The notes beneath the pieces were generated by a model that was not told the origin of the DNA, ran no database searches, and worked only from the letters and a program-made list of their open reading frames with translations. DNA of 64,000 nucleotides, from the NCBI GenBank assembly GCA_963843555.1, contig CAWJKV010000006.1, forward strand, positions 1 to 64,000. Direction: 5' to 3'. The stretch comes from an uncultured Methanosarcinales archaeon. Its GTDB lineage: Archaea > Halobacteriota > Methanosarcinia > Methanotrichales > Methanotrichaceae. A program made the position numbers and the translations under genes. Of this stretch, positions 1 to 64,000 are shown one piece after another. Positions within the stretch are counted from its first letter, which is position 1. Each line of letters starts with the position of its first letter.

Positions 1-2163
<2,163 letters not shown>

Positions 2164-2204
2164 AAACTCGGGCGAAATCTGGTCGCAAAGCTAAAGCATG
2201 ATAA

Positions 2205-2267
2205 CCAAGTATCCCTGGACTTACGAGTCTGGGGAGGCATAAAACCGGTTCGATTCCGGAACTTGGA
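2205..2267 (+). other. tRNA-like element in the 23S-5S spacer (candidate 5S 5'-end processing signal)
   Basis: CCAAGT (2205-2210) pairs with ACTTGG (2261-2266). Internal hairpin TCCCTGGAC/GTCTGGGGA and T-arm CCGG-TTCGATT-CCGG lie just before the 5S start. Confidence 0.6.
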
Positions 2268-2270
2268 ATC

Positions 2271-2398
2271 GAGCATGGCGGCCAGAGCGGCAGGGAAACT
2301 CCTGAACCCTTTCCGAACTCAGAAGATAAGCCTGCCCACGTTCTGCACTGTACTCAGATGCGCGAGCTCTCGGGAACTGTAGATCGCTGCCATGCTCA
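2271..2398 (+). rRNA. rrf: 5S rRNA
   Basis: Terminal helix GAGCATGGC/GCCATGCTC, conserved CCGAAC loop, ~125 nt long, ~110 nt downstream of 23S. Confidence 0.95.
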
Positions 2399-2765
2399 CC
2401 TAATTTATTTTGGCAAGGAGTTTATTTTATCAATCATTGGAACCCGTAAATTACTGGATTTATTATATTCCACTTAGCCATGCTGCACGGTCGATCGGGA
2501 CTACTATGCGCCCGAAAAGGCCAAGCTGCAGATCGCTGCCATGCTCACCTAACCTTTATTTTGTATCTTTACCTGGAGCTAGGGCTCCCTAATTACTATT
2601 ATCTTAATCTGACTTAGCCATGCTGCACGGATGACGGTTTCCGTTTAACGATGCTGCATGGTCAATGGGGCTACTATGCGCCCGAAAAGGCCACAAGCCG
2701 GAGAGCTGCCGGGCTCGCCTAACAACATTTATATTACTTCAGCTGGATTCGGGCTCCTTAATTGC
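2381..2765 (+). repeat. Degenerate tandem repeat (about 2.4 units of 150-170 bp), each unit starting with the 5S rRNA 3' end
   Basis: AGATCGCTGCCATGCTCACCTAA is exact at 2381-2403 and 2530-2552, degenerate at ~2701-2722. ACTTAGCCATGCTGCACGG occurs at 2472 and 2612. CTACTATGCGCCCGAAAAGGCCA occurs at 2501 and 2671. Confidence 0.9.
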
Positions 2766-2851
2766 CGCGTCCAATTCGTTTATGATCTCATAATAGTGGC
2801 AAATGGCCTCTACATTCTCCATGTTACCGATTTTCTTGAATATCATCTTTT

Positions 2852-3613
2852 CTATCCCTTCTTTATCTCAGCCAGATCATTTATAATTTCTACGTACTGC
2901 CGGACCAGGGATTTACTCATCTCCAGCTCAGAAGCTATATTCTCCGCTGGAATCCCATCGCCATGAAGCTTTAGAACCTTTTTGTATCCCTTGATGTACC
3001 GATCGCATGCTTCTTCGCTATGGGAGGTCCTCCGCGCGATCTCAGGAGTTGGGACGTTCCTAACAAACTGCTGAATGATTATCTTCTTGTGAGTCAGTGT
3101 CGGACCGATATCATGAATAGTCCCACGGTACGGCAGGATAACGCCTCGCTCCAGTTGGAATTCTCTGATGTCCTTGCCGATAGTGCCTGCACTCACTCCA
3201 ATCAAGAGACTCACATCTGCTTGGTTCAGGACTCCATCCTGCTCATATGCTTCACGGAGTATCCTAGCCACCTTGCACTTTCGGATCTCTTTAGCAGAGT
3301 AACCATCAAGCCTCAGCTTCAGGTCATCCTGACTAGCGATGGACAAAATTACGGGAACCATCTTGGTGTTCTCGATGGTCTTATTCCGGCCGGGATATTC
3401 GTCTTTATGTGCCGCCCACCATACAACCTGACCGGCATCAAGCTTCCATCCGTCTTTTAGATGCCTGTTGAACTCTTCAAGCAGGTCTCTGATGAACATA
3501 TCCTGGATTTTGTCACCTCCAAGAAACTTGTATTCCTGGTTAAGCATCTGCTTCACGGAGTTGGCGAACCCTTTGTACTTTCGGAGCATTCGCTCTGCAT
3601 TTGAATCTTTCAT
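2852..3613 (-). CDS. DUF1670 family protein (HTH-rich), copy B
   Basis: Motifs EAYEQDGVLNQAD, RGTIHDIGPTLTHK, TSHSEEACDRY. Start placed at the ATG overlapping the upstream stop (ATGA), preceded by GGAGTGA; the ORF track starts at TTG 3643. Confidence 0.85.
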   Translation of the reverse strand: MKDSNAERMLRKYKGFANSVKQMLNQEYKFLGGDKIQDMFIRDLLEEFNRHLKDGWKLDAGQVVWWAAHKDEYPGRNKTIENTKMVPVILSIASQDDLKLRLDGYSAKEIRKCKVARILREAYEQDGVLNQADVSLLIGVSAGTIGKDIREFQLERGVILPYRGTIHDIGPTLTHKKIIIQQFVRNVPTPEIARRTSHSEEACDRYIKGYKKVLKLHGDGIPAENIASELEMSKSLVRQYVEIINDLAEIKKG

Positions 3614-4446
3614 GAGTTCATCACTCCGTTGCTTTCTTGCCAAGGTATTGAGCTTTTTTTCAAGGGCAATGGCTCAGCAAGAATCTGCTGAAGCCTGATT
3701 TGGGATTCTGGATGATCTTTGCACGTCTCGTAAAGATCCAGATATTCCTTAACGAGCCTCTCGGACATGTCAGTCAGTTCGCGTATTTCAGGCAAGGAAT
3801 ATCCACGACAGTGGAATCGAACTGATTTAGCGAAGCCCACAAGATACCTTTGAACAGAGAAGCCGGAATGGCCTGTCTTGCGCTCGATGTCTGTGTATTC
3901 GTAACCTTCGAGCCACATCTTCACTACTTTCGATTTGTGTGTTACTCCTGGACCAATATCTTGAAGTGTTCCGCGGGTAGGAACATCGATATCCTGTTGT
4001 TTCAACTCCTTGACATCACGTCGGATCGTTCTTCTGGAGCTGCAGAGAAGGACCGCCAGATCCTCTTGTGTCAGAAGACCGCCTTGATCCAAGGCCTCGC
4101 TTGACATGCGAAGAATTTTATGCTTTCGCAAACCGGAAGTGCCTTTCTCGGTTAGGATGTTCATATCATTTCTATCATGAAACGTTAGATGGACCGGGAC
4201 TGATTTAATCTCCGAGAGCCTTTTTCCAGGAGGCTCTGACGCAGAGGCAGCATAGAAGGTTATCTGACCTTCATGAAGCTTCTCACCAAAGGTTTCATTG
4301 AGAAAATCCCACATCAGATTTACCAGGGATCGGCAGGTAGCTTTCGGGAAGCTATAATCTGCTTCAAGTGTTTGGAACAACCTTTGCTGAGCACTCCTCA
4401 CCCAGGGGCCTTTGTAAACCAAATCAGTCTCATCTACTTGTACCAT
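3610..4446 (-). CDS. DUF1670 family protein, copy A
   Basis: Motifs EALDQGGLLTQEDLA, RGTLQDIGPGVTHK, TGHSGFSVQRY; paralogous to copy B. ATG 4446 is preceded by GGTGGGA. Confidence 0.85.
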   Translation of the reverse strand: MVQVDETDLVYKGPWVRSAQQRLFQTLEADYSFPKATCRSLVNLMWDFLNETFGEKLHEGQITFYAASASEPPGKRLSEIKSVPVHLTFHDRNDMNILTEKGTSGLRKHKILRMSSEALDQGGLLTQEDLAVLLCSSRRTIRRDVKELKQQDIDVPTRGTLQDIGPGVTHKSKVVKMWLEGYEYTDIERKTGHSGFSVQRYLVGFAKSVRFHCRGYSLPEIRELTDMSERLVKEYLDLYETCKDHPESQIRLQQILAEPLPLKKSSIPWQESNGVMNS

Positions 4447-4672
4447 CTGTCCCACCAATGCTTGAATTTGCACGCGAAGATACTTTAATGTAGGGGACAC
4501 TTGGACGGATAGTAATTCGTCCCGTTTTATGGCAATTAAAAGTTGGCCTGTCTCCTGATTCTACCGCTCCACCTGGGATAAATTGAAAAACAATTCCTCA
4601 GTCCTCTTTTCGACCTTGCATGAGGTTTATAAAGTATGAAAACCAAATTCAGGCGATAGAGTGGTGATGGGA

Positions 4673-5716
4673 ATGAAATGCAACAGAATTTTGCTATATA
4701 TGATAACTCTCGCAGCATGCCTGCTGATTGGGATTTCGTCTGGTCAGGACTATTTGAATTATGGAAATGTCAGTTACGGCCGTACAGATGATCCCGGCCT
4801 CGCTGGCATGTTGCAGTGGCTCGATCAACCAGTCTACAACTACCCCTGGTACACTACAGGCGGTTCCTTCTACAGCCAACCATATAGCGACACGACATTC
4901 TCGCCTTACAGGGAATACTATACAACCGCAGGTACGACTGTAACCGGTGGGATAGTGAGCAATCCTACCAAGTTTGATATTACACAGAAAACCCCTTCCA
5001 GTGTGTACTACGGTGCCGGCGTTGGCCTGCCATACTCCCAGTATGCATCCCTATTATCATCCAAGACCAATGACCTCTGGATTCAGGGCACAACAAACTG
5101 GACACAATACGCAGTAGTCCCGGTGGGCACCTGGTTGCAGCTGATAGCCTACACGCCGGTTGGAGGGGCAGCGGGCTTCTATGAGGTAGACCAGACCGAC
5201 ACAACCATCTCGAAGTACATGACCTATCAGTTCAACCCTGGCTATAACACCATGAACTACCAGGCCGCTCAGGTGGGAAGGCATATGCTCTACTTTGTAG
5301 TGAACAACCAGCCCAGCAATGTGGTCGTCGTGGATACATTCGCCCAGGCTGCGACAAGTTCAGGAGTGAGCACTTATCGAGCAGGGACCCAGAAGCCGGT
5401 TAATGTTTTAGGCAGTGGAACGAATTCGGGGAGCTTCGTCACGGGCAGAAGATCATACCTGACCCCAACCGGCTATACCCCGGCTGGCTATAACCCAACC
5501 GGCTATACCACTACAACCACTCCCGATGGCCAGATCGTTACCACATCCGACGGCAAGACCACTATCACGCCCATCGGTAAGACCACCACAGTCTCCGATG
5601 GAACTTACACAACAACAATAGGCCCTGATGGCACTCAGACGACGAGAACTCCCGGCGGAACCACTGTCACATCCGGAGACGGCCAGGTGACAACGACGAG
5701 TTCCAATTGGAGCTGA
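4673..5716 (+). CDS. Secreted/surface protein with a Tyr-rich N-domain and Thr/Gly-rich repeat tail
   Basis: Signal peptide MKCNRILLYMITLAACLLIGISSG; TATA-like TTTATAAA at 4626-4633; C-terminal PTGY and TTTxxDG repeats. Confidence 0.8.
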   Translation: MKCNRILLYMITLAACLLIGISSGQDYLNYGNVSYGRTDDPGLAGMLQWLDQPVYNYPWYTTGGSFYSQPYSDTTFSPYREYYTTAGTTVTGGIVSNPTKFDITQKTPSSVYYGAGVGLPYSQYASLLSSKTNDLWIQGTTNWTQYAVVPVGTWLQLIAYTPVGGAAGFYEVDQTDTTISKYMTYQFNPGYNTMNYQAAQVGRHMLYFVVNNQPSNVVVVDTFAQAATSSGVSTYRAGTQKPVNVLGSGTNSGSFVTGRRSYLTPTGYTPAGYNPTGYTTTTTPDGQIVTTSDGKTTITPIGKTTTVSDGTYTTTIGPDGTQTTRTPGGTTVTSGDGQVTTTSSNWS

Positions 5717-6000
5717 AAGTCAACGCATTCATTGTGTCAATAATACCAAAGATTCCGGATTTGAGCGGGTTGAAAGAGATCGATCCGCTCCAAGAATTTT
5801 AAGAAATTTTGGAATGCCGCCGCGTTTCGACCGGGCCTGCTGTGCGCCCAAAAAAGGAGCAGAGCGAGAGTATCTGTCTTCCCGCGAGCTTCCCATATCT
5901 CTGCAAACCGGAAGTGCAAACATGGTCAATGCATCAACCATTCGCCACCATTATCCGAGCCTCCCCGGCGTTGAGGGGGCCTGTTGGCCGCGGCCCAGAG

Positions 6001-6053
6001 GGCCGACTCGCGGAATCCCGGAAGAATGTGCGAATGTTGTTTCTGCAAGCATC
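6001..6053 (-). repeat. Dispersed intergenic repeat, copy 1
   Basis: The reverse complement matches 62935-62987 at 47 of 53 nt (manual alignment). Confidence 0.8.
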
Positions 6054-6213
6054 GGATTCTAATTCGTTCCTAAAATTATCCCACTTCTTCCGGATTCCTC
6101 GCGGACCTGACGGAAGGCTGGCAATTGGCGGTTCAGTTATGATACTTGTGGGTAACAGAAAGACGATGCGTTCGGGGGGAGCTAATCACCCCGACCCGCT
6201 TAGCTATTCTGCG

Positions 6214-7629
6214 TTAGCTCTGCATGCCCATAAAGTGCTTTTCAACGATGTACTTTGAATGCTCTACAATGGGTTCAACCAACTCAAAGTCCGTGGCTCC
6301 ACCGACATAGAAGGTTCTCTCATTGCCTTGCATGTCTGCAAAGTCGGAATAAATACCTGCAATAATTTGCTCAGGAGTAAAATGCTGAAAATAAGTAAAT
6401 TTATCAAAGGTGTGCCAGCGACCTTGACTTTCGTTAATTTCACCTCCGAGCAGTTCTGTCAATTTTCTGACTTCTTCAATTACTTCTTCATCCGTTTGAT
6501 CCTTCGTAGGGCGGGTGTAGAATTGTGTAAACATACTGCCACTATCTTGAAACTGTCTCGCAACTGCCCATGGTATTCCCTTTTCTGGAATCGGCAGGAT
6601 TGGAGCAATTGGCTGTGGCATATTCATATTGTCTATCCAAAAAGTCGTCATACAGTATGGATTGATATGAATTTCCCGACTTATCTTCTGCTCCGCATTA
6701 TTGGGCTCCAATCCAAGTCTTTTGAAAACATCCTGTGTTAACGGGCAAGCAAGAACCAAATAATCATAGTATTGCGTGTCTTTGACAATTTTAATTTCAT
6801 TTAGATCTTGTTCAGGATACTCAAATTCAATTTTGATGAATTCTCTCGATCTTTCAATCTTGGTGATGTTCACATTAAGCCGAACATTTGTTCTCCAGGC
6901 AACGCGTTCCCATAGTCGCTGAAAACCAAATGTAAAACGCTTTGGCCAACTGCCTAAGATCCATTTGACCATTGGAATTCCGCCGAAAACCATTGGAAAG
7001 AACGTCCTTAGTGACATATAACGTAATGCGTAAGGTGTGGCGATATCCTCAAGTTTTCCATATCCCATAATCGTTATTGGGAATTGAAACAGGGTCGACA
7101 AAGGCGTCAACTCATTTTGCTCCAACCAGGCTTTAAAAGAGACGCAAAGTGTTTGGTGGTTGTGGATTCTTGCCAAATAATCAGGAATATCAATGATGCG
7201 TCTCAACTTCCAGCGAATGACAGAATATCGAATTGCCGCAATGATGAAAGAAAAGAGCGAGACTTTTTCTTTGGTGTAAGGGTCAAAAAGGATCGCCTCA
7301 GAAAAAGGTCGATATTTAAACTTGGTTTCATCGTCGTTGAGCTCAATTGAAGTATAAGGTTTCTCAGGATAAGTACTTGCGCCTAAGCTTTCTGCAATCT
7401 TAAGCGTTTCTTGATATGCCCATGTAACATAGTTAGCGCCTAAATCATAACTCATTCCATCTACAGTCAGACTTTTACAAAGTCCACCGACCCGGCCGAG
7501 CTTTTCAAGAACGGTGACGTTGTGAAATCCATTGTTTGAGAGAAACCATGCCGTGGAGAGCCCGGCGGGGCCTGCTCCTACAATGACAATCTTAGCGTTT
7601 TTATCGATTTTCTCATTCTCATTTTTCAT
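6214..7629 (-). CDS. FAD-dependent oxidoreductase, amine-oxidase fold, similar to polyunsaturated fatty acid isomerase (PAI)
   Basis: GAGPAG Rossmann motif, LEKLGRVGGLC, YDLGA, C-terminal YFQHF...MQGNERTFYVGG; visibly AT-richer than the host genes; strong RBS AGGAGGAG. Confidence 0.85.
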   Translation of the reverse strand: MKNENEKIDKNAKIVIVGAGPAGLSTAWFLSNNGFHNVTVLEKLGRVGGLCKSLTVDGMSYDLGANYVTWAYQETLKIAESLGASTYPEKPYTSIELNDDETKFKYRPFSEAILFDPYTKEKVSLFSFIIAAIRYSVIRWKLRRIIDIPDYLARIHNHQTLCVSFKAWLEQNELTPLSTLFQFPITIMGYGKLEDIATPYALRYMSLRTFFPMVFGGIPMVKWILGSWPKRFTFGFQRLWERVAWRTNVRLNVNITKIERSREFIKIEFEYPEQDLNEIKIVKDTQYYDYLVLACPLTQDVFKRLGLEPNNAEQKISREIHINPYCMTTFWIDNMNMPQPIAPILPIPEKGIPWAVARQFQDSGSMFTQFYTRPTKDQTDEEVIEEVRKLTELLGGEINESQGRWHTFDKFTYFQHFTPEQIIAGIYSDFADMQGNERTFYVGGATDFELVEPIVEHSKYIVEKHFMGMQS

Positions 7630-7645
7630 AATTGCTCCTCCTATA

Positions 7646-7707
7646 GGCTAACGACCAGGCTCAGCGGCTGTCGTCGTGTGGCTGTTCGCTAGAATACTTT
7701 GTTCTGG
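7646..7707 (-). other. Degenerate integron attC-like site
   Basis: Minus strand reads CCAGAAC-5nt-ATTCTAGC...GCTGAGC-6nt-GTTAGCC, the canonical R''/L''/L'/R' spacing, followed directly by an RBS and ATG. Confidence 0.55.
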
Positions 7708-8132
7708 GCCGAATGAATCCATACCTGTAAGCCAATACTTCGCATCGATGCATAAATCCACCAGGGCCTGTTTAGGCTTGCCTTTCATGATTGGACGGCG
7801 GAAATAGAAGCATCGATAACACAGGGATCATGTCATTGCCTGTTTTCCGACACAATTCCTCGTACATATCAAAGGGATTTCGTCCAATCAGATCCCTGGA
7901 TAAGAACGGCTGATAAAGGCATAAATCCTTCGCTAAAGAAGGACCTGATGTTGGGTATTTGCCTTATCTTGTGTATCGTTACGATTCATAAGGGTTTGAC
8001 CCGCGAATCAGGACTGCATCAAATGATTGTTGCATTATTTTATTTCCGTGGATAACAAAAGTGCATATCGGCGGCTAATTGCCTCCGATGGGTGCCTTGG
8101 ATTGCGCAAATCTGTTGGATCTCTTATCAGTT

Positions 8133-8564
8133 CTATCGCCACGTGTGTTGACAAAAAAGACATTGAGGCTTGTGAACGCATAGGAGCTCGCTGCATTTTG
8201 GGCATCTCCACCTTTCTTTTTCGGCTCTTATGAAATGCCTTATGCCGAAATCTCTTATGCTTTCTAGATTTCCGATCATGCTCATGGCATATCTGGTTCT
8301 ATAACGCTTATCCAAATGCTTCAGCCTGGCGCATGGGAAGCTGTCACAGCCAAAGCAGTACTTCGCATCGGCGTTCGTCATCTTCTCGCAATTCTTGATT
8401 TGGCATGCGACACAGTATTTTGGTTTGAGGCTGTCATCACCCCTGCAACCGGGGCAAGGATTCCTATCTCTCGTGAATGCACTGCAGAGACGGCAGTTCA
8501 TTCCGCAGGGAGCTATTAGCTTCGTCGAAATCGTGATTTGCTTTGCCAATCTTTTTGGTGCCAT
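8133..8564 (-). CDS. DUF3795-like Cys-rich protein
   Basis: APCGMNCRLC, CPGC, CQIKNC, CFGCDSFPC and a C-terminal CPKC...CLFC ribbon. Confidence 0.85.
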   Translation of the reverse strand: MAPKRLAKQITISTKLIAPCGMNCRLCSAFTRDRNPCPGCRGDDSLKPKYCVACQIKNCEKMTNADAKYCFGCDSFPCARLKHLDKRYRTRYAMSMIGNLESIRDFGIRHFIRAEKERWRCPKCSELLCVHKPQCLFCQHTWR

Positions 8565-8903
8565 GTCAAGGTCCCAAGGGGCTATGCGAGTGCCTCACAG
8601 CTTATGTCCAACAGATCTCATTCGCAGGAGCTGCACGGCTCATCTCCCCTTTCCCGGGCACAAATGGGGCCCACATGGGAATCTGGCAGTCCGCGATATG
8701 CTTTCCGGTCCGGGGCTGCGCTCTCAGCCACCATGCCGTTTCCCGGGGCATGCGCCGCAGAGGATGCCGCAGCGTCCAACCTGATTCTCGATTCTGTTCA
8801 AGGCTTCATCCATAATGGCATTAAGTTTGCTCCAAAATATTTATTAGTTATCGATGCAGCATCCGCCAGATTCAATCCCGGACGAGCTATCAAGCGTCGC
8901 CCA

Positions 8904-9671
8904 TCAAGCATCGTCCGCATCCAACGGCTCGCCAGTCTTGCATGCCACGACCATGATTTCCATCTCGTCCAGGTCGAGGGTCCTTCTCCCCCAGTTCCCT
9001 GCGGTTCCACCCCATATGTTGAGAATAGACATGCCCGCCAGGCGGAAGAGCAGGGCAAGCTCCGTTGGCACGAATGCTTTCTCTCTAACTGGAACGGCAG
9101 GCATGTTTTCTCGGGGCGGGCATTCTGATGACTCAACCAGAGTCAGGGGGTCAAAGCGTCCCTCATCAACGTCTTTATTCGTGCTCCTGCGAATCATTGC
9201 CATTGCATTGAGAACAGTGAGCACGGCCTTTGCCCCTGGTTTCAGGCTCCGGGAGATATTGCAGAGGATGGAAAGCGGCTGACCAATAGGATCATCACCC
9301 AGGCCAAGTAGCCCGAAAGCTCCCTCGCATAGGCAAATTACGCTATCGTACCTCCCGGGCAGTGAAAACTTGGTGGCATCCGAACGAATCCATTCAACAG
9401 TCACACCAGCGGACCGGGCAGCATCTGCGGCCCTGGCAATCATTTCCGTGGACAGGTCCAGCCCTGTGACATTAAAGCCGCGCCTGGCTAACTCAATAGA
9501 GTGACGTCCTGTCCCGCATCCGACGTCAAGAATCGAACTGCCCGGTTGCAGCGACAGTTCCTCAAGCAGGAAATCCACCTCATGAATCGTATTCTTCGTG
9601 AATATGTTATCTTCGTAGACCGGCGCATGCGCATCAAAGAACGCTTCCCATATGCTTTTCCCCGTCATCAA
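8904..9671 (-). CDS. Class I SAM-dependent methyltransferase
   Basis: Motif I ILDVGCGTGRH, followed by VTGLDLS. Confidence 0.9.
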   Translation of the reverse strand: MMTGKSIWEAFFDAHAPVYEDNIFTKNTIHEVDFLLEELSLQPGSSILDVGCGTGRHSIELARRGFNVTGLDLSTEMIARAADAARSAGVTVEWIRSDATKFSLPGRYDSVICLCEGAFGLLGLGDDPIGQPLSILCNISRSLKPGAKAVLTVLNAMAMIRRSTNKDVDEGRFDPLTLVESSECPPRENMPAVPVREKAFVPTELALLFRLAGMSILNIWGGTAGNWGRRTLDLDEMEIMVVACKTGEPLDADDA

Positions 9672-10087
9672 ACCTTCCTTTTTCCGGCGAAGATAAGAGC
9701 TTTGCCCTGAAACCAGGGCCTCAAGGAACTATAACGGTCACGGCTTTCTGCATCAGAACTGGGCTCAATCCGAACTGGCTCTAACTGTCAGTTTCAACAA
9801 TTTTCAGACAGGATTTGGAGTTAATATCATGCGAAAAAAATAATGAAAATTAGAGTGCGGCTCGAGCTGCAGCGCCCCTCTCGATGCGATATCGACAGTT
9901 TGTGCGAGCCGGTTTGGCCTGCAGATATCCGGATCAATCTATGCCCGGCAAGAGCGCTGCAAATGACTCGGCACTCAAGTTTGTCTTTGCCGAAACGAAA
10001 GCAGAGATCTCCTTGAAAGCGAAGCGATGCACTGGTACATCCTCAATGAAGTCGCCTCCATCGACAGTCCAGATTGTTCGAAAATGT

Positions 10088-10489
10088 TCAAAATAGAGAG
10101 CTCTCAGGCTCCCTAATAAGCGCAACAGGCCTGCCGGAAAGCTGGGCCGTCAACCATGGATCTATACCCAGATAATTCGGTGCCTGCAAATTGTTTGATC
10201 CGGTATTATTTAGGATGATTGGATCGCTATCCGACAAGGTGCTGGGATAGTACCATTGAGGCTCATATCCTGGAGGGTATAATGTACCATTATGGAGCTT
10301 GAAACCTTTTGGTGAACTTCCCCAGTTCCAGAGACTGTTCTGATCTTCAAATGTACTTAATGGCTGCGTCCCGTACTCCGCCAGCCATGACATTCCAAAG
10401 CTCTCACCTACATTCTGAAATCCGCAGGATGGTTGTATGCATATCATGCTCAGGAATATGCATATGGATGCTACCAGCGAAGTTTTCAT
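10088..10489 (-). CDS. Small secreted protein (WxWG/DWG..P family)
   Basis: Signal peptide; NVGESFGMSWL and LWNWGSSPKG motifs. Confidence 0.75.
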   Translation of the reverse strand: MKTSLVASICIFLSMICIQPSCGFQNVGESFGMSWLAEYGTQPLSTFEDQNSLWNWGSSPKGFKLHNGTLYPPGYEPQWYYPSTLSDSDPIILNNTGSNNLQAPNYLGIDPWLTAQLSGRPVALIREPESSLF

Positions 10490-10540
10490 CTAATCTACCT
10501 TCATCTTGTCTGCTTTCATCTCACTCGAATTTTCTCTGGC

Positions 10541-10957
10541 TCAGTATCCCAGATGGTTCATTCTTATTACCGCATTCATTTGAGCAGTCTTATAATCATA
10601 TTTGCCCGGCAATGGAGCAGGACGGGGCTTGGATCCCCAGTCCGAGAGGTTAATCGAGGTGTTTCTCTCATTTATGAAATTTGATGAGTCATTTGTCAGG
10701 TCTTCCAGCAGTATCGTGCCATCATCGCCGCCAACCATCATCGGCGTGGTTTTGTTCGAGAGATCGATGGTCGTATTGTTGGCCGAGGTGAAATTGGATG
10801 AATTGCTCGTAGAATTATTTGTCAACCCTCTCATCAACAGATTTCCATCACTGCCACCGATGTTGATTGGTGATTTGCTTTGGGCGAAGAAAATCAGCGC
10901 TAACAATACGGCTAGAATCAATATTGCACGTTTCATACATTCCCCGTTATATCTCAT
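10541..10957 (-). CDS. Small secreted Asn-rich protein with an internal duplication
   Basis: Signal peptide; two copies of P..(I/V)GG.DG..L...LTN.S; many N-x-S/T sequons; LSDWGSKP. Confidence 0.75.
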   Translation of the reverse strand: MRYNGECMKRAILILAVLLALIFFAQSKSPINIGGSDGNLLMRGLTNNSTSNSSNFTSANNTTIDLSNKTTPMMVGGDDGTILLEDLTNDSSNFINERNTSINLSDWGSKPRPAPLPGKYDYKTAQMNAVIRMNHLGY

Positions 10958-11046
10958 TTGTGCTGCAGCTTAAATACGCTATGCTATGATCTGACTATAG
11001 AGATTCGAGAATGGATGTTGGGTAAATATAAAGGCAGCGGAGGAGT

Positions 11047-11454
11047 TCACGCTGCTATTTCTGTCTTGGCTATATACTCGATCAGCCCTTTTCCCAGCTT
11101 CGAACTCTTTTGGACCTCTTTTGCTATCTCCTCTGCGGAAGCGCCCTCCCTGGCAAGGTTTTTTATAGCATTCAAGGCCTCGTCCGGGACGGTGAAGTAC
11201 TCATCGATATCTTTCCTATGGCCCCAGACGTCACCTTCCAGAAGATTGACACCTTGCATCTCCAGAAATACTCCGATGGCTTTGGACATGGTCCGCATAT
11301 ATGAAGGCGGGACCTGGATCATCTGAAGTCTGGGGGATTTTTGAATTAGATTAAGGAAGTCTACATTGGATGGTCTGAACGACAGATGAACTGCCTTCTC
11401 GTTTGGCCGAAGAGAATTGATCTCTTCCCTGGAACTAATTATCCTAATCTTCAT
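11047..11454 (-). CDS. DUF1699 family protein
   Basis: MKIRIISSREEI, HLSFRPSN, LLEGDVWGHRKDI; HTH-like C-terminus. Confidence 0.85.
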   Translation of the reverse strand: MKIRIISSREEINSLRPNEKAVHLSFRPSNVDFLNLIQKSPRLQMIQVPPSYMRTMSKAIGVFLEMQGVNLLEGDVWGHRKDIDEYFTVPDEALNAIKNLAREGASAEEIAKEVQKSSKLGKGLIEYIAKTEIAA

Positions 11455-11488
11455 GGTGTATCACCATTAACGAATCTGTAATGTACTA

Positions 11489-11538
11489 TTACGACATTTG
11501 ACGTATATAAATCTTTTGCATCACGTCAAAAAACGTAA
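11489..11538 (-). promoter_or_regulatory. TATA box of the DUF1699 gene enclosed by a 16-bp inverted repeat
   Basis: TTACGACATTTGACGT (11489-11504) and ACGTCAAAAAACGTAA (11523-11538) are 13/16 complementary; minus-strand TTTATATA lies between them. Confidence 0.6.
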
Positions 11539-11748
11539 AGTCCAGGAGACGTCCATCTCAAAACATCCAATGCCGCAAACGGTTTGGACATTTCAATGCT
11601 CCTAAATGGCGAAGTACAGTGGCGGTTTTTTGCATTCAGCCCGATACCGCACAAAAAATTATTGAAAAATTGAAAATATTAATAGCAAAAAAAAGAAAGA
11701 ACGCCTGCAGGTCGCAATGAAGCGCGAATCCATGGCAGTCTATCTCAT

Positions 11749-12774
11749 CTAGGAGATCAACGCAGCCTCGTGGGCCTGCCAGTCCTGCCATTCATAAATC
11801 CTGGAGTCGAATCCCATAAGCTGCAGAGCAAACCAGACCAGAGAGGCGTCTAAGAGATCGTTGGAGTAAACAGCCACCGGTCGGCTCATATCCAGTCTGG
11901 CGAAGGTATCGTTCAGCTTTGCTCCTGCTTTGATCCTTCCACCTTCCAGGATGGTCTCGGGGCTGATGAAGATGGCATTGGGAATCCTGCTCTTGCCGAA
12001 ATCCTGAAAGGTTCTGGCGTCCACTATCTGGGCTTTGCCGGACTTGATGAAATCATAGTCGGACAGAAGCTCGGGCCTCAGATGAGGAACATAACTTGCA
12101 GCGGGGCGGACATTCTCCTCTGTCTCCAAAGGCAGGCTGGCAGCAATCCAGTCCTTTAAACCGCCGTCCAGTGCTTGGACGTTCTCGTGCCCCATATAAA
12201 GCAGCATCCAGAGAACAAAGGCGGCCTCGCTGGAATTGAAGTTATCTGAGTAAACTACTACTGCATCTTTATCGGAGATGCCGGCCTCGCCCAATATCGC
12301 GGCCAATTCCTGAGCCGAGCGCATGGTTCCATTTTCATAGAGGAAGCTCTTCCAAGGAATGTGGATGGCTCCTCGGATGTGAGCCTCGCCAAGCGACCGC
12401 TTATTAGATACATCCAGCACCACATATTTTTCGGAGATGCTATCCATCGGCTTTAGTAATTGGGGTGCCAAAAAGAGCTTCGTTCTGGATTCGGTTTGAA
12501 TATATTCCCCACCGATATTGGGAACCGTGCGGTTTAGGGTAGAGTTCACGTTTCCGCTTGCAGGTGCGCCAGCTTTGAAGCTGCTGGGCAACTTATTCTG
12601 GTTCTGGGTCAAGCCCACGATTGGAACATCTGAGCTAAGAAAGGATTGTGCCGATGACGTCCAGGATTCGTCGCCGCCGCAACCTCCCACAGAGCATGCA
12701 CTTCCATCTGCCTGAGATATCAAGAGCAACGCTGTCATTATAAATCCCAAAAAGGGGAGTAAGTAAATCTTCAT
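11749..12774 (-). CDS. Secreted tandem rhodanese-domain (sulfurtransferase-like) protein
   Basis: HIRGAIHIPW, LDGGLKDW, IVDART, RIPNA; N-terminal signal peptide. Confidence 0.85.
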   Translation of the reverse strand: MKIYLLPFLGFIMTALLLISQADGSACSVGGCGGDESWTSSAQSFLSSDVPIVGLTQNQNKLPSSFKAGAPASGNVNSTLNRTVPNIGGEYIQTESRTKLFLAPQLLKPMDSISEKYVVLDVSNKRSLGEAHIRGAIHIPWKSFLYENGTMRSAQELAAILGEAGISDKDAVVVYSDNFNSSEAAFVLWMLLYMGHENVQALDGGLKDWIAASLPLETEENVRPAASYVPHLRPELLSDYDFIKSGKAQIVDARTFQDFGKSRIPNAIFISPETILEGGRIKAGAKLNDTFARLDMSRPVAVYSNDLLDASLVWFALQLMGFDSRIYEWQDWQAHEAALIS

Positions 12775-12944
12775 CTAAACATCTCCTGTCACTCAAATAT
12801 TCTTTAATTTTTTAATTATAATTTGAGATATCACCGACTATGGAGGATCTTGCCGTTATCCTGGCCTTGGAGCCTTTGCAATACCCGGCAGCCCAATTCC
12901 ACGTGGACATTTCTGCTCATTTCGCTGTATTGGATTGTCTGCTA

Positions 12945-13778
12945 TTAATTAGGCTTTATGGCACTGACCTTTATGCTCAAGACCGAATCTGCAACCTCTT
13001 TCTGCTGTTCTGGGGAGATGGTGGGTTTCTCAGCGATGGCCGATGCGGATGTTTCCGAGATCAGCGATTCAACAGGGAAGCTTGACTCAGCCACGACCAA
13101 GACATCCTGGAAGCCAACGCTCTTTATGATCTCCAGGTAATCATTCTTCATGATGGCTCCTGCCAGGCAGCCGATATAGGCCTCATTGGACCTCTTCACA
13201 AACTCCGGCAGCTCTTTTAGCAATACAACATCCGAGACTGCCAGCCTTCCTCCCGGCTTTAAAACCCGGAAGGCCTCTTTGAAGGCCATCTTCTTGTTGG
13301 GGATGAGATTGATGACACAGTTGGAGATCACCACATCAACGTAGTCGTCCGCAACGGGCATGTTCTCCAGGTCTCCCTGTCTGAAATCTATGTTGGAATA
13401 CCCGCATTTGAGGGCATTAGCCCTGGCCTTTTCGACCATCTCCGATGTGATATCCACGCCTATGACCTTTCCCGATGATCCAACTCGAGTGGAGGCAAGG
13501 AAGCAATCAAATCCTGCACCTGCACCCATGTCGAGAACGACCTCTCCTTCACTCAAGGACGCCAGGGCAACCGGATTGCCGCAGCCCAATCCAAGGTTAG
13601 ATTCAGGGGGGGCGGCCTGGATCTCCTCTTCAGTATAACCCATCCTCTTGCTTATCTCTTCCGAAATATCAGCTTCACCGCAGCAACTCCTTGAAGAATA
13701 ATAAGATGTAGCATGTTTGGCTATGCGAGCATAGCCTTCCTTCACCGCTCTCTTGATCTCTTTTTCTTTCATCGCCAT
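12945..13778 (-). CDS. arsM: Arsenite S-adenosylmethionine methyltransferase
   Basis: SCC, LGLGCGNP, LDMGAGAGFD, ISNCVINL and GCLAGA give the conserved Cys pattern. Confidence 0.9.
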   Translation of the reverse strand: MAMKEKEIKRAVKEGYARIAKHATSYYSSRSCCGEADISEEISKRMGYTEEEIQAAPPESNLGLGCGNPVALASLSEGEVVLDMGAGAGFDCFLASTRVGSSGKVIGVDITSEMVEKARANALKCGYSNIDFRQGDLENMPVADDYVDVVISNCVINLIPNKKMAFKEAFRVLKPGGRLAVSDVVLLKELPEFVKRSNEAYIGCLAGAIMKNDYLEIIKSVGFQDVLVVAESSFPVESLISETSASAIAEKPTISPEQQKEVADSVLSIKVSAIKPN

Positions 13779-13893
13779 AATAATCCCACCGTTCCTGAAT
13801 ATTCTGACATGACATTAGCCTATAGCCCTGAGCAAAATGTATCTTGTCATCTTGATCATGGGCTTTAATAAGGTTTCTTTTGTCACGATAATT

Positions 13894-13953
13894 GGTGAGA
13901 ACCGTGTTGATGAGAACCGTCTTTTTGAAAACCATATCGGTGAGAACTATAAT
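13894..13953. repeat. Four degenerate 15-bp tandem repeats upstream of arsM
   Basis: GGTGAGAACCGTGTT / GATGAGAACCGTCTT / TTTGAAAACCATATC / GGTGAGAACTATAAT. Confidence 0.75.
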
Positions 13954-14022
13954 TGATGGCCGCAGTTGTGTATGTCGAAAGAAAAACAAAGAGAACCGCT
14001 GGTCATCAAGGAGTGAACGCGA

Positions 14023-14574
14023 TTAATCCATCTGTCTCTTTCTCTCAAATGGTTTATAATCTCCGATGTTTTTTATAAGCGTCTGGTGCCTCATCCACAG
14101 GGCGATGATTCCTGCGAGAGAAAGCACCAACCAGACCGCAAACCATAGCCGCAAAAATTTTTCAGTCCAGCTCTGTTGGGAGTGGATAAAAGCTGCTGCA
14201 CCGAGTGTCACTATTACAGAGAAGAACATGTTGGCGGATGGAGCCATGCTATCTCGATAGGAGGTGCAAAAGCGCTCCCACTCTTGTTCCGCCTTTCCTG
14301 CCAGAGAAACCGGATGCCTGCCTAAAAAGACCCCCACGCGCTTGATCCTGGAATCGGCAGACATGATGTAGAGATCGTAGCTTATGGCCACCAGGGGAAC
14401 GAAGTAGATCAGCCAGAAGATATCCGCGATCTCGACCTTCATATTCACGGAACTCAGACCAAAGAGGACTGTGATAAAAGCCAGCTTCATAGTGATGAGC
14501 TTTGCACGCTCGTTTTGCGTTCGAATTTTTTCCTCATGAAGCGCGCGCAAAAACTCTTGATCATTTTCTTCCAT
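14023..14574 (-). CDS. Hypothetical membrane protein (about 4 TM)
   Basis: 183-aa ORF with four hydrophobic segments; AT-rich promoter-like sequence upstream. Confidence 0.7.
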   Translation of the reverse strand: MEENDQEFLRALHEEKIRTQNERAKLITMKLAFITVLFGLSSVNMKVEIADIFWLIYFVPLVAISYDLYIMSADSRIKRVGVFLGRHPVSLAGKAEQEWERFCTSYRDSMAPSANMFFSVIVTLGAAAFIHSQQSWTEKFLRLWFAVWLVLSLAGIIALWMRHQTLIKNIGDYKPFERKRQMD

Positions 14575-14796
14575 TGCCAGTTCCCCATTATTGAAGATGT
14601 ATTCTATATATTAATAACTTTTGTCTGTAATTGCTATTAGCTCTCCCACACGACCTACCAAGAGCCAATTTTCTTTCTCGAAGCAGAAGGTGCAGGTATT
14701 GGCTCAGCTCTTAATGGCTCCTCTCTTTTCCCGCGGTTGAAGAGATGCTGGTGCACAGGAAATTGATTTATCCTTATCCTGAGTAACAAAGAACGG

Positions 14797-15726
14797 ATGA
14801 AACCGATGGATCAGGTACTGGAGACTGCAGGAAAGATCAGCAGCATGGAAGTCAGAGGCGCGGGACGAATTGCCACAGCCGCAGCCGAGTCTTTGAGGGA
14901 CTTCTCTATGGCCCTTGAGGCGCAAAGCGTTGAAGAGTTCAATCTACAGCTGGAGAATGCGGCAAGTCTACTCCTCAAAACCAGGCCCACGGCGGTCTCC
15001 CTCTCCAATGCCATACGCATGGTGATGAAGTTTAAGGCAGAAGATGTGGATGGTGCTCGTCAGGCTGTGGTTTCGAACGCCAATCGCTTCATCGAGAACT
15101 CCCAGAAGGCCGTGGAGAAGATAGGCCAGATAGGCAGCCGTAGGATCAGAGATGGAGATACCGTTCTCACGCATTGCAATTCGATAGCTGCTATTTCCGT
15201 CATCAGTGCCGCGCATAAATCAGGAAAGAAGATCAAAGTGATTGCCACAGAGTCTCGGCCCAGGTTTCAGGGAATCACTACTATCGGTATGCTGGACAAG
15301 CTCGGCATCGAGACAGAGCTGATTGTGGATTCGGCGGCGAGAAGCGTCATGAATGAAGTAGACCTGGTGGTAGTAGGAGCAGATGTGATAACGGCCAATG
15401 GCACGCTGGTAAATAAGATCGGCACGGCTCAGATTGCCCTGTGTGCCCGCGAGGCGCGCACGAGCTTTATGGTGGCAGCCGAGACCTACAAGTTCAGCCC
15501 TGAGACGATTCTGGGAGAACTTGTCACCATAGAGGAGCGCGAGCCAGAGGAGGTCTTGTCTGATATCTCCAAATATAAACATGTCAGGATACGTAACCCC
15601 GCTTTTGATGTCACGCCTCATCAGTACATCGATTTGATCTGCACTGAAGCGGGAGCGATATCGCCTGAGATGAGCTACCTTATTATCAGGGAGCGCCTGG
15701 GCTGGGAGATGGCAGATGAGATCTGA
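14797..15726 (+). CDS. Ribose-1,5-bisphosphate isomerase (eIF-2B family)
   Basis: MEVRGAGRIA, TRPTAVSL, LTHCNS, ESRP, NKIGT, NPAFDVTP. Confidence 0.92.
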   Translation: MKPMDQVLETAGKISSMEVRGAGRIATAAAESLRDFSMALEAQSVEEFNLQLENAASLLLKTRPTAVSLSNAIRMVMKFKAEDVDGARQAVVSNANRFIENSQKAVEKIGQIGSRRIRDGDTVLTHCNSIAAISVISAAHKSGKKIKVIATESRPRFQGITTIGMLDKLGIETELIVDSAARSVMNEVDLVVVGADVITANGTLVNKIGTAQIALCAREARTSFMVAAETYKFSPETILGELVTIEEREPEEVLSDISKYKHVRIRNPAFDVTPHQYIDLICTEAGAISPEMSYLIIRERLGWEMADEI

Positions 15727-15785
15727 GTCGGTCATAGAAGTGCTCAAGGAAAAAAAGTAGTTGCAGAGACTGAGAATTTCGGGGA

Positions 15786-16380
15786 CTATGAACTCCTCAT
15801 CCTCCGCATAATCAGAAGCAGGGCAAGGATCGCCGGCATGAAGCCCAAAGCCGGAGTTCCCTTGGGCTCGGACCCGGATGTGGTCTGATTTGCCTGTTTG
15901 ACTTTGGGCTCCTCAGATCTCTGCGCAGATTGTGACTGATTCTCCGAAGTAGTCTCATTCCACTGGGGTCATCTGCGGCTCGATTACTGCACCATTTTCT
16001 GCCGCAACCACATTGACATAGGCTGTCTTCTTGCCGGAGGGTGCTCCCAACGCGGCAACGTCCACCACAAATGAATAGTTGCCGGGGGCAATATTCCCCG
16101 ACTTGACAGTGCAGTTATATTTTGTCGTGCCGGTCGGAAAGACGTACTTGATCAACCTTTCGCAGGAAGTGTCAATCCCCTGGCTCTTGTTCAGAAAGAT
16201 CAGCTCGACATATGCTCCCTGGCTGCCCAGTCCCTTAACTGAAACTGTGAAGTTGGCCTCGCTGTTTGGCATCATGCTTACGGGCGATATATCGGTAACC
16301 CGGAACCAGTACGACGCGCCTGCCTGGCCTGCTAGCAGCAAAAGAAGCAAAATTAATAGGATAGAAGGCACAGTTTTCAT
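15786..16380 (-). CDS. Secreted Ig-like protein with a PGF-CTERM-like anchor; frameshift near 15960
   Basis: Signal peptide MKTVPSILLILLLLLLAGQAGA. The shifted frame continues NETTSENQ...KGTPALGFMPAILALLLIMRRMRSS* to TAG at 15786. Confidence 0.7.
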
Positions 16381-16531
16381 GAGCAATAGATTGTTTTGAA
16401 GATTTAAAGTTGTTTCGGGTATGGATATTTTCGACGAGCATCGACGAGAAGCATCCTGGAAAGGAAAGCCAGAAGAGAAGAAGGATAAAATGAAAACAAG
16501 AGGGGCTCTCCTCTCTTTTTTAATGGGACTC

Positions 16532-17987
16532 TTACCACAATAGAAACCCGGCGTATCTGGCCACATACACCACGCCCACGACAATCACCAGCAGCCCGAA
16601 GAATTTAGTGGTCCACTTTCCCACAGAGACGTACTTGTCACCGATCCTTCCGCCTACTGCCCGGGAGAAGGTAGCAATGGGAATTATGGGCACTCCGTGG
16701 CCGACGCCGAAGATGAAGAGCATTATGCCGCCGGTCAGGGGCGTGACATTTTGCGATGCCAGCCAAATCAGGACCGGCATCACCATGGAAAGGGCACAGG
16801 GTGCCCATCCCAGAGCAAAGAACACCCCCAGAGTGAATGCTCCGATGAAAGCAGAATGCTTGAAGAGCCCAATGGAGGCCTCGACAGCCCTTTGCAGCAG
16901 GCTCTTCCTCGTCTCAGAATATCCCCCCCGGTCGGGTCGAATTCGGGATGTCACAGGCTCTAGGATCTCTTCGAGGGGTTTGAAATTGCTGATGCCTAGA
17001 ATTATCATTATCATGCCGGCTATCAGGTCGAAGGACTTTGAGTCACGGACAAACATGCCCACTTGAGATATGAAGAGGCCCAGCACGAAGAAGACCAGGG
17101 CCATGCCAAGGGTAAAGGCAATCCCTATCATGAACCCCTCTCTCGATGTGGAGGTGCTCTTTTGCAGGTATTCGTCCTTTCTGCGGACGGTCATGACGTA
17201 AGAGAACACTGCTATCATCAGGGCAATGGAGCAGGGCGCAAGCGAAGTCAGGATGCCGAGCAGGAACATTCCCAAAGCCGAAACATCCTTCCGGGAAACT
17301 TCTCCCTCCAGCTGTTTCCACAAGGAGGCGATTGTGCCTTCTGCCTTTGTCGGTCTCTTGTTCTTTTCCGGAGGCTTCTCCGTCCAGGCCAGTCCACTGC
17401 GTCCCATTCAGATTCTGCAGCTCTTTCTGAAGTGTCTCGGCCTTCTGCACGCCGTCTAACTCACCCTCGCCTACCCGGTAGACATGGTAGACTGCGGCGA
17501 TATTGCCATCTTTATCGATCAGGATGATGGTGGGATTGGAAGATCCGCCTCTCACATTCCAGTAGTCGAGATACTTGCTGGCGATGGTATAAGGCTCAAT
17601 ATCCTCGGTCCAGGGCCAGGTTATATTGACTTTCCACCATTTCTCAGCCAGGGACCTGCCATCTCGGGAATAGGGATTCTTCCTGAGGTTTAGAGTGACT
17701 ATCTGGGCCTTGGGGTCCATGGCCATCAGTCTTGCCAACTCCTCCACCTGGCCTTGCAGAGACTTTTCGCACTCAACGCATAGTGGGACTTCGATGTTGG
17801 TTATATGCAAGACCAGCGGAGCCCCTCGAAAGTCGCTGAGGGAAAAGTTTTTCCCATCTGAACCAGTTGCGCTGAAATCCGGGGCCAACACCCCTTCAGC
17901 AAAGACAGGGTTGGTGAAGAAGGAAAGGGCGGCAAAGGATAAAAGAAAGATAAGAGCGATCGTCTTCAGTCTCTCTTTGTATGGCAT
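16532..17987 (-). CDS. Redoxin (CVEC) fused to a CcdA/DsbD membrane domain; apparent frameshift near 17347
   Basis: N-part APDFSA...LSDFRG...PLCVEC; C-part LTSLAPC and LGWAPC TM Cys pair. The two ORFs join if one base is removed at GACAAAGGCA. Confidence 0.75.
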
Positions 17988-17998
17988 TATACTACCAC

Positions 17999-18568
17999 TC
18001 ACTTCCATTCGGCTGCATTCTGGTTGTAGTAGTAGATGGAGTCTTCAACATAGGAATTGATCTCATCATCACTCATGATATCTGTCTGGCTATGCCAGGC
18101 CACTTCCACCTCACCATCAGAGTTTTTGATCAGAGTCACAAAAATCGTTGTGGGCACATATTGTGCTCCTCCGAGGGGGTTATAGATATCCAGGATATCA
18201 ATCGCCTTTTTAAAACCGCTTCCTTCGGCCAGTACATCGTAGTAGGAAAGGTTGAGGCCGTAGCTCTCCACGGCATTATTAATTCTCGGTATCTGAACCA
18301 GGCATGGTTTGCAATCGCTGCTGTGAACCAGGATGAGTACCGGCTTCTCTTCCAGGGCGTCCTCAACCCAGGAAGGGTGGTCTACATTTGAGCCGGAATT
18401 TTCATTTTGATCTGGATATGCCGTCCACCAATCATTATCTCCGGATCCAAGTGTATGGGCCGGACTGTAGCTATTCCAATCTTCGGAGAGGGCAGTATTC
18501 GTCATAGTCAAAATGGCCAGTGTGACCACTCCCAATAATGCCAAGAAGTCCTTAAATCCATTTAACAT
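17999..18568 (-). CDS. Exported thioredoxin-like protein
   Basis: Signal peptide, CKPC motif, cis-Pro motif YVPT. Confidence 0.85.
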   Translation of the reverse strand: MLNGFKDFLALLGVVTLAILTMTNTALSEDWNSYSPAHTLGSGDNDWWTAYPDQNENSGSNVDHPSWVEDALEEKPVLILVHSSDCKPCLVQIPRINNAVESYGLNLSYYDVLAEGSGFKKAIDILDIYNPLGGAQYVPTTIFVTLIKNSDGEVEVAWHSQTDIMSDDEINSYVEDSIYYYNQNAAEWK

Positions 18569-19016
18569 GATCTAAACCCCTGAAATCTCATTAGTTCCAT
18601 TAGTCCAATAATATTTAGAGTTTCTCTTCAATTAGCATTAGAACTCTCTTCTGCTTGATATACCGTTCAAGACGGAATTGAATTATGAGAATTCGGCATA
18701 GTCTGATCGACAAAAGACCTGAGAAAATCGCTTGTCTCTGGTCTCTTGCATCTATTGCATAGAACCATTTATGAAACTCAGGTGATTGCGCTTCATATTT
18801 ATTGCTTTTGGGCGAGGAGATCTATTGTCATCGACGAGCCGCAGATGGCATATAATTTCGAAAGAGTTGAATTTTGGAGCATGCATGGCGGCGTCCCTCA
18901 GTAGTTCCTTCAATCCAGAGCAGCGCAGGATTGCCATATTTGGAAATTTTGGTGTCGAAAAAACTTAAATTCGAAGAAGCCGTATTAAGAGTAGATATGT
19001 AGAGGAGGATTTGACA

Positions 19017-19421
19017 ATGGCAAATGGCACTATGAAAAAGGGGAAGGGCCGTGCAAAGAAAAGTATGGCTGAAGCTGGCAAGGTGGCCGGCTTGAAGGCT
19101 GATGCAAAGGCTGAAGCAACTGAAATCTCTGCTACTTGTATCGATGAGGGGCCGAGTCTTATTTCCGAGAAGGAGATGGATACCGAGAAGGCAAGCGAGC
19201 CTGTCGAATTAATATTTGGCGTTAATGCCGGCATTATATGGGAGTCACTCAACCTTGAGGGTCCGATGACAGTTGAAGATCTCGTGAAGGCCACAGCTTT
19301 GCCTTCTGAGGAGATCTGCGGGGCATTGGGCTGGCTGGGGCGGGAGAACAAGATCTCCGTGGAAAGGCAGGGAACCGAAAGAGTCTACTCGCTAAGTTAT
19401 GAGAATCCGAGTTGCTATTGA
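19017..19421 (+). CDS. Winged HTH protein (DUF2582-like) with a Lys/Ala-rich N-tail
   Basis: FGVNAGIIWESL...ALGWLGRENKI; RBS GAGGAGG. Confidence 0.8.
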   Translation: MANGTMKKGKGRAKKSMAEAGKVAGLKADAKAEATEISATCIDEGPSLISEKEMDTEKASEPVELIFGVNAGIIWESLNLEGPMTVEDLVKATALPSEEICGALGWLGRENKISVERQGTERVYSLSYENPSCY

Positions 19422-20035
19422 GATCTTTGTGTGTCCTTGCAGGAGTTCATTGCTAGCGCCCCAGGGTCCGCACTGGGCTGGTCCGTCTATCACTACCGAG
19501 GGTTGCCAGGCGAGAGTTACTCGCACTCACCTCCTGCCTCTGGACGCGGAAGGCATATCGAGCCTCTGTCCAGGCTCTTATGGAGTCGGGTTTGTAGCTT
19601 TCCGGCGATAGGTTGGAAAAAATGATTGACTATTTTGTCCTTGGACTTTTTATTGTGGAATTGATGATTCCTGGGCCCACTTTTCAGCCGAACCTTGATC
19701 CAACTGCCAGTACTCCTGCTAGTTGCCGCCTCAAATATCCGGATTCCAATTTCGGCCAGCTGTCGACGGCCATTACATCCCAGATGACGTCTTTATCAGC
19801 CTTGTCGCGACAAGGCCCGCAGCGGTAACGGGAGCGCTTTCGCTGATATTCATATTCATAACAACCATTTCGTTCTCAAAAAGACAAACTCTCCGAAAGG
19901 TATAGAAAGAAGAACGACCGAGCCATAAACCGGGTAGGATCGATTTCAAAGAATGAGTTGGGGAAGTCGAGAAGTGAATCAAAAAAAGCGAATTACAAGA
20001 GCCAAGATGCATACAAAATTGCAGGAGAGCGTGGT

Positions 20036-20341
20036 ATGAGAAATTTTATAATTTCTGTATTGATCCTTGTTGCTATTACATTGAATTGCCAGGCATTGAA
20101 TCCTGTAAACATCAGCCAGGAGAGCGGGATGGCCATCCTGGCTAGCCTTAACGCCTATTCATCTGACCAGTTAGCCTTGCAGAACAACAGCACGCAAAAT
20201 CAAACCAACCAAACCGGCAACTTCAGCAAGGATATTGCAGGAGGCCTTTGGAGCTGGGGAAAAATTCCAATAGGTTATGAAGTGAACAAAAACGGGAACC
20301 TCATCAAGCTAGCAGACCAAGTATGGAACCCAAGCATCTGA
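20036..20341 (+). CDS. Small secreted protein (WxWG..P family)
   Basis: Signal peptide MRNFIISVLILVAITLNCQA; N-x-S/T rich; GLWSWGKIPIGY. Confidence 0.75.
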   Translation: MRNFIISVLILVAITLNCQALNPVNISQESGMAILASLNAYSSDQLALQNNSTQNQTNQTGNFSKDIAGGLWSWGKIPIGYEVNKNGNLIKLADQVWNPSI

Positions 20342-20541
20342 GAATAGGCCGAAATTAGATCCATCTTGATCTTTTTTACGGCTTTCGATTTACCACAGGG
20401 CTCCGGGTTGATAAGCAGTTCTGCAAATTAACAAAGAAGAACAAGTCGCTTTTCATACAAATCCGGCTGAAAAAATTTAGTCCTGCAGGGTCTAAAACTT
20501 ACCCCGCTCCCATAAATATCCCAAAAAGGATAGATATCTTA

Positions 20542-20727
20542 TTAGTATCTTCTGGGTGGCCTGGCAGGCTTGTGCTTCTGGTAGCAATCACTGCAGTACA
20601 CCGGCCTGGAGCCATCGGGCTTGAAGGGAACTTGACACGTCTTTCCGCACTCTGCGCAGGTGGCATCGTGCATCTCTCTCGGGCCGCTGTTGTAGCCGCC
20701 CCTGCTGCCGCTTCCATATCTTTCCAT
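20542..20727 (-). CDS. CxxC-x17-CxxC zinc-ribbon protein, copy 1
   Basis: REMHDATCAECGKTCQVPFKPDGSRPVYCSDCY. Confidence 0.92.
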   Translation of the reverse strand: MERYGSGSRGGYNSGPREMHDATCAECGKTCQVPFKPDGSRPVYCSDCYQKHKPARPPRRY

Positions 20728-21213
20728 TTATATTCACTTACCTTTGGCATCGATTCCACGAATCGATCCTTACTACAAAACATCCCATCAAACTCAATTG
20801 ATTTCGACGATTATGCAGCATTTCTAGAAAGGGCAAACTGCTTTATATACCTGTTGGTCAATCCATGTTGGTCAAATCCACAGATAATCCACAAATCGAT
20901 AAAATAGCTTCTATGATCGTGCATAATCAGGTGATATGGGTCATGAATTCTCCAGAACTGGAAAAACTCTTAGGGATTACGTCGATCCTATGTTTCCCAT
21001 TGGATTGGTGACAATATCGCATTGCCCGATTCCAATCATCAAATGGCATTCGCCAAATTCACCGTGAACCGTAACATGGGGACAAAATTGCATTAAAAGA
21101 ACATCCATCAAAAATAGATCCTGCAGGGTCCAATTACTAACCCTGCCCCATTTTAATATCCTTCATGGGATATATATCTGATACGAACGATCGGCTAAAT
21201 GAAAACGATCGGT

Positions 21214-21408
21214 TCAGTATCTTCTGGGCGGCCTGGATGAACTGGCTGGCTTATGCTTCTGGTAGCAATCGCTGCAGTACACTGGCCTGGAGCCATCGGG
21301 CTTGAAGGGAACCTGACATGTCTTTCCGCACTCAGCGCAGGTGGCGTCGTGCATCTCTCTTGGGCCGCTGCTGTAGCCGCCTCTGTTTCCGCTTCCGTAT
21401 CTCTCCAT
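21214..21408 (-). CDS. CxxC-x17-CxxC zinc-ribbon protein, copy 2
   Basis: Same core peptide as copy 1, with synonymous DNA differences. Confidence 0.92.
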   Translation of the reverse strand: MERYGSGNRGGYSSGPREMHDATCAECGKTCQVPFKPDGSRPVYCSDCYQKHKPASSSRPPRRY

Positions 21409-21567
21409 TTTAATTCACTTACCTTTGGGCATCGATTCCATGAATCGATCCTACTACAAAACATCCCATCAAACTCAATTGAAGCGACGCCTATGCAGCT
21501 TTTTACGGAAAGATAGGCTATTTGATATACCTTTCGGTCATGGCAAGTGAAGCTTTGAAATCACATT

Positions 21568-23868
21568 TTATCCTTTATACTCCCCGCCCACAAGCTCCCG
21601 GATCCGCTCCGCGATCTTGGGCCCCACCATCTCCACCTCTTGCAGCTCCTCTTGCCTCGCGGTCATTATCCTCTCGATGGACCCGAAGTGTTTGAGCAGG
21701 TTCCTTGCCACCCTCGGCCCCACGCTCGGTATGGACGAGATCAGGTACTCCTGCTGCTCTTTCAGCGTCCGGGCGGTTTTGTGGCCGTGCACCTTCGGCT
21801 CGTGTCCCTCCTTCTGCTCCCGGCTGGCGAGCAGGGCGATGACGGATGCCGTCTCATCCTGATCTTCTGTGGGAATGATGGGGACCCCATAATCAACTGC
21901 CACTGCCGCCAGAGCCCCACGAATGGAGCTGGGGTTCACCTGGCGGGTGTAGAGGTCCCTCCCTTCGAGGATCAAAACCGGCCGGTCGTAGGTTCGAGTA
22001 AGGTCTCTGATCTGCCGGAATAGGTTTCTCTCCGGATCGATTATCGAGGCTACAAAATCCGAAGCCGTCTTCCGCTCGATAGCCACCCTGTCGCTGACCA
22101 CATAGTCGCCCACCTCCAGATTTCTGAGGGTGACCTCCATCCCTCTGGCCTCCAGGAGCTTCGCCATCCCTCGCTCCCGGGGGTCCACATAGATTCTGCC
22201 CGGCATTAGCTCTTGAATTTGAGTTTGCTCCTGCACTTCCATCTGATCTTCAACCGGGCTTTCAGCTGGGCTCTCATCGATGCTTGTCAACTGCTCGGTT
22301 ATCTGCAGCTGACGGGGCATGAACTCCCTTGCCAATGACTCCGATGTTTGGCCGCTGAGACTACGCATCTGCCTGTTCATGGTCTTTTCTTTGCGGTCGC
22401 TGATCCAGTAGTACGCCTCATCCCGCGTTCCTTTGGCCATCAGTACTACCACTCTCCCGCTTCTGGCCCGGCCCGTTCTGCCTTTGCGCTGAATGCTGCG
22501 AATCTCGGAGGGCACAGGCTCGTAAAATAGGACCATATCCGTGGCAGGGATATCGATTCCCTCTTCCCCCACCGAGGTGGCAATGAGGACATTGAACTCG
22601 CCTGCTCGAAATTTCTGCAGTATCTCGGCCTGCTTCTTCTGGCTCAAACCAATATCCTCCTCCCGGCTGGACTGTCCCACGAATCGCACAGCTTTGATGA
22701 CGGGATCGTCCTTCAGGAACCTGAGCAAAGACGATGCAGTATCCCGGTAATTTGTAAAGACCATGATGCGGGATTCAGGCCTGGCCTCGATCTGCTCATG
22801 CAAGATCTTTTTTACCGCCGCGGGCTTGGGATGCTCCACCTCCAGCGTCTGCAAGGCATCCATTGCCTGGCGGAACTTTGCGTCTTGCATGATCCTTCGT
22901 GACGCCTTGGAGCCGCTCCTGGAGAGCGCCTCCCCCTGCAGCCTCTGAAAATAGCTTACCAGGGCATCTGCCCCCTGGGTCTCGGCCAGCTCGACGGCAT
23001 GATGGAGCTTGAGGACCTCTGCCAGAAGGGAGATTCCCTTAAATGTAGCCTGATTTGCCTCCCTCTTGGCAGAGGACATCAACATGGCCTGCAGCCCCAG
23101 GAGCTCCTTCATGGAGGCTCTCGAATCGATTCTGGCCGGGCTGATGCCGAGCAGATTCAGGTCGTCGATCCGAGCTTTGAGAACCTCCTCGATGGCAGTT
23201 CTGATATCGAGCAGCTCTTTTGGAACCGTCAGCTTCACCCACTCGATCTCCCGCTGATGGACAAAAGGCGCAACATCAGAATCATTTTCTGTCCGGGTCT
23301 GCACCTTTTCGATTGAGAGGTTGGTGCAGATCTCAGCAATCTTCTCGCTCTGGCTGCCGGGGCTGGCGGTGATGCCCAGGACCAGAGGATTTGTCGCCTC
23401 GCGGATGTAACGCTCCGCGATGTAGACGTAAGCGTAGTTTCCCACAGCCCTGTGGGCCTCATCAAATATCACCAGCGAGACGTCCTTGAGATCGATCCTT
23501 CGAGAGAGAAGGTCGTTTTCGATCACTTGTGGGGTTGATGTTATTATGCGAGCACCTTCCCAGGATAAGACCCGCTTCTCTGGCACTGTCTCTCCGGTCA
23601 TCATGGCGACTTCGTCTTCGTCTTTGAGCACCCGGCGCAAGAAAGTTGCATGCTGTTCTACCAGAGGCTTGGTCGGAGCCAGAAAGAGAACCTTGCCTTT
23701 GTCCAGTCGAGCCAGGAGCACCATGAGAGCTATGACCGTCTTGCCGAGTCCCGTGGGAACAACTATGAGGCATGAGGACTTAAGCGCGGTGGCGGCCAGA
23801 TCGAGCTGAAAGAGCCTCTTCTCAACGGTTTGCGGCTTTAGAAGCGGATGCTCCAAAAAGGAGGACAT
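21568..23868 (-). CDS. hef: Hef helicase/nuclease (FANCM-like SF2 helicase + ERCC4 + HhH)
   Basis: PTGLGKT, DEAH, QRKGRTGR, GDYVV...ERKT nuclease motif, C-terminal HhH pair. Confidence 0.95.
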   Translation of the reverse strand: MSSFLEHPLLKPQTVEKRLFQLDLAATALKSSCLIVVPTGLGKTVIALMVLLARLDKGKVLFLAPTKPLVEQHATFLRRVLKDEDEVAMMTGETVPEKRVLSWEGARIITSTPQVIENDLLSRRIDLKDVSLVIFDEAHRAVGNYAYVYIAERYIREATNPLVLGITASPGSQSEKIAEICTNLSIEKVQTRTENDSDVAPFVHQREIEWVKLTVPKELLDIRTAIEEVLKARIDDLNLLGISPARIDSRASMKELLGLQAMLMSSAKREANQATFKGISLLAEVLKLHHAVELAETQGADALVSYFQRLQGEALSRSGSKASRRIMQDAKFRQAMDALQTLEVEHPKPAAVKKILHEQIEARPESRIMVFTNYRDTASSLLRFLKDDPVIKAVRFVGQSSREEDIGLSQKKQAEILQKFRAGEFNVLIATSVGEEGIDIPATDMVLFYEPVPSEIRSIQRKGRTGRARSGRVVVLMAKGTRDEAYYWISDRKEKTMNRQMRSLSGQTSESLAREFMPRQLQITEQLTSIDESPAESPVEDQMEVQEQTQIQELMPGRIYVDPRERGMAKLLEARGMEVTLRNLEVGDYVVSDRVAIERKTASDFVASIIDPERNLFRQIRDLTRTYDRPVLILEGRDLYTRQVNPSSIRGALAAVAVDYGVPIIPTEDQDETASVIALLASREQKEGHEPKVHGHKTARTLKEQQEYLISSIPSVGPRVARNLLKHFGSIERIMTARQEELQEVEMVGPKIAERIRELVGGEYKG

Positions 23869-23973
23869 GAGTGGTCATTTGCAGAGTCATGGTATTAAAT
23901 ATCACTGTATAATATGATTGTGTTTAAAGTAAAATGTCAAAAGCAAAAATGCCAGGATAGGGTCACAGCGACT

Positions 23974-24825
23974 TCAAGCCGGTATGAATCCATTCTCAGT
24001 GGCTATCTTCTGGCCGTCCGGGCTCAGAACATAATCGATGAAGGCCTTGGCCCCAGGTTCCGGTTCTCCCAGAGTTATGAAGTAAAGCTTGCGAGCCAGA
24101 GTATAAGTTCCATTTTTGATGTTCTCAACCGTCGGCTGGGTGCCGTCTAGAGAGACTACCTTTGTATCTCCTTTCATGACATAGCTGTACCCCATGTAGC
24201 CGATAGCATTATCGCTACCTTGAATAGCTGTCTTAACCTCGGAGCTGTCCGCTGCCTCGATGATTTCGCCTGGAGTTTCCGCCTCTTTGCTCCCCATAAT
24301 GGTCTCAGCGAAGGTGTCTCTTGTTCCAGATCCCGCTTTCCTTCCTATTACGAATATCTCCATATTCGGGCCGTCCAATTCCTCCCAGTTGGTGACGTCT
24401 CCCGCATAGATCTGCTTTAGCTCATCCTTGGTGAGAGCTGTCACTCCAGAATCATATACCTCAGGACTCACCACCAGGCAGATGGCATCAAATCCAACCA
24501 GGAACTCCTTGAATCTTACAGATGGAGTCTCATATCTCTGCCTCTCTTCCAGCTGAATCTCTCGGGAGGCCATGGCGATATCCGATCTACCCTCGGCCAC
24601 ATCGACAATTCCGACACCTGTGCCTCCAGAGGTTACGCTCACATGGTAGTCGTCTTGAAGCAGATTGAACTCCTCGGCGGATAGCTCTGCCAGAGGCATG
24701 ACTGTGCTGGACCCTGAGATCGTAACCTTCAGCTCTCTTGCTTCACTCGATACCGCCCCAAAGGAAAAAACTAGCAACAAGATCAATAGCTTGCATACGA
24801 CTCTCATCAGGACACAATGCACCAT
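23974..24825 (-). CDS. pstS: Phosphate ABC transporter substrate-binding protein
   Basis: SGSSTVMPL, GGTGVG, DIAMASR, GSGTRDTF. Confidence 0.9.
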   Translation of the reverse strand: MVHCVLMRVVCKLLILLLVFSFGAVSSEARELKVTISGSSTVMPLAELSAEEFNLLQDDYHVSVTSGGTGVGIVDVAEGRSDIAMASREIQLEERQRYETPSVRFKEFLVGFDAICLVVSPEVYDSGVTALTKDELKQIYAGDVTNWEELDGPNMEIFVIGRKAGSGTRDTFAETIMGSKEAETPGEIIEAADSSEVKTAIQGSDNAIGYMGYSYVMKGDTKVVSLDGTQPTVENIKNGTYTLARKLYFITLGEPEPGAKAFIDYVLSPDGQKIATENGFIPA

Positions 24826-24908
24826 ACTATTATGTAAGGTTAATGTCGAACTGCCTTAAGATGGCTTCTGCTTCAACAATCAAAAATGTTAAGAAGAGGA
24901 AAGAAGGT

Positions 24909-25739
24909 TCAAATTGGAATAAAACCTTCTTCTGCTGCGATCTTCTGCCCCTCGGATCCCTGCACGAAATCTATGAATTCCCTCGCACCAGGAGTCGGAT
25001 CCCCAAACGTGTAGAAGTAAAGATGCCTTTGCAGCTCATAGATATCCAATTTTATGTTTTCGTAGTTTGGCGGGATCCCATCAAAGGCTATGGCCCGAAC
25101 CCCACCGCCCAGATAGTTGAACCCCAAATAGCCTATTGCCCTGTAGCTTCCCGATATTGCAGTCTTGACCTCGGCACCGCCATTAGCAACTGTATCGACA
25201 CCAGGCGTCTCGGCCTCCCGGCTTCCCAGGACCGCCTCATTGAAGTCGTCCCTGGTTCCAGAACCTTCCTCTCGGGATATTACATATATTTCCTCATCCG
25301 GGCCGCCTACCTGTTTCCAGTTAGCAATGTCTCCGGAATAGATCTTCCGGACCTGCTCCCGGCTTAAACCTTTCACACCGGCCTGGTATATTTTTTCGCT
25401 TACCGCAAGGCTGATACCATCCAGTCCGACCTCGAACTCCCGGAAATTGCCTCCAGATCTCCTCTTTTCTGCCTCAGTCAAAGCACGCGATGCCATGGCT
25501 ATGTCGTACTTGCGCTCTGCAATGCCAAGAATTCCTGCGCCCGTTCCCCCTGCAGTTACACTCACCACATATTCGTGCTGATCGGCATTGAATACCTCCG
25601 CTGTAGCCTCGGCAAGTGGCATCACTGTTGATGATCCGGAGATGGTTACCTCTTTGGCTGATGCCGGCCAGAGAAATATGGATGCAACTGATAGAGCGAT
25701 TAGCAAGATAACAATTATTTTTCTAATGATCCCCACCAA
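24909..25739 (-). CDS. pstS: Phosphate ABC transporter substrate-binding protein (paralog)
   Basis: SGSSTVMPL, GGTGAG, DIAMASR, REEGSGTR. Confidence 0.9.
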   Translation of the reverse strand: MVGIIRKIIVILLIALSVASIFLWPASAKEVTISGSSTVMPLAEATAEVFNADQHEYVVSVTAGGTGAGILGIAERKYDIAMASRALTEAEKRRSGGNFREFEVGLDGISLAVSEKIYQAGVKGLSREQVRKIYSGDIANWKQVGGPDEEIYVISREEGSGTRDDFNEAVLGSREAETPGVDTVANGGAEVKTAISGSYRAIGYLGFNYLGGGVRAIAFDGIPPNYENIKLDIYELQRHLYFYTFGDPTPGAREFIDFVQGSEGQKIAAEEGFIPI

Positions 25740-25847
25740 TTAGAAGTGTATCGGCAAATATGTAAAGCTTATCATCCCAAGTTGGTAGTATATGTAGGAA
25801 ATAATATCTAGAATAGACTTCTCTTTGTATTCAGCCTGCACCATAGA

Positions 25848-26906
25848 TTAAACACGGTCGTATAGGGTCGTCCTTTGTACTGCTTTGCGTCCGCGCCCGA
25901 CTATAAGCCCCACCAACTCCTCTGGGGAAATGCACGGTTCCTCCCTGGCATTGCGAGCGATTCCTTCATCCATGAGCGTTCCCCCCAGGTCGTTGGCACC
26001 CCAATCAAGTGCGGCACCGGCAGCCTGGCGGCCCAGTTTGGTCCAGCTCGCCTGAATGTTTGTGATGCTCGGATAGAGGGCAACCCTGGCCAGAGCATGC
26101 ATCTTCAGCCTATCCAAAAGATCAGCACCTGTAGCAACTCTGCCCAGCAAATTATTCTCGGGAATAAAAGGGAGCATAACCAGCTCTGTGAAACCTCCGG
26201 TCTCCTCCTGGATGCCTTTCAGAATCTCCAGATGCCAGAGGCGATCGGTGAGGCTCTCCACATGGCCGAAGAGCATGGTCGATGTGGAGGGAATTCCTAA
26301 GCCATGGGCAGTCATGATGATCTCCCTCCACTCTCCGGTCGTCAGCTTCTCGGGGCAGATTCTCTGGCGCACGGCATCAACCAGAATCTCTGCCGCAGTG
26401 CCGGGCATGGAGCCAAGGCCGCTATGTTTCAGTTCCACAAGAGCCTCTTTCACCGGAATATCGGAGTTATGAGACATATGCAGCACCTCCATGGGAGAGT
26501 AGGCATGCAGATGCATCCTGGGAAAGTCGCTGTGAATCACTTCCAGGAGCTCGCAGTAATCCTCCAGAAGCATTCCGGGAGCTAAGCCTCCCTGTAGACA
26601 GATCTCCGTGGCACCCGCTTGCTCTGCCTCACTCGAACGCTCCAGAATCTCATCCTTTGTAAGGAAATAGCTATCGTTATGCTTAAAAGAGCAGAATCTG
26701 CAGCTCCCTATGCACTTATTGGTGAAGTTAATGTTTCTGTTTATGACAAAGGAGACCTCGTCTTTGCAGCTCTTCTGGCGTAATGAATTGGACAATTGAA
26801 AGAGGCGCAGCGGCTGCAACCAGAGCCTTTTCAGCTCGTCTTGATCAGAACACGGGTTGGCAAGAGATATACCTGCGTCCTCAAGCTCCGTTACATCTGA
26901 GATCAT
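25848..26906 (-). CDS. cofH: FO synthase subunit 2 (radical SAM, F420 biosynthesis)
   Basis: NRNINFTNKCIGSCRFCSF, MPGTAAEIL, NIQASW, GANDLGGTLM; start moved to ATG 26906. Confidence 0.9.
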   Translation of the reverse strand: MISDVTELEDAGISLANPCSDQDELKRLWLQPLRLFQLSNSLRQKSCKDEVSFVINRNINFTNKCIGSCRFCSFKHNDSYFLTKDEILERSSEAEQAGATEICLQGGLAPGMLLEDYCELLEVIHSDFPRMHLHAYSPMEVLHMSHNSDIPVKEALVELKHSGLGSMPGTAAEILVDAVRQRICPEKLTTGEWREIIMTAHGLGIPSTSTMLFGHVESLTDRLWHLEILKGIQEETGGFTELVMLPFIPENNLLGRVATGADLLDRLKMHALARVALYPSITNIQASWTKLGRQAAGAALDWGANDLGGTLMDEGIARNAREEPCISPEELVGLIVGRGRKAVQRTTLYDRV

Positions 26907-27442
26907 CAAAGATCCTCTCTCTCCATAGTGCTCGCCATTCTGCGTTCTTTGGGAATCTGACTGACCAGCTTTCCGTGTGAGTACAGACCGCACCCAAGCA
27001 CTTCCCCTCTATAAAATACCACCACATAGCCTGGCTCAGAGTCAGACTCCATTGAAAGGGTCTTGCCTTCCAGGAAGGTCCTGGAGTCTGCTGAGTCCAG
27101 ATGGATCAGGTTCTTTGCAGCATGTCTCCCGAAGATCTGCAGGGCGCTGGTTGTCGGCTTCCAGGGCCGGTCCTTCAGGTTCATGATGCGCATTCCAATG
27201 GCTTCGTAACTGAGCCTGGGTAGATCGGAATCATTGAGGGCCCAGACGCTATTTGCTTTCCGGAAGAATATGTAACCGGAGAATATGGACTCAGGGATGC
27301 CAAACCGGGAACACCAGAGATCTGCCACAAAGGAAGCTTCCAGAGGCTCAAAGATATTCCTAGTTCTTGATGAGTTTGGCGACAAAGAATCCTCCTGTGT
27401 CATTAAGGTGGGGGTAGTAGCGGACAGTTCGCTGCAATTCAT
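26906..27442 (-). CDS. PUA/NIP7-like RNA-binding partner of the m5C methyltransferase; start uncertain
   Basis: RFGIP, GMRIM...KPTT.ALQ, GYVVV....VLGCG; lies directly downstream of the RsmB/NOP gene. Confidence 0.7.
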   Translation of the reverse strand: MNCSELSATTPTLMTQEDSLSPNSSRTRNIFEPLEASFVADLWCSRFGIPESIFSGYIFFRKANSVWALNDSDLPRLSYEAIGMRIMNLKDRPWKPTTSALQIFGRHAAKNLIHLDSADSRTFLEGKTLSMESDSEPGYVVVFYRGEVLGCGLYSHGKLVSQIPKERRMASTMEREDL

Positions 27443-28247
27443 GATTTATGTGTTCGCCATTCCAATCCGTTATTCCGGGGCAGCCCTTGAGACCAGGAAT
27501 CGATATCTCCTCCAGTCGAGCCATATCAAGCACATTTTCCACCACCAATTCATTCTCCTCTGGAGCATAGGTGCAGGTGGAGTAGACAACCACTCCACCT
27601 GGCTTTGTCAGCCGCAAAGCATTCTTCAAGAGGCCAATCTGCAGTGCCTGCAAATCCAGTGATCTCTTGCAGCTGCTTCTGGCCAGAACTCCTGGTCCCT
27701 TTCTCTCCCGGCCTTCGCTGGAGCAGGGAGCGTCCACTAAGATCCGATCGAATAGGACGTTTGGAAATTTGCGGCCATCATAACGGGTGACGGCCACATT
27801 CATAACGCCCAGCCGCTCGCAGTTCGAGCGCAGGGGTGCCACCCTTGCCAGAGATGGCTCATTGGCTATAACCAGTCCCTTATTCTCCATCATCTGCGAG
27901 ATCTGACAGGTTTTGCTGCCGGGAGAGGCGCACAGATCCAGAACCTGTTCGCCGGGCTGGGGGTCCAGCACAAGAGGCGGAACCATTGATAGCTCTTCCT
28001 GGATGTGGATGTAACCCAGGAGGTTCTCTAGCAGCTTTCCAGGGCTCTCCATATCCAGCTTCAGGCCCAGCGGATACCAGCGGAAAGTTTGATAGATTAT
28101 GCCCTCCTCATCGAGACGCTCCCGCAGACGTTGGCCATCCATCTTCAGCGTGTTGATACGGGCAGTTGCAGGGAGGGGCAGAGATTGAACTCTGATGAAA
28201 TGATCGAAATTGGGCACTATCTCCCGATACCTTTGCAGGCTATCCAT
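27360..28247 (-). CDS. RsmB/NOP2/Sun family RNA cytosine-C5 methyltransferase
   Basis: LDLCASPGSKT, DAPCS, YSTCT...ENE, GGFFVA. Confidence 0.93.
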   Translation of the reverse strand: MDSLQRYREIVPNFDHFIRVQSLPLPATARINTLKMDGQRLRERLDEEGIIYQTFRWYPLGLKLDMESPGKLLENLLGYIHIQEELSMVPPLVLDPQPGEQVLDLCASPGSKTCQISQMMENKGLVIANEPSLARVAPLRSNCERLGVMNVAVTRYDGRKFPNVLFDRILVDAPCSSEGRERKGPGVLARSSCKRSLDLQALQIGLLKNALRLTKPGGVVVYSTCTYAPEENELVVENVLDMARLEEISIPGLKGCPGITDWNGEHINHELQRTVRYYPHLNDTGGFFVAKLIKN

Positions 28248-28389
28248 GAAACTAGCAGGATTCTTTGAAATGAAATAGGTTGTTGTTCAGCGGATAATAA
28301 TGAGCAAAAGGATTTAATAGTCTGATCGCGAGGGTTGGAATTGCGTAAAACTGTTTTGCAGTTTTCGCGAAGGACGGTGATGTATTCTG

Positions 28390-28608
28390 GTGAGCTACAA
28401 CGAAGGCCGATCCTCTATGGACACTCCTGCTCCGGTAGAGGTCGGAAAAGAGTACGAAGTCAATATTGAGGACATTGCCCGTGAAGGCGACGGCATTGCC
28501 CGCGTGGAAGGATTTGTGATCTTCGTGGCTGATACAAAGGTCGGAGACGCGGTCAAAATTCAGATCGACAAAGTTATGAGGCGTTTTGCCATCGGTCATA
28601 AAATCTAG
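28390..28608 (+). CDS. Single TRAM-domain protein (archaeal RNA chaperone)
   Basis: PVEVGKEYEVNIEDIAREGDGIARVEGFVIFV. Confidence 0.92.
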   Translation: MSYNEGRSSMDTPAPVEVGKEYEVNIEDIAREGDGIARVEGFVIFVADTKVGDAVKIQIDKVMRRFAIGHKI

Positions 28609-28627
28609 TTGATGTGGGAAATTTTAT

Positions 28628-29767
28628 TCACGAGGTCAATTTCCTGGATACTTCTTCCAGGTCTGCCAGAAACAGGTCGATATTTGCGTGGGTCATATGG
28701 CTCATTAGGATCAATCTCAACGCTCTGTTCGGTTCACGGGTCATGGAGACATGCCAGTCGCGCTTCATAAGCTCCTCACGCACTTCTGAGGTTCTTGGAA
28801 CCTTCAGGGCCACTACGTTCATAATAGGCTCAATTACAGGCTCAATTCCTATCTGTCTCGCTCCGCTGACCAGATGGCGAGTCAGATCCATGCAATAGTC
28901 GACCATATCTTTGAACCCCTCCCGGCCCAGATGCATCATCACGGCGTAGGTTGCAGCAGCCGCAGCCCCGCTTCTCGTGCCGGTCAAGGATGCTTGTCTC
29001 GCTTTAGTGAGATAATGCGTCTCGGTCTCCAGGGCGCTCAAGCAATCCTGGCCGCGAAAGAGAAGGCCGCCGGCGGGGATGGTGCTCAATCCCATCTTGT
29101 GAGGATCTATGGTTATGGATGAGACACCCGCTACCCTAAAGTCCCAGCGCCAATCTTTTTCCAGGAATGGCAGAACAAATCCGCCGAAGGCAGCGTCTAC
29201 ATGCAGATGAATGCCTCGCTCCACTGCCAGCTCGGCCAGCCCAACAATCGGATCCACCTGGCCGAACTCAGTTGTTCCGGCTATGCCTACCAGGGCCACA
29301 GTCCTATCGTCCAGCAGGGACTCAACCGATGAAAGGTCGACCTTAAGCTCCTGGTCCAAATCGGCTTTGCGCACCTCCAGAGAGAGAAGGTCTCCGATCT
29401 TATCGAATGAGAAGTGAGCCGAGGCTGGGACGACTATATTGCCGTCTTTTTTGCCCGCTTCATTTCTGGCCGCCCGGATGGCCTGGATATTGGACTCTGT
29501 GCCGCCGGTGGAGATGTAGCCCGAGGCAGTTGCGCAGCCCAGGAGTTCTCCCAACATCTGCACAACGCGCTCTTCAAGTTCGGCGGCTCCTGGAAACAAG
29601 CCCGGGTCGCCCAGATTTGTCTCCAAAAACATGTCGTGAGCCCTTACCGCGATGGGGTGAGGCAGAGTGCACATGGTTGAGAAGAACCGGTCATAGCTAT
29701 AGTCGCGCTTTTTCGTCTTCTCCAGAATGCTTATTACCTCATTTTCGGGAAGGGCTTTTTCTCTCAT
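28628..29767 (-). CDS. mfnA: L-tyrosine/L-aspartate decarboxylase (PLP-dependent)
   Basis: TNLGDPGLFPG, GGTESN, HVDAAFGG, DPHKMG. Confidence 0.93.
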   Translation of the reverse strand: MREKALPENEVISILEKTKKRDYSYDRFFSTMCTLPHPIAVRAHDMFLETNLGDPGLFPGAAELEERVVQMLGELLGCATASGYISTGGTESNIQAIRAARNEAGKKDGNIVVPASAHFSFDKIGDLLSLEVRKADLDQELKVDLSSVESLLDDRTVALVGIAGTTEFGQVDPIVGLAELAVERGIHLHVDAAFGGFVLPFLEKDWRWDFRVAGVSSITIDPHKMGLSTIPAGGLLFRGQDCLSALETETHYLTKARQASLTGTRSGAAAAATYAVMMHLGREGFKDMVDYCMDLTRHLVSGARQIGIEPVIEPIMNVVALKVPRTSEVREELMKRDWHVSMTREPNRALRLILMSHMTHANIDLFLADLEEVSRKLTS

Positions 29768-29831
29768 CTCCGATCACATATCTCTTTCGTTAATTCTTTT
29801 TTTCTTTTCGCTTTGACAGTACACAACTGCT

Positions 29832-32120
29832 CTATTCCCTGTTCCTCAGAGCTTTCAGGATGAGGATCTGCTCACTCCTGGCCACCGTCTCCCTGACTGT
29901 GGCCACGGCATCGATATTGGCAGATATGCTGGTGATACCGATCTCAACAAGCCTCTTGGCCATCTCCGGATAAGACCCGGCCTGGCCGCAGATAGATGTC
30001 TTGACCCCGGCTTCATTGCACCGTTCCACCACATACTCGATCAGCCTCAGGATGGCAGGATGCAACTCAGAATAGAGCCCGGCGACGTTCTCGTTGTTGC
30101 GGTCCACAGCCAGGGTGTACTGGGTCAGGTCGTTGGTGCCAAAGGATACGAAATCGATTCCATCCTCAATGAAATCCTCAATGGTGAGAGCTGCGCCTGG
30201 AGTCTCGACCATGATTCCCACATCTATCTTCTCCAGATCCAGGCCTTCGTCTGCCATAATCGCCTTGGCCTGCTGGAATTCGCGAACGTGCTGCACCATG
30301 GGCAGCATGATGCCGACATTGGTCAGGCCCATCTCGTGCAGCCTCTTGAAGGCTCTGATCTCCAGGCGGAAGTGGTCCGTCTCTGTGAGATCGCGCCGTA
30401 TTCCTCTCCAGCCCAGCATGGGGTTATGCTCGTGAGGTTCGCCCTCGCCGCCCTCCATGGCCCTGAACTCGTCCGTGGGGGCATCCAGAGTGCGCACCCA
30501 GACCGGCCGGGGGTAGAAAGCATCGGCCACGGTCTTGACGCCCTTCACCAGCTCGTCGATGTACTCATCCGTCTTGCCGTTTTTGATGTACCAGTTGGGA
30601 GTCTTGCCCAGGCCAAGGATCATATGCTCAATGCGCAGCAGTCCCACTCCGTCTGCCAGAGTTGACGCTGCGGCAGCGGCCCGGTCCGGCTCGCTCACAT
30701 TGACCTTGATCTCCGTTGCAGTTATGGGTTTAGAGAAGACTATGCCCCCTGCGCTGGCTGCAGACGCGGTCTTGGCAGGAGCGGCCAGAGCCACGCGGCC
30801 CTCGTAGACGATGCCTTTGCCGCCATCTACTGTAATCTCCATTCCGTCCTTTAAAGTGGTTGTGGCCTTTTTGGTTCCAACCACTGCCGGGCAGCCCAGC
30901 TCACGACTTACAATGGCAGCGTGACATGCCATGCCGCCCTCATCGGTGACAATGGCTCCTGCTCGTTTCATGCCCGGAACCATATCCGGCATGGTCATCT
31001 TGGTGACCATGATGTCTCCCTGCTTGACCTTGTCCAGCTCTCTGCCGCTGGCGATTATCCTTACAATGCCCGTAGCAACTCCCGGAGCGGCGCCAAGGCC
31101 AGTCAGGAGAACCTTGCCGCTGCCCGTCGATTCGGCTGGTTTTTTGCCGTTGTTAATGGTAGTGATGGGACGGGATTGGAGGATGTATATCTTTTTCTTC
31201 TCCACTCCCCACTCGATATCTTGAGGGATGCCGTAGTGTTTCTCCAGGATCTCGGCATACTTGGCCAGTTCCACAATTTCATTGTCAGTAAGAACTGTTG
31301 CTTCCTTCTTCTTCGCCGGGACCTTGACGGTCACTGTCTTGTGGGTCTTGGGGTCCCTGATGATCATGATCTCCTTGGTGGCGATATATTTGCTTACGAT
31401 ATTTTTGGTCTTCCTGTCTACAACGTAGTTGTCCGGAGACACACTGCCGCTCACCACAGATTCGCCAAGACCCCAGGCCGCTTCTACGACCACCTGGGCT
31501 TCGCCTGTGCTGGGTTGCGAACTGAACATCACGCCCGATTTCTCGGAGTCCACCATCTTCTGAACGATGGCTGAGAGATTGACCTTATCGTGCTCGAAGC
31601 CCTGCTCCACCCGGTAAAAGATGGCTCTGGCCCCATAGAGGGACGCCCAGCATTTTCGAACGGCATTGAAGACATCCTCAGCGCCTCGCGTATTGAGGTA
31701 GGTCTCCTGCTGGCCTGCGAAGCTGGCGTCGGGCAAATCCTCGGCGGTAGCACTCGACCTTACCGCCACATAGACCTGCTCGCCCTCGCGTTTGCAGAGC
31801 TCTTCATAGCGAGACTTTATAGCCTGCTCTATGTCTTTGGGCACCTTTGCATCCATGATGAGCTTCTTTGCCGTCTGCTCAGCCCGATGAAGCTCTGTTT
31901 CCTGATTAACATCGACATTGAGGGCCTCGAAGAGCTTCTTGGCAATGCCTGTTCTATTGATGAAGTCCCTGAATGCTTGAGCCGTTACAGCGAACCCGCC
32001 TGGCACGGGAATGCCGATATTTATCATCTCACCCAGGCTTGCACCCTTGCCGCCCACTGTGGAAAGATCATTCTTTCCCACTTCTTCCAGCCATACAACA
32101 GCGTCCATCAAATCAACCAT
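29832..32120 (-). CDS. ppsA: Phosphoenolpyruvate synthase
   Basis: VGGKGASLGE, AVRSSATAED, SFAGQQET, CHAAIVSRE, SFGTNDLTQ. Confidence 0.95.
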   Translation of the reverse strand: MVDLMDAVVWLEEVGKNDLSTVGGKGASLGEMINIGIPVPGGFAVTAQAFRDFINRTGIAKKLFEALNVDVNQETELHRAEQTAKKLIMDAKVPKDIEQAIKSRYEELCKREGEQVYVAVRSSATAEDLPDASFAGQQETYLNTRGAEDVFNAVRKCWASLYGARAIFYRVEQGFEHDKVNLSAIVQKMVDSEKSGVMFSSQPSTGEAQVVVEAAWGLGESVVSGSVSPDNYVVDRKTKNIVSKYIATKEIMIIRDPKTHKTVTVKVPAKKKEATVLTDNEIVELAKYAEILEKHYGIPQDIEWGVEKKKIYILQSRPITTINNGKKPAESTGSGKVLLTGLGAAPGVATGIVRIIASGRELDKVKQGDIMVTKMTMPDMVPGMKRAGAIVTDEGGMACHAAIVSRELGCPAVVGTKKATTTLKDGMEITVDGGKGIVYEGRVALAAPAKTASAASAGGIVFSKPITATEIKVNVSEPDRAAAAASTLADGVGLLRIEHMILGLGKTPNWYIKNGKTDEYIDELVKGVKTVADAFYPRPVWVRTLDAPTDEFRAMEGGEGEPHEHNPMLGWRGIRRDLTETDHFRLEIRAFKRLHEMGLTNVGIMLPMVQHVREFQQAKAIMADEGLDLEKIDVGIMVETPGAALTIEDFIEDGIDFVSFGTNDLTQYTLAVDRNNENVAGLYSELHPAILRLIEYVVERCNEAGVKTSICGQAGSYPEMAKRLVEIGITSISANIDAVATVRETVARSEQILILKALRNRE

Positions 32121-32287
32121 CCAAAGTCGTGATTCTTCATTGTAACTACTGTATCTACTTACTGTATCTACTGTATCTGCTCACCCATCCCTCATAACAT
32201 TATATGAAGCTTTCACACGACATATGAAATATTTATTAAAACATATACAAAAGCATATATCCTGGAAAGGGCTGACACAACTGTTGC

Positions 32288-33439
32288 ATGTTTAAACATT
32301 TTTGCGGGGCGGCAGCGGCAAGAGAGATGCTTCTCGATCGATGCATACCCTTGCAGCGCACTGAGCCTCTGACTGGCCAGCAGGCAATAGATCGGGTTTT
32401 GTCGCAGGACGTCGCCTCTCCTGTGAGCCTGCCGGGCTTCGAGCGGGCCGCCATGGACGGCTTTGCAGTCAAATCCGTGGAAACAGGGGGCGCGAAGCCC
32501 AACGCTCCCGTTTTTCTGATAGATTTTCTGCCGCTCAGAACCGGCATGCCCGTTCCCGGTGACTACGATGCCGTGGTGATGCTGGAGGATGCCAGGCAGC
32601 ATGGCCCGACTCTGGAGGTCACGGCACAGCTGCACGCTTACAAGAACGTCTCCCGCATCGGCGAGGATATCAGCCAGGGGGAGATGGTCTTTTCCGCGGG
32701 CCACGCCCTCCGGCCCCCGGATGTGGCTTTGCTCTCGGCGCTGGGAATTGATGAGGTGCAGGTCTATGCCAAACCCAACGTCGTCATAATACCCACGGGA
32801 GGCGAGCTGGTGGACGTCTTCGCCCGGCCCCTCCAGCCAGGGGAAGCCTACGAGATCAATGGTCTCATGGCCCGGCTCTATGCAGAAAAATGGGGTGCAA
32901 ACGCCAGGAAAATGGAGATCGTGCCGGACGATGAGCAGCAGATTCGCGAAGCCATCCAGGCCAATCTGGATAGCGACATGATCATAATCATCGGCGGGAC
33001 GTCCGTTGGAGAAAAGGACTACGCACCGCGTGTTTTGGCCGATATGGGAGAGCTGTACGTGCATGGGGTGCGCCTACAGCCAGGGAAGCCCACCGCTTTT
33101 GGAGCCGTGGCCGGCAAGCCCGTAGTCTGCCTGCCCGGCTATCCTGTGGCAGCGCTCTCCGACCTCTATCTGTTTGTCAGGCCCGCCTTGAAGAAGATGG
33201 CTCATCTGAACGATGCATTGCCCAAGATCTCTGCCAGACTGGCCCGCAAGATTCCTTCCAAGGCTGGCTATCTAAGCCTGGTCCGGGTGGCACTCAAGGA
33301 CGGCGAGGCCGAGCCCATCATGATCTCCGGCGCAGGAATCCTGAGCTCTGTGACCCGGGCGGACGGCTTTGTGATAGTGCCTGAGGATCTGGAGGGATTC
33401 GAGGCAGGGGAGACTGTGGAGGTTATTGCCTTCGAGTAG
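32288..33439 (+). CDS. moeA: Molybdopterin molybdotransferase
   Basis: AAMDGFAV, TGGEL, GGTSVG..D, PGKP, LPGYP. Confidence 0.93.
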   Translation: MFKHFCGAAAAREMLLDRCIPLQRTEPLTGQQAIDRVLSQDVASPVSLPGFERAAMDGFAVKSVETGGAKPNAPVFLIDFLPLRTGMPVPGDYDAVVMLEDARQHGPTLEVTAQLHAYKNVSRIGEDISQGEMVFSAGHALRPPDVALLSALGIDEVQVYAKPNVVIIPTGGELVDVFARPLQPGEAYEINGLMARLYAEKWGANARKMEIVPDDEQQIREAIQANLDSDMIIIIGGTSVGEKDYAPRVLADMGELYVHGVRLQPGKPTAFGAVAGKPVVCLPGYPVAALSDLYLFVRPALKKMAHLNDALPKISARLARKIPSKAGYLSLVRVALKDGEAEPIMISGAGILSSVTRADGFVIVPEDLEGFEAGETVEVIAFE

Positions 33440-33723
33440 AAAGGCCCCAAAACGGACTTTTGATGCACCCCGCCTGAGCCTTCCAAAACGTCTAAAGATA
33501 AGGGGAATGGTTCACAGATTGTCCCCGCGGCCGCGGTTTGTGGGTCGGTACGGCCTTGAGTGCGCCCCGTCACTCAAGCTTTCAAGCATCGGGTTACACG
33601 CTGGTTTTTCAAGATTATGAGCTTTGCCAACTAATTTCAAATTTATAAACAAAATTTCATTGCTTTTTGCTCACTCCAGCCCGATACGCCCGAACCGGTG
33701 GCCCGTCTCACGTTTCCCTTGGA

Positions 33724-36700
33724 TCAGTCTTCACCCCGGGGTACTTTGCTGCAAGCCTCCAGAGCATCTCTTATCGCCTCTATTCTGGCGGGCTTGCTTA
33801 TGTAGCCGTCCATCCCTGCCGCCAGACACCTCTCCCGATCGCCCTTCAGTGCAGATGCCGTCATAGCGATGATCTTAGGCCCGCCCCCCGGCCAGCGCCG
33901 GCGTATCTCCTTTGTCGCCTCCAGACCATCCATCTCAGGCATCTGCACATCCATAAGTATGACGTCGTATGCCCTGGCCTCCAGGGCCTGCAGCACCTCC
34001 TTGCCGTTGGCTGCCACATCCGCCGCACTGCAGCCCAGCTTATTAAGCATCTTCTTTACCACTATCTGATTGACCTGGTTATCTTCAGCAACCAGTATGC
34101 TCAAGCTTGGGTCCAGCTGTCCCTGGTAATCGGAGACCGGGAAAGCCGCAGGCTTGACGGTATCGATAGGCCCGCTTATGATAGGTTCAGCCCCGAATAT
34201 AAAATGAAATACTGAGCCCTTGCCTTCTTCACTCTCAACCCACATTCTTCCCTCCATCATCTCCACCAGTCTCTTGCTTATGGCCAGGCCGAGACCGGTT
34301 CCACCGTACTTTCGTGCTGTCGAAGCATCAATCTGGCTGAAGGACTGGAACAATCGAGGCATCTTATCTTGAGGGATCCCAATTCCAGTATCTTTTACGG
34401 CAAAATGGATTTCATATTTGCTTTCTTCTGGGCGTGTGCTGGATACATGGATAGAGACTTCGCCTTTTTCTGTAAACTTCACTGCATTATTGAGCAAATT
34501 GATTAAAATCTGGCTGAGCCTGGTTGGATCACCCAGGATCATATTGGGTGTATTGTCTTCAATAGTGTACCCTATGCTCAGCCCTTTTTCGGAGGCACTT
34601 GCCGAAACAAGATCCAAAGATGCCTTAATGCAGCTTCGCAGGTCGAAAGGCTGATACTCCAGCTCCAGCATGTTCGCTTCGATCTTCGTGAGATCAAGGA
34701 TATTGTTTATGATAGCAAGTAGCGTGTCCCCGCTGGAACAAATAATCTCCAAGCACTCCCTCTGCCCCGGTGTGAGAGGTTCATCCAGCATAAGACCTGT
34801 CAAGCCTATGACTGCGTTCATGGGGGTACGGATCTCATGGCTCATATTGGCCAGGAACTCGGACTTGGCGCGCGTGGCCGATTCAGCCTCCTCCTTGGAC
34901 CTTTGCAGTTCTTCCTCGGCATGCTTTCGATCTGTTATGTCGCGTATGGATTCGATCGCTCCCCAGTAATTTCCCTCCAGGTCGTAGAGCGCTGATGCGC
35001 TTCCCAAGAGATACGCCATGCCACCTTTCAGCATGGGCGTGTGGGCTTCACCAATCAGAGAGCCATCTTCTTGCTTTTTTATATTATTATATCTCGCTTC
35101 AATATCTGAATCGGGCCTATTTGCCAGATCTATGAGCATGGGCCTTGGCTCACCATAAAAGGGAAATGCGTATTCATAATCTCCTTTGCCCAGTATCTCC
35201 TCGGCCTTGACATTCGTCATCTTCTCTATGGCACGGTTCCAGGCGATCACCCTGCCCCCTTTATCGATAACAAAGGTAGCATCGGGCAGGAAGGCAATGA
35301 TATTCGCTAGACGGCGCTCGGACTCTCTTAGAGCGCTCTCAGCGGTCTTGGATGCGGTGATGTCCATAGCTACATGGACCACTCCCGTGATATTCCCGTT
35401 TGCATCCTTAATGGGGCTGCTGCGAGACAACCATGTCTTGCCGTCGGGAGTGACCAATTCGCCCTCCTGGCATTGACCCATCTGAAGAGCTTTGACGGCT
35501 GTGCAACCCGAACATGGTTCGTTGAGGCCGTAGAAGCTCTTAAAGCAATGCCCCTCCATTATTTCATCATTGGAAAGACCTGGTCCTGATGCCTCAGGCT
35601 TGAGGGTATTAATCCAGATGACGCGCATCTGAGGATCAAGGTAGGCGACAGTAACACCTTTCAAGCCGCCCAAAATCGCCGCCTTCTCCTGTTCGGAATT
35701 GCGTAGAGATTCCTCAGCTAGCTTGCGTTCCTCAATCTCGGACAGTGTCGTGGTAAGCAATTGATTTCTCTCATCAAACACCAATTTCTGGCGCATGAAC
35801 ATCAGAGCGATGATGAGCGCAACCGAGGCAGCTATTGTGGAATAGCTGATGGAGCGTGAATAATCATAACCCCATATGAGAAGAGAGAATGCTGCCCCAA
35901 TTCCGAGATATGGCAAGTAGATGGTCGAGGCAGATCCATCAATTCTTGAGTTGCTCGAGGATTTCAGTGGATCAAAAGAGAGAGAGCTTGCCAGCAGCAA
36001 ACCTGCCAGTCCTATCATCAGGTTGCTTGTTATCCAGGTGGTATCGAGAAGGCCTCCGGAGACATAATTTCCATCCTGTATCCGGATGCTGAAAACTGCA
36101 TCCACAATCAAAAATAATACCATGCTGATGGCTAAAAGAAGTGCAGGAGTACGTCCCGGAGAATCGAGCTTTCTGAAGAGCAGCTCCATCAGAGCAAGAA
36201 ACAGAACCAGATCCATGACAGGATAGGCCGTCGAGACCACCAGGTCAAGAGTTATGCCCTCTGCAGAGGCAACAATGGGGCCGATAAGGAAGACCCAGAA
36301 AATTAAAGTGGCCGACACTATAACGATTGCCGCATCCAGGAGGATTTTGAGCCGTTCCCTGGGTGAGAGAGGTACTTCAGGCAAGAGGATGATACCCACA
36401 GCAAAAAGAGGGTACATCATCAGGTAGCCAAAATCTGCTACAGAGGGAAATGGAAACTGGTGGAAAACTAGCTCGATTACAGCCCAGGACGCCTCACCGA
36501 AGGTGTTGAAGATCAGGGCAACACCGAGGACTGTCCAGGCCTTTCTGGAACGGCCTTCCTGATGCCGTGCTGCATACAGCAATCCTGCCGCAGCCAGGCC
36601 GGAACTGACAACTAGAATCAAATCACCGATCGCAAGCACCCACTCTTCGTCCTCAAAAAAGGTCAATAAAATCAAATGGACCAGCACGATTGAGACTGCC

Positions 36701-36771
36701 AGGATGACTGCAGTGCGTAAAGATGCTCTCTTACCCACCTCTACAGGGCTTAATATCTTAATCTCAACCAC
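33724..36771 (-). CDS. Hybrid sensor histidine kinase (multi-TM sensor, 2 PAS, HisKA, HATPase, receiver)
   Basis: [40 protein letters not shown]. Confidence 0.95.
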
Positions 36772-37625
36772 TCCGGATTGTTATGATTTGAGCTCTGAGA
36801 CGAAAAAGCTTTTGGTGGTTCATATCTTATACGTAATTTGACAAGCGTATATCTTACCAGAATAATGATATAATAATCTATAATAAACTTGATCTTAGCC
36901 TGTTAATTACCATGATTTAAGATTGAAAGTCAAGTTATTCCATAAAGAAAATCTATACAAACTTCGAATCAGGAAAAGATTTTTTCGTCTAATTTGAGCG
37001 CGATCCGAGAGCATGATTATTTAAAGAATTGTGTATGGATTCTGGCAAAGCTCATGATCTCCTCTGGAGGAGCATAAAGCTGAAGATAAGCTACCAGGAC
37101 AGAAAATGGTGTGCAGGATAGCGATGAGGCCGAAGTGACCATGTGCGAAGTGAACAACGGGAGGCAAAAGACGATTTCTACCAAAACAATGGCATACGCA
37201 AGGGCGTCCAGCTAATTCGTCATGCAGACATGCTCAAGAACTGGATGATAGACGAGGGAAAAGCGGCAAAGTCGGGTTAGAAGATCGGTCCATCTGTGAC
37301 TCTTGCCAATAGAATCATGATCCTGGTAGAGCTGGACGAATGGGAGCACCAGTCCATGCCACTCACAATCTCGGATCCTATCGCGAGCTGTCTGTCATGT
37401 TTGCTGACTACTTCGAGAGAGATGCAAGCCATCGTCGATGACACTCTCGGCGAGGAAGAATCGATCCTGAAAAAGCTGGGGGGCTAAAAAGGAGCAAATT
37501 CAAGGAAAGAATTCAGATCTACGATGAATGGGAGGCAAATCCACTTCTATCCTAACATTTCTCCGATCGCCATTCTTCTTTTTCTTCTTTTTTCTTTTCT
37601 TCTTTCAACGTTCGACTCCCTTATT

Positions 37626-38726
37626 TTACGGCTTTTGCCTCTTTATCAGAACCTCTTCAAGCGGTCTTCTCGGCGTATGCTCCTCGACACCACCCCTGGC
37701 AAAGCCCAGCCGGAAGGTCTGCTGCACATATGGCATATCTGTACCATTTGCAGGCATTAGCCTGGCTAGCTCTTGCTTTGTCTCCGGCACCTCCAGCGCC
37801 TGGCCCATAGGCTGCAGGCTCAAACCCAGAGCGGTGGCCGCAAGCCAGAGACGCTCGAGAGTCTGTCCGGCCATAACTCTGGATTCATTATCGTCTCTGC
37901 CGGTGCTGATGAAGCCCAAATAGGGTGTACTATTTATCAACTCGATGTCCTTTCTGATCTGCTGGGGTCCATTGTCCAGAAAGACAACCTCCATCTGACT
38001 GATTTTGGCCTGAATGCCTGTGGGCCCCATACCGCCCTGGCTCAGCCAGCGACCCAGTTCGCTCTTGAAGTCAACATCAGAATACTGGATCTGATCCGCC
38101 CGCAATGTAAGATTGAGGAACTTTTTCTTGGTGGCAGAATCGGTGACAAGGTCAGTTCGAGCATCCTGATCTGAGCCGAGCTTTTGCAGTGTTATCAGGT
38201 CGGCGTATTCGATGGCCCTCTCCTCATAGGGATTGCGGTTTGTCTGGCGGAGAACGATGGCGTGAAAGAGACGGGGATCCAGAGAGGGCAGAGCCTGAGC
38301 CTGGGGCTGCAATACAACTCTGGCCACAAGATCCTGCGGCCCTGGGAAGTAGGTAATGCTGTAGTTATAGCCAAAATGGTCTGCTGCAACCCGCAAATTT
38401 TCCAGAGCGGCGCCAAGGCTCAGGTACAGCTCCCTTTGGTCCGCATCTGCAACCTGCAGCCATCTCGATCTGTCGGCAAAGACATCGATCTCATTTTCTG
38501 AGACATTGAACCTCCAGGGCTGGGTGTTGTAGTTAGAGGGTGCGAGGATGGCATATCTGAGCAGGAAAGTCAGCCGCTCTTCTGAGCTTGCGTTGGCTGG
38601 AAAGTCACTCTCATTTACACTCCAGGCTTCCAGTGATGCTTTGGGCTGTGTTAGGACCCCTGCCAGTAGCATTCCTAAGATCAAGAATATGGTTATTATC
38701 ACAGTCTTAGCCGTTGATTCTCCCAT
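37626..38726 (-). CDS. Acg-type nitroreductase-family protein with an N-terminal anchor
   Basis: LAPSNYNTQPW, RQTNRNPY, GQTLERLWL.AT, RLG. Confidence 0.88.
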   Translation of the reverse strand: MGESTAKTVIITIFLILGMLLAGVLTQPKASLEAWSVNESDFPANASSEERLTFLLRYAILAPSNYNTQPWRFNVSENEIDVFADRSRWLQVADADQRELYLSLGAALENLRVAADHFGYNYSITYFPGPQDLVARVVLQPQAQALPSLDPRLFHAIVLRQTNRNPYEERAIEYADLITLQKLGSDQDARTDLVTDSATKKKFLNLTLRADQIQYSDVDFKSELGRWLSQGGMGPTGIQAKISQMEVVFLDNGPQQIRKDIELINSTPYLGFISTGRDDNESRVMAGQTLERLWLAATALGLSLQPMGQALEVPETKQELARLMPANGTDMPYVQQTFRLGFARGGVEEHTPRRPLEEVLIKRQKP

Positions 38727-39004
38727 TGACTTTCGCCCTCATTCATTTGGCTTGCAGCAGCTATGTGGAAGCAAACGAAATATACCCTGCGGTAGGCTCT
38801 TGGAGCCAGAACCGCAAATTGTAGATTAATTTGACCCAGGTTCTTGCTGATGAGTAAGACCAAAGAGGAGGCTTTGAAGCCGCACTTACGAGGATGATGA
38901 TTCTGCGCAAATAGTAGTTCTGGAGAGAGCACATCGCCTGATTTTACTCCAGGAATATCATCCGTCCCAAAACAGTTATATCTACATTTTTCGGTCCTGA
39001 TGCC

Positions 39005-39556
39005 ATGAAAGAATGGAATAAGATCTTAAGAGTTATGGTACTGCTCTCCATCTTCTTGGTTCTCGCATCGGTCGCGAATTCCCAGATGAACCGGGATAGT
39101 CCATTTCTGGGTGGCAAGCTTCCCAGGACAGCCGACGAGAGCGTAGCCAATAAAGGTCCGCAGCCCGGGTCTTCGTTCACGATCTCGGAGCCCTTCAACA
39201 ATCAAGCAGTTTCGGATTTGGTGATTTCCCCCGATCAGCAGAATACGACCTGCAATCAAGTCTCATTCCTGTTAACTCTGACTCCATCTACCAGCGGCTC
39301 AACAGGATATCAATCGGTGAAGGTGAGGGTTTTGGAAAACCGCATCGGCTCGCCTAAGGCGGTTGCTGAACTGACTCTACTCATGCCTGTTTCTGGAGGA
39401 TCAGTTCAAGAGACCATCGGCTTCTCGAGTGATGCTCAGGCAGCGGGGCAGAATATTACCAATCAGATAACGGTCAATGCAGACCCCGATAATGAAATCA
39501 AGGAGACGAATGAGGGAAATAATGGCCTGACCATTAGCGGGACTTGCTCGGGATAA
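39005..39556 (+). CDS. Secreted protein with a CARDB/Ig-like domain
   Basis: Signal peptide; ADPDNEIKETNEGNN motif. Confidence 0.75.
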   Translation: MKEWNKILRVMVLLSIFLVLASVANSQMNRDSPFLGGKLPRTADESVANKGPQPGSSFTISEPFNNQAVSDLVISPDQQNTTCNQVSFLLTLTPSTSGSTGYQSVKVRVLENRIGSPKAVAELTLLMPVSGGSVQETIGFSSDAQAAGQNITNQITVNADPDNEIKETNEGNNGLTISGTCSG

Positions 39557-39739
39557 TGGCCAGAAGGCAAGTTGAAAGGAAGGTATATGTTTAGCCCTCT
39601 TGCGATTCATCCAAAGTGAGAACGTGTGGCTTGAGGGCACAAATCGCATAAAAATGGGCCTGTTCCTCGATTTCATGAAATGTCAGGCAACAGCTTGAAA
39701 TGGAAGTACGTTGATCATCGATATCGAGGTGATAGATGA

Positions 39740-40231
39740 GTGTGGACGAGGCTGATTTGTCTGATGATCATGGCTATGGCAATCCCCAGCATGCAGGGTG
39801 AGATGCCACTGGCCTACACCGCGGCCATGAACAACGCCGGCCAGAATGATATCCTCACCATCAAGAACTATGATACCGGTGCAACCATGACCGAAGCCTA
39901 TACTGATGTCGAGCATCTGAACAGAAACACACAGGTCAGAACCGGATCATATGCCACGAACTCCTCTGCCCAAGGCTCATCAGCGGCAGACGACTGCCCG
40001 GGTTGCGGCTCGGGAGGCGGCCTGGAGGCCAGCATCAATTCCAATGTCATCGGCAAGGCTCATATCGCCTGGCAGTCTGTTGATCCCAGCATTTCCAACC
40101 ATGGCCGCCATCCGCTCATAGGCCGCAGCGTGGAGGATCTGACCGGCGTATTCTCCATTGAGAAGTTCATCCAGCTCTGGTCCGGCAGCCGGCCCGGAGA
40201 GATAAGCGTGGACTGGCTGCCTTGTTCCTGA
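39740..40231 (+). CDS. Secreted hypothetical protein
   Basis: Signal peptide, RBS GAGGTGA upstream, host-like codon usage; start uncertain. Confidence 0.7.
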   Translation: MWTRLICLMIMAMAIPSMQGEMPLAYTAAMNNAGQNDILTIKNYDTGATMTEAYTDVEHLNRNTQVRTGSYATNSSAQGSSAADDCPGCGSGGGLEASINSNVIGKAHIAWQSVDPSISNHGRHPLIGRSVEDLTGVFSIEKFIQLWSGSRPGEISVDWLPCS

Positions 40232-40280
40232 GAACAATATTCACTGAGCTCTTGACCTCCGGAGCAACCTGTATAAATTT

Positions 40281-42248
40281 CTATCTTGGAGTCATGGCGA
40301 TCTCCACAACCAGGTCGTTGTAATCTTGTCCTTGAGAGTCGTAGAGATCTTCCCAGCGAAGCTGGCATTTGGCAGGATCCCAGAGGCAGTTTGATGACAT
40401 GCGATTTGCCATCCCCATTGAGGCTGCTGTCAGTGTAATAGAAAGTTCCGTCCTGGCCTGGAGTGCGAAGACCAGCCTTGTCCCGGCCGGATAGTCTCCT
40501 ACCTCAAAGCTCTTGCCCACATTCCCCTGAATGGAATCAAAGAGCAGCTTCTTCTCCGGCTGGTAGAGCCAGAACTGGTTATGGTAGGGCGTACTCTTGC
40601 TGACCAGCCTTGCCATGACGTGGCTATCCTTGGCCAGAACGACATCTTCGCGGATGATAGGTATAACTTCAATCTCCAGCAATGAGGTCCTTATAGTTCT
40701 TCTTGGCAAGGCCAAAGGATGCCTCCCAGCGCAGCTCCCATTTGTTGTAGCCTGTGGGAAGCTTACGCACGTGGCTCAGGAAATCTGGATTTTTCACCTG
40801 ATCGGTGTAGTAGGTGTAGCCTTTGTCGGTCTTGAAAGCGAAGGTGAGCTTGGTGCCGGCAAGGAAGGTTCCCAGATCGACTGCCTTTCCCAATGGGCTA
40901 TCAAGAGCAAAGATCAACCGGTCCTCTGGAGAGCTGAGCCTGAATTCTTCTTTTGTGGCAGCGAGCCTGCTCTTGAAGGTCGCAAATACCCTTCCGTCTT
41001 TGGGCATCACAATATCTTCGGTAGCGGGACTGAAGATCTCGATCTCCATTACCACGTCGTTATAATCCTTCTCGCCCAGACCGTAGAGATCCTCCCAGTC
41101 CAATTCCCACTTGTAGGTTCCTGCACTGACTTTCCGGACATGGTCGCAGGCGTCAGCATTCAGTATCTGATCGCTGTAATAGATATTCCCATCCGAGGTC
41201 TTGAGGGCAAAAGTTAACCGGCTTCCAGAGGGATACGTTCCCAGATCGTAGAACTTGCCGATCTCCGAGTCCTGGGCCCTGAATATCAGTTTGCCTCAGG
41301 GTAATGAAGCCAGATCTCATCGTCCAGAGAGGTGTTTTTGCTCTTGAAGCGGACGATGACCCGGCCCTGTTTGGGCATGATCAGATCATCGTCCGCAGTG
41401 AACAGTACGGCATAAAAAGCGAAACTGCTGCCCATACCGCATTCGCCATAGCCGATCTTAAACCATCCGCTTTCCCCCCATCCCGTCCCCCAGCTATTCT
41501 TGCAGATCCAGCAGCTATTGGCGTCATCGAAGCCCACGACGCATACGGCGTGGTCGCCAATATACCCGCCATAGGAGGCCCTGTAGACTCCTCTCTCGTA
41601 GTAGAAAAAATCCTCGTAGACATTCATGCCGGCGATGAGAGGGCCGCGAGTAGCGAGCCATTCCTTGGCCTGGGAAGCAGCTCAGAGCCTTCCAGCTTTC
41701 TATTTTGATTATCCTTTTGTCTCTGTCCGGGCAGCTGCTGGTCTGATCGCCTTCGTAAGGGAAGCATTTTTCATCGGGAATGCCGCTTGGCCTGGGCATA
41801 TTTCAAGGCAGGAACGAAGTTCCAGCCACGACCACAGCAATTGCCGCAGCCCCGGAAGAAGAGATCGGCCTCGGAAAGGTCGGGATTGAGATCGGGATCT
41901 CTCTTGAAGATCTCCAGATTGGATTCAATGGTGGCGACTGTGGCAAAGGCAACGCATGAGCCGCACTGTTTCTGATCTCTTACGGGTGTGGTCCAGTTCT
42001 TTCCCGAGACGTTTCTCCAATCCCACTGCGTCGGATAGATGGCGACATTACCCGGCTCGGCTGACCGAGCATGCTCTCTTATCCATCAATTCCCGAATCC
42101 TTTCTTTCTCATCTTCGGGAACTACAAGGCCAAGATGCCTCACTTTTGCTTCCCTGGTCAGGCCAGAAACTGATGTGGCGCCGGCAACCCAGGAAAAGCC
42201 CTTTCCACTGATGTTGCTTCGTATTGCATTGATTTCGTCTATTCCCAA
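40281..42248 (-). pseudogene. Papain-family (C1A) cysteine peptidase with three C-terminal beta repeats, broken by several frameshifts
   Basis: DWRN...TPVRDQKQCGSC (~41950-42030), DHAVCVVGF, WICKNSWG; repeats ending WEDL....DYND. The breaks could be assembly errors. Confidence 0.8.
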
Positions 42249-42471
42249 TCTTGAAACCCCCTGTATATCCTTAAGCCGAATACCAATATAAACTTTCGTT
42301 TTTTTAATATAATCTCATAGTTAATGATGTTTGCGCAAGAAGAGGATAGGGACGGAAAAGAATCCCCACAGGATTGTGAGCAAGATAATACCTATCAGTC
42401 CATAACAAACTTCAGGAAGAAAGTTATTAATAGCCAGCCTGACGTTAGTGTGCCGAGGAGGATTCCAGGCT

Positions 42472-42964
42472 ATGGAGATACTGGTAAAGAGATCTGCGCG
42501 ACGCAGGAAGACCATCCAGGCCAGAATGGTCGGCGGAAAGATGGAAGTCCTGGCACCTGCATCTATCTCAGACGCCGCCCTGCAGGGTCATATCGAAAAG
42601 CTGCGCTCCCGGCTGGAGAATAGAGTCTATCCCAAGGATGACTCCCACCTGCATGAAAGAGCAAACATTCTGAACCAAAGATATTTTCAAGGTAGCCTGG
42701 CCTGGAACAGCATCCAGTACTCCACGCGCCAGGAGCGGCAGGCGTGGATCATGCAACTGCGCCGCCAGGACCATTCGCATAAGCGACAGGCTGGCCAGGC
42801 TCCCCCAATGGGTGGAGGATTATGTAATTGTGCATGAGCTGGCTCACCTCATAGAGCCCAACCACGGCAAGAGGTTCAAGGCGCTGGTACGTAGATATCC
42901 TCTGGCGGAGAGGGCTATCGGATTTCTGATGGCATCGGAGACTCTGGATAGAGAGAGAAGTTAG
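42472..42964 (+). CDS. M48/YgjP-like (DUF45) zinc metallopeptidase-domain protein; frameshift near 42740
   Basis: RSARRRKT N-terminus; the second frame reads GSC...IRISDRL...DYVIVHELAHL..NHG to TAG 42964. Confidence 0.8.
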
Positions 42965-43182
42965 TTGGATTCCATTATCTGACCAATGCCCAAACAATTA
43001 TCCCTAAATCTACTTATCCATAAAACCATTTCTCCATAAAACCGCTCTCAAATAATTCCGTTTCTTGCCAACTCCACTTCAGCCATCATTCTGATCATCG
43101 GATCCTCCGGATCGTTATTACGACATTTATTTATACCGAGATGCTTGACCTGAAATGCACTGTACGTGGAGGTTAGACGGCG

Positions 43183-45240
43183 TTGAGATTCCTCATTTTC
43201 ATCATTCTTATTTTTCTGCTCGTTTCTGAGGGAGCGGGGCTTGGAAAGGCAAGAGTTGGTTCGAAGAAGAGCAGTATGAGCAGCACTCTCATTTCCAGGG
43301 ATCTGCTCTTCGGCAATCCGGACCGCATCACGACCCGCATCAGCCCTGACGGCTCGAAGTTGAGCTTTCTGGCCCCGGAGAACGGAGTCCTAAATGTTTT
43401 TGTGGGGCCGGCAAACTCCCCGGAGTTGGCCCGACCAGTCACCAATGACACCTCTCGCGGGATACGCAGCTACACCTGGGGTTACACCAATGAGCATATC
43501 ATCTACCTGCAGGACCGCAATGGAGATGAGAACTGGGGAGTATACAGCGTCAACTTATCCAGCGGAAAGACTCTTGATCTCACACCGTTTGAGGGCGTTC
43601 GGGCTGAAATCCTGGCTCTCAGCCCCAAGCATCCGGAAGTTGCCGTCATAGGCCTGAATAAGCGGGACCCGGAGTATCATGACCTTTTTCGGTTGAATAT
43701 CGAGACAGGCGAACTGACAGAGCTCTTGGAGAATAAGGACTTTTCCAGCTTTGAGGTGGATGATGAGTTCAATGTGAGGCTGGCGAGCAGAATGAACCCG
43801 GAGGGCGGAAGCGACATCTTCAGACTCGCTGGGGACAAGAGCCAGGAAGTCTTCCTGAAGGTCAAGATGGAGGATGCCCTGAGCACTGGCTTCTTTGGAT
43901 TTGACAAGACACGTGATGTCATTTACCTGGTCGATAGCCGCGGACGGAACACCGCAGCTCTATACGCACTCAATCTCTCGACGGGAGAGAGAGATCTCCT
44001 GGCCGAAGACCCCCAATCGGACTTCAGCGGATTGATGACTCATCCGACGGAGAAGAACGTGCAGGCAGTGGCCTTTTACTATGACCGGATTCGCTGGACG
44101 GTACTTGATCCGGCCATTGCCAAAGACTTGGACTATCTGCATAATGTCGAGCACGGGGACATGATGGTCGTGAGCCGGAGCCTGGACGATAAGCACTGGA
44201 TCGTCGCCTTCAATGCTGACAACAGTCCATCGCGCTACTATCGCTATGACCGGGATATTGGCAAAGCCGTCTTCCTATTCACAGACAGGAAAAAGCTGGA
44301 AGGCCATAGTCTGGCCAGAATGGTTCCCGCCATCATAAAATCGCGGGACGGTCTGGATCTTGTCAGCTATTACACTCTCCCTCCGGCCAGCGATAAGGAT
44401 GGTGACGGATATCCCGACCATCCTCTACCACTGGTTCTGTACGTGCACGGCGGGCCCTGGGGTCGGGACTACTGGGGTCTGGATCCAATTCACCAGTGGC
44501 TGGCAAACCGGGGATACGCCGTTTTGAGCGTCAACTTCCGCGGCTCGACCGGTTTTGGCAAGAGCTTCGTCAATGCGGGAAACCTGGAGTGGGGCAAGAA
44601 GATGCATGGCGACCTCATCGATGCCGTAAACTGGTCTATTGAGAAAGGCATCGCAGATCCCGAGAAGATCGCCATCATGGGAGGAAGCTATGGAGGCTAT
44701 GCCGCTCTGGCCGGGCTTACCTTCACACCCAAGACCTTTGCCTGCGGAGTGGATATAGTAGGCCCCTCCAATCTGATCACCCTCCTGGAGACCATACCGC
44801 CCTACTGGAGACCGGTGATTGAGCAGTTCACCAAAAGAGTGGGCGACTTCCGAACGGAGGCTGGCCGCAAGCTGTTGCAGGAACGCTCACCTCTGAACTA
44901 TGTAGAGCAAATTGAGCGACCGCTACTGATTGGCCAGGGAGCCAACGACCCCCGGGTCAAGAAGAATGAGTCAGACCAGATCGTCAAGGCCATGCAGGCC
45001 AAGAATCTGCCTGTGACCTACGTTCTCTATGCCGATGAAGGTCATGGATTCGCCAGGCCTGAGAACAGGCTCTCCTTTTACGCCATCACCGAGGCATTTT
45101 TGGCAGAGCATCTTGGCGGAAGCTACGAGCCTATCGGCCAGGACCTGTCGGGCGCCAATCTCACCGTGCCTGCTGGTATAGATGCGGTTCCGGGACTTGG
45201 CGCCGCCCTGAGAGATAAATCTCATGCTGAAGAGCTTTAA
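43183..45240 (+). CDS. S9 family serine peptidase (acylaminoacyl/dipeptidyl peptidase)
   Basis: VHGGPW, GGSYGG, NDPRV, DEGHG; start may be downstream (ATG 43275). Confidence 0.93.
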
Positions 45241-45245
45241 TGCTG

Positions 45246-46532
45246 TTACAGCGGCGGACCGCCGCTGTGTATGCAGTTGAATCCAGGACAGCCAGCCAGT
45301 CGAAATCGGTGAAGCTTTGAGGAGTTAGCGGGAAGTAGGTCGAGTTCCTTTTACTGCCCGAGCGAGTCGGAAGAGCTGCGATTGCCGGGGCTGGAAGCAC
45401 ACGGCCTTTGTGAGTTGGAATGAACCGCCCCGGCCCCAGCACGGCAGTCAGCCGCGCCTCAAGAGTCCCGGCTTCGGGCTGGCCGATGCCATTGGCATCA
45501 GAGATGCCTAACGCCGTTCCGATGACGGCATAATGCTGGCCGAAGATCTGATCGAGGTGCGATCCCGCAGGCCACCATATCAGCAGGTCGGTTCCCAATT
45601 GCCATTGTGCTTTTCCGCGTTGCAGATGGCTGTTGTGAGCGAAGGCAAGCACTTTCCCCCGACCGCGCTCATGAGAAACCATGTACGCCAGATTATCCGC
45701 CATCATGAGGTCGCGAATGCCGAGACCTTCGACGATCCGTTTGCTCGACGAGCGCGCGAGCGTGGCATGATAGTTCAATAACTGCCGTGCGACTGTTGCA
45801 TACTGCTCGGCTTCCAGATAGCGGCGTTCATTGCTCTTCGCCACCAATTCTGGACGGCGCAGGCGCAGTTCTGAAATAAGATCCTCCGTCTCAATTCGCA
45901 GCGCAGTTGCGGCTGGGGAGCAGCCTATCGATTTCGCCGGATCCATCATTGCAGCAGGATTCTCCCAATCGGCATCCCGGCCAAGAAGCTCTTCGATGCG
46001 CTGGCGGCGCTCCTGGCCGCCGCTATTTTCAATCGAAGCAAGGTAATCGAGAACAAATTGAAGGACCTGTCTTGGACTATCGCTGTCCGTACATTTCAGT
46101 CGGACTATCGAAGCCAAAGAACTGGAGTTTGATGGCGTGCGCGGGATCGGCATTGTACCGCCGCATCCACTCCACGAGTTCTCGATTCGCGTCGAGCCGG
46201 CCGAAGCCGTGGCTAAATCCGGCCTCCTGCACGGCTTCGTACGATGCCGGGCCGCGACCGGCAATGTACTCATTCACCACCCGCGCCCTGGGGAAACTGC
46301 TCTCGATGGCAATGGCGCTGTAGCCATGTCTCTCCACCAGGCGCTGGAAGAGCCGGTTGCGGAGTATAAGAATGTCCTCGCCGCCGTGGAGAGCTTCTCC
46401 AAAGCCGAGCAGCTCCACAGAGCCGCCCAGTGTAGATATGACCCTGTCGATGGAGGCGTTGAGGGCGTGGGACGAATCGATGGAAAACGGAATCGCTTCG
46501 TGTTGAATCCATTCGTCGAGGGTGGCATACAT
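45246..46532 (-). pseudogene. Erythromycin esterase family protein, frameshifted (~46080 and ~45268)
   Basis: GFGEALHG, IAIES, FFGFD, RDLMMADN, AHNSHLQ, FDWL across two ORFs. Confidence 0.8.
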
Positions 46533-46581
46533 GGCACTGGAATTATGTACAGCATCGGAACCTAACATCTTCTCAAGACCT

Positions 46582-46899
46582 CTATTCGCACGCCCTTTTG
46601 CCCCGCATCCGGAAGTATCCAAACATCATGCAGACGTCTTCAGCCTGACCCATCTGCTCGAACTGCTCGCAGGGCGAACCCCGATAACAGGGCAGGTGGT
46701 GGATGGTACAGACCGCCACCCTTCCCTTTCCCTCGACTTCGGCCTCATAGACGAGATGGGGGCACGTCTTTCGGGCAGGCTTGAAGATCATGGCCTCCGT
46801 GTCATCCGGATTGAGCGTCCCTTCGGGAAGTATCGACCTCGGGTTGATGATGAAGATATCCAGATAGAAGCAACATTGGCCGCAGCGCTTGCATATCAT
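46582..46899 (-). CDS. YkgJ/CxxCxxCC cysteine-cluster protein
   Basis: CKRCGQCC, CPHL, CTIH, PC..F. Confidence 0.85.
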   Translation of the reverse strand: MICKRCGQCCFYLDIFIINPRSILPEGTLNPDDTEAMIFKPARKTCPHLVYEAEVEGKGRVAVCTIHHLPCYRGSPCEQFEQMGQAEDVCMMFGYFRMRGKRACE

Positions 46900-47057
46900 G
46901 GAAGTTCTTATCGATATATGGCGGTCTATGTTAATTATCATTTGCGATTCCCTGTTTACATCTGATCTAATTCAAAATTCGCCAGAGAGGCCAGACGGGA
47001 ACAGTAATTGACTTAAGGTTTCAAGGCCCAATAATTTGCCCAGGAGATCCTGAGATT

Positions 47058-47615
47058 ATGAGAATTCTGGTACCCCTGGCAGAGGGCTTCGAGGAGATCG
47101 AGGCCATAAATGTTATCGACATTTTGAGGCGCGCTGATGTGGAGGTTGTGACGGCAGGACTGAAGGACGGACTGGTGGAGGGTGCCCACAAAGTTCGGGT
47201 GATGCCCGATACCAGCCTGGATAAGATCGACTTCAAAGATTTCGACGGCCTGGTCCTGCCCGGCGGGGCTCCCGGCTTTATCAATCTGGGAAATGATGAG
47301 CGCATTTTGAATATGGCACGGGAGATGGATCGCGCCGGAAAGGTCGTGGCAGCGATATGCGCTGCACCCTCGGTCCTCATCAAGGCCGGAGTCCTGCAGG
47401 GCCGCAGGGCTACTGTCCACCCTTCGGGAAAGAAAGAGGTGCAAGCCTGCGCAAAGTTTTCTGAAGACAGGGTGGTTGTGGACAAGAACCTGATCACCAG
47501 CCGCACTCCGGGAACGGCCATGGAGTTTGCCTTGAAACTGGTGGAGGTCCTGGCGGGAAAGGAAAAGATGCTGCAGGTCAAGAAGGAGACGATGGCCATC
47601 TGCCAGGGGGATTAG
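47058..47615 (+). CDS. DJ-1/PfpI (ThiJ/YajL) family protein
   Basis: GFEEIEA, LVLPGG, AAICAAP, ITSR.PGT. Confidence 0.93.
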   Translation: MRILVPLAEGFEEIEAINVIDILRRADVEVVTAGLKDGLVEGAHKVRVMPDTSLDKIDFKDFDGLVLPGGAPGFINLGNDERILNMAREMDRAGKVVAAICAAPSVLIKAGVLQGRRATVHPSGKKEVQACAKFSEDRVVVDKNLITSRTPGTAMEFALKLVEVLAGKEKMLQVKKETMAICQGD

Positions 47616-47724
47616 AGGGGAAGCGGTAGGGATATCAAATCATGGGCTCCGGCTGCTTTGTTTCTGGGGCCTGAATTAGGCCAGACAGCTACGCTAGCCT
47701 ATTTTTGCGGGCTGGGCAGATTGA

Positions 47725-47850
47725 GTTGTCACCCATATCGATGATCCAAAGGCCAAGCTCGACGCCCTTAGACGCCACCAGGCGGAGACCGCCGCCTGGC
47801 CGGGGGTTGCCGCCGGCTGTGCTGAGCGGGCCTTTCGGGGAGAGCTTTGA
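47725..47850 (+). pseudogene. hsdS: 3'-end remnant of type I R-M specificity subunit; direct repeat copy 1
   Basis: Translates VVTHIDDPKAKLDALRRHQAETAA...RAFRGEL*; 47759-47850 is a 92-bp near-identical repeat of 49757-49848. Confidence 0.7.
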
Positions 47851-47900
47851 TGAGGAAAAGGCTTACATCTTGCATTTGCTAATACTATCAAGAGGATCAT

Positions 47901-49232
47901 ATGGCAGAAGGAATAACACGCATCTCTGTAAAGGGCTTCAAATCCCTGGCGGAAGAGTGCTCCATAGAAGTTCGTCCCTTGACAATACTGGCTGGAGCCA
48001 ATAGTTCGGGCAAGTCGAGCATAATGCAGCCATTGTTGATGATGAAGCAGACCCTTGAGGCCACATATGATCCGGGAGCCCTCTTGATCGCCGGTCCGAA
48101 TGTCCTTTTCACCTCGACGGAACAATTTCTCACTAAATCAAATGGCAAAGCCGGCGATAGTTTCAAAATTGAGTTTGATCTAAATAGCTCGTTCTCACTC
48201 AGGGAAACATTCAAAAAAGAGCCAAAAAAAAGCCTTGAGATCGCTGAAATGACTTACATTGAAGGAGAAAAGGCTGTAACAACTTTGCGCCCTGGACTGG
48301 GACATAAAGCCCTTCTCTCAACAGTTCCCTGGCTCGTGGATGTATGGAATAACTTCATAAAAACACAAGGCAAGAAAATTGAAGATGAGCTTGAATTAAG
48401 GACATATCGCATTCGTTGTTTTTTGGATATAGGATATTTTCCAATTATGAAAGCAGATGATGCAACATATGTATCACCCATTCTCATCCAATACATGTCC
48501 GACACCTTCGGGACGCCTCTGCGTGGAATACTCCACATATCAGCTCTGCGGGGAAATCCTCAACGCACTTACAAAATCACAGCCATAACATCACAATTTC
48601 CAGGCAAATTTGAGGATTATGTAGCCAGTATCGTATATCATTGGCAGGTTTCAAAAGACGTAAGTCTTAAGGAGCTTGGAAAAAGCCTTGAACTTCTGGG
48701 ACTGACTCGCAAGATAGGAGCCAAAGCTGTTGATGATACTCAGGTTCAGCTTCTTGTCGGGCGTCTCCCTGCGAGTTCAATCAATACCGCAAAAGATATG
48801 GTGAGCATCGCAGATGTTGGATTTGGCGTATCCCAAACCTTGCCGATTCTTGTTGCACTTCTCACGGCAGAGCCAGGCCAGCTGGTCTACATAGAGCAGC
48901 CCGAGATCCATCTGCACCCGAAGGCTCAAATGGCGATGGCACAAATTCTGGCGGACGCTGCCAACCGCGGCGTCCGAGTGGTGGCAGAGACCCACAGCTC
49001 CCTATTGCTCTTGGGCATCCAGTCTCTTGTCGCTGAAGGCAAGCTTCTGCCTGACAACGTTAAGCTCCATTGGTTCAAAAGGAGGCCAACTGACGGTGTT
49101 ACTGAAGTCACCAGCGCTGATTTGGATAAAGCCGGTGCTTTCGGCGATTGGCCAGAGGATTTCTCTTCCACTGAAATGGATGCCGATACTCGTTACATAC
49201 ATGCAGCCGAGGCCCGCCTGGAGCCGAGTTAA
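47901..49232 (+). CDS. ABC/AAA_21-type ATPase with a DUF3696-like C-terminus
   Basis: Walker A GANSSGKS, DVGFGVSQ signature, IEQPEIHLHP, ETHS, DWPEDF. Confidence 0.9.
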   Translation: MAEGITRISVKGFKSLAEECSIEVRPLTILAGANSSGKSSIMQPLLMMKQTLEATYDPGALLIAGPNVLFTSTEQFLTKSNGKAGDSFKIEFDLNSSFSLRETFKKEPKKSLEIAEMTYIEGEKAVTTLRPGLGHKALLSTVPWLVDVWNNFIKTQGKKIEDELELRTYRIRCFLDIGYFPIMKADDATYVSPILIQYMSDTFGTPLRGILHISALRGNPQRTYKITAITSQFPGKFEDYVASIVYHWQVSKDVSLKELGKSLELLGLTRKIGAKAVDDTQVQLLVGRLPASSINTAKDMVSIADVGFGVSQTLPILVALLTAEPGQLVYIEQPEIHLHPKAQMAMAQILADAANRGVRVVAETHSSLLLLGIQSLVAEGKLLPDNVKLHWFKRRPTDGVTEVTSADLDKAGAFGDWPEDFSSTEMDADTRYIHAAEARLEPS

Positions 49233-49756
49233 TGTCATCTGCGGATTCTAAGCGCCTGGTCATCGACGCATCCGTAGCCACATCAACGGGTGAGCGAGGC
49301 CAAAGAGGTGAACTATGCCAGGCCTTTTTGAGAATCATGATAGATAGGACACTTCATCGCCTGGTCATGACGAAAGAGATAGGAACTGAATGGGATATAC
49401 ACTCACACCCTTTCGCTCGTCGCTGGAGAAGAAGCATGAATGCTAAACGAAGAGTAGATCGGCCAACAGTAGATCGTGATCCCATATTAACGCAAAAGAT
49501 CGTTCGGGCAAATCCACCGGAGAAGGCTCTTTCTGCTATGGAAAAAGATATGCGTCTCATAGAAGCGGCAAGAGCAACGGATAACTGTGTTGTCTCTCTC
49601 GATGACACGGCCAGGAGATTTTTTTGCGCGGCTTCAAGCGGCGTTGGCGAGCTCAGGCAGATTTTGTGGGTAAATCCAGTTAATGAAGACGAGACACCAA
49701 CCAAATGGTTGATGGATGGGGCTCCGAATGAGGAGCGGCGGCAAATACGCCCATGA
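49232..49756 (+). CDS. PIN-like fold protein, translationally coupled to the ATPase
   Basis: LVIDASV, EW, KDMRLIEAA, VVSLDD acidic pattern; TAATG overlap with the ATPase stop. Confidence 0.7.
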   Translation: MSSADSKRLVIDASVATSTGERGQRGELCQAFLRIMIDRTLHRLVMTKEIGTEWDIHSHPFARRWRRSMNAKRRVDRPTVDRDPILTQKIVRANPPEKALSAMEKDMRLIEAARATDNCVVSLDDTARRFFCAASSGVGELRQILWVNPVNEDETPTKWLMDGAPNEERRQIRP

Positions 49757-49848
49757 TCGACGCCCTCAAGCGCCACCAGGCGGAGACCGCCGCCTAGCCG
49801 GGGCTGCCGCCGGCTGTGCTGGAGCGGGCCTTTCGGGGCGAGCTTTGA
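49757..49848 (+). pseudogene. hsdS: 3'-end remnant of hsdS; direct repeat copy 2
   Basis: Translates (M)IDALKRHQAETAA*PGLPPAVLERAFRGEL*. Confidence 0.7.
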
Positions 49849-49910
49849 ATCGAACAAATCGATCTTTATCTCTCGAAAGCTTTTTTAGCTCCAGGCAGCA
49901 ATCTACTATC

Positions 49911-50120
49911 ATGAATTTCAAGGTTGTTCTTCAGGAGGCCGAAGAGGGTGGCTACATAGTGAGCTGTCCAGCACTTCCTGGATGTCACTCCCAGGGCGAT
50001 AATGTGGAAGAGGCTCTGAAGAACATCAAAGAAGCAATAGTGGGCTGCCTGGAATCACTGGCAGAAGAGCGAACAAGGTTGATGGGCTCTTCTGGAAGGA
50101 TCGTAGAAGTAACGGTCTGA
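49911..50120 (+). CDS. hicB: HicB family antitoxin
   Basis: EEGGYIVSCPALPGCHSQGDNVEEALKNIKEAI. Confidence 0.9.
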   Translation: MNFKVVLQEAEEGGYIVSCPALPGCHSQGDNVEEALKNIKEAIVGCLESLAEERTRLMGSSGRIVEVTV

Positions 50121-50126
50121 CTTTCG

Positions 50127-50171
50127 ATGTCCCAAAAGCTGCCCGTGATTTCCGGCAAAGAGGAAGGCTAA
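50127..50171 (+). pseudogene. hicA: Truncated HicA toxin N-terminus
   Basis: MSQKLPVISGKE then EG*, 6 nt after the hicB stop; resembles the usual HicA start (M.KLP.ISGKE). Confidence 0.65.
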
Positions 50172-50626
50172 CGCCAAGATCCTTTGCCTTTGGGCAACTC
50201 CACAAAGGCTTCTGTGGAATAAACAAGCACTCCCTCCAGGCCATGAAAATGCTTATCGTTGGACCACAGCGGGCAGCCCAATTGTAGTGCAAGGGCCAAA
50301 AACGGTGTGTCTTTCACATCCCTTTCCTTCATGAGATCAAAGGCCAAGCCGATCTTTGAGGAATACATCTCAGAGGGCACGACATTCACGGATTCAAGAA
50401 CGAACTCCAAGGCGAAATCGAAGCTATTGGTTTGCACATGTCTGGCCCGCTTGGAGATTATGTACTCGCGATAGCAATCGATCTCGCTCAAACCATCCTC
50501 TGGATAGTAAAAGTTGCAGGCATTGGATCTAAGAATCTTACCTGTCAAGGAGCTGTCTTTTAAAAGAGCCGAGATGAGGATGTTGGTATCGACTACAATC
50601 CGTACTTTTTTCTTGTTTCGCTCCAT
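50168..50626 (-). CDS. PIN-domain (VapC-like) toxin
   Basis: IVVDTNILISAL, DVKDTPFLALAL, LWSNDKH. Confidence 0.9.
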   Translation of the reverse strand: MERNKKKVRIVVDTNILISALLKDSSLTGKILRSNACNFYYPEDGLSEIDCYREYIISKRARHVQTNSFDFALEFVLESVNVVPSEMYSSKIGLAFDLMKERDVKDTPFLALALQLGCPLWSNDKHFHGLEGVLVYSTEAFVELPKGKGSWR

Positions 50627-50802
50627 GCCCGCGCTCTTGCTTCTTCAAGTGCTTCCAGATCTTCCTCACCCAGGGACAGCTCCTCTTTGCATCTCTCAAA
50701 GAGCGCCCACTTCAGCTCTTCTTCCTTCACAAGGTTCTCGATCCTCTTCTTTAAGTATGGCGCAGGGAGACCTTCGGGAACCTTGACGATAATTTCATCC
50801 AT
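50593..50802 (-). CDS. Putative antitoxin of the PIN toxin
   Basis: 69-aa charged ORF directly upstream of and overlapping the PIN gene. Confidence 0.75.
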   Translation of the reverse strand: MDEIIVKVPEGLPAPYLKKRIENLVKEEELKWALFERCKEELSLGEEDLEALEEARARAWSETRKKYGL

Positions 50803-51064
50803 TCCAATTACTGGGCTATGCCTCTAAGACTATTATAGCTTTCCCAGCCTTTGCCCAAACCTATCCTCTGCTTCCAGAAATCGTCGACTGCCGCATTGCC
50901 CCAAGAGGCGGCGTTGGTGCAGCCCGGCAAGGCTTCAGGCAATTTGAATGGTTTTTTAAGAAAAGATATCATCCGCGGTCGAGACCGAGGGGCCGTGCGT
51001 CCGCGTAGAAGGAAGCGGACCTGCCACGGGCGAGCGCGGGCGGATGCATTCGGAGGACATGTAT

Positions 51065-53700
51065 TTACGAGCCCGGGTTAAGTTGCTCCAGCTCCTTGGC
51101 CCTGGCGAAGGCAGCATCGGCTTCGGTGGTCCTTCCAAGGGCTTCAAGAGCGAGGCCTTTGCTATACCAGACCAGAGAAAGGTTAGGATCTATTCCGATG
51201 ACCTCGTCGTAAGCCTCGATCGATTCATTGTATTTGCCCAGACTATAGAGGGCGAATCCTTTGGCACCCCAGGCTACGGAAAGATTGGGATCCAGAAGAA
51301 TGGCCTCATCGAAAGCCTCGATGGATTCATTGTATTTGCCTTGTTTACCGAGAGCAATGCCTTTGACAATCCAGGCTGAGGAAAGATTGGGATCGAGCCT
51401 GAGGGCCTCGTCGGAAGCCTCGATGGATTCATTGTATTTGCCTGTTTACCGAGAGCAGTGCCTTTGTTATTCCAGCCATTGCATAGTTGGGATCGAGCCG
51501 GATAGCTTCATCGTTGGCTTCGATAGATTGATTGAATTTGCCCAGGTCATAGAGCGCAAGGCCTTTGTTGTACCAGGCATTGGCATATTGGGGATTGATT
51601 CTGATGGCTTCATCGTAAGCCTTGATAGCCTCATCGTATTTGCCTAGAACAGTGAAAGCATTGCCTTTGTTGTTCCAGGACTCGGAATTATTGGGATCAA
51701 GCCGTGTGGCTTCATCATAAGCCCTGATAGCCTCATCGTACTTGCCAAGGCCATAAAGATCAATGCCTTTGCCGTTCCAGGCATAGACATAGTTGGGATC
51801 AAGTCGAATGGCCTCCTCAATCGCTTTGATCGACTTATCATAATTGCCCTGGATGCCGAGTGCATTTCCCTTAATATACCAGGTTGTTGCATCGTTCGGA
51901 TCCAGCCGGAGGGCCTCGTCACTCGCCTCGATCGACTCATTGTACTTTCTCTGGTAATAGAGAGCAACGCCTTTGCTATTCCAGGCTGCCGCAAGGTCTG
52001 GATCTAGTCGGATGGCCTCATCATACGCCTTGATAGCCTCATCATACTTGCCTTGGGTACCAAGCACATTGCCCTTATTGCACCAGGCGGCGGCGAGGTT
52101 GGGGTCGAGACGGATGGTCTCGTCATATGCCTTGATAGCTTCATCATACTTCCTCTGGTGATAGAGAGAAGTGCCTTTGTTGCTCCAAGCGGCCGAAATT
52201 TTGGGATCTAGCCGGATGGCCTCGTTACTCGCCTCGATTGACTCATTGTACTTGCCCTGCTTATCAAGAGCGATGCCTTTGTTAAGCCAGGATGCAGCAA
52301 AGTTGGGATCTAACCGGATAGCCTCATCACATGCCTTGATAGCCTCGTCGTACTTACCCTGGTTATAAAGGGCAAAGCCCTTATTGGACAATGATGCCGC
52401 GAAGTTGGGATTCAGCCTGGTAGCCTCATCGAAAGCCTCGATAGATTGGTTGAATTTGGCCTGGCTAAATAGAGCAAGACCTTTGTTGTTCCAGGCCATT
52501 GCGAGGTTGGGATCGAGTCGGATGGCTTCATCATAGGCCTCGATAGATTGCTTGAATTTGCTCAGGTTATAGAGAGCATTGCCTTTATTGTTCCAGGCCA
52601 TTGCGAGGTTGGGATCCAGTCGGATGGCTTCATCATAGGCCTCGATAGATTGGTTGAATTTGCTCAGGTTATAGAGAGCATTGCCTTTATTGTTCCAGGC
52701 CATTGCGAGGTTGGGATCCAGTCGGATGGCTTCATCATAGGCCTCGATAGATTGGTTGAATTTGCTCAGGTTATAGAGAGCATTGCCTTTATTGTTCCAG
52801 GCCATTGCGAGGTTGGGATCCAGTCGAATGGCTTCATCGTAAGCCTCGATGGATTCGTTGATATTTGCTCAGGTTATGGAGAGCATTGCCTTTATTATTC
52901 CAGGCACCTGCATAATTTGGGTCTAGTCAGGATGGCCTCATCGTAAGCCTCGATGGATTCGTTGATTCTGCCCAGGTTATCGAGAGCATTGCCTTTATTG
53001 TTCCAGGCCATTGCGAGGTTGGGATCCAGCCGGATAGCTTCATCATAGGCCTCGATGGATTCGTTGAATTTGCTCAGGTTATGGAGAGCATTGCCCTTAT
53101 TATTCCAGGCACCTGCATAATTTGGGTCTATCAGGATGGCCTCATCGTAAGCCTCGATGGATTCGTTGATTCTGCCCAGGTTATCGAGAGCATTGCCTTT
53201 ATTATTCCAGGCCATTGCGAGTTTGGGATCCAGCCGGATAGCTTCATCATAGGCCTCGATAGTTTCGTTGTATTTTGCCCAGATCATAGAGCACAAGGCC
53301 TTTGTTGTACCAAGCCATTAGAATAATTTGGGTCTATTCGGATGGCCTCATCGTAGGCCTCGATGGATTCGTTGAATTTGCTCAAGTTATGGAGAGCATT
53401 GCCTTTATTATTCCAGTGTAGCATGCACCGTTAGGATCGAGATTTATGGCTTCATTAAATGCCTCGATGGATTCATTGAATTTGCCCAGGGCATAGAGTG
53501 CAACGCCTTTGTCGTTCCAGACTGCTACAAGATTTGGATTCAGCCTGAGGGACTCGTCATATGCCTTGACGGCTTCGTCATACTTGCTCTGGCATATAAA
53601 GTGAAATGCCTTTGTTGAACCAGTCTTCTGATGTCTGCTGACATTGTGCTGACGTCATAAATATCAGCAGAAGGATGAAAACAGCATAGACCAATCTCAT
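51065..53700 (-). CDS. Secreted TPR-repeat protein (roughly 24 repeats) with multiple frameshifts
   Basis: Signal peptide MRLVYAVFILLLIFMTSAQCQQ from ATG 53700; 34-aa W.NKG.AL..L..F.ESIEAYDEAIRLDP units; end LGRTTEADAAFARAKELEQLNPGS*. Confidence 0.85.
52500..52805 (-). repeat. Three almost identical 102-bp TPR-coding units
   Basis: MAWNNKGNALYNLSKF(N/K)QSIEAYDEAIRLDPNLA repeated three times with near-identical DNA. Confidence 0.9.
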
Positions 53701-54116
53701 AAATCCATAGGAAGTATGTACAGAATATATGCCTGTCGGATTTCAAAAAGGAGAGGAGCTGGATTGTGCCTCCTCGACCCAAGCTTGCAGACAATCGTTA
53801 AGGCCCATATTTCGGGGAGCCATCACCTGGGGGGCTGAAAGTTGGCTAGACTGCAAATGTAGAGGTTGAGACGGTTCCACAAAGATTACGGCCGCGGACG
53901 GCGGGTCCCGCATGCGTGCACGTGGGCTCGGGCGAGCGTGGCAAATGCCGTCAAATCCCAGAGTCCATACTCTCAGAATCGGACCTGTAATTGCCAGGTT
54001 GCCAGTGACACTCTTGCTCCCGCAGCCTCAAAGCATTGGGCCTGAGAAACTATTTATGCATAGAAGACATACAAATACAGTAAAATAGAGAGCTTTAGAT
54101 GCTATGAGGTGGAAAA

Positions 54117-54488
54117 ATGCCAAGTATAGTTCACTTTGAAATACCTGCAGATGATATCTCGCGGGCAAAGACATTCTACTCCAACCTTTTCGGCTGGAAG
54201 ATCGAGCCCATGCAGGGAATGGGAACGGGAATGGGAATGGAATACTTGATTATCGATACTTTTGGCGCTCCCGGAGGGGGCATGATGAAGAAAATGCGCC
54301 CTGACCATCAAATCACAAACTACATCGGAGTGCCATCTGTTGACGAATACGCTGCGAAAGTCGAGAAGCTGGGCGGCAAGATCATCGCACCAAAGATGGC
54401 CGTTCCGGCTATGGGCTATTTCGTTGTCTGTATGGACACTGAGAACAATATCTTCGGCATCTGGGAGACGGATCCCAAGGCAAAGTAA
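54117..54488 (+). CDS. VOC/glyoxalase family protein
   Basis: IVHFEIPADD..RA..FY..LFGW, DTENNIFGIWE. Confidence 0.92.
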   Translation: MPSIVHFEIPADDISRAKTFYSNLFGWKIEPMQGMGTGMGMEYLIIDTFGAPGGGMMKKMRPDHQITNYIGVPSVDEYAAKVEKLGGKIIAPKMAVPAMGYFVVCMDTENNIFGIWETDPKAK

Positions 54489-54720
54489 TAACTCCAGAAT
54501 GTTGGTTTAGCTTCCTCACCTATTTTTCTCCATAGGCGTAGTGCCGATAGGATCCCTTTCTGTTATAGATGGCGGGCAAAAATCCTCTTCTTGTGATTGC
54601 GTCCCAGGATTTAGCATGAAAGATGGATCGCATCGCTTGCTAGGAAGAGGCCAAAGCTGAGGGCTGGTGGCAGTTCTGGCTGCAAGGGATAACGATCTCA
54701 AAAAATAGACGAGAAATGCT

Positions 54721-54945
54721 TCATTCACCCATCCGGAACTCCTGGGGCCATTGCCCATCCTCTTCGTAGCAGGCTTCCTGGGTGCGGACATCCTCAAATC
54801 GATTCTGGATCATCTCATCCACCTCCGAAAGCCTGATTCCGAAGACCTCCGCCAGGATCGCTTTGGCTGTCTCTAACTCCATGGCCCTCAGATCAGGTAT
54901 TGGCTTCTTCTGTGGCCGCATTAGATGCTCAAGGATTCCTGCCAT
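54721..54945 (-). CDS. Small hypothetical protein
   Basis: Protein-like helical ORF LETAKAILAEVFGI..SEVDEMI; no function recognised. Confidence 0.5.
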   Translation of the reverse strand: MAGILEHLMRPQKKPIPDLRAMELETAKAILAEVFGIRLSEVDEMIQNRFEDVRTQEACYEEDGQWPQEFRMGE

Positions 54946-55613
54946 GATCGACATATCCTACGTGTAAGGTTAAGTAGTTTTGCCGGAAAAAGATAACAGG
55001 AAAGCATTTTTACATAATAGAAAGTATGAATAAGATACAAATGAAGAAATGAAGATCCCCGGCAGCAAGGCGCGGGGATAGCACAATATGCAAGCACAAT
55101 ATGCAAGCAAAATTGAAGACATCTGTTGCCGTATCTGCCTTCACCCGTGCTCGATCTCGTCCGTCTGGGAGAGGAGCTGCGGAAGAAAGCCCTTTGGAGC
55201 ACAAATCCAGAAACAGGAAGAACAAGCTCTGCCAAATCCATCAAATGACTCCATCGCCAAGTATCCAAGCCCGCCCGGCGTTGAGGGCAGCCCCGTCTCG
55301 ACCGCGCGCAACACCAGCGCGCGGCACCTCACCAGAAGCAACAACAAGAAAAGACGCAAGCGACACCCTGGCCGGAGTCCTTAAAAGCCTTATACCTGCC
55401 CATTCCCATGCGCGCCCGCTCAGACCTGGCAGCAGCTCTGCACCGAGCAGCACGCCGAGATCACAAGCCCCTGGGGATCTGCACAAAATGAAGCGGGCAA
55501 TTCATCGTCTATCAGGAAACTTCGGATCTGAAGATAGCAGGCTGCCTGGAATCTCGGGCGTAGAATAATGGACTAAGAGCCACAATTCTTGAAGAATCAG
55601 GCCATTCCGAAAA

Positions 55614-56480
55614 CTAAATCAGAGGCTCCGGCTGCTTCGCCTCCGGCGCCAGCGGCAGGCCCGCCCGGTGCAGGACCAGAGGGCCGGAAAAGTGCAGAGC
55701 CCTATTCAAGATCAGCCGCTTTCCCTCCTGGGTTAGAGCGAAGACGGGAATGGAGATGCCGATCTGCATCTGGGCTCTTTTTCCCACCTCCTCACGGACA
55801 GCGCGGGAGGCGCAGGACCAGACGAGGTCGCAGCTCTCCGCTAGCGCTCTGGCCTCGCTTTCACTTATGCCGGTGGTATGAACAGCCAGGATGATTGAAC
55901 GAATTCCCAGCTCAGAGTCCCGCTCTTCTGCAGCGCCGTCGGCATCATCTGCCCTGGACCCGGCGATGGTCACTGCAATCTTCTTGTAATCCCGCCGATA
56001 CTGCCATCTCAAATCCTCGAACCTGATCCATGGTCGCCCTGCCGGTCGAGCAGAGATGCAGCCCCTCTTCTCCAGCCCATTCTGTATCTCCTTTATCGGC
56101 TCAGTCTTGACAAGGCCCGTCATATGGGCTCCGATAGCCTGCAACACATCCGGCCTTGTCGCCACGACCGTTCCCGCGCCCTCGCAGACCAGCACCGCAG
56201 CATCTATCAGCCCCTCTTTCATGGCATCCGCCAGGATCTCGGAGGCGCCGAAGCTCACCGGCATTTTCTGCAGCTCCAGAACCCTTTCCGGGCCGTACAT
56301 GCCCAGCTCCTGCATGTGGCCTTCCAGTACGCGCTGCACAGTCTCGCGGCTCTCCTCCTGGATGCCGTACAGATTGCGCCTCAGCGGGCAGCAGCGAACC
56401 TGTGGCTCCGTCAGAACCTCGATCTTTCCATCCTTGACCCTGACCAGGGCCTTGGCCATCTCCAGCAGATGCTCGGACAT
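55614..56480 (-). CDS. Methanogenesis marker 8 protein (DUF2099); middle apparently scrambled by compensating indels
   Basis: EH..EM..ALV, CPL, VSFGASE, VCEGAGTV, HTTGI, DLVWSCAS; atypical stretch at ~55920-56060. Confidence 0.82.
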   Translation of the reverse strand: MSEHLLEMAKALVRVKDGKIEVLTEPQVRCCPLRRNLYGIQEESRETVQRVLEGHMQELGMYGPERVLELQKMPVSFGASEILADAMKEGLIDAAVLVCEGAGTVVATRPDVLQAIGAHMTGLVKTEPIKEIQNGLEKRGCISARPAGRPWIRFEDLRWQYRRDYKKIAVTIAGSRADDADGAAEERDSELGIRSIILAVHTTGISESEARALAESCDLVWSCASRAVREEVGKRAQMQIGISIPVFALTQEGKRLILNRALHFSGPLVLHRAGLPLAPEAKQPEPLI

Positions 56481-56722
56481 TTGGACCATTCCAGAGATAA
56501 TTTTACCTGGCAATCTTGGTATTCGTTGATTTGCAGCGAGGGCACTCTACCCTGTAACCAAAGCCCTTGAAGAGCAGACTACAGTCCAGGCACCTGTAAT
56601 TCTTGGCAAAGACTTCTTCCGTGCTTCCCAGATCCACTCCACAGCCGCAAGTGGCACACATAAAAAAAGAGATGGCCTTTTGATGGTAAATAATTAATCT
56701 AGAAAAAGAGATGGGCCAGAAT

Positions 56723-58009
56723 TCACACCCTCGGCTCCAGCCTTCTTCTCACCGATTCCGCATGCGCCATCAACCCTTCCGCCTCCGCCAGAGTGGTTAT
56801 GGTATCCTCCAGGCCCAGCAGTCCGTCATCAGTGATCATCTGCACAGTGATCTTCTTGGTGAAGTGGTCCACATTCAGTCCCGAGAACACCCGGGCATGG
56901 CCGGAGGTGGGAAGCACGTGATTCGTGCCGCTGGCATAGTCGCCTGCGGCTACAGGCGTATACTTTCCCAGGAACACGCTGCCAGCATGGCGGATGGATC
57001 TCAACACTCCCATAGGATCTTTGGTGATGATCTCCAGATGCTCCGGGGCAAAGGCATTGGAGAAGTCCACAGCCTCATCGATGTCGTTGGCCAGGAGAAC
57101 GGCACTGTGATCCAGGCTCTGCTCTACGATCTCGCTGCGAGCCGCGCCCGGGGCCTGAATCTGCAACTCCTCGGCTACGGCGCTCGCCAGGAGATCATCC
57201 AGGGATACGAGGACGGAAATGGATTTGGGATCATGCTCTCCCTGGGCGATCATATCTGCAGCTATGACTCCCGGGTCTGCCGTCCGGTCGGCTATGATCA
57301 GAACTTCGCTCGGGCCCGCCGGAAAGTCGATCTCCACAGTGCCCCTCATAAGCATCTTGGCCGCTGTAACGTAAATATTGCCCGGCCCCACGATCTTATC
57401 GACTCGCTCTATCGTTTCTGTGCCGAAGGCCATGGCCGCAATGGCCTGAGCGCCGCCGAGCTTATAGATCTCATCGGCACCGGCCATATCTGCGGCGACG
57501 AGGGTTAATGGTGTTATCGACCCGTCCTTTCCAGGGGGTGTGCATACCACAATCCGTGGAACATCCGCCACCTTGGCAGGTATCACACTCATCAATGCGG
57601 AGCTGGGATACGCAGCCCTGCCGCCCGGCACATAGGCACCCACGGAATCTAAGGGCACTACCTTCTGGCCTACAGAAACCCCTGGAGAGACCTCGTTCAT
57701 CCAGAACTCGTGCTCTTTTTGTTCGCTATGGAAATGAAAGATGTTATCCGCCGCCTCGGCCAGAGCTTCGAGAAGCCTTTCTTCCACCAGATCGTAAGAC
57801 GCATCAATCTCTTCCTGGCTCACACGCAGGTCATCAATCTGTGCCCCTTCGAACAACTCAATATATTTGAAGAGCGCCTCATCTCCTTTCGATCCGACAT
57901 CCATAATAATATCATTTACTGCGGAAAGGACATCCTGCAATCCCGCATCTCGGGAGAGAAGGGCCCGCAGATCCTCGTCTTTCAGCTCTTCCAGCCGTTT
58001 GATTATCAC
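56723..58009 (-). CDS. hisD: Histidinol dehydrogenase
   Basis: [46 protein letters not shown]; start moved to GTG 58009. Confidence 0.95.
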
Positions 58010-58088
58010 TTTTAAGACCTCCAATTGCCAAATATTATCAAAAGTTATTTTGCACAATGGAAAATATCGAACAATCTCGATCAATTGA

Positions 58089-59759
58089 TCAGGCAGAATT
58101 GCTCCTTCCCCGCTGCACCCGGTAAAGGGAGACAACCCTCTCCTGAGTATCTGCCTCCTCCAGAGACTTGTCATCCCTCACAGCGACCAGCCTAGGAAAC
58201 CGCAATGCGTATCCTGAAGAGTAGCTCTGACTCTTTTGTATCTCCTCGTAGGCCACCTCGAAGATCACAGCCGGCTTCAGCTCCACTTCCATGCCCTTCT
58301 GCACCAGGATCAGTTCCCGGAACATCTCTGTCAGGTCCGCCAGGGCTTCGTCTGTCAGTCCTGTGGCCACCCAGCCTATGTCCAGCAGCTTACCAGTGGC
58401 CTGATCCAGGCATCCCAGGCGGTAGGACCCCAAAAAGCTGGCCCTGCGGCCTTCGCCCCATTTTGCGCCTATTACCACCAGGTCTAAAGTCTCCATAACC
58501 GGCTTGATCTTCAGCCAGTTCTTACCCCTCTTTCCCGGAGCATAAACAGAAGTTGGATTCTTGAGAATCAGCCCCTCATGGCCCGCATCCAGAGCCTGGC
58601 GGTAGATCTTTTCTGCCAACTCCGGGCTGTCGGACAGGATTTGACCCGCCATGATTGAGGGATCGGCGATCTTTTCCAGAAGCGTTCTTCGTTCGGTCAG
58701 GGGCAGATCCACCACACTCTTGCCATCCAAATAGATCAGATCGAATAAGAAAAGGTGGAGAGGAACCTGGAGAGCGAGCTTTTCCACATTGTACTTCCGG
58801 CGAAACCGCTTCAAAATCTCCTGGAAGGCCATGGGTCGGCCGTCTTTGCCGATGGCCACGACTTCACCATCCAGTATGACGCTATCCGCCCTAACTCGTT
58901 TTGCAGTCTGCACGATCTCCGGCAGAGAGTCTGTAACATCCTCCAGGCGGCGGGAGAAGATGCGCACCTTCTCCTTATCTTTATGGATCTGCACACGGGC
59001 GCCGTCGTACTTCCATTCGATGGCGGCAAGGCCCAGCTCCTGCAGAGCACCCTGAATTCCCTCACCAAGCTGGGCCAGCATCACCTTGATGGGATGATTG
59101 ATCATCACACTCAAGTCCGAGAGCGTGCCGCGCTTGCCACTGACCGCCACCAGACCCATATCGTTGGTGAGGTTGAAGGCCTTCTCTACATCGGCTGAGT
59201 TTCTGGCAAAGGCCCTGGCAATAGCATCTCGCACGCCCCCAACACCTATGCCGATCCTCATATCCTCTATGGCCAGACGGGCGATGTACTGTGCCTCCAA
59301 CGAATTGGCCTGGCTGAAGAGGAACTGCAGGTTCTTGACTTTGGCACCCTGGCTTCTCTTGCCGGACGCCCTGGCAACCGCCAGTAACCTCTGATAGACG
59401 TCCTTAATGGATAGTGATTCCTCTTCCACGAAGGCGGCAAAACCGATCGGCTTTCTCTTCTCCACGGCAGCAGCCGCGACAAGACCGGGATCGCCCGTGG
59501 CCCGCAGCATATCCGAGATCTGCTCGATCGAGCAGCCGCAGGCGCGGGCCAGTGCTTCATAAAGGATGCTGGGCCCAACTCCAATAACCAGATCAAGGCT
59601 GGGGGAGAAGAGGGTGCCCATGATGAAGCGGGAAGCGATTGCGAGCTCATCCTCATCAAGGTCCCTCAGGAATGCCGCGACTTGGTCGATCTTCTCCAGG
59701 GAGCCAGACACCCCCTCAACCTTCTGGCAGAGCTCTGCAAATCGTTGGAAGCTGGTCAT
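58089..59759 (-). CDS. lig: ATP-dependent DNA ligase
   Basis: EWKYDGARVQ, LDGEV, FDL, EGLILK, WLKIK, ALRFPR. Confidence 0.96.
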   Translation of the reverse strand: MTSFQRFAELCQKVEGVSGSLEKIDQVAAFLRDLDEDELAIASRFIMGTLFSPSLDLVIGVGPSILYEALARACGCSIEQISDMLRATGDPGLVAAAAVEKRKPIGFAAFVEEESLSIKDVYQRLLAVARASGKRSQGAKVKNLQFLFSQANSLEAQYIARLAIEDMRIGIGVGGVRDAIARAFARNSADVEKAFNLTNDMGLVAVSGKRGTLSDLSVMINHPIKVMLAQLGEGIQGALQELGLAAIEWKYDGARVQIHKDKEKVRIFSRRLEDVTDSLPEIVQTAKRVRADSVILDGEVVAIGKDGRPMAFQEILKRFRRKYNVEKLALQVPLHLFLFDLIYLDGKSVVDLPLTERRTLLEKIADPSIMAGQILSDSPELAEKIYRQALDAGHEGLILKNPTSVYAPGKRGKNWLKIKPVMETLDLVVIGAKWGEGRRASFLGSYRLGCLDQATGKLLDIGWVATGLTDEALADLTEMFRELILVQKGMEVELKPAVIFEVAYEEIQKSQSYSSGYALRFPRLVAVRDDKSLEEADTQERVVSLYRVQRGRSNSA

Positions 59760-59768
59760 GCTCTTGAT

Positions 59769-60776
59769 CTAGAATATAGTATCGATGCGCTTTGTCCTGT
59801 AGATGCTTACGATGTCGGTGAGAATGGCCGAAGCCGTCTCGATGGAGCCTGCGCCAAGACCCGATACGGTGATAGTTCCCGACAGATCAGTGTAGATGGC
59901 CGCCGAGTTCAGAGTCCCTGCCACGCAAATGGGGCTGTCCAGCGGCACCAGAGTGGGCCGGACGGTCAGCGCGGGCACGTCTCCTATGAGCTTTATGGCA
60001 TAGCCCCTTTTCTTGGCCAGGGCCAGGGCCTCGGGAGTGACGCCGGTGATCCCAGTGACGTCCACATCACTGTATTTGATGTTCATATCGAAGAGCGAAT
60101 TGGCCAGGATGACGACCTTTCCCGCGGTATCCACGCCCTCCACGTCGTAGCTGGGATCGGCCTCCGCAATACCCAGATCCTGGGCCTCGCTCAGGGCATG
60201 AGTGTAGGGTATTCCCTCCTCTGTCATCCGGGTGAGGATATAGTTGCAGGTGCCGTTGAAGATGCCGCGAATCCCCAGAATGGTGTTGCCCACCAGAGTG
60301 CGTTCCACCAGGCTGATGAGGGGCATGGTGCCGCCTACGGTGGCCTCAAACTTCAGCATGACACCGTTGTCCTCGGCCAGTTTTTTGAGGCTACCGTAGG
60401 AGACAACCAGAGGCCCTTTGTTTGAGGTCACGACATGTTTGCCGCTGGAGAGAGCTGTCTCCATGTGACCCAGGCCGGGTTGACCGTGCACTATGTTTGT
60501 CGGCGTAACCTCTATCATAAGGTCTGAGTCTATGGCGGAAATGGCCTCTTTGCCCTTCATGCCGGAGGTGGCAACGTTTGCCAGGGTCCTTTCGCCCAAG
60601 ATCTTATCCGCGTCTACTCCACCTTCAGAGACCACAGTGCCTGTGTGATCTGTGACGCTAATCAGCAACAGGTTCAATCCCATATCCCGGAGCATCTTCT
60701 TCTTGCGGTTCAGGACATCGACCACACCATGGCCGACTATGCCGTAACCCACCAGGGAAACCTTAACATCTCTCAT
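59769..60776 (-). CDS. hom: Homoserine dehydrogenase
   Basis: GYGIVG, VVTSNKG, FEATVGG, GIFNGT, AEADP..DVEG.D. Confidence 0.95.
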   Translation of the reverse strand: MRDVKVSLVGYGIVGHGVVDVLNRKKKMLRDMGLNLLLISVTDHTGTVVSEGGVDADKILGERTLANVATSGMKGKEAISAIDSDLMIEVTPTNIVHGQPGLGHMETALSSGKHVVTSNKGPLVVSYGSLKKLAEDNGVMLKFEATVGGTMPLISLVERTLVGNTILGIRGIFNGTCNYILTRMTEEGIPYTHALSEAQDLGIAEADPSYDVEGVDTAGKVVILANSLFDMNIKYSDVDVTGITGVTPEALALAKKRGYAIKLIGDVPALTVRPTLVPLDSPICVAGTLNSAAIYTDLSGTITVSGLGAGSIETASAILTDIVSIYRTKRIDTIF

Positions 60777-61291
60777 ACTGCCTCAGTCTCGATCGGCTCA
60801 ATCACAAGCAGCTTCTTCTCTTTTCCTACGTTGCGCAAGATTGTCAAGGCCTTCTGGATCTCTGCCTTGCCGGTGGCGCGAATCTTGAGGTAGGCGGAGG
60901 AAGGCTCACTAACTCCCGGCATGGTCAGGGAAAGGTCCATGACCTCGGCAAAGCCGGTGGTGTCGATCCGGTTTATAGTGTCTCCCAGGTCACTGTCCAG
61001 CACATGGCCCACCAGCACGACAGATACTGCCTCGATGAAGCGGTCCTCGCCCGCCCGCACCACTGAGATGCCGCTCTCCTTGAGCTGCGCCTGGACGGCC
61101 TCGATCTTGGAGCGGTCCATCTCCACAACGAAGCGAACCGGGATCATACCCCGGGGAGTCTTGCGGTCCCTGTGGTGGACCACGCTGATGATGTTGACCT
61201 TATTATCCCTCAAGGGCTGCATCGCCAGTAGGAGCTGGCCGGGAATATCCTGCAGCTCTAAATCCATGGAAAGTCGCATAGCATTCCTCAT
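60773..61291 (-). CDS. ACT-domain protein (homoserine dehydrogenase regulator)
   Basis: LELQDIPGQLL, NIISVVH, LVGH; overlaps the hom start. Confidence 0.88.
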   Translation of the reverse strand: MRNAMRLSMDLELQDIPGQLLLAMQPLRDNKVNIISVVHHRDRKTPRGMIPVRFVVEMDRSKIEAVQAQLKESGISVVRAGEDRFIEAVSVVLVGHVLDSDLGDTINRIDTTGFAEVMDLSLTMPGVSEPSSAYLKIRATGKAEIQKALTILRNVGKEKKLLVIEPIETEAV

Positions 61292-62168
61292 AATTTGCTG
61301 ATTTCTCTGGTCTGGTTAAAGGAAATAAACCTTGTGTAGACAGGATCTCTGTGGTCAAGGATTTGCCCGGTCAAATGGATGACGAATCGAGCTTGTTGGC
61401 GCGAGAATAATAGCGGCTTTCTTGTGTCAGAAGATACTTAAAAAATAGCAGCAGATGACGAAATTTGGGATTTGGTTTGTCGGATCAAAACAGCCGCTTG
61501 ACGCTCACCGGTTACATTACCGTCGGAGGCCGGTCTTGCGCGGATCCATTAACATACTCCTACATAATTAACATTAAATACCAGTTCTGCGCGGCGGATG
61601 ACGGGGCCCAAAGCCCAGGAGCCCCCTCTGGACCAGGGGAACGCTCTAAACTTCCCGGGCTAATCATGAACGTTCTGCTTCCATGAGATTGTCAAAGGAT
61701 ATTGATGCCCCGAGATACTTAGAAGGGAGCTAGAAACAAAAGAGCGATACATCTCCTCTGACGGTTCTCAAGAGACGGGGCCTTTCACTTCACATCTGTT
61801 TATCACAATCGTCTATATCCATCATAAAATCTAAAGTGACCTTCGCAGTCAGGGAGACAATTCCCTCCAGTTTTCCCGAATCTGTCCGCAACAAGACGGG
61901 CCTGTGATAAGAGGCATGAGCTGAATTGAGGTGCCGATGTTGTTTGGATACCCATGACTTCGCCAGGAACAAGCCAATCAAACATTACCAGGAGTTTGCA
62001 CCGTTTGGCTGGCCGGGCCGACGACCTCCATCCGTCAGTGATGATGGAATAGAGCTTGAGTGAGAACAGGTCGTATTTCGATTGAGCCTGAAAAAGCAAG
62101 TGAAGCAGAAAAATAATCCCGCAGCAAACTAAAAAACTTAAAGAGAAAGGACCGGGAGACTCCAAGTC

Positions 62169-62783
62169 CTACCTCGTCCAGACCGATCCCGCAAAGCCTC
62201 CTGTCTTGGATGTGGCGACAATCCTGTTGTTGGACTGGATTTGGAGCGTCAAAAGGCCATACTGCATGATGCTGCCTTTGGGGACATCAGTCCAATCCGC
62301 ATTTATGGTACTGCCACTGATAGTGCCACGCATTACATTGGACCAGTCTGGAGCGTTGGGATCGTGCTCGCCATACCACCAGATAGTTGTTCCAAACTGG
62401 CGAATATAGTACATGCCGCCGTCATCGCAATTCCAGACGCCGGTCAAGTCTACCGAAGCGACGCCCGTGGAACCTTTAACGCCGGAGTCGCAGCAGTCGT
62501 TCGGAGTGGCAGCGGGAATTCCGTTCTTTAACCAGCACCTGGCGTTTGGTCCCTGCACGCCGGGCTTGACATAAGTGAAGGCCCGGCAATTAGGGTCGCT
62601 ATTGCAGGCCTGTTCGCAGAGGCTCGGGTTGGCGCTGCCGAGGTCAAAACTGTTGTAGTCCATCCCAGTACGATCGGTATTCGTTTCAAGAGCAAAGGAC
62701 TCAACAAGAGCAATCGAGACAAAAAAAATAACCGCGATCGCTGACAAGGATACTATCTCTTTCTTCGATCTGTTGAGGATCAT
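62169..62783 (-). CDS. Secreted PAN/apple-domain protein with a C-terminal beta domain
   Basis: NTDRTGMDY...CEQAC..DPNCRAFTYV...CWLK...CCDSG, then LTGVWNCDDGG.YYIRQ. Confidence 0.82.
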   Translation of the reverse strand: MILNRSKKEIVSLSAIAVIFFVSIALVESFALETNTDRTGMDYNSFDLGSANPSLCEQACNSDPNCRAFTYVKPGVQGPNARCWLKNGIPAATPNDCCDSGVKGSTGVASVDLTGVWNCDDGGMYYIRQFGTTIWWYGEHDPNAPDWSNVMRGTISGSTINADWTDVPKGSIMQYGLLTLQIQSNNRIVATSKTGGFAGSVWTR

Positions 62784-62934
62784 TCTGCAAATCCCTCCAT
62801 GGTATGTTAACACTCTTTTTCTGGGCCCGGTTAGTACTTTAAATTAATTGTTTTTTGAAGAAGTTATAATTCATAAAAGCCTTGTTTGAACTGTTGATCA
62901 AAGAGGATTCCTATTTGGTCATACCACAAGTTCA

Positions 62935-62987
62935 GATGCTTGCAGGGACAACGATCGCACTTTCTTCCGGGGTTCCGCGAGTCGGCC
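62935..62987 (+). repeat. Dispersed intergenic repeat, copy 2
   Basis: 47/53 nt identical to the reverse complement of 6001-6053. Confidence 0.8.
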
Positions 62988-63177
62988 TGCGGGCCTCCCG
63001 CGCTATGGTTGGGGCGCCGCTCCAGGCCGCGGCCGGCCGAGCGACGGCGGTTAAGCTGCAGACTGAGGTACGAGATGCCTGGATGGCATATGCCTCCGAC
63101 GCTGCCGCAGCCCTGACAATTGGGTGGATGCCAATGGACTGCCTCTGCCGCCCAACGAACTAAAAATAGCTTTTTAT

Positions 63178-63450
63178 GGACTCGCCCATGCCGCGCGGTG
63201 GCTCATGCTCATGAGCAGGGGAATGCCATAGAGGATGTCCAGTGATGCCAGAGCGTTGATGCTGTTACCGAGGCCCGAGTTCTGCATGAGCAGGGCAGGC
63301 CTTCAGCCCCACTCATCCAGGCTCCGGCGCACAGGCCCATGCCCACCTCCTCGCGCGTAACGGGTGGACGATATCTGGGTCTTTGCCCACGATGTCCAGC
63401 AGCTCCTGCAGGTTGACGCAGGGGACAGATGTCACGAGGTCTATCTTGGC
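63178..63450 (-). pseudogene. comD: Internal fragment of sulfopyruvate decarboxylase alpha subunit
   Basis: Across frames: IDLVTSVPCVNL / PVTREEVGMGLCAGAW / [31 protein letters not shown]. Confidence 0.75.
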
Positions 63451-63684
63451 GCGCTTCGGGCGCGATAGATGGCGAGACAGTGATCCATTTTTATTCTTTT
63501 CTACCCAGCCTGGTCGAAAAACCTTCTGCAGGCAATTGGCATGATTGGATTCTATAGAGGTCTTCAGAACCGTGTGGTGTTTCATTCCTGTCGGCATATT
63601 CTATTACTTAACAAGAAACTTTAAATCCTAAAAATAACGCAGTACTAAAAATAGGTATATAGAAAGATATTTAGGATGATATGA

Positions 63685-64000
63685 ATGGCTTTCGTCTTGA
63701 TTAAGGGGACCTTTCACGTGAAGGGCTACAGCCCGGACGGCGACTCGATCCGTTTTCTGGCAAAGAATTCTGATAACTGGAAAAAGCTCTCCGGCCCGGC
63801 GGTGGAGCTGAATGCCCGGGGACACGCCCAGCTGCGCATAGAGGCGGTGGATGCCCTGGAGACCCACTACCAGGGATATCATCAGCCGCTCAAGCTGGCC
63901 AAGGCGGCGGGCCGCTATCTTCTCTCATATCTTGGGATTCAAGAGGTGGTCTGGGATGAGTCCCAGACGAGAGTGATCAAGGCAGAGGACGGGACTGAAG
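63685..64000 (+). CDS. Thermonuclease (SNase)-like protein, cut by the window edge
   Basis: MAFRLIKGTFHVKGYSPDGDSIRF...LRIEAVDALETHY; frame open to the end of the window. Confidence 0.75.
   Translation, partial: MAFVLIKGTFHVKGYSPDGDSIRFLAKNSDNWKKLSGPAVELNARGHAQLRIEAVDALETHYQGYHQPLKLAKAAGRYLLSYLGIQEVVWDESQTRVIKAEDGTE

Follow-up and report, generated by a model that had tools for sequence, protein, structure and literature searches.

Next to the rRNA operon in the 64,000-nucleotide stretch of DNA analyzed here (the window), a pair of DUF1670 genes (PF07900) and the ends that flank them form a multi-copy, recently mobile insertion sequence of 1724 bp. The reading that we favor, with a probability of roughly 0.7, is that this insertion sequence is autonomous and that the DUF1670 pair is its own recombinase, with a fold built of helix-turn-helix (HTH) units that falls outside the catalogued transposase classes, DUF1670 being set apart from these by Pfam, NCBIfam, and PHROGs profiles.

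The element, its ends, and its copies

The original prediction drew a candidate mobile element at 2758-4539, beginning where the third repeat beyond the 5S rRNA gene breaks off and bearing nested inverted repeats and a 7-bp direct repeat at its ends. We set the ends by copy-to-copy comparison and the net length by empty sites, and the true ends, taken from the copies, are at 2792/2793 and 4515. A Methanothrix-like methanogen is the probable host. The features of the locus are as follows, in window coordinates.

1-2163, 23S rRNA gene, partial, archaeal; the window begins inside the gene
2274-2395, 5S rRNA gene, downstream of the 23S gene
2377..2763, plus strand, degenerate repeats 3' of the 5S rRNA gene; host DNA, not element
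2758..2766, no strand assigned, arm of a 9-bp inverted repeat with its partner at 4531-4539; host DNA, outside the aligned copies
2792..4515, minus strand, DUF1670 insertion sequence; 1724 bp with the shared base counted at both ends, 1723 bp net insertion
2792..2799, minus strand, downstream terminal extension; CCACTA (6 bases), element-derived T at 2793, shared T at 2792 (a loose end falls at 2792 in run X2)
2800..2816, minus strand, downstream 17-bp subterminal inverted repeat, matching the upstream repeat at 14 of 17 positions
2852..3613, minus strand, orfB, DUF1670 'second' clade, 253 aa (PF07900, E 6e-69 for orfA and 4e-78 for orfB)
3610..4446, minus strand, orfA, DUF1670 'first' clade, 278 aa
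3973-3975, 3937-3939, 3868-3870, and 3844-3846, minus strand, candidate active residues R158, H170, H193, and Y201 of orfA, equivalent to R163, H175, H198, and Y206 of orfB
4487..4503, minus strand, upstream 17-bp subterminal inverted repeat
4504..4515, minus strand, upstream terminal extension, from junctions and empty sites; shared T at 4515, element-derived T at 4514, then 10 bases to the repeat

The end features first proposed are thus replaced. The third post-5S repeat stops at 2763, 29 bases before the element, and repeats of this type are also present in 27 of 58 other genomes of the genus. What had been taken for nested terminal inverted repeats is the 9-bp pair in host DNA, 26 and 16 bases beyond the element ends, where the flanks of the second full copy differ; it may be a host hairpin, because it is above local chance (the 60-nt flanks, when shuffled, match it in 5 of 1000 trials). 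As for the 7-bp direct repeat, its copies at 2773 and 4514 extend across the actual junction and do not represent a target duplication. The 17-bp subterminal repeats did not figure among the end features of the original prediction.

Mobility itself is well borne out. A search for further copies with the same ends found a second full copy in this genome (C9:1525-3248) that is 99% identical, with 15 differences and unrelated flanks; 14 of the differences are coding and all of these are synonymous. A 244-bp remnant of the downstream end lies on contig C2, also with unrelated flanks, and these three copies account for all matches to the end sequences in the genome, which is 82% complete. In four other genomes of the same genus (G024, G030, G027, and G001) we found copies 82-93% identical that end at the same bases, 4515 and 2792. 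The family is patchy, with PF07900 present in 17 of 61 relatives and 27 of 301 genomes of the phylum, mostly paired and often decayed. A scan of metagenomes with a 28-base end motif yielded 83 end matches. Compared over 25 bases, their flanks comprise 72 different sequences, or about 70 sites (two seem to be one site and one is uninformative); a single metagenome contributes eight different sites with identical 95-base ends. One scan of a genome collection returned a single locus. A single-copy pair, syntenic across the genus and lacking empty sites, had been named beforehand as one half of the outcome that would refute the prediction; what we found is multi-copy and patchy, with some 70 insertion sites and exact empty alleles, the latter two-sided and in genome G005.

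Several metagenome contigs carry mixed flanks: L082, L088, L066, and L052 each pair the flanks of two different sites, and L036 and L079 have one flank in common. We regard these contigs as chimeric assemblies and treated the two sides of each separately when using their junctions. Among 33 end-to-end matches there are no internally deleted or miniature derivatives, all being at least 1724 bp and 28 exactly 1724 bp. An empty allele of the window's own insertion site was searched for and not found, and no circle junction was seen in any locus examined or in the genome. Contigs from four sequencing runs, which covered at most 0.15 of the flank, showed neither a joint across the element nor a circle, and no relatives were confirmed in the viral contigs, plasmids, or phages searched. 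Targeting of the rRNA operon was considered and rejected: the rRNA region is matched by one of 79 upstream flanks, in addition to the window itself and locus L002.

Read along the gene strand, the element starts with TT and 10 bases, continues through the 17-bp repeat, the two genes, and the inverted counterpart of the repeat, and closes with 6 bases and TT, so that joined ends give repeat-6-TTT-10-repeat. Of 16 distinct full elements, only the window copy is altered at 4500, within the conserved CAAATG core of the upstream repeat. The 6/3/10 spacing is kept in four further subfamilies for which both ends are available (L159, L150, L147, and L145), in which the proteins are only 36-55% identical (36-50% for A proteins compared with the window's A) and the repeat sequences differ around a common CA(A/T)ATG core; in L145 the central triplet differs from TTT. 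L144 and L148 retain the 6-base side, and L160 and the long side of L148 depart from the arrangement. The ends fold no better than shuffled sequences (z of 0.19 and -0.41).

Insertion footprint and target

For two sites, G005 has the empty allele and metagenome contigs the filled one, with both flanks 97-100% identical. At both, the net insertion is 1723 bp, and the target neither gains a duplication nor loses any bases. Site 2 has a single T at the entry point, and because of this neither TT nor TTT can have been duplicated; a target duplication of either length was accordingly rejected. In every case the inserted DNA can be derived by permuting a single fixed end junction (inverted repeat, 6 bases, TTT, 10 bases, inverted repeat). 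The first T of the triplet is element-derived in three of three informative downstream junctions (L066, L082, and L085) and the third T in three of three informative upstream junctions (L053, L055/L085, and L087), all of these at no less than 92% identity. Element and target share the middle T, which is where the crossover falls. Two repeated sites that have TTT in the target also agree with a crossover at the middle T. All 79 distinct upstream junctions end in TT, although the scan query required TT for most of them (the metagenome matches); among true downstream ends found with no such requirement, TT continues in 14 of 14.

The target consensus is degenerate and AT-rich (B-w-W-W-T, then usually T). 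The two bases before the shared T are A or T in 78 and 79 of the 79 junctions, and two positions further out A occurs just twice. To the right of the crossover, position +1 is T in 20 of 29 flanks, and positions +5 and +6 are A or T in 23 and 25 of 29, compared with a background of 64%. Homology between donor and target on this side was hinted at by 22 flanks and vanished with 29, and was rejected; positions +2 to +4 show no bias to donor-like bases in the 29 flanks, and a staggered overlap is not evident. Tyrosine recombinases have an overlap of 6-8 bp between their staggered cuts. The symmetry axis of the inverted repeats lies, by arithmetic, about 2 bases to the right of the crossover. Insertion without duplication fits a recombinase.

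The DUF1670 proteins as a candidate recombinase

As first described, two paralogous genes overlap by ATGA (3610-3613), with a joint span of 1595 bp; their products are 33% identical over 189 aa. Both reading frames are intact in 16 of 16 distinct full copies, and relative to diverged copies dN is far below dS (dN/dS of about 0.03-0.08 for orfA and about 0.02-0.06 for orfB), showing that both genes are under purifying selection. An upstream GTG start was rejected, as it relies on a change unique to the window copy. The element holds no third gene, in keeping with the earlier observation that no other mobility gene is present. The proposal that DUF1670 is a recombinase or transposase is supported indirectly, by this absence of another gene, by the purifying selection, and by ends that change along with the proteins.

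The family is large (1168 clusters at 50% identity) and is found in archaea and many bacterial phyla; current annotation calls its members hypothetical proteins or transcription regulators. Across 92 diverse members, R158 and G165 never vary, conservation is 97-99% at R113, Q121, H170, H193, and Y201, and the Arg/His/His/Tyr motifs pointed out originally are present in both A and B. Among acidic residues, D94 and D129 are conserved at 96%, E117 at 89%, and D163 at 85%. In a quick tree of 17 gene pairs the first and second genes form two clades with similar branching (support 95), the split requiring one change compared with a mean of 11.6 when shuffled, and it is old. All 17 first genes and 12 of the 17 second genes keep R158; H170 is present in all 34 paired genes, and Y201 in all except two truncated rows. 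Natural fusions of two and three DUF1670 domains exist, and 12 degenerate fused domains, for which the alignment is less sure, retain R113 (12 of 12) and Q121 (11 of 12), with R158 in 1, H170 in 2, H193 in none, Y201 in 1, and D163 in 3 of the 12. The joint loss of R158, H170, H193, and Y201 could equally reflect lost DNA binding. The gene coupling, the two clades, and the natural fusions are what point to a putative A/B heterodimer; a prediction of the A+B complex scored 0.02, which counts neither for nor against pairing.

The AlphaFold model of OrfA (pLDDT 87.9, pTM 0.62) consists of N-terminal helices, a beta-hairpin, a winged helix (about residues 94-164), and two further HTH units. Its closest structural neighbors are winged-helix regulators (Z 6.4, rmsd 1.9, 56 aligned), and residues 130-216, which include H170, H193, and Y201, resemble a sigma-region-4/NarL-type HTH (best Z 7.6, rmsd 1.6, 49 aligned), although these Z values may reflect only common arrangements. 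The Tyr in this HTH segment may, we presume from LuxR-type alignments, be a packing residue. No tyrosine recombinase, DDE, HUH, or DEDD catalytic domain was among the matches listed for whole OrfA or for residues 130-216, an absence that excludes nothing, as the searches concern OrfA only and barely probe its residues 1-95. Sequence searches of the PDB gave HTH proteins only, an Atlas search excluding DUF1670 gave weak HTH clusters only (at most 0.81), and Pfam, NCBIfam, and PHROGs gave DUF1670 and HTH-type matches only. A fold of tandem HTHs with no cluster of Arg, His, and Tyr had been named in advance as the other half of the refuting outcome, and tandem HTH domains, the first element of that half, are what the AlphaFold models resemble.

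The main rival, which we consider unlikely, is that the A/B pair only binds and pairs the ends and that cutting is done by a host or unlinked enzyme, such as a Xer-type recombinase, a topoisomerase, or an IS110-type transposase. Models that are chains of HTHs suit such a role, and the genome encodes integrase-family (three matches) and IS110-family (two matches) genes elsewhere. Two copies in genome G307, which differ by one base over 1603 bp, carry the same orfA frameshift, and because of this an intact A in cis may be dispensable. The asymmetric subterminal repeats resemble IS1111 ends (PMC11187229). Against this, the family spans archaea and many bacterial phyla, and the helper would need to be universal; neither of two IS110 loci has an element-like repeat motif, and no partner with these ends was found in the genome (at its 82% completeness). 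The element's targets are degenerate, and dif-type sites, unlike them, are not. Moreover, an invariant Arg/His/His/Tyr set at about 30% identity appears to exceed what DNA binding by an HTH usually needs.

Within the reading of DUF1670 as the element's own recombinase, the proteins could be true but highly divergent tyrosine recombinases, derived from the C-terminal half of an integrase, with H170 in place of the box II Arg, H193 in place of the LGH His, and Y201 as nucleophile. This differs from our preferred version in ancestry, and we regard it as improbable. In its favor, an HHalign comparison with 21 integrases of the same class aligns A136-202 in register with integrase residues 93-154 (the box II region); H170 falls on the box II Arg, Y201 next to the Tyr, and H193 at the His of LGH. 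The score of 28.0 beats 100 of 100 block shuffles (at most 25.8), but the probability is only 17-29% (pairwise E about 1e-3). H170 and Y201 are 31 residues apart, compared with 32 from R to Y in the integrase alignment, and PMC3414803 puts the Arg-to-Tyr distance of tyrosine recombinases at about 30. The absence of target duplication also agrees.

Against membership, neither A nor B matches PF00589 at E 0.1, and an HMM built from 25 integrases finds nothing significant in 272 DUF1670 proteins (best E 0.059). H118 and R121 are invariant in the integrase alignment, and the HxxR motif, originally called non-canonical, is absent from both A and B; the short spacing from His to Tyr is confirmed at 8 residues, compared with 9 from the His/Trp to the Tyr in tyrosine recombinases. 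The closest structures to the matched segment are ordinary HTH domains. Tyrosine recombinases cluster R-K-H-R-H-Y in their catalytic fold and form a covalent 3'-phosphotyrosine intermediate. The suggestion of a tyrosine-recombinase-like enzyme is partly supported: the footprint is like that of a recombinase, and R158, H170, H193, and Y201 are conserved and jointly lost, but HxxR and a PF00589 match are absent, the profile similarity is weak, and the model is a chain of HTH units. On these alignments the likeness between DUF1670 and integrases appears real but weak, and supports 'may work like' rather than 'is a member'.

About equally improbable is an alternative chemistry for the same enzyme, in which DUF1670 would be a metal-dependent His/Asp enzyme (E117, D129, D163, H170, and H193) that carries out direct strand transfer with no covalent Tyr. 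The conservation of D94, D129, E117, and D163 and the retention of D163 in only 3 of the 12 degenerate domains are compatible with this. Direct strand transfer normally gives a target duplication, as with DDE enzymes, but none is present here, and D129 is inside the winged-helix core.

Proposed mechanism and relation to known elements

For an autonomous element with DUF1670 as its recombinase, we propose that A and B would bind the two inverted repeats and join the element ends to give a 1723-bp circle, the TTT junction of which would be recombined with the target T by break-and-rejoin chemistry. The nucleophile could be the conserved Tyr (Y201/Y206), aided by R158, H170, and H193, an assignment that we hold tentatively and at somewhat less than even odds. 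A single strand exchange that is then resolved by replication, analogous to what integron integrases do, would fit, because the symmetry axis is about 2 bases off the only crossover seen; for these integrases, one exchange plus replication can work (PMC4792948). To judge from residue conservation, A is the likelier catalytic subunit, because the residue set is complete in every A, whereas the Arg is sometimes missing from B.

Classical DDE insertion sequences have terminal inverted repeats, target duplication, and compact coding. The DUF1670 element is like them in size, compact coding, inverted repeats, and its many AT-rich sites, but its repeats are not terminal, there is no duplication, and no DDE family is matched. 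Nor is there a match to a HUH family (IS200/IS605 or IS91 transposons), and the end hairpins are no better than those of shuffled sequences. IS1111, of the IS110 family, is the closest in end architecture, with unequal extensions, subterminal repeats, and no duplication in both; as described in PMC11187229, it has inverted repeats of 11-13 bp, 7/3 extensions, a DEDD enzyme, a guide RNA, and a circle, which is shown for IS1111 and proposed for the DUF1670 element. The latter instead has 6 and 10 bases around TTT, 17-bp repeats, and two paralogous genes, and lacks a DEDD transposase (Pfam/NCBIfam, E 0.1), a long non-coding region, and a specific target. RNA-guided insertion in the manner of the IS110/IS1111 bridge or seek RNAs, which would share the end architecture and the lack of duplication with IS1111, is very improbable: the ends comprise just 69 and 60 non-coding bases, the element has no Rfam match, and its target is degenerate.

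In target use the closest is IS607, which has a serine enzyme, a GG core, no duplication, minimal target specificity, and no inverted repeats (PMC6188088). Both have no duplication, low specificity, and a very short shared core (GG compared with one T), but the DUF1670 element has inverted repeats, shares a single T at one site, and has no serine recombinase domain; a weak match to the resolvase HTH (PF02796, E 0.032) comes with no serine catalytic domain. In gene layout the closest are the RIT trios, which consist of overlapping paralogous tyrosine recombinase genes (PMC3414803), the genes in the two cases overlapping in twos or threes. Tyrosine recombinase elements (Xer/integrase, RIT, and integron) are like DUF1670 in conservative insertion and, on the weak box II alignment, in having a C-terminal Tyr about 30 residues after a basic or His residue; the DUF1670 element differs from them in having no HxxR, no PF00589, an HTH-chain model, and one shared crossover base.

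Both proteins are full members of Pfam DUF1670 (PF07900), to which Pfam assigns no function, and this family is now tied to defined element ends and empty sites. We found no description of a 'DUF1670' or 'PF07900' element in the literature searched, supplements and subscription papers aside. This is a genuine insertion sequence, from a family not described in that literature, and its enzyme probably belongs to a new class. There is, in our estimate, an even chance that DUF1670 represents a further transposase/recombinase class made of HTH domains only, that is, a two-paralogue enzyme with a composite Arg/His/His/Tyr site and scarless insertion of a circle at a single shared T, with target use varying between subfamilies.

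To our knowledge, known prokaryotic transposases have DDE, DEDD, HUH, serine, or tyrosine-recombinase domains. An insertion sequence that is active and widespread yet lies outside those profiles would, through the enzyme activity that we infer, point to a new chemistry for breaking and joining DNA. Through the locus described here we obtained exact empty sites that lack a duplication, saw that the target is relaxed and the geometry of the ends conserved, and could test the tyrosine-recombinase relationship directly. The element makes a good test system: it is 1.7 kb long, encodes two small proteins, has exactly defined ends and a relaxed target, and apparently inserts without a trace. It would also serve as a mutagenesis or delivery tool for methanogens. 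For the family as a whole, the finding would assign a function to a large group of proteins that is currently unannotated.

Insertion sites and junctions

Insertions of the DUF1670 element are mostly intergenic, as judged by open frames of 150 codons, which reach the junction less often than they reach random positions; among 57 upstream flanks of 600 nt each, such a frame extended to the junction in 12, versus 926 of the 2,000 random positions. The upstream junction in the window (4503-4522) is an 8-bp palindrome with a 4-base centre, built from host flank and element end together, and the target in this case happens to mirror the element end. At one locus, represented by L003/L155 (G001:C65) and L006 (G027:C59), different subfamilies have inserted approximately 90 bases apart.

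Repeats and genes around the element

Two features of the window near the element are as follows:

2377-2763, degenerate repeats downstream of the 5S gene, ∼125 to 170 bp each
4661-5716, gene for a secreted Thr/Gly-rich protein of 351 aa, read away from the element

Each of the post-5S repeats reuses the 3' end of the 5S gene, and such repeats are also present at G000:C7:70237-70446, in L159 (a locus of another subfamily), and in 27 of the 58 other genomes of the genus. They have no matches in Rfam, and may be 5S copies that have decayed or else processed small RNAs. Two further element insertions, L002 and L068, adjoin post-5S repeats.

A gap of 145 bases separates the start of the Thr/Gly-rich protein gene from the end of the element, and the genome encodes several paralogues of this protein. 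An abundant family of small palindromic repeats, which is MITE-like, is represented in the window at 6008 and 62980, with 31 motif matches genome-wide; one element insertion in G030 sits within a family member.

Unusual copies, fusions and subfamilies

At L004:3130-3342 (G030:C35), a full copy of the element begins immediately after a segment made up of its first 212 bases, with the joint at an internal T-run; this arrangement probably arose by self-insertion of the element and subsequent deletion. Two copies in genome G307 (L145 and L146) differ by one base over 1,603 bp and have a common orfA frameshift, which could be explained by movement in trans or by recoding.

Natural three-domain fusions and fusions of orfA-type (A) and orfB-type (B) proteins also occur (P0127, P0128, P0129 and P0134, of 930 to 952 aa; P0154; P0168). 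The three-domain proteins have degenerate, A-like, and B-like domains, and those checked are encoded on contigs of ∼3.0 to 3.5 kb. Finally, in the subfamily of L158, L133, and L157, the short and long terminal extensions are apparently swapped relative to gene direction, and the copies have common flanking bases, which suggests that this subfamily has a specific target.
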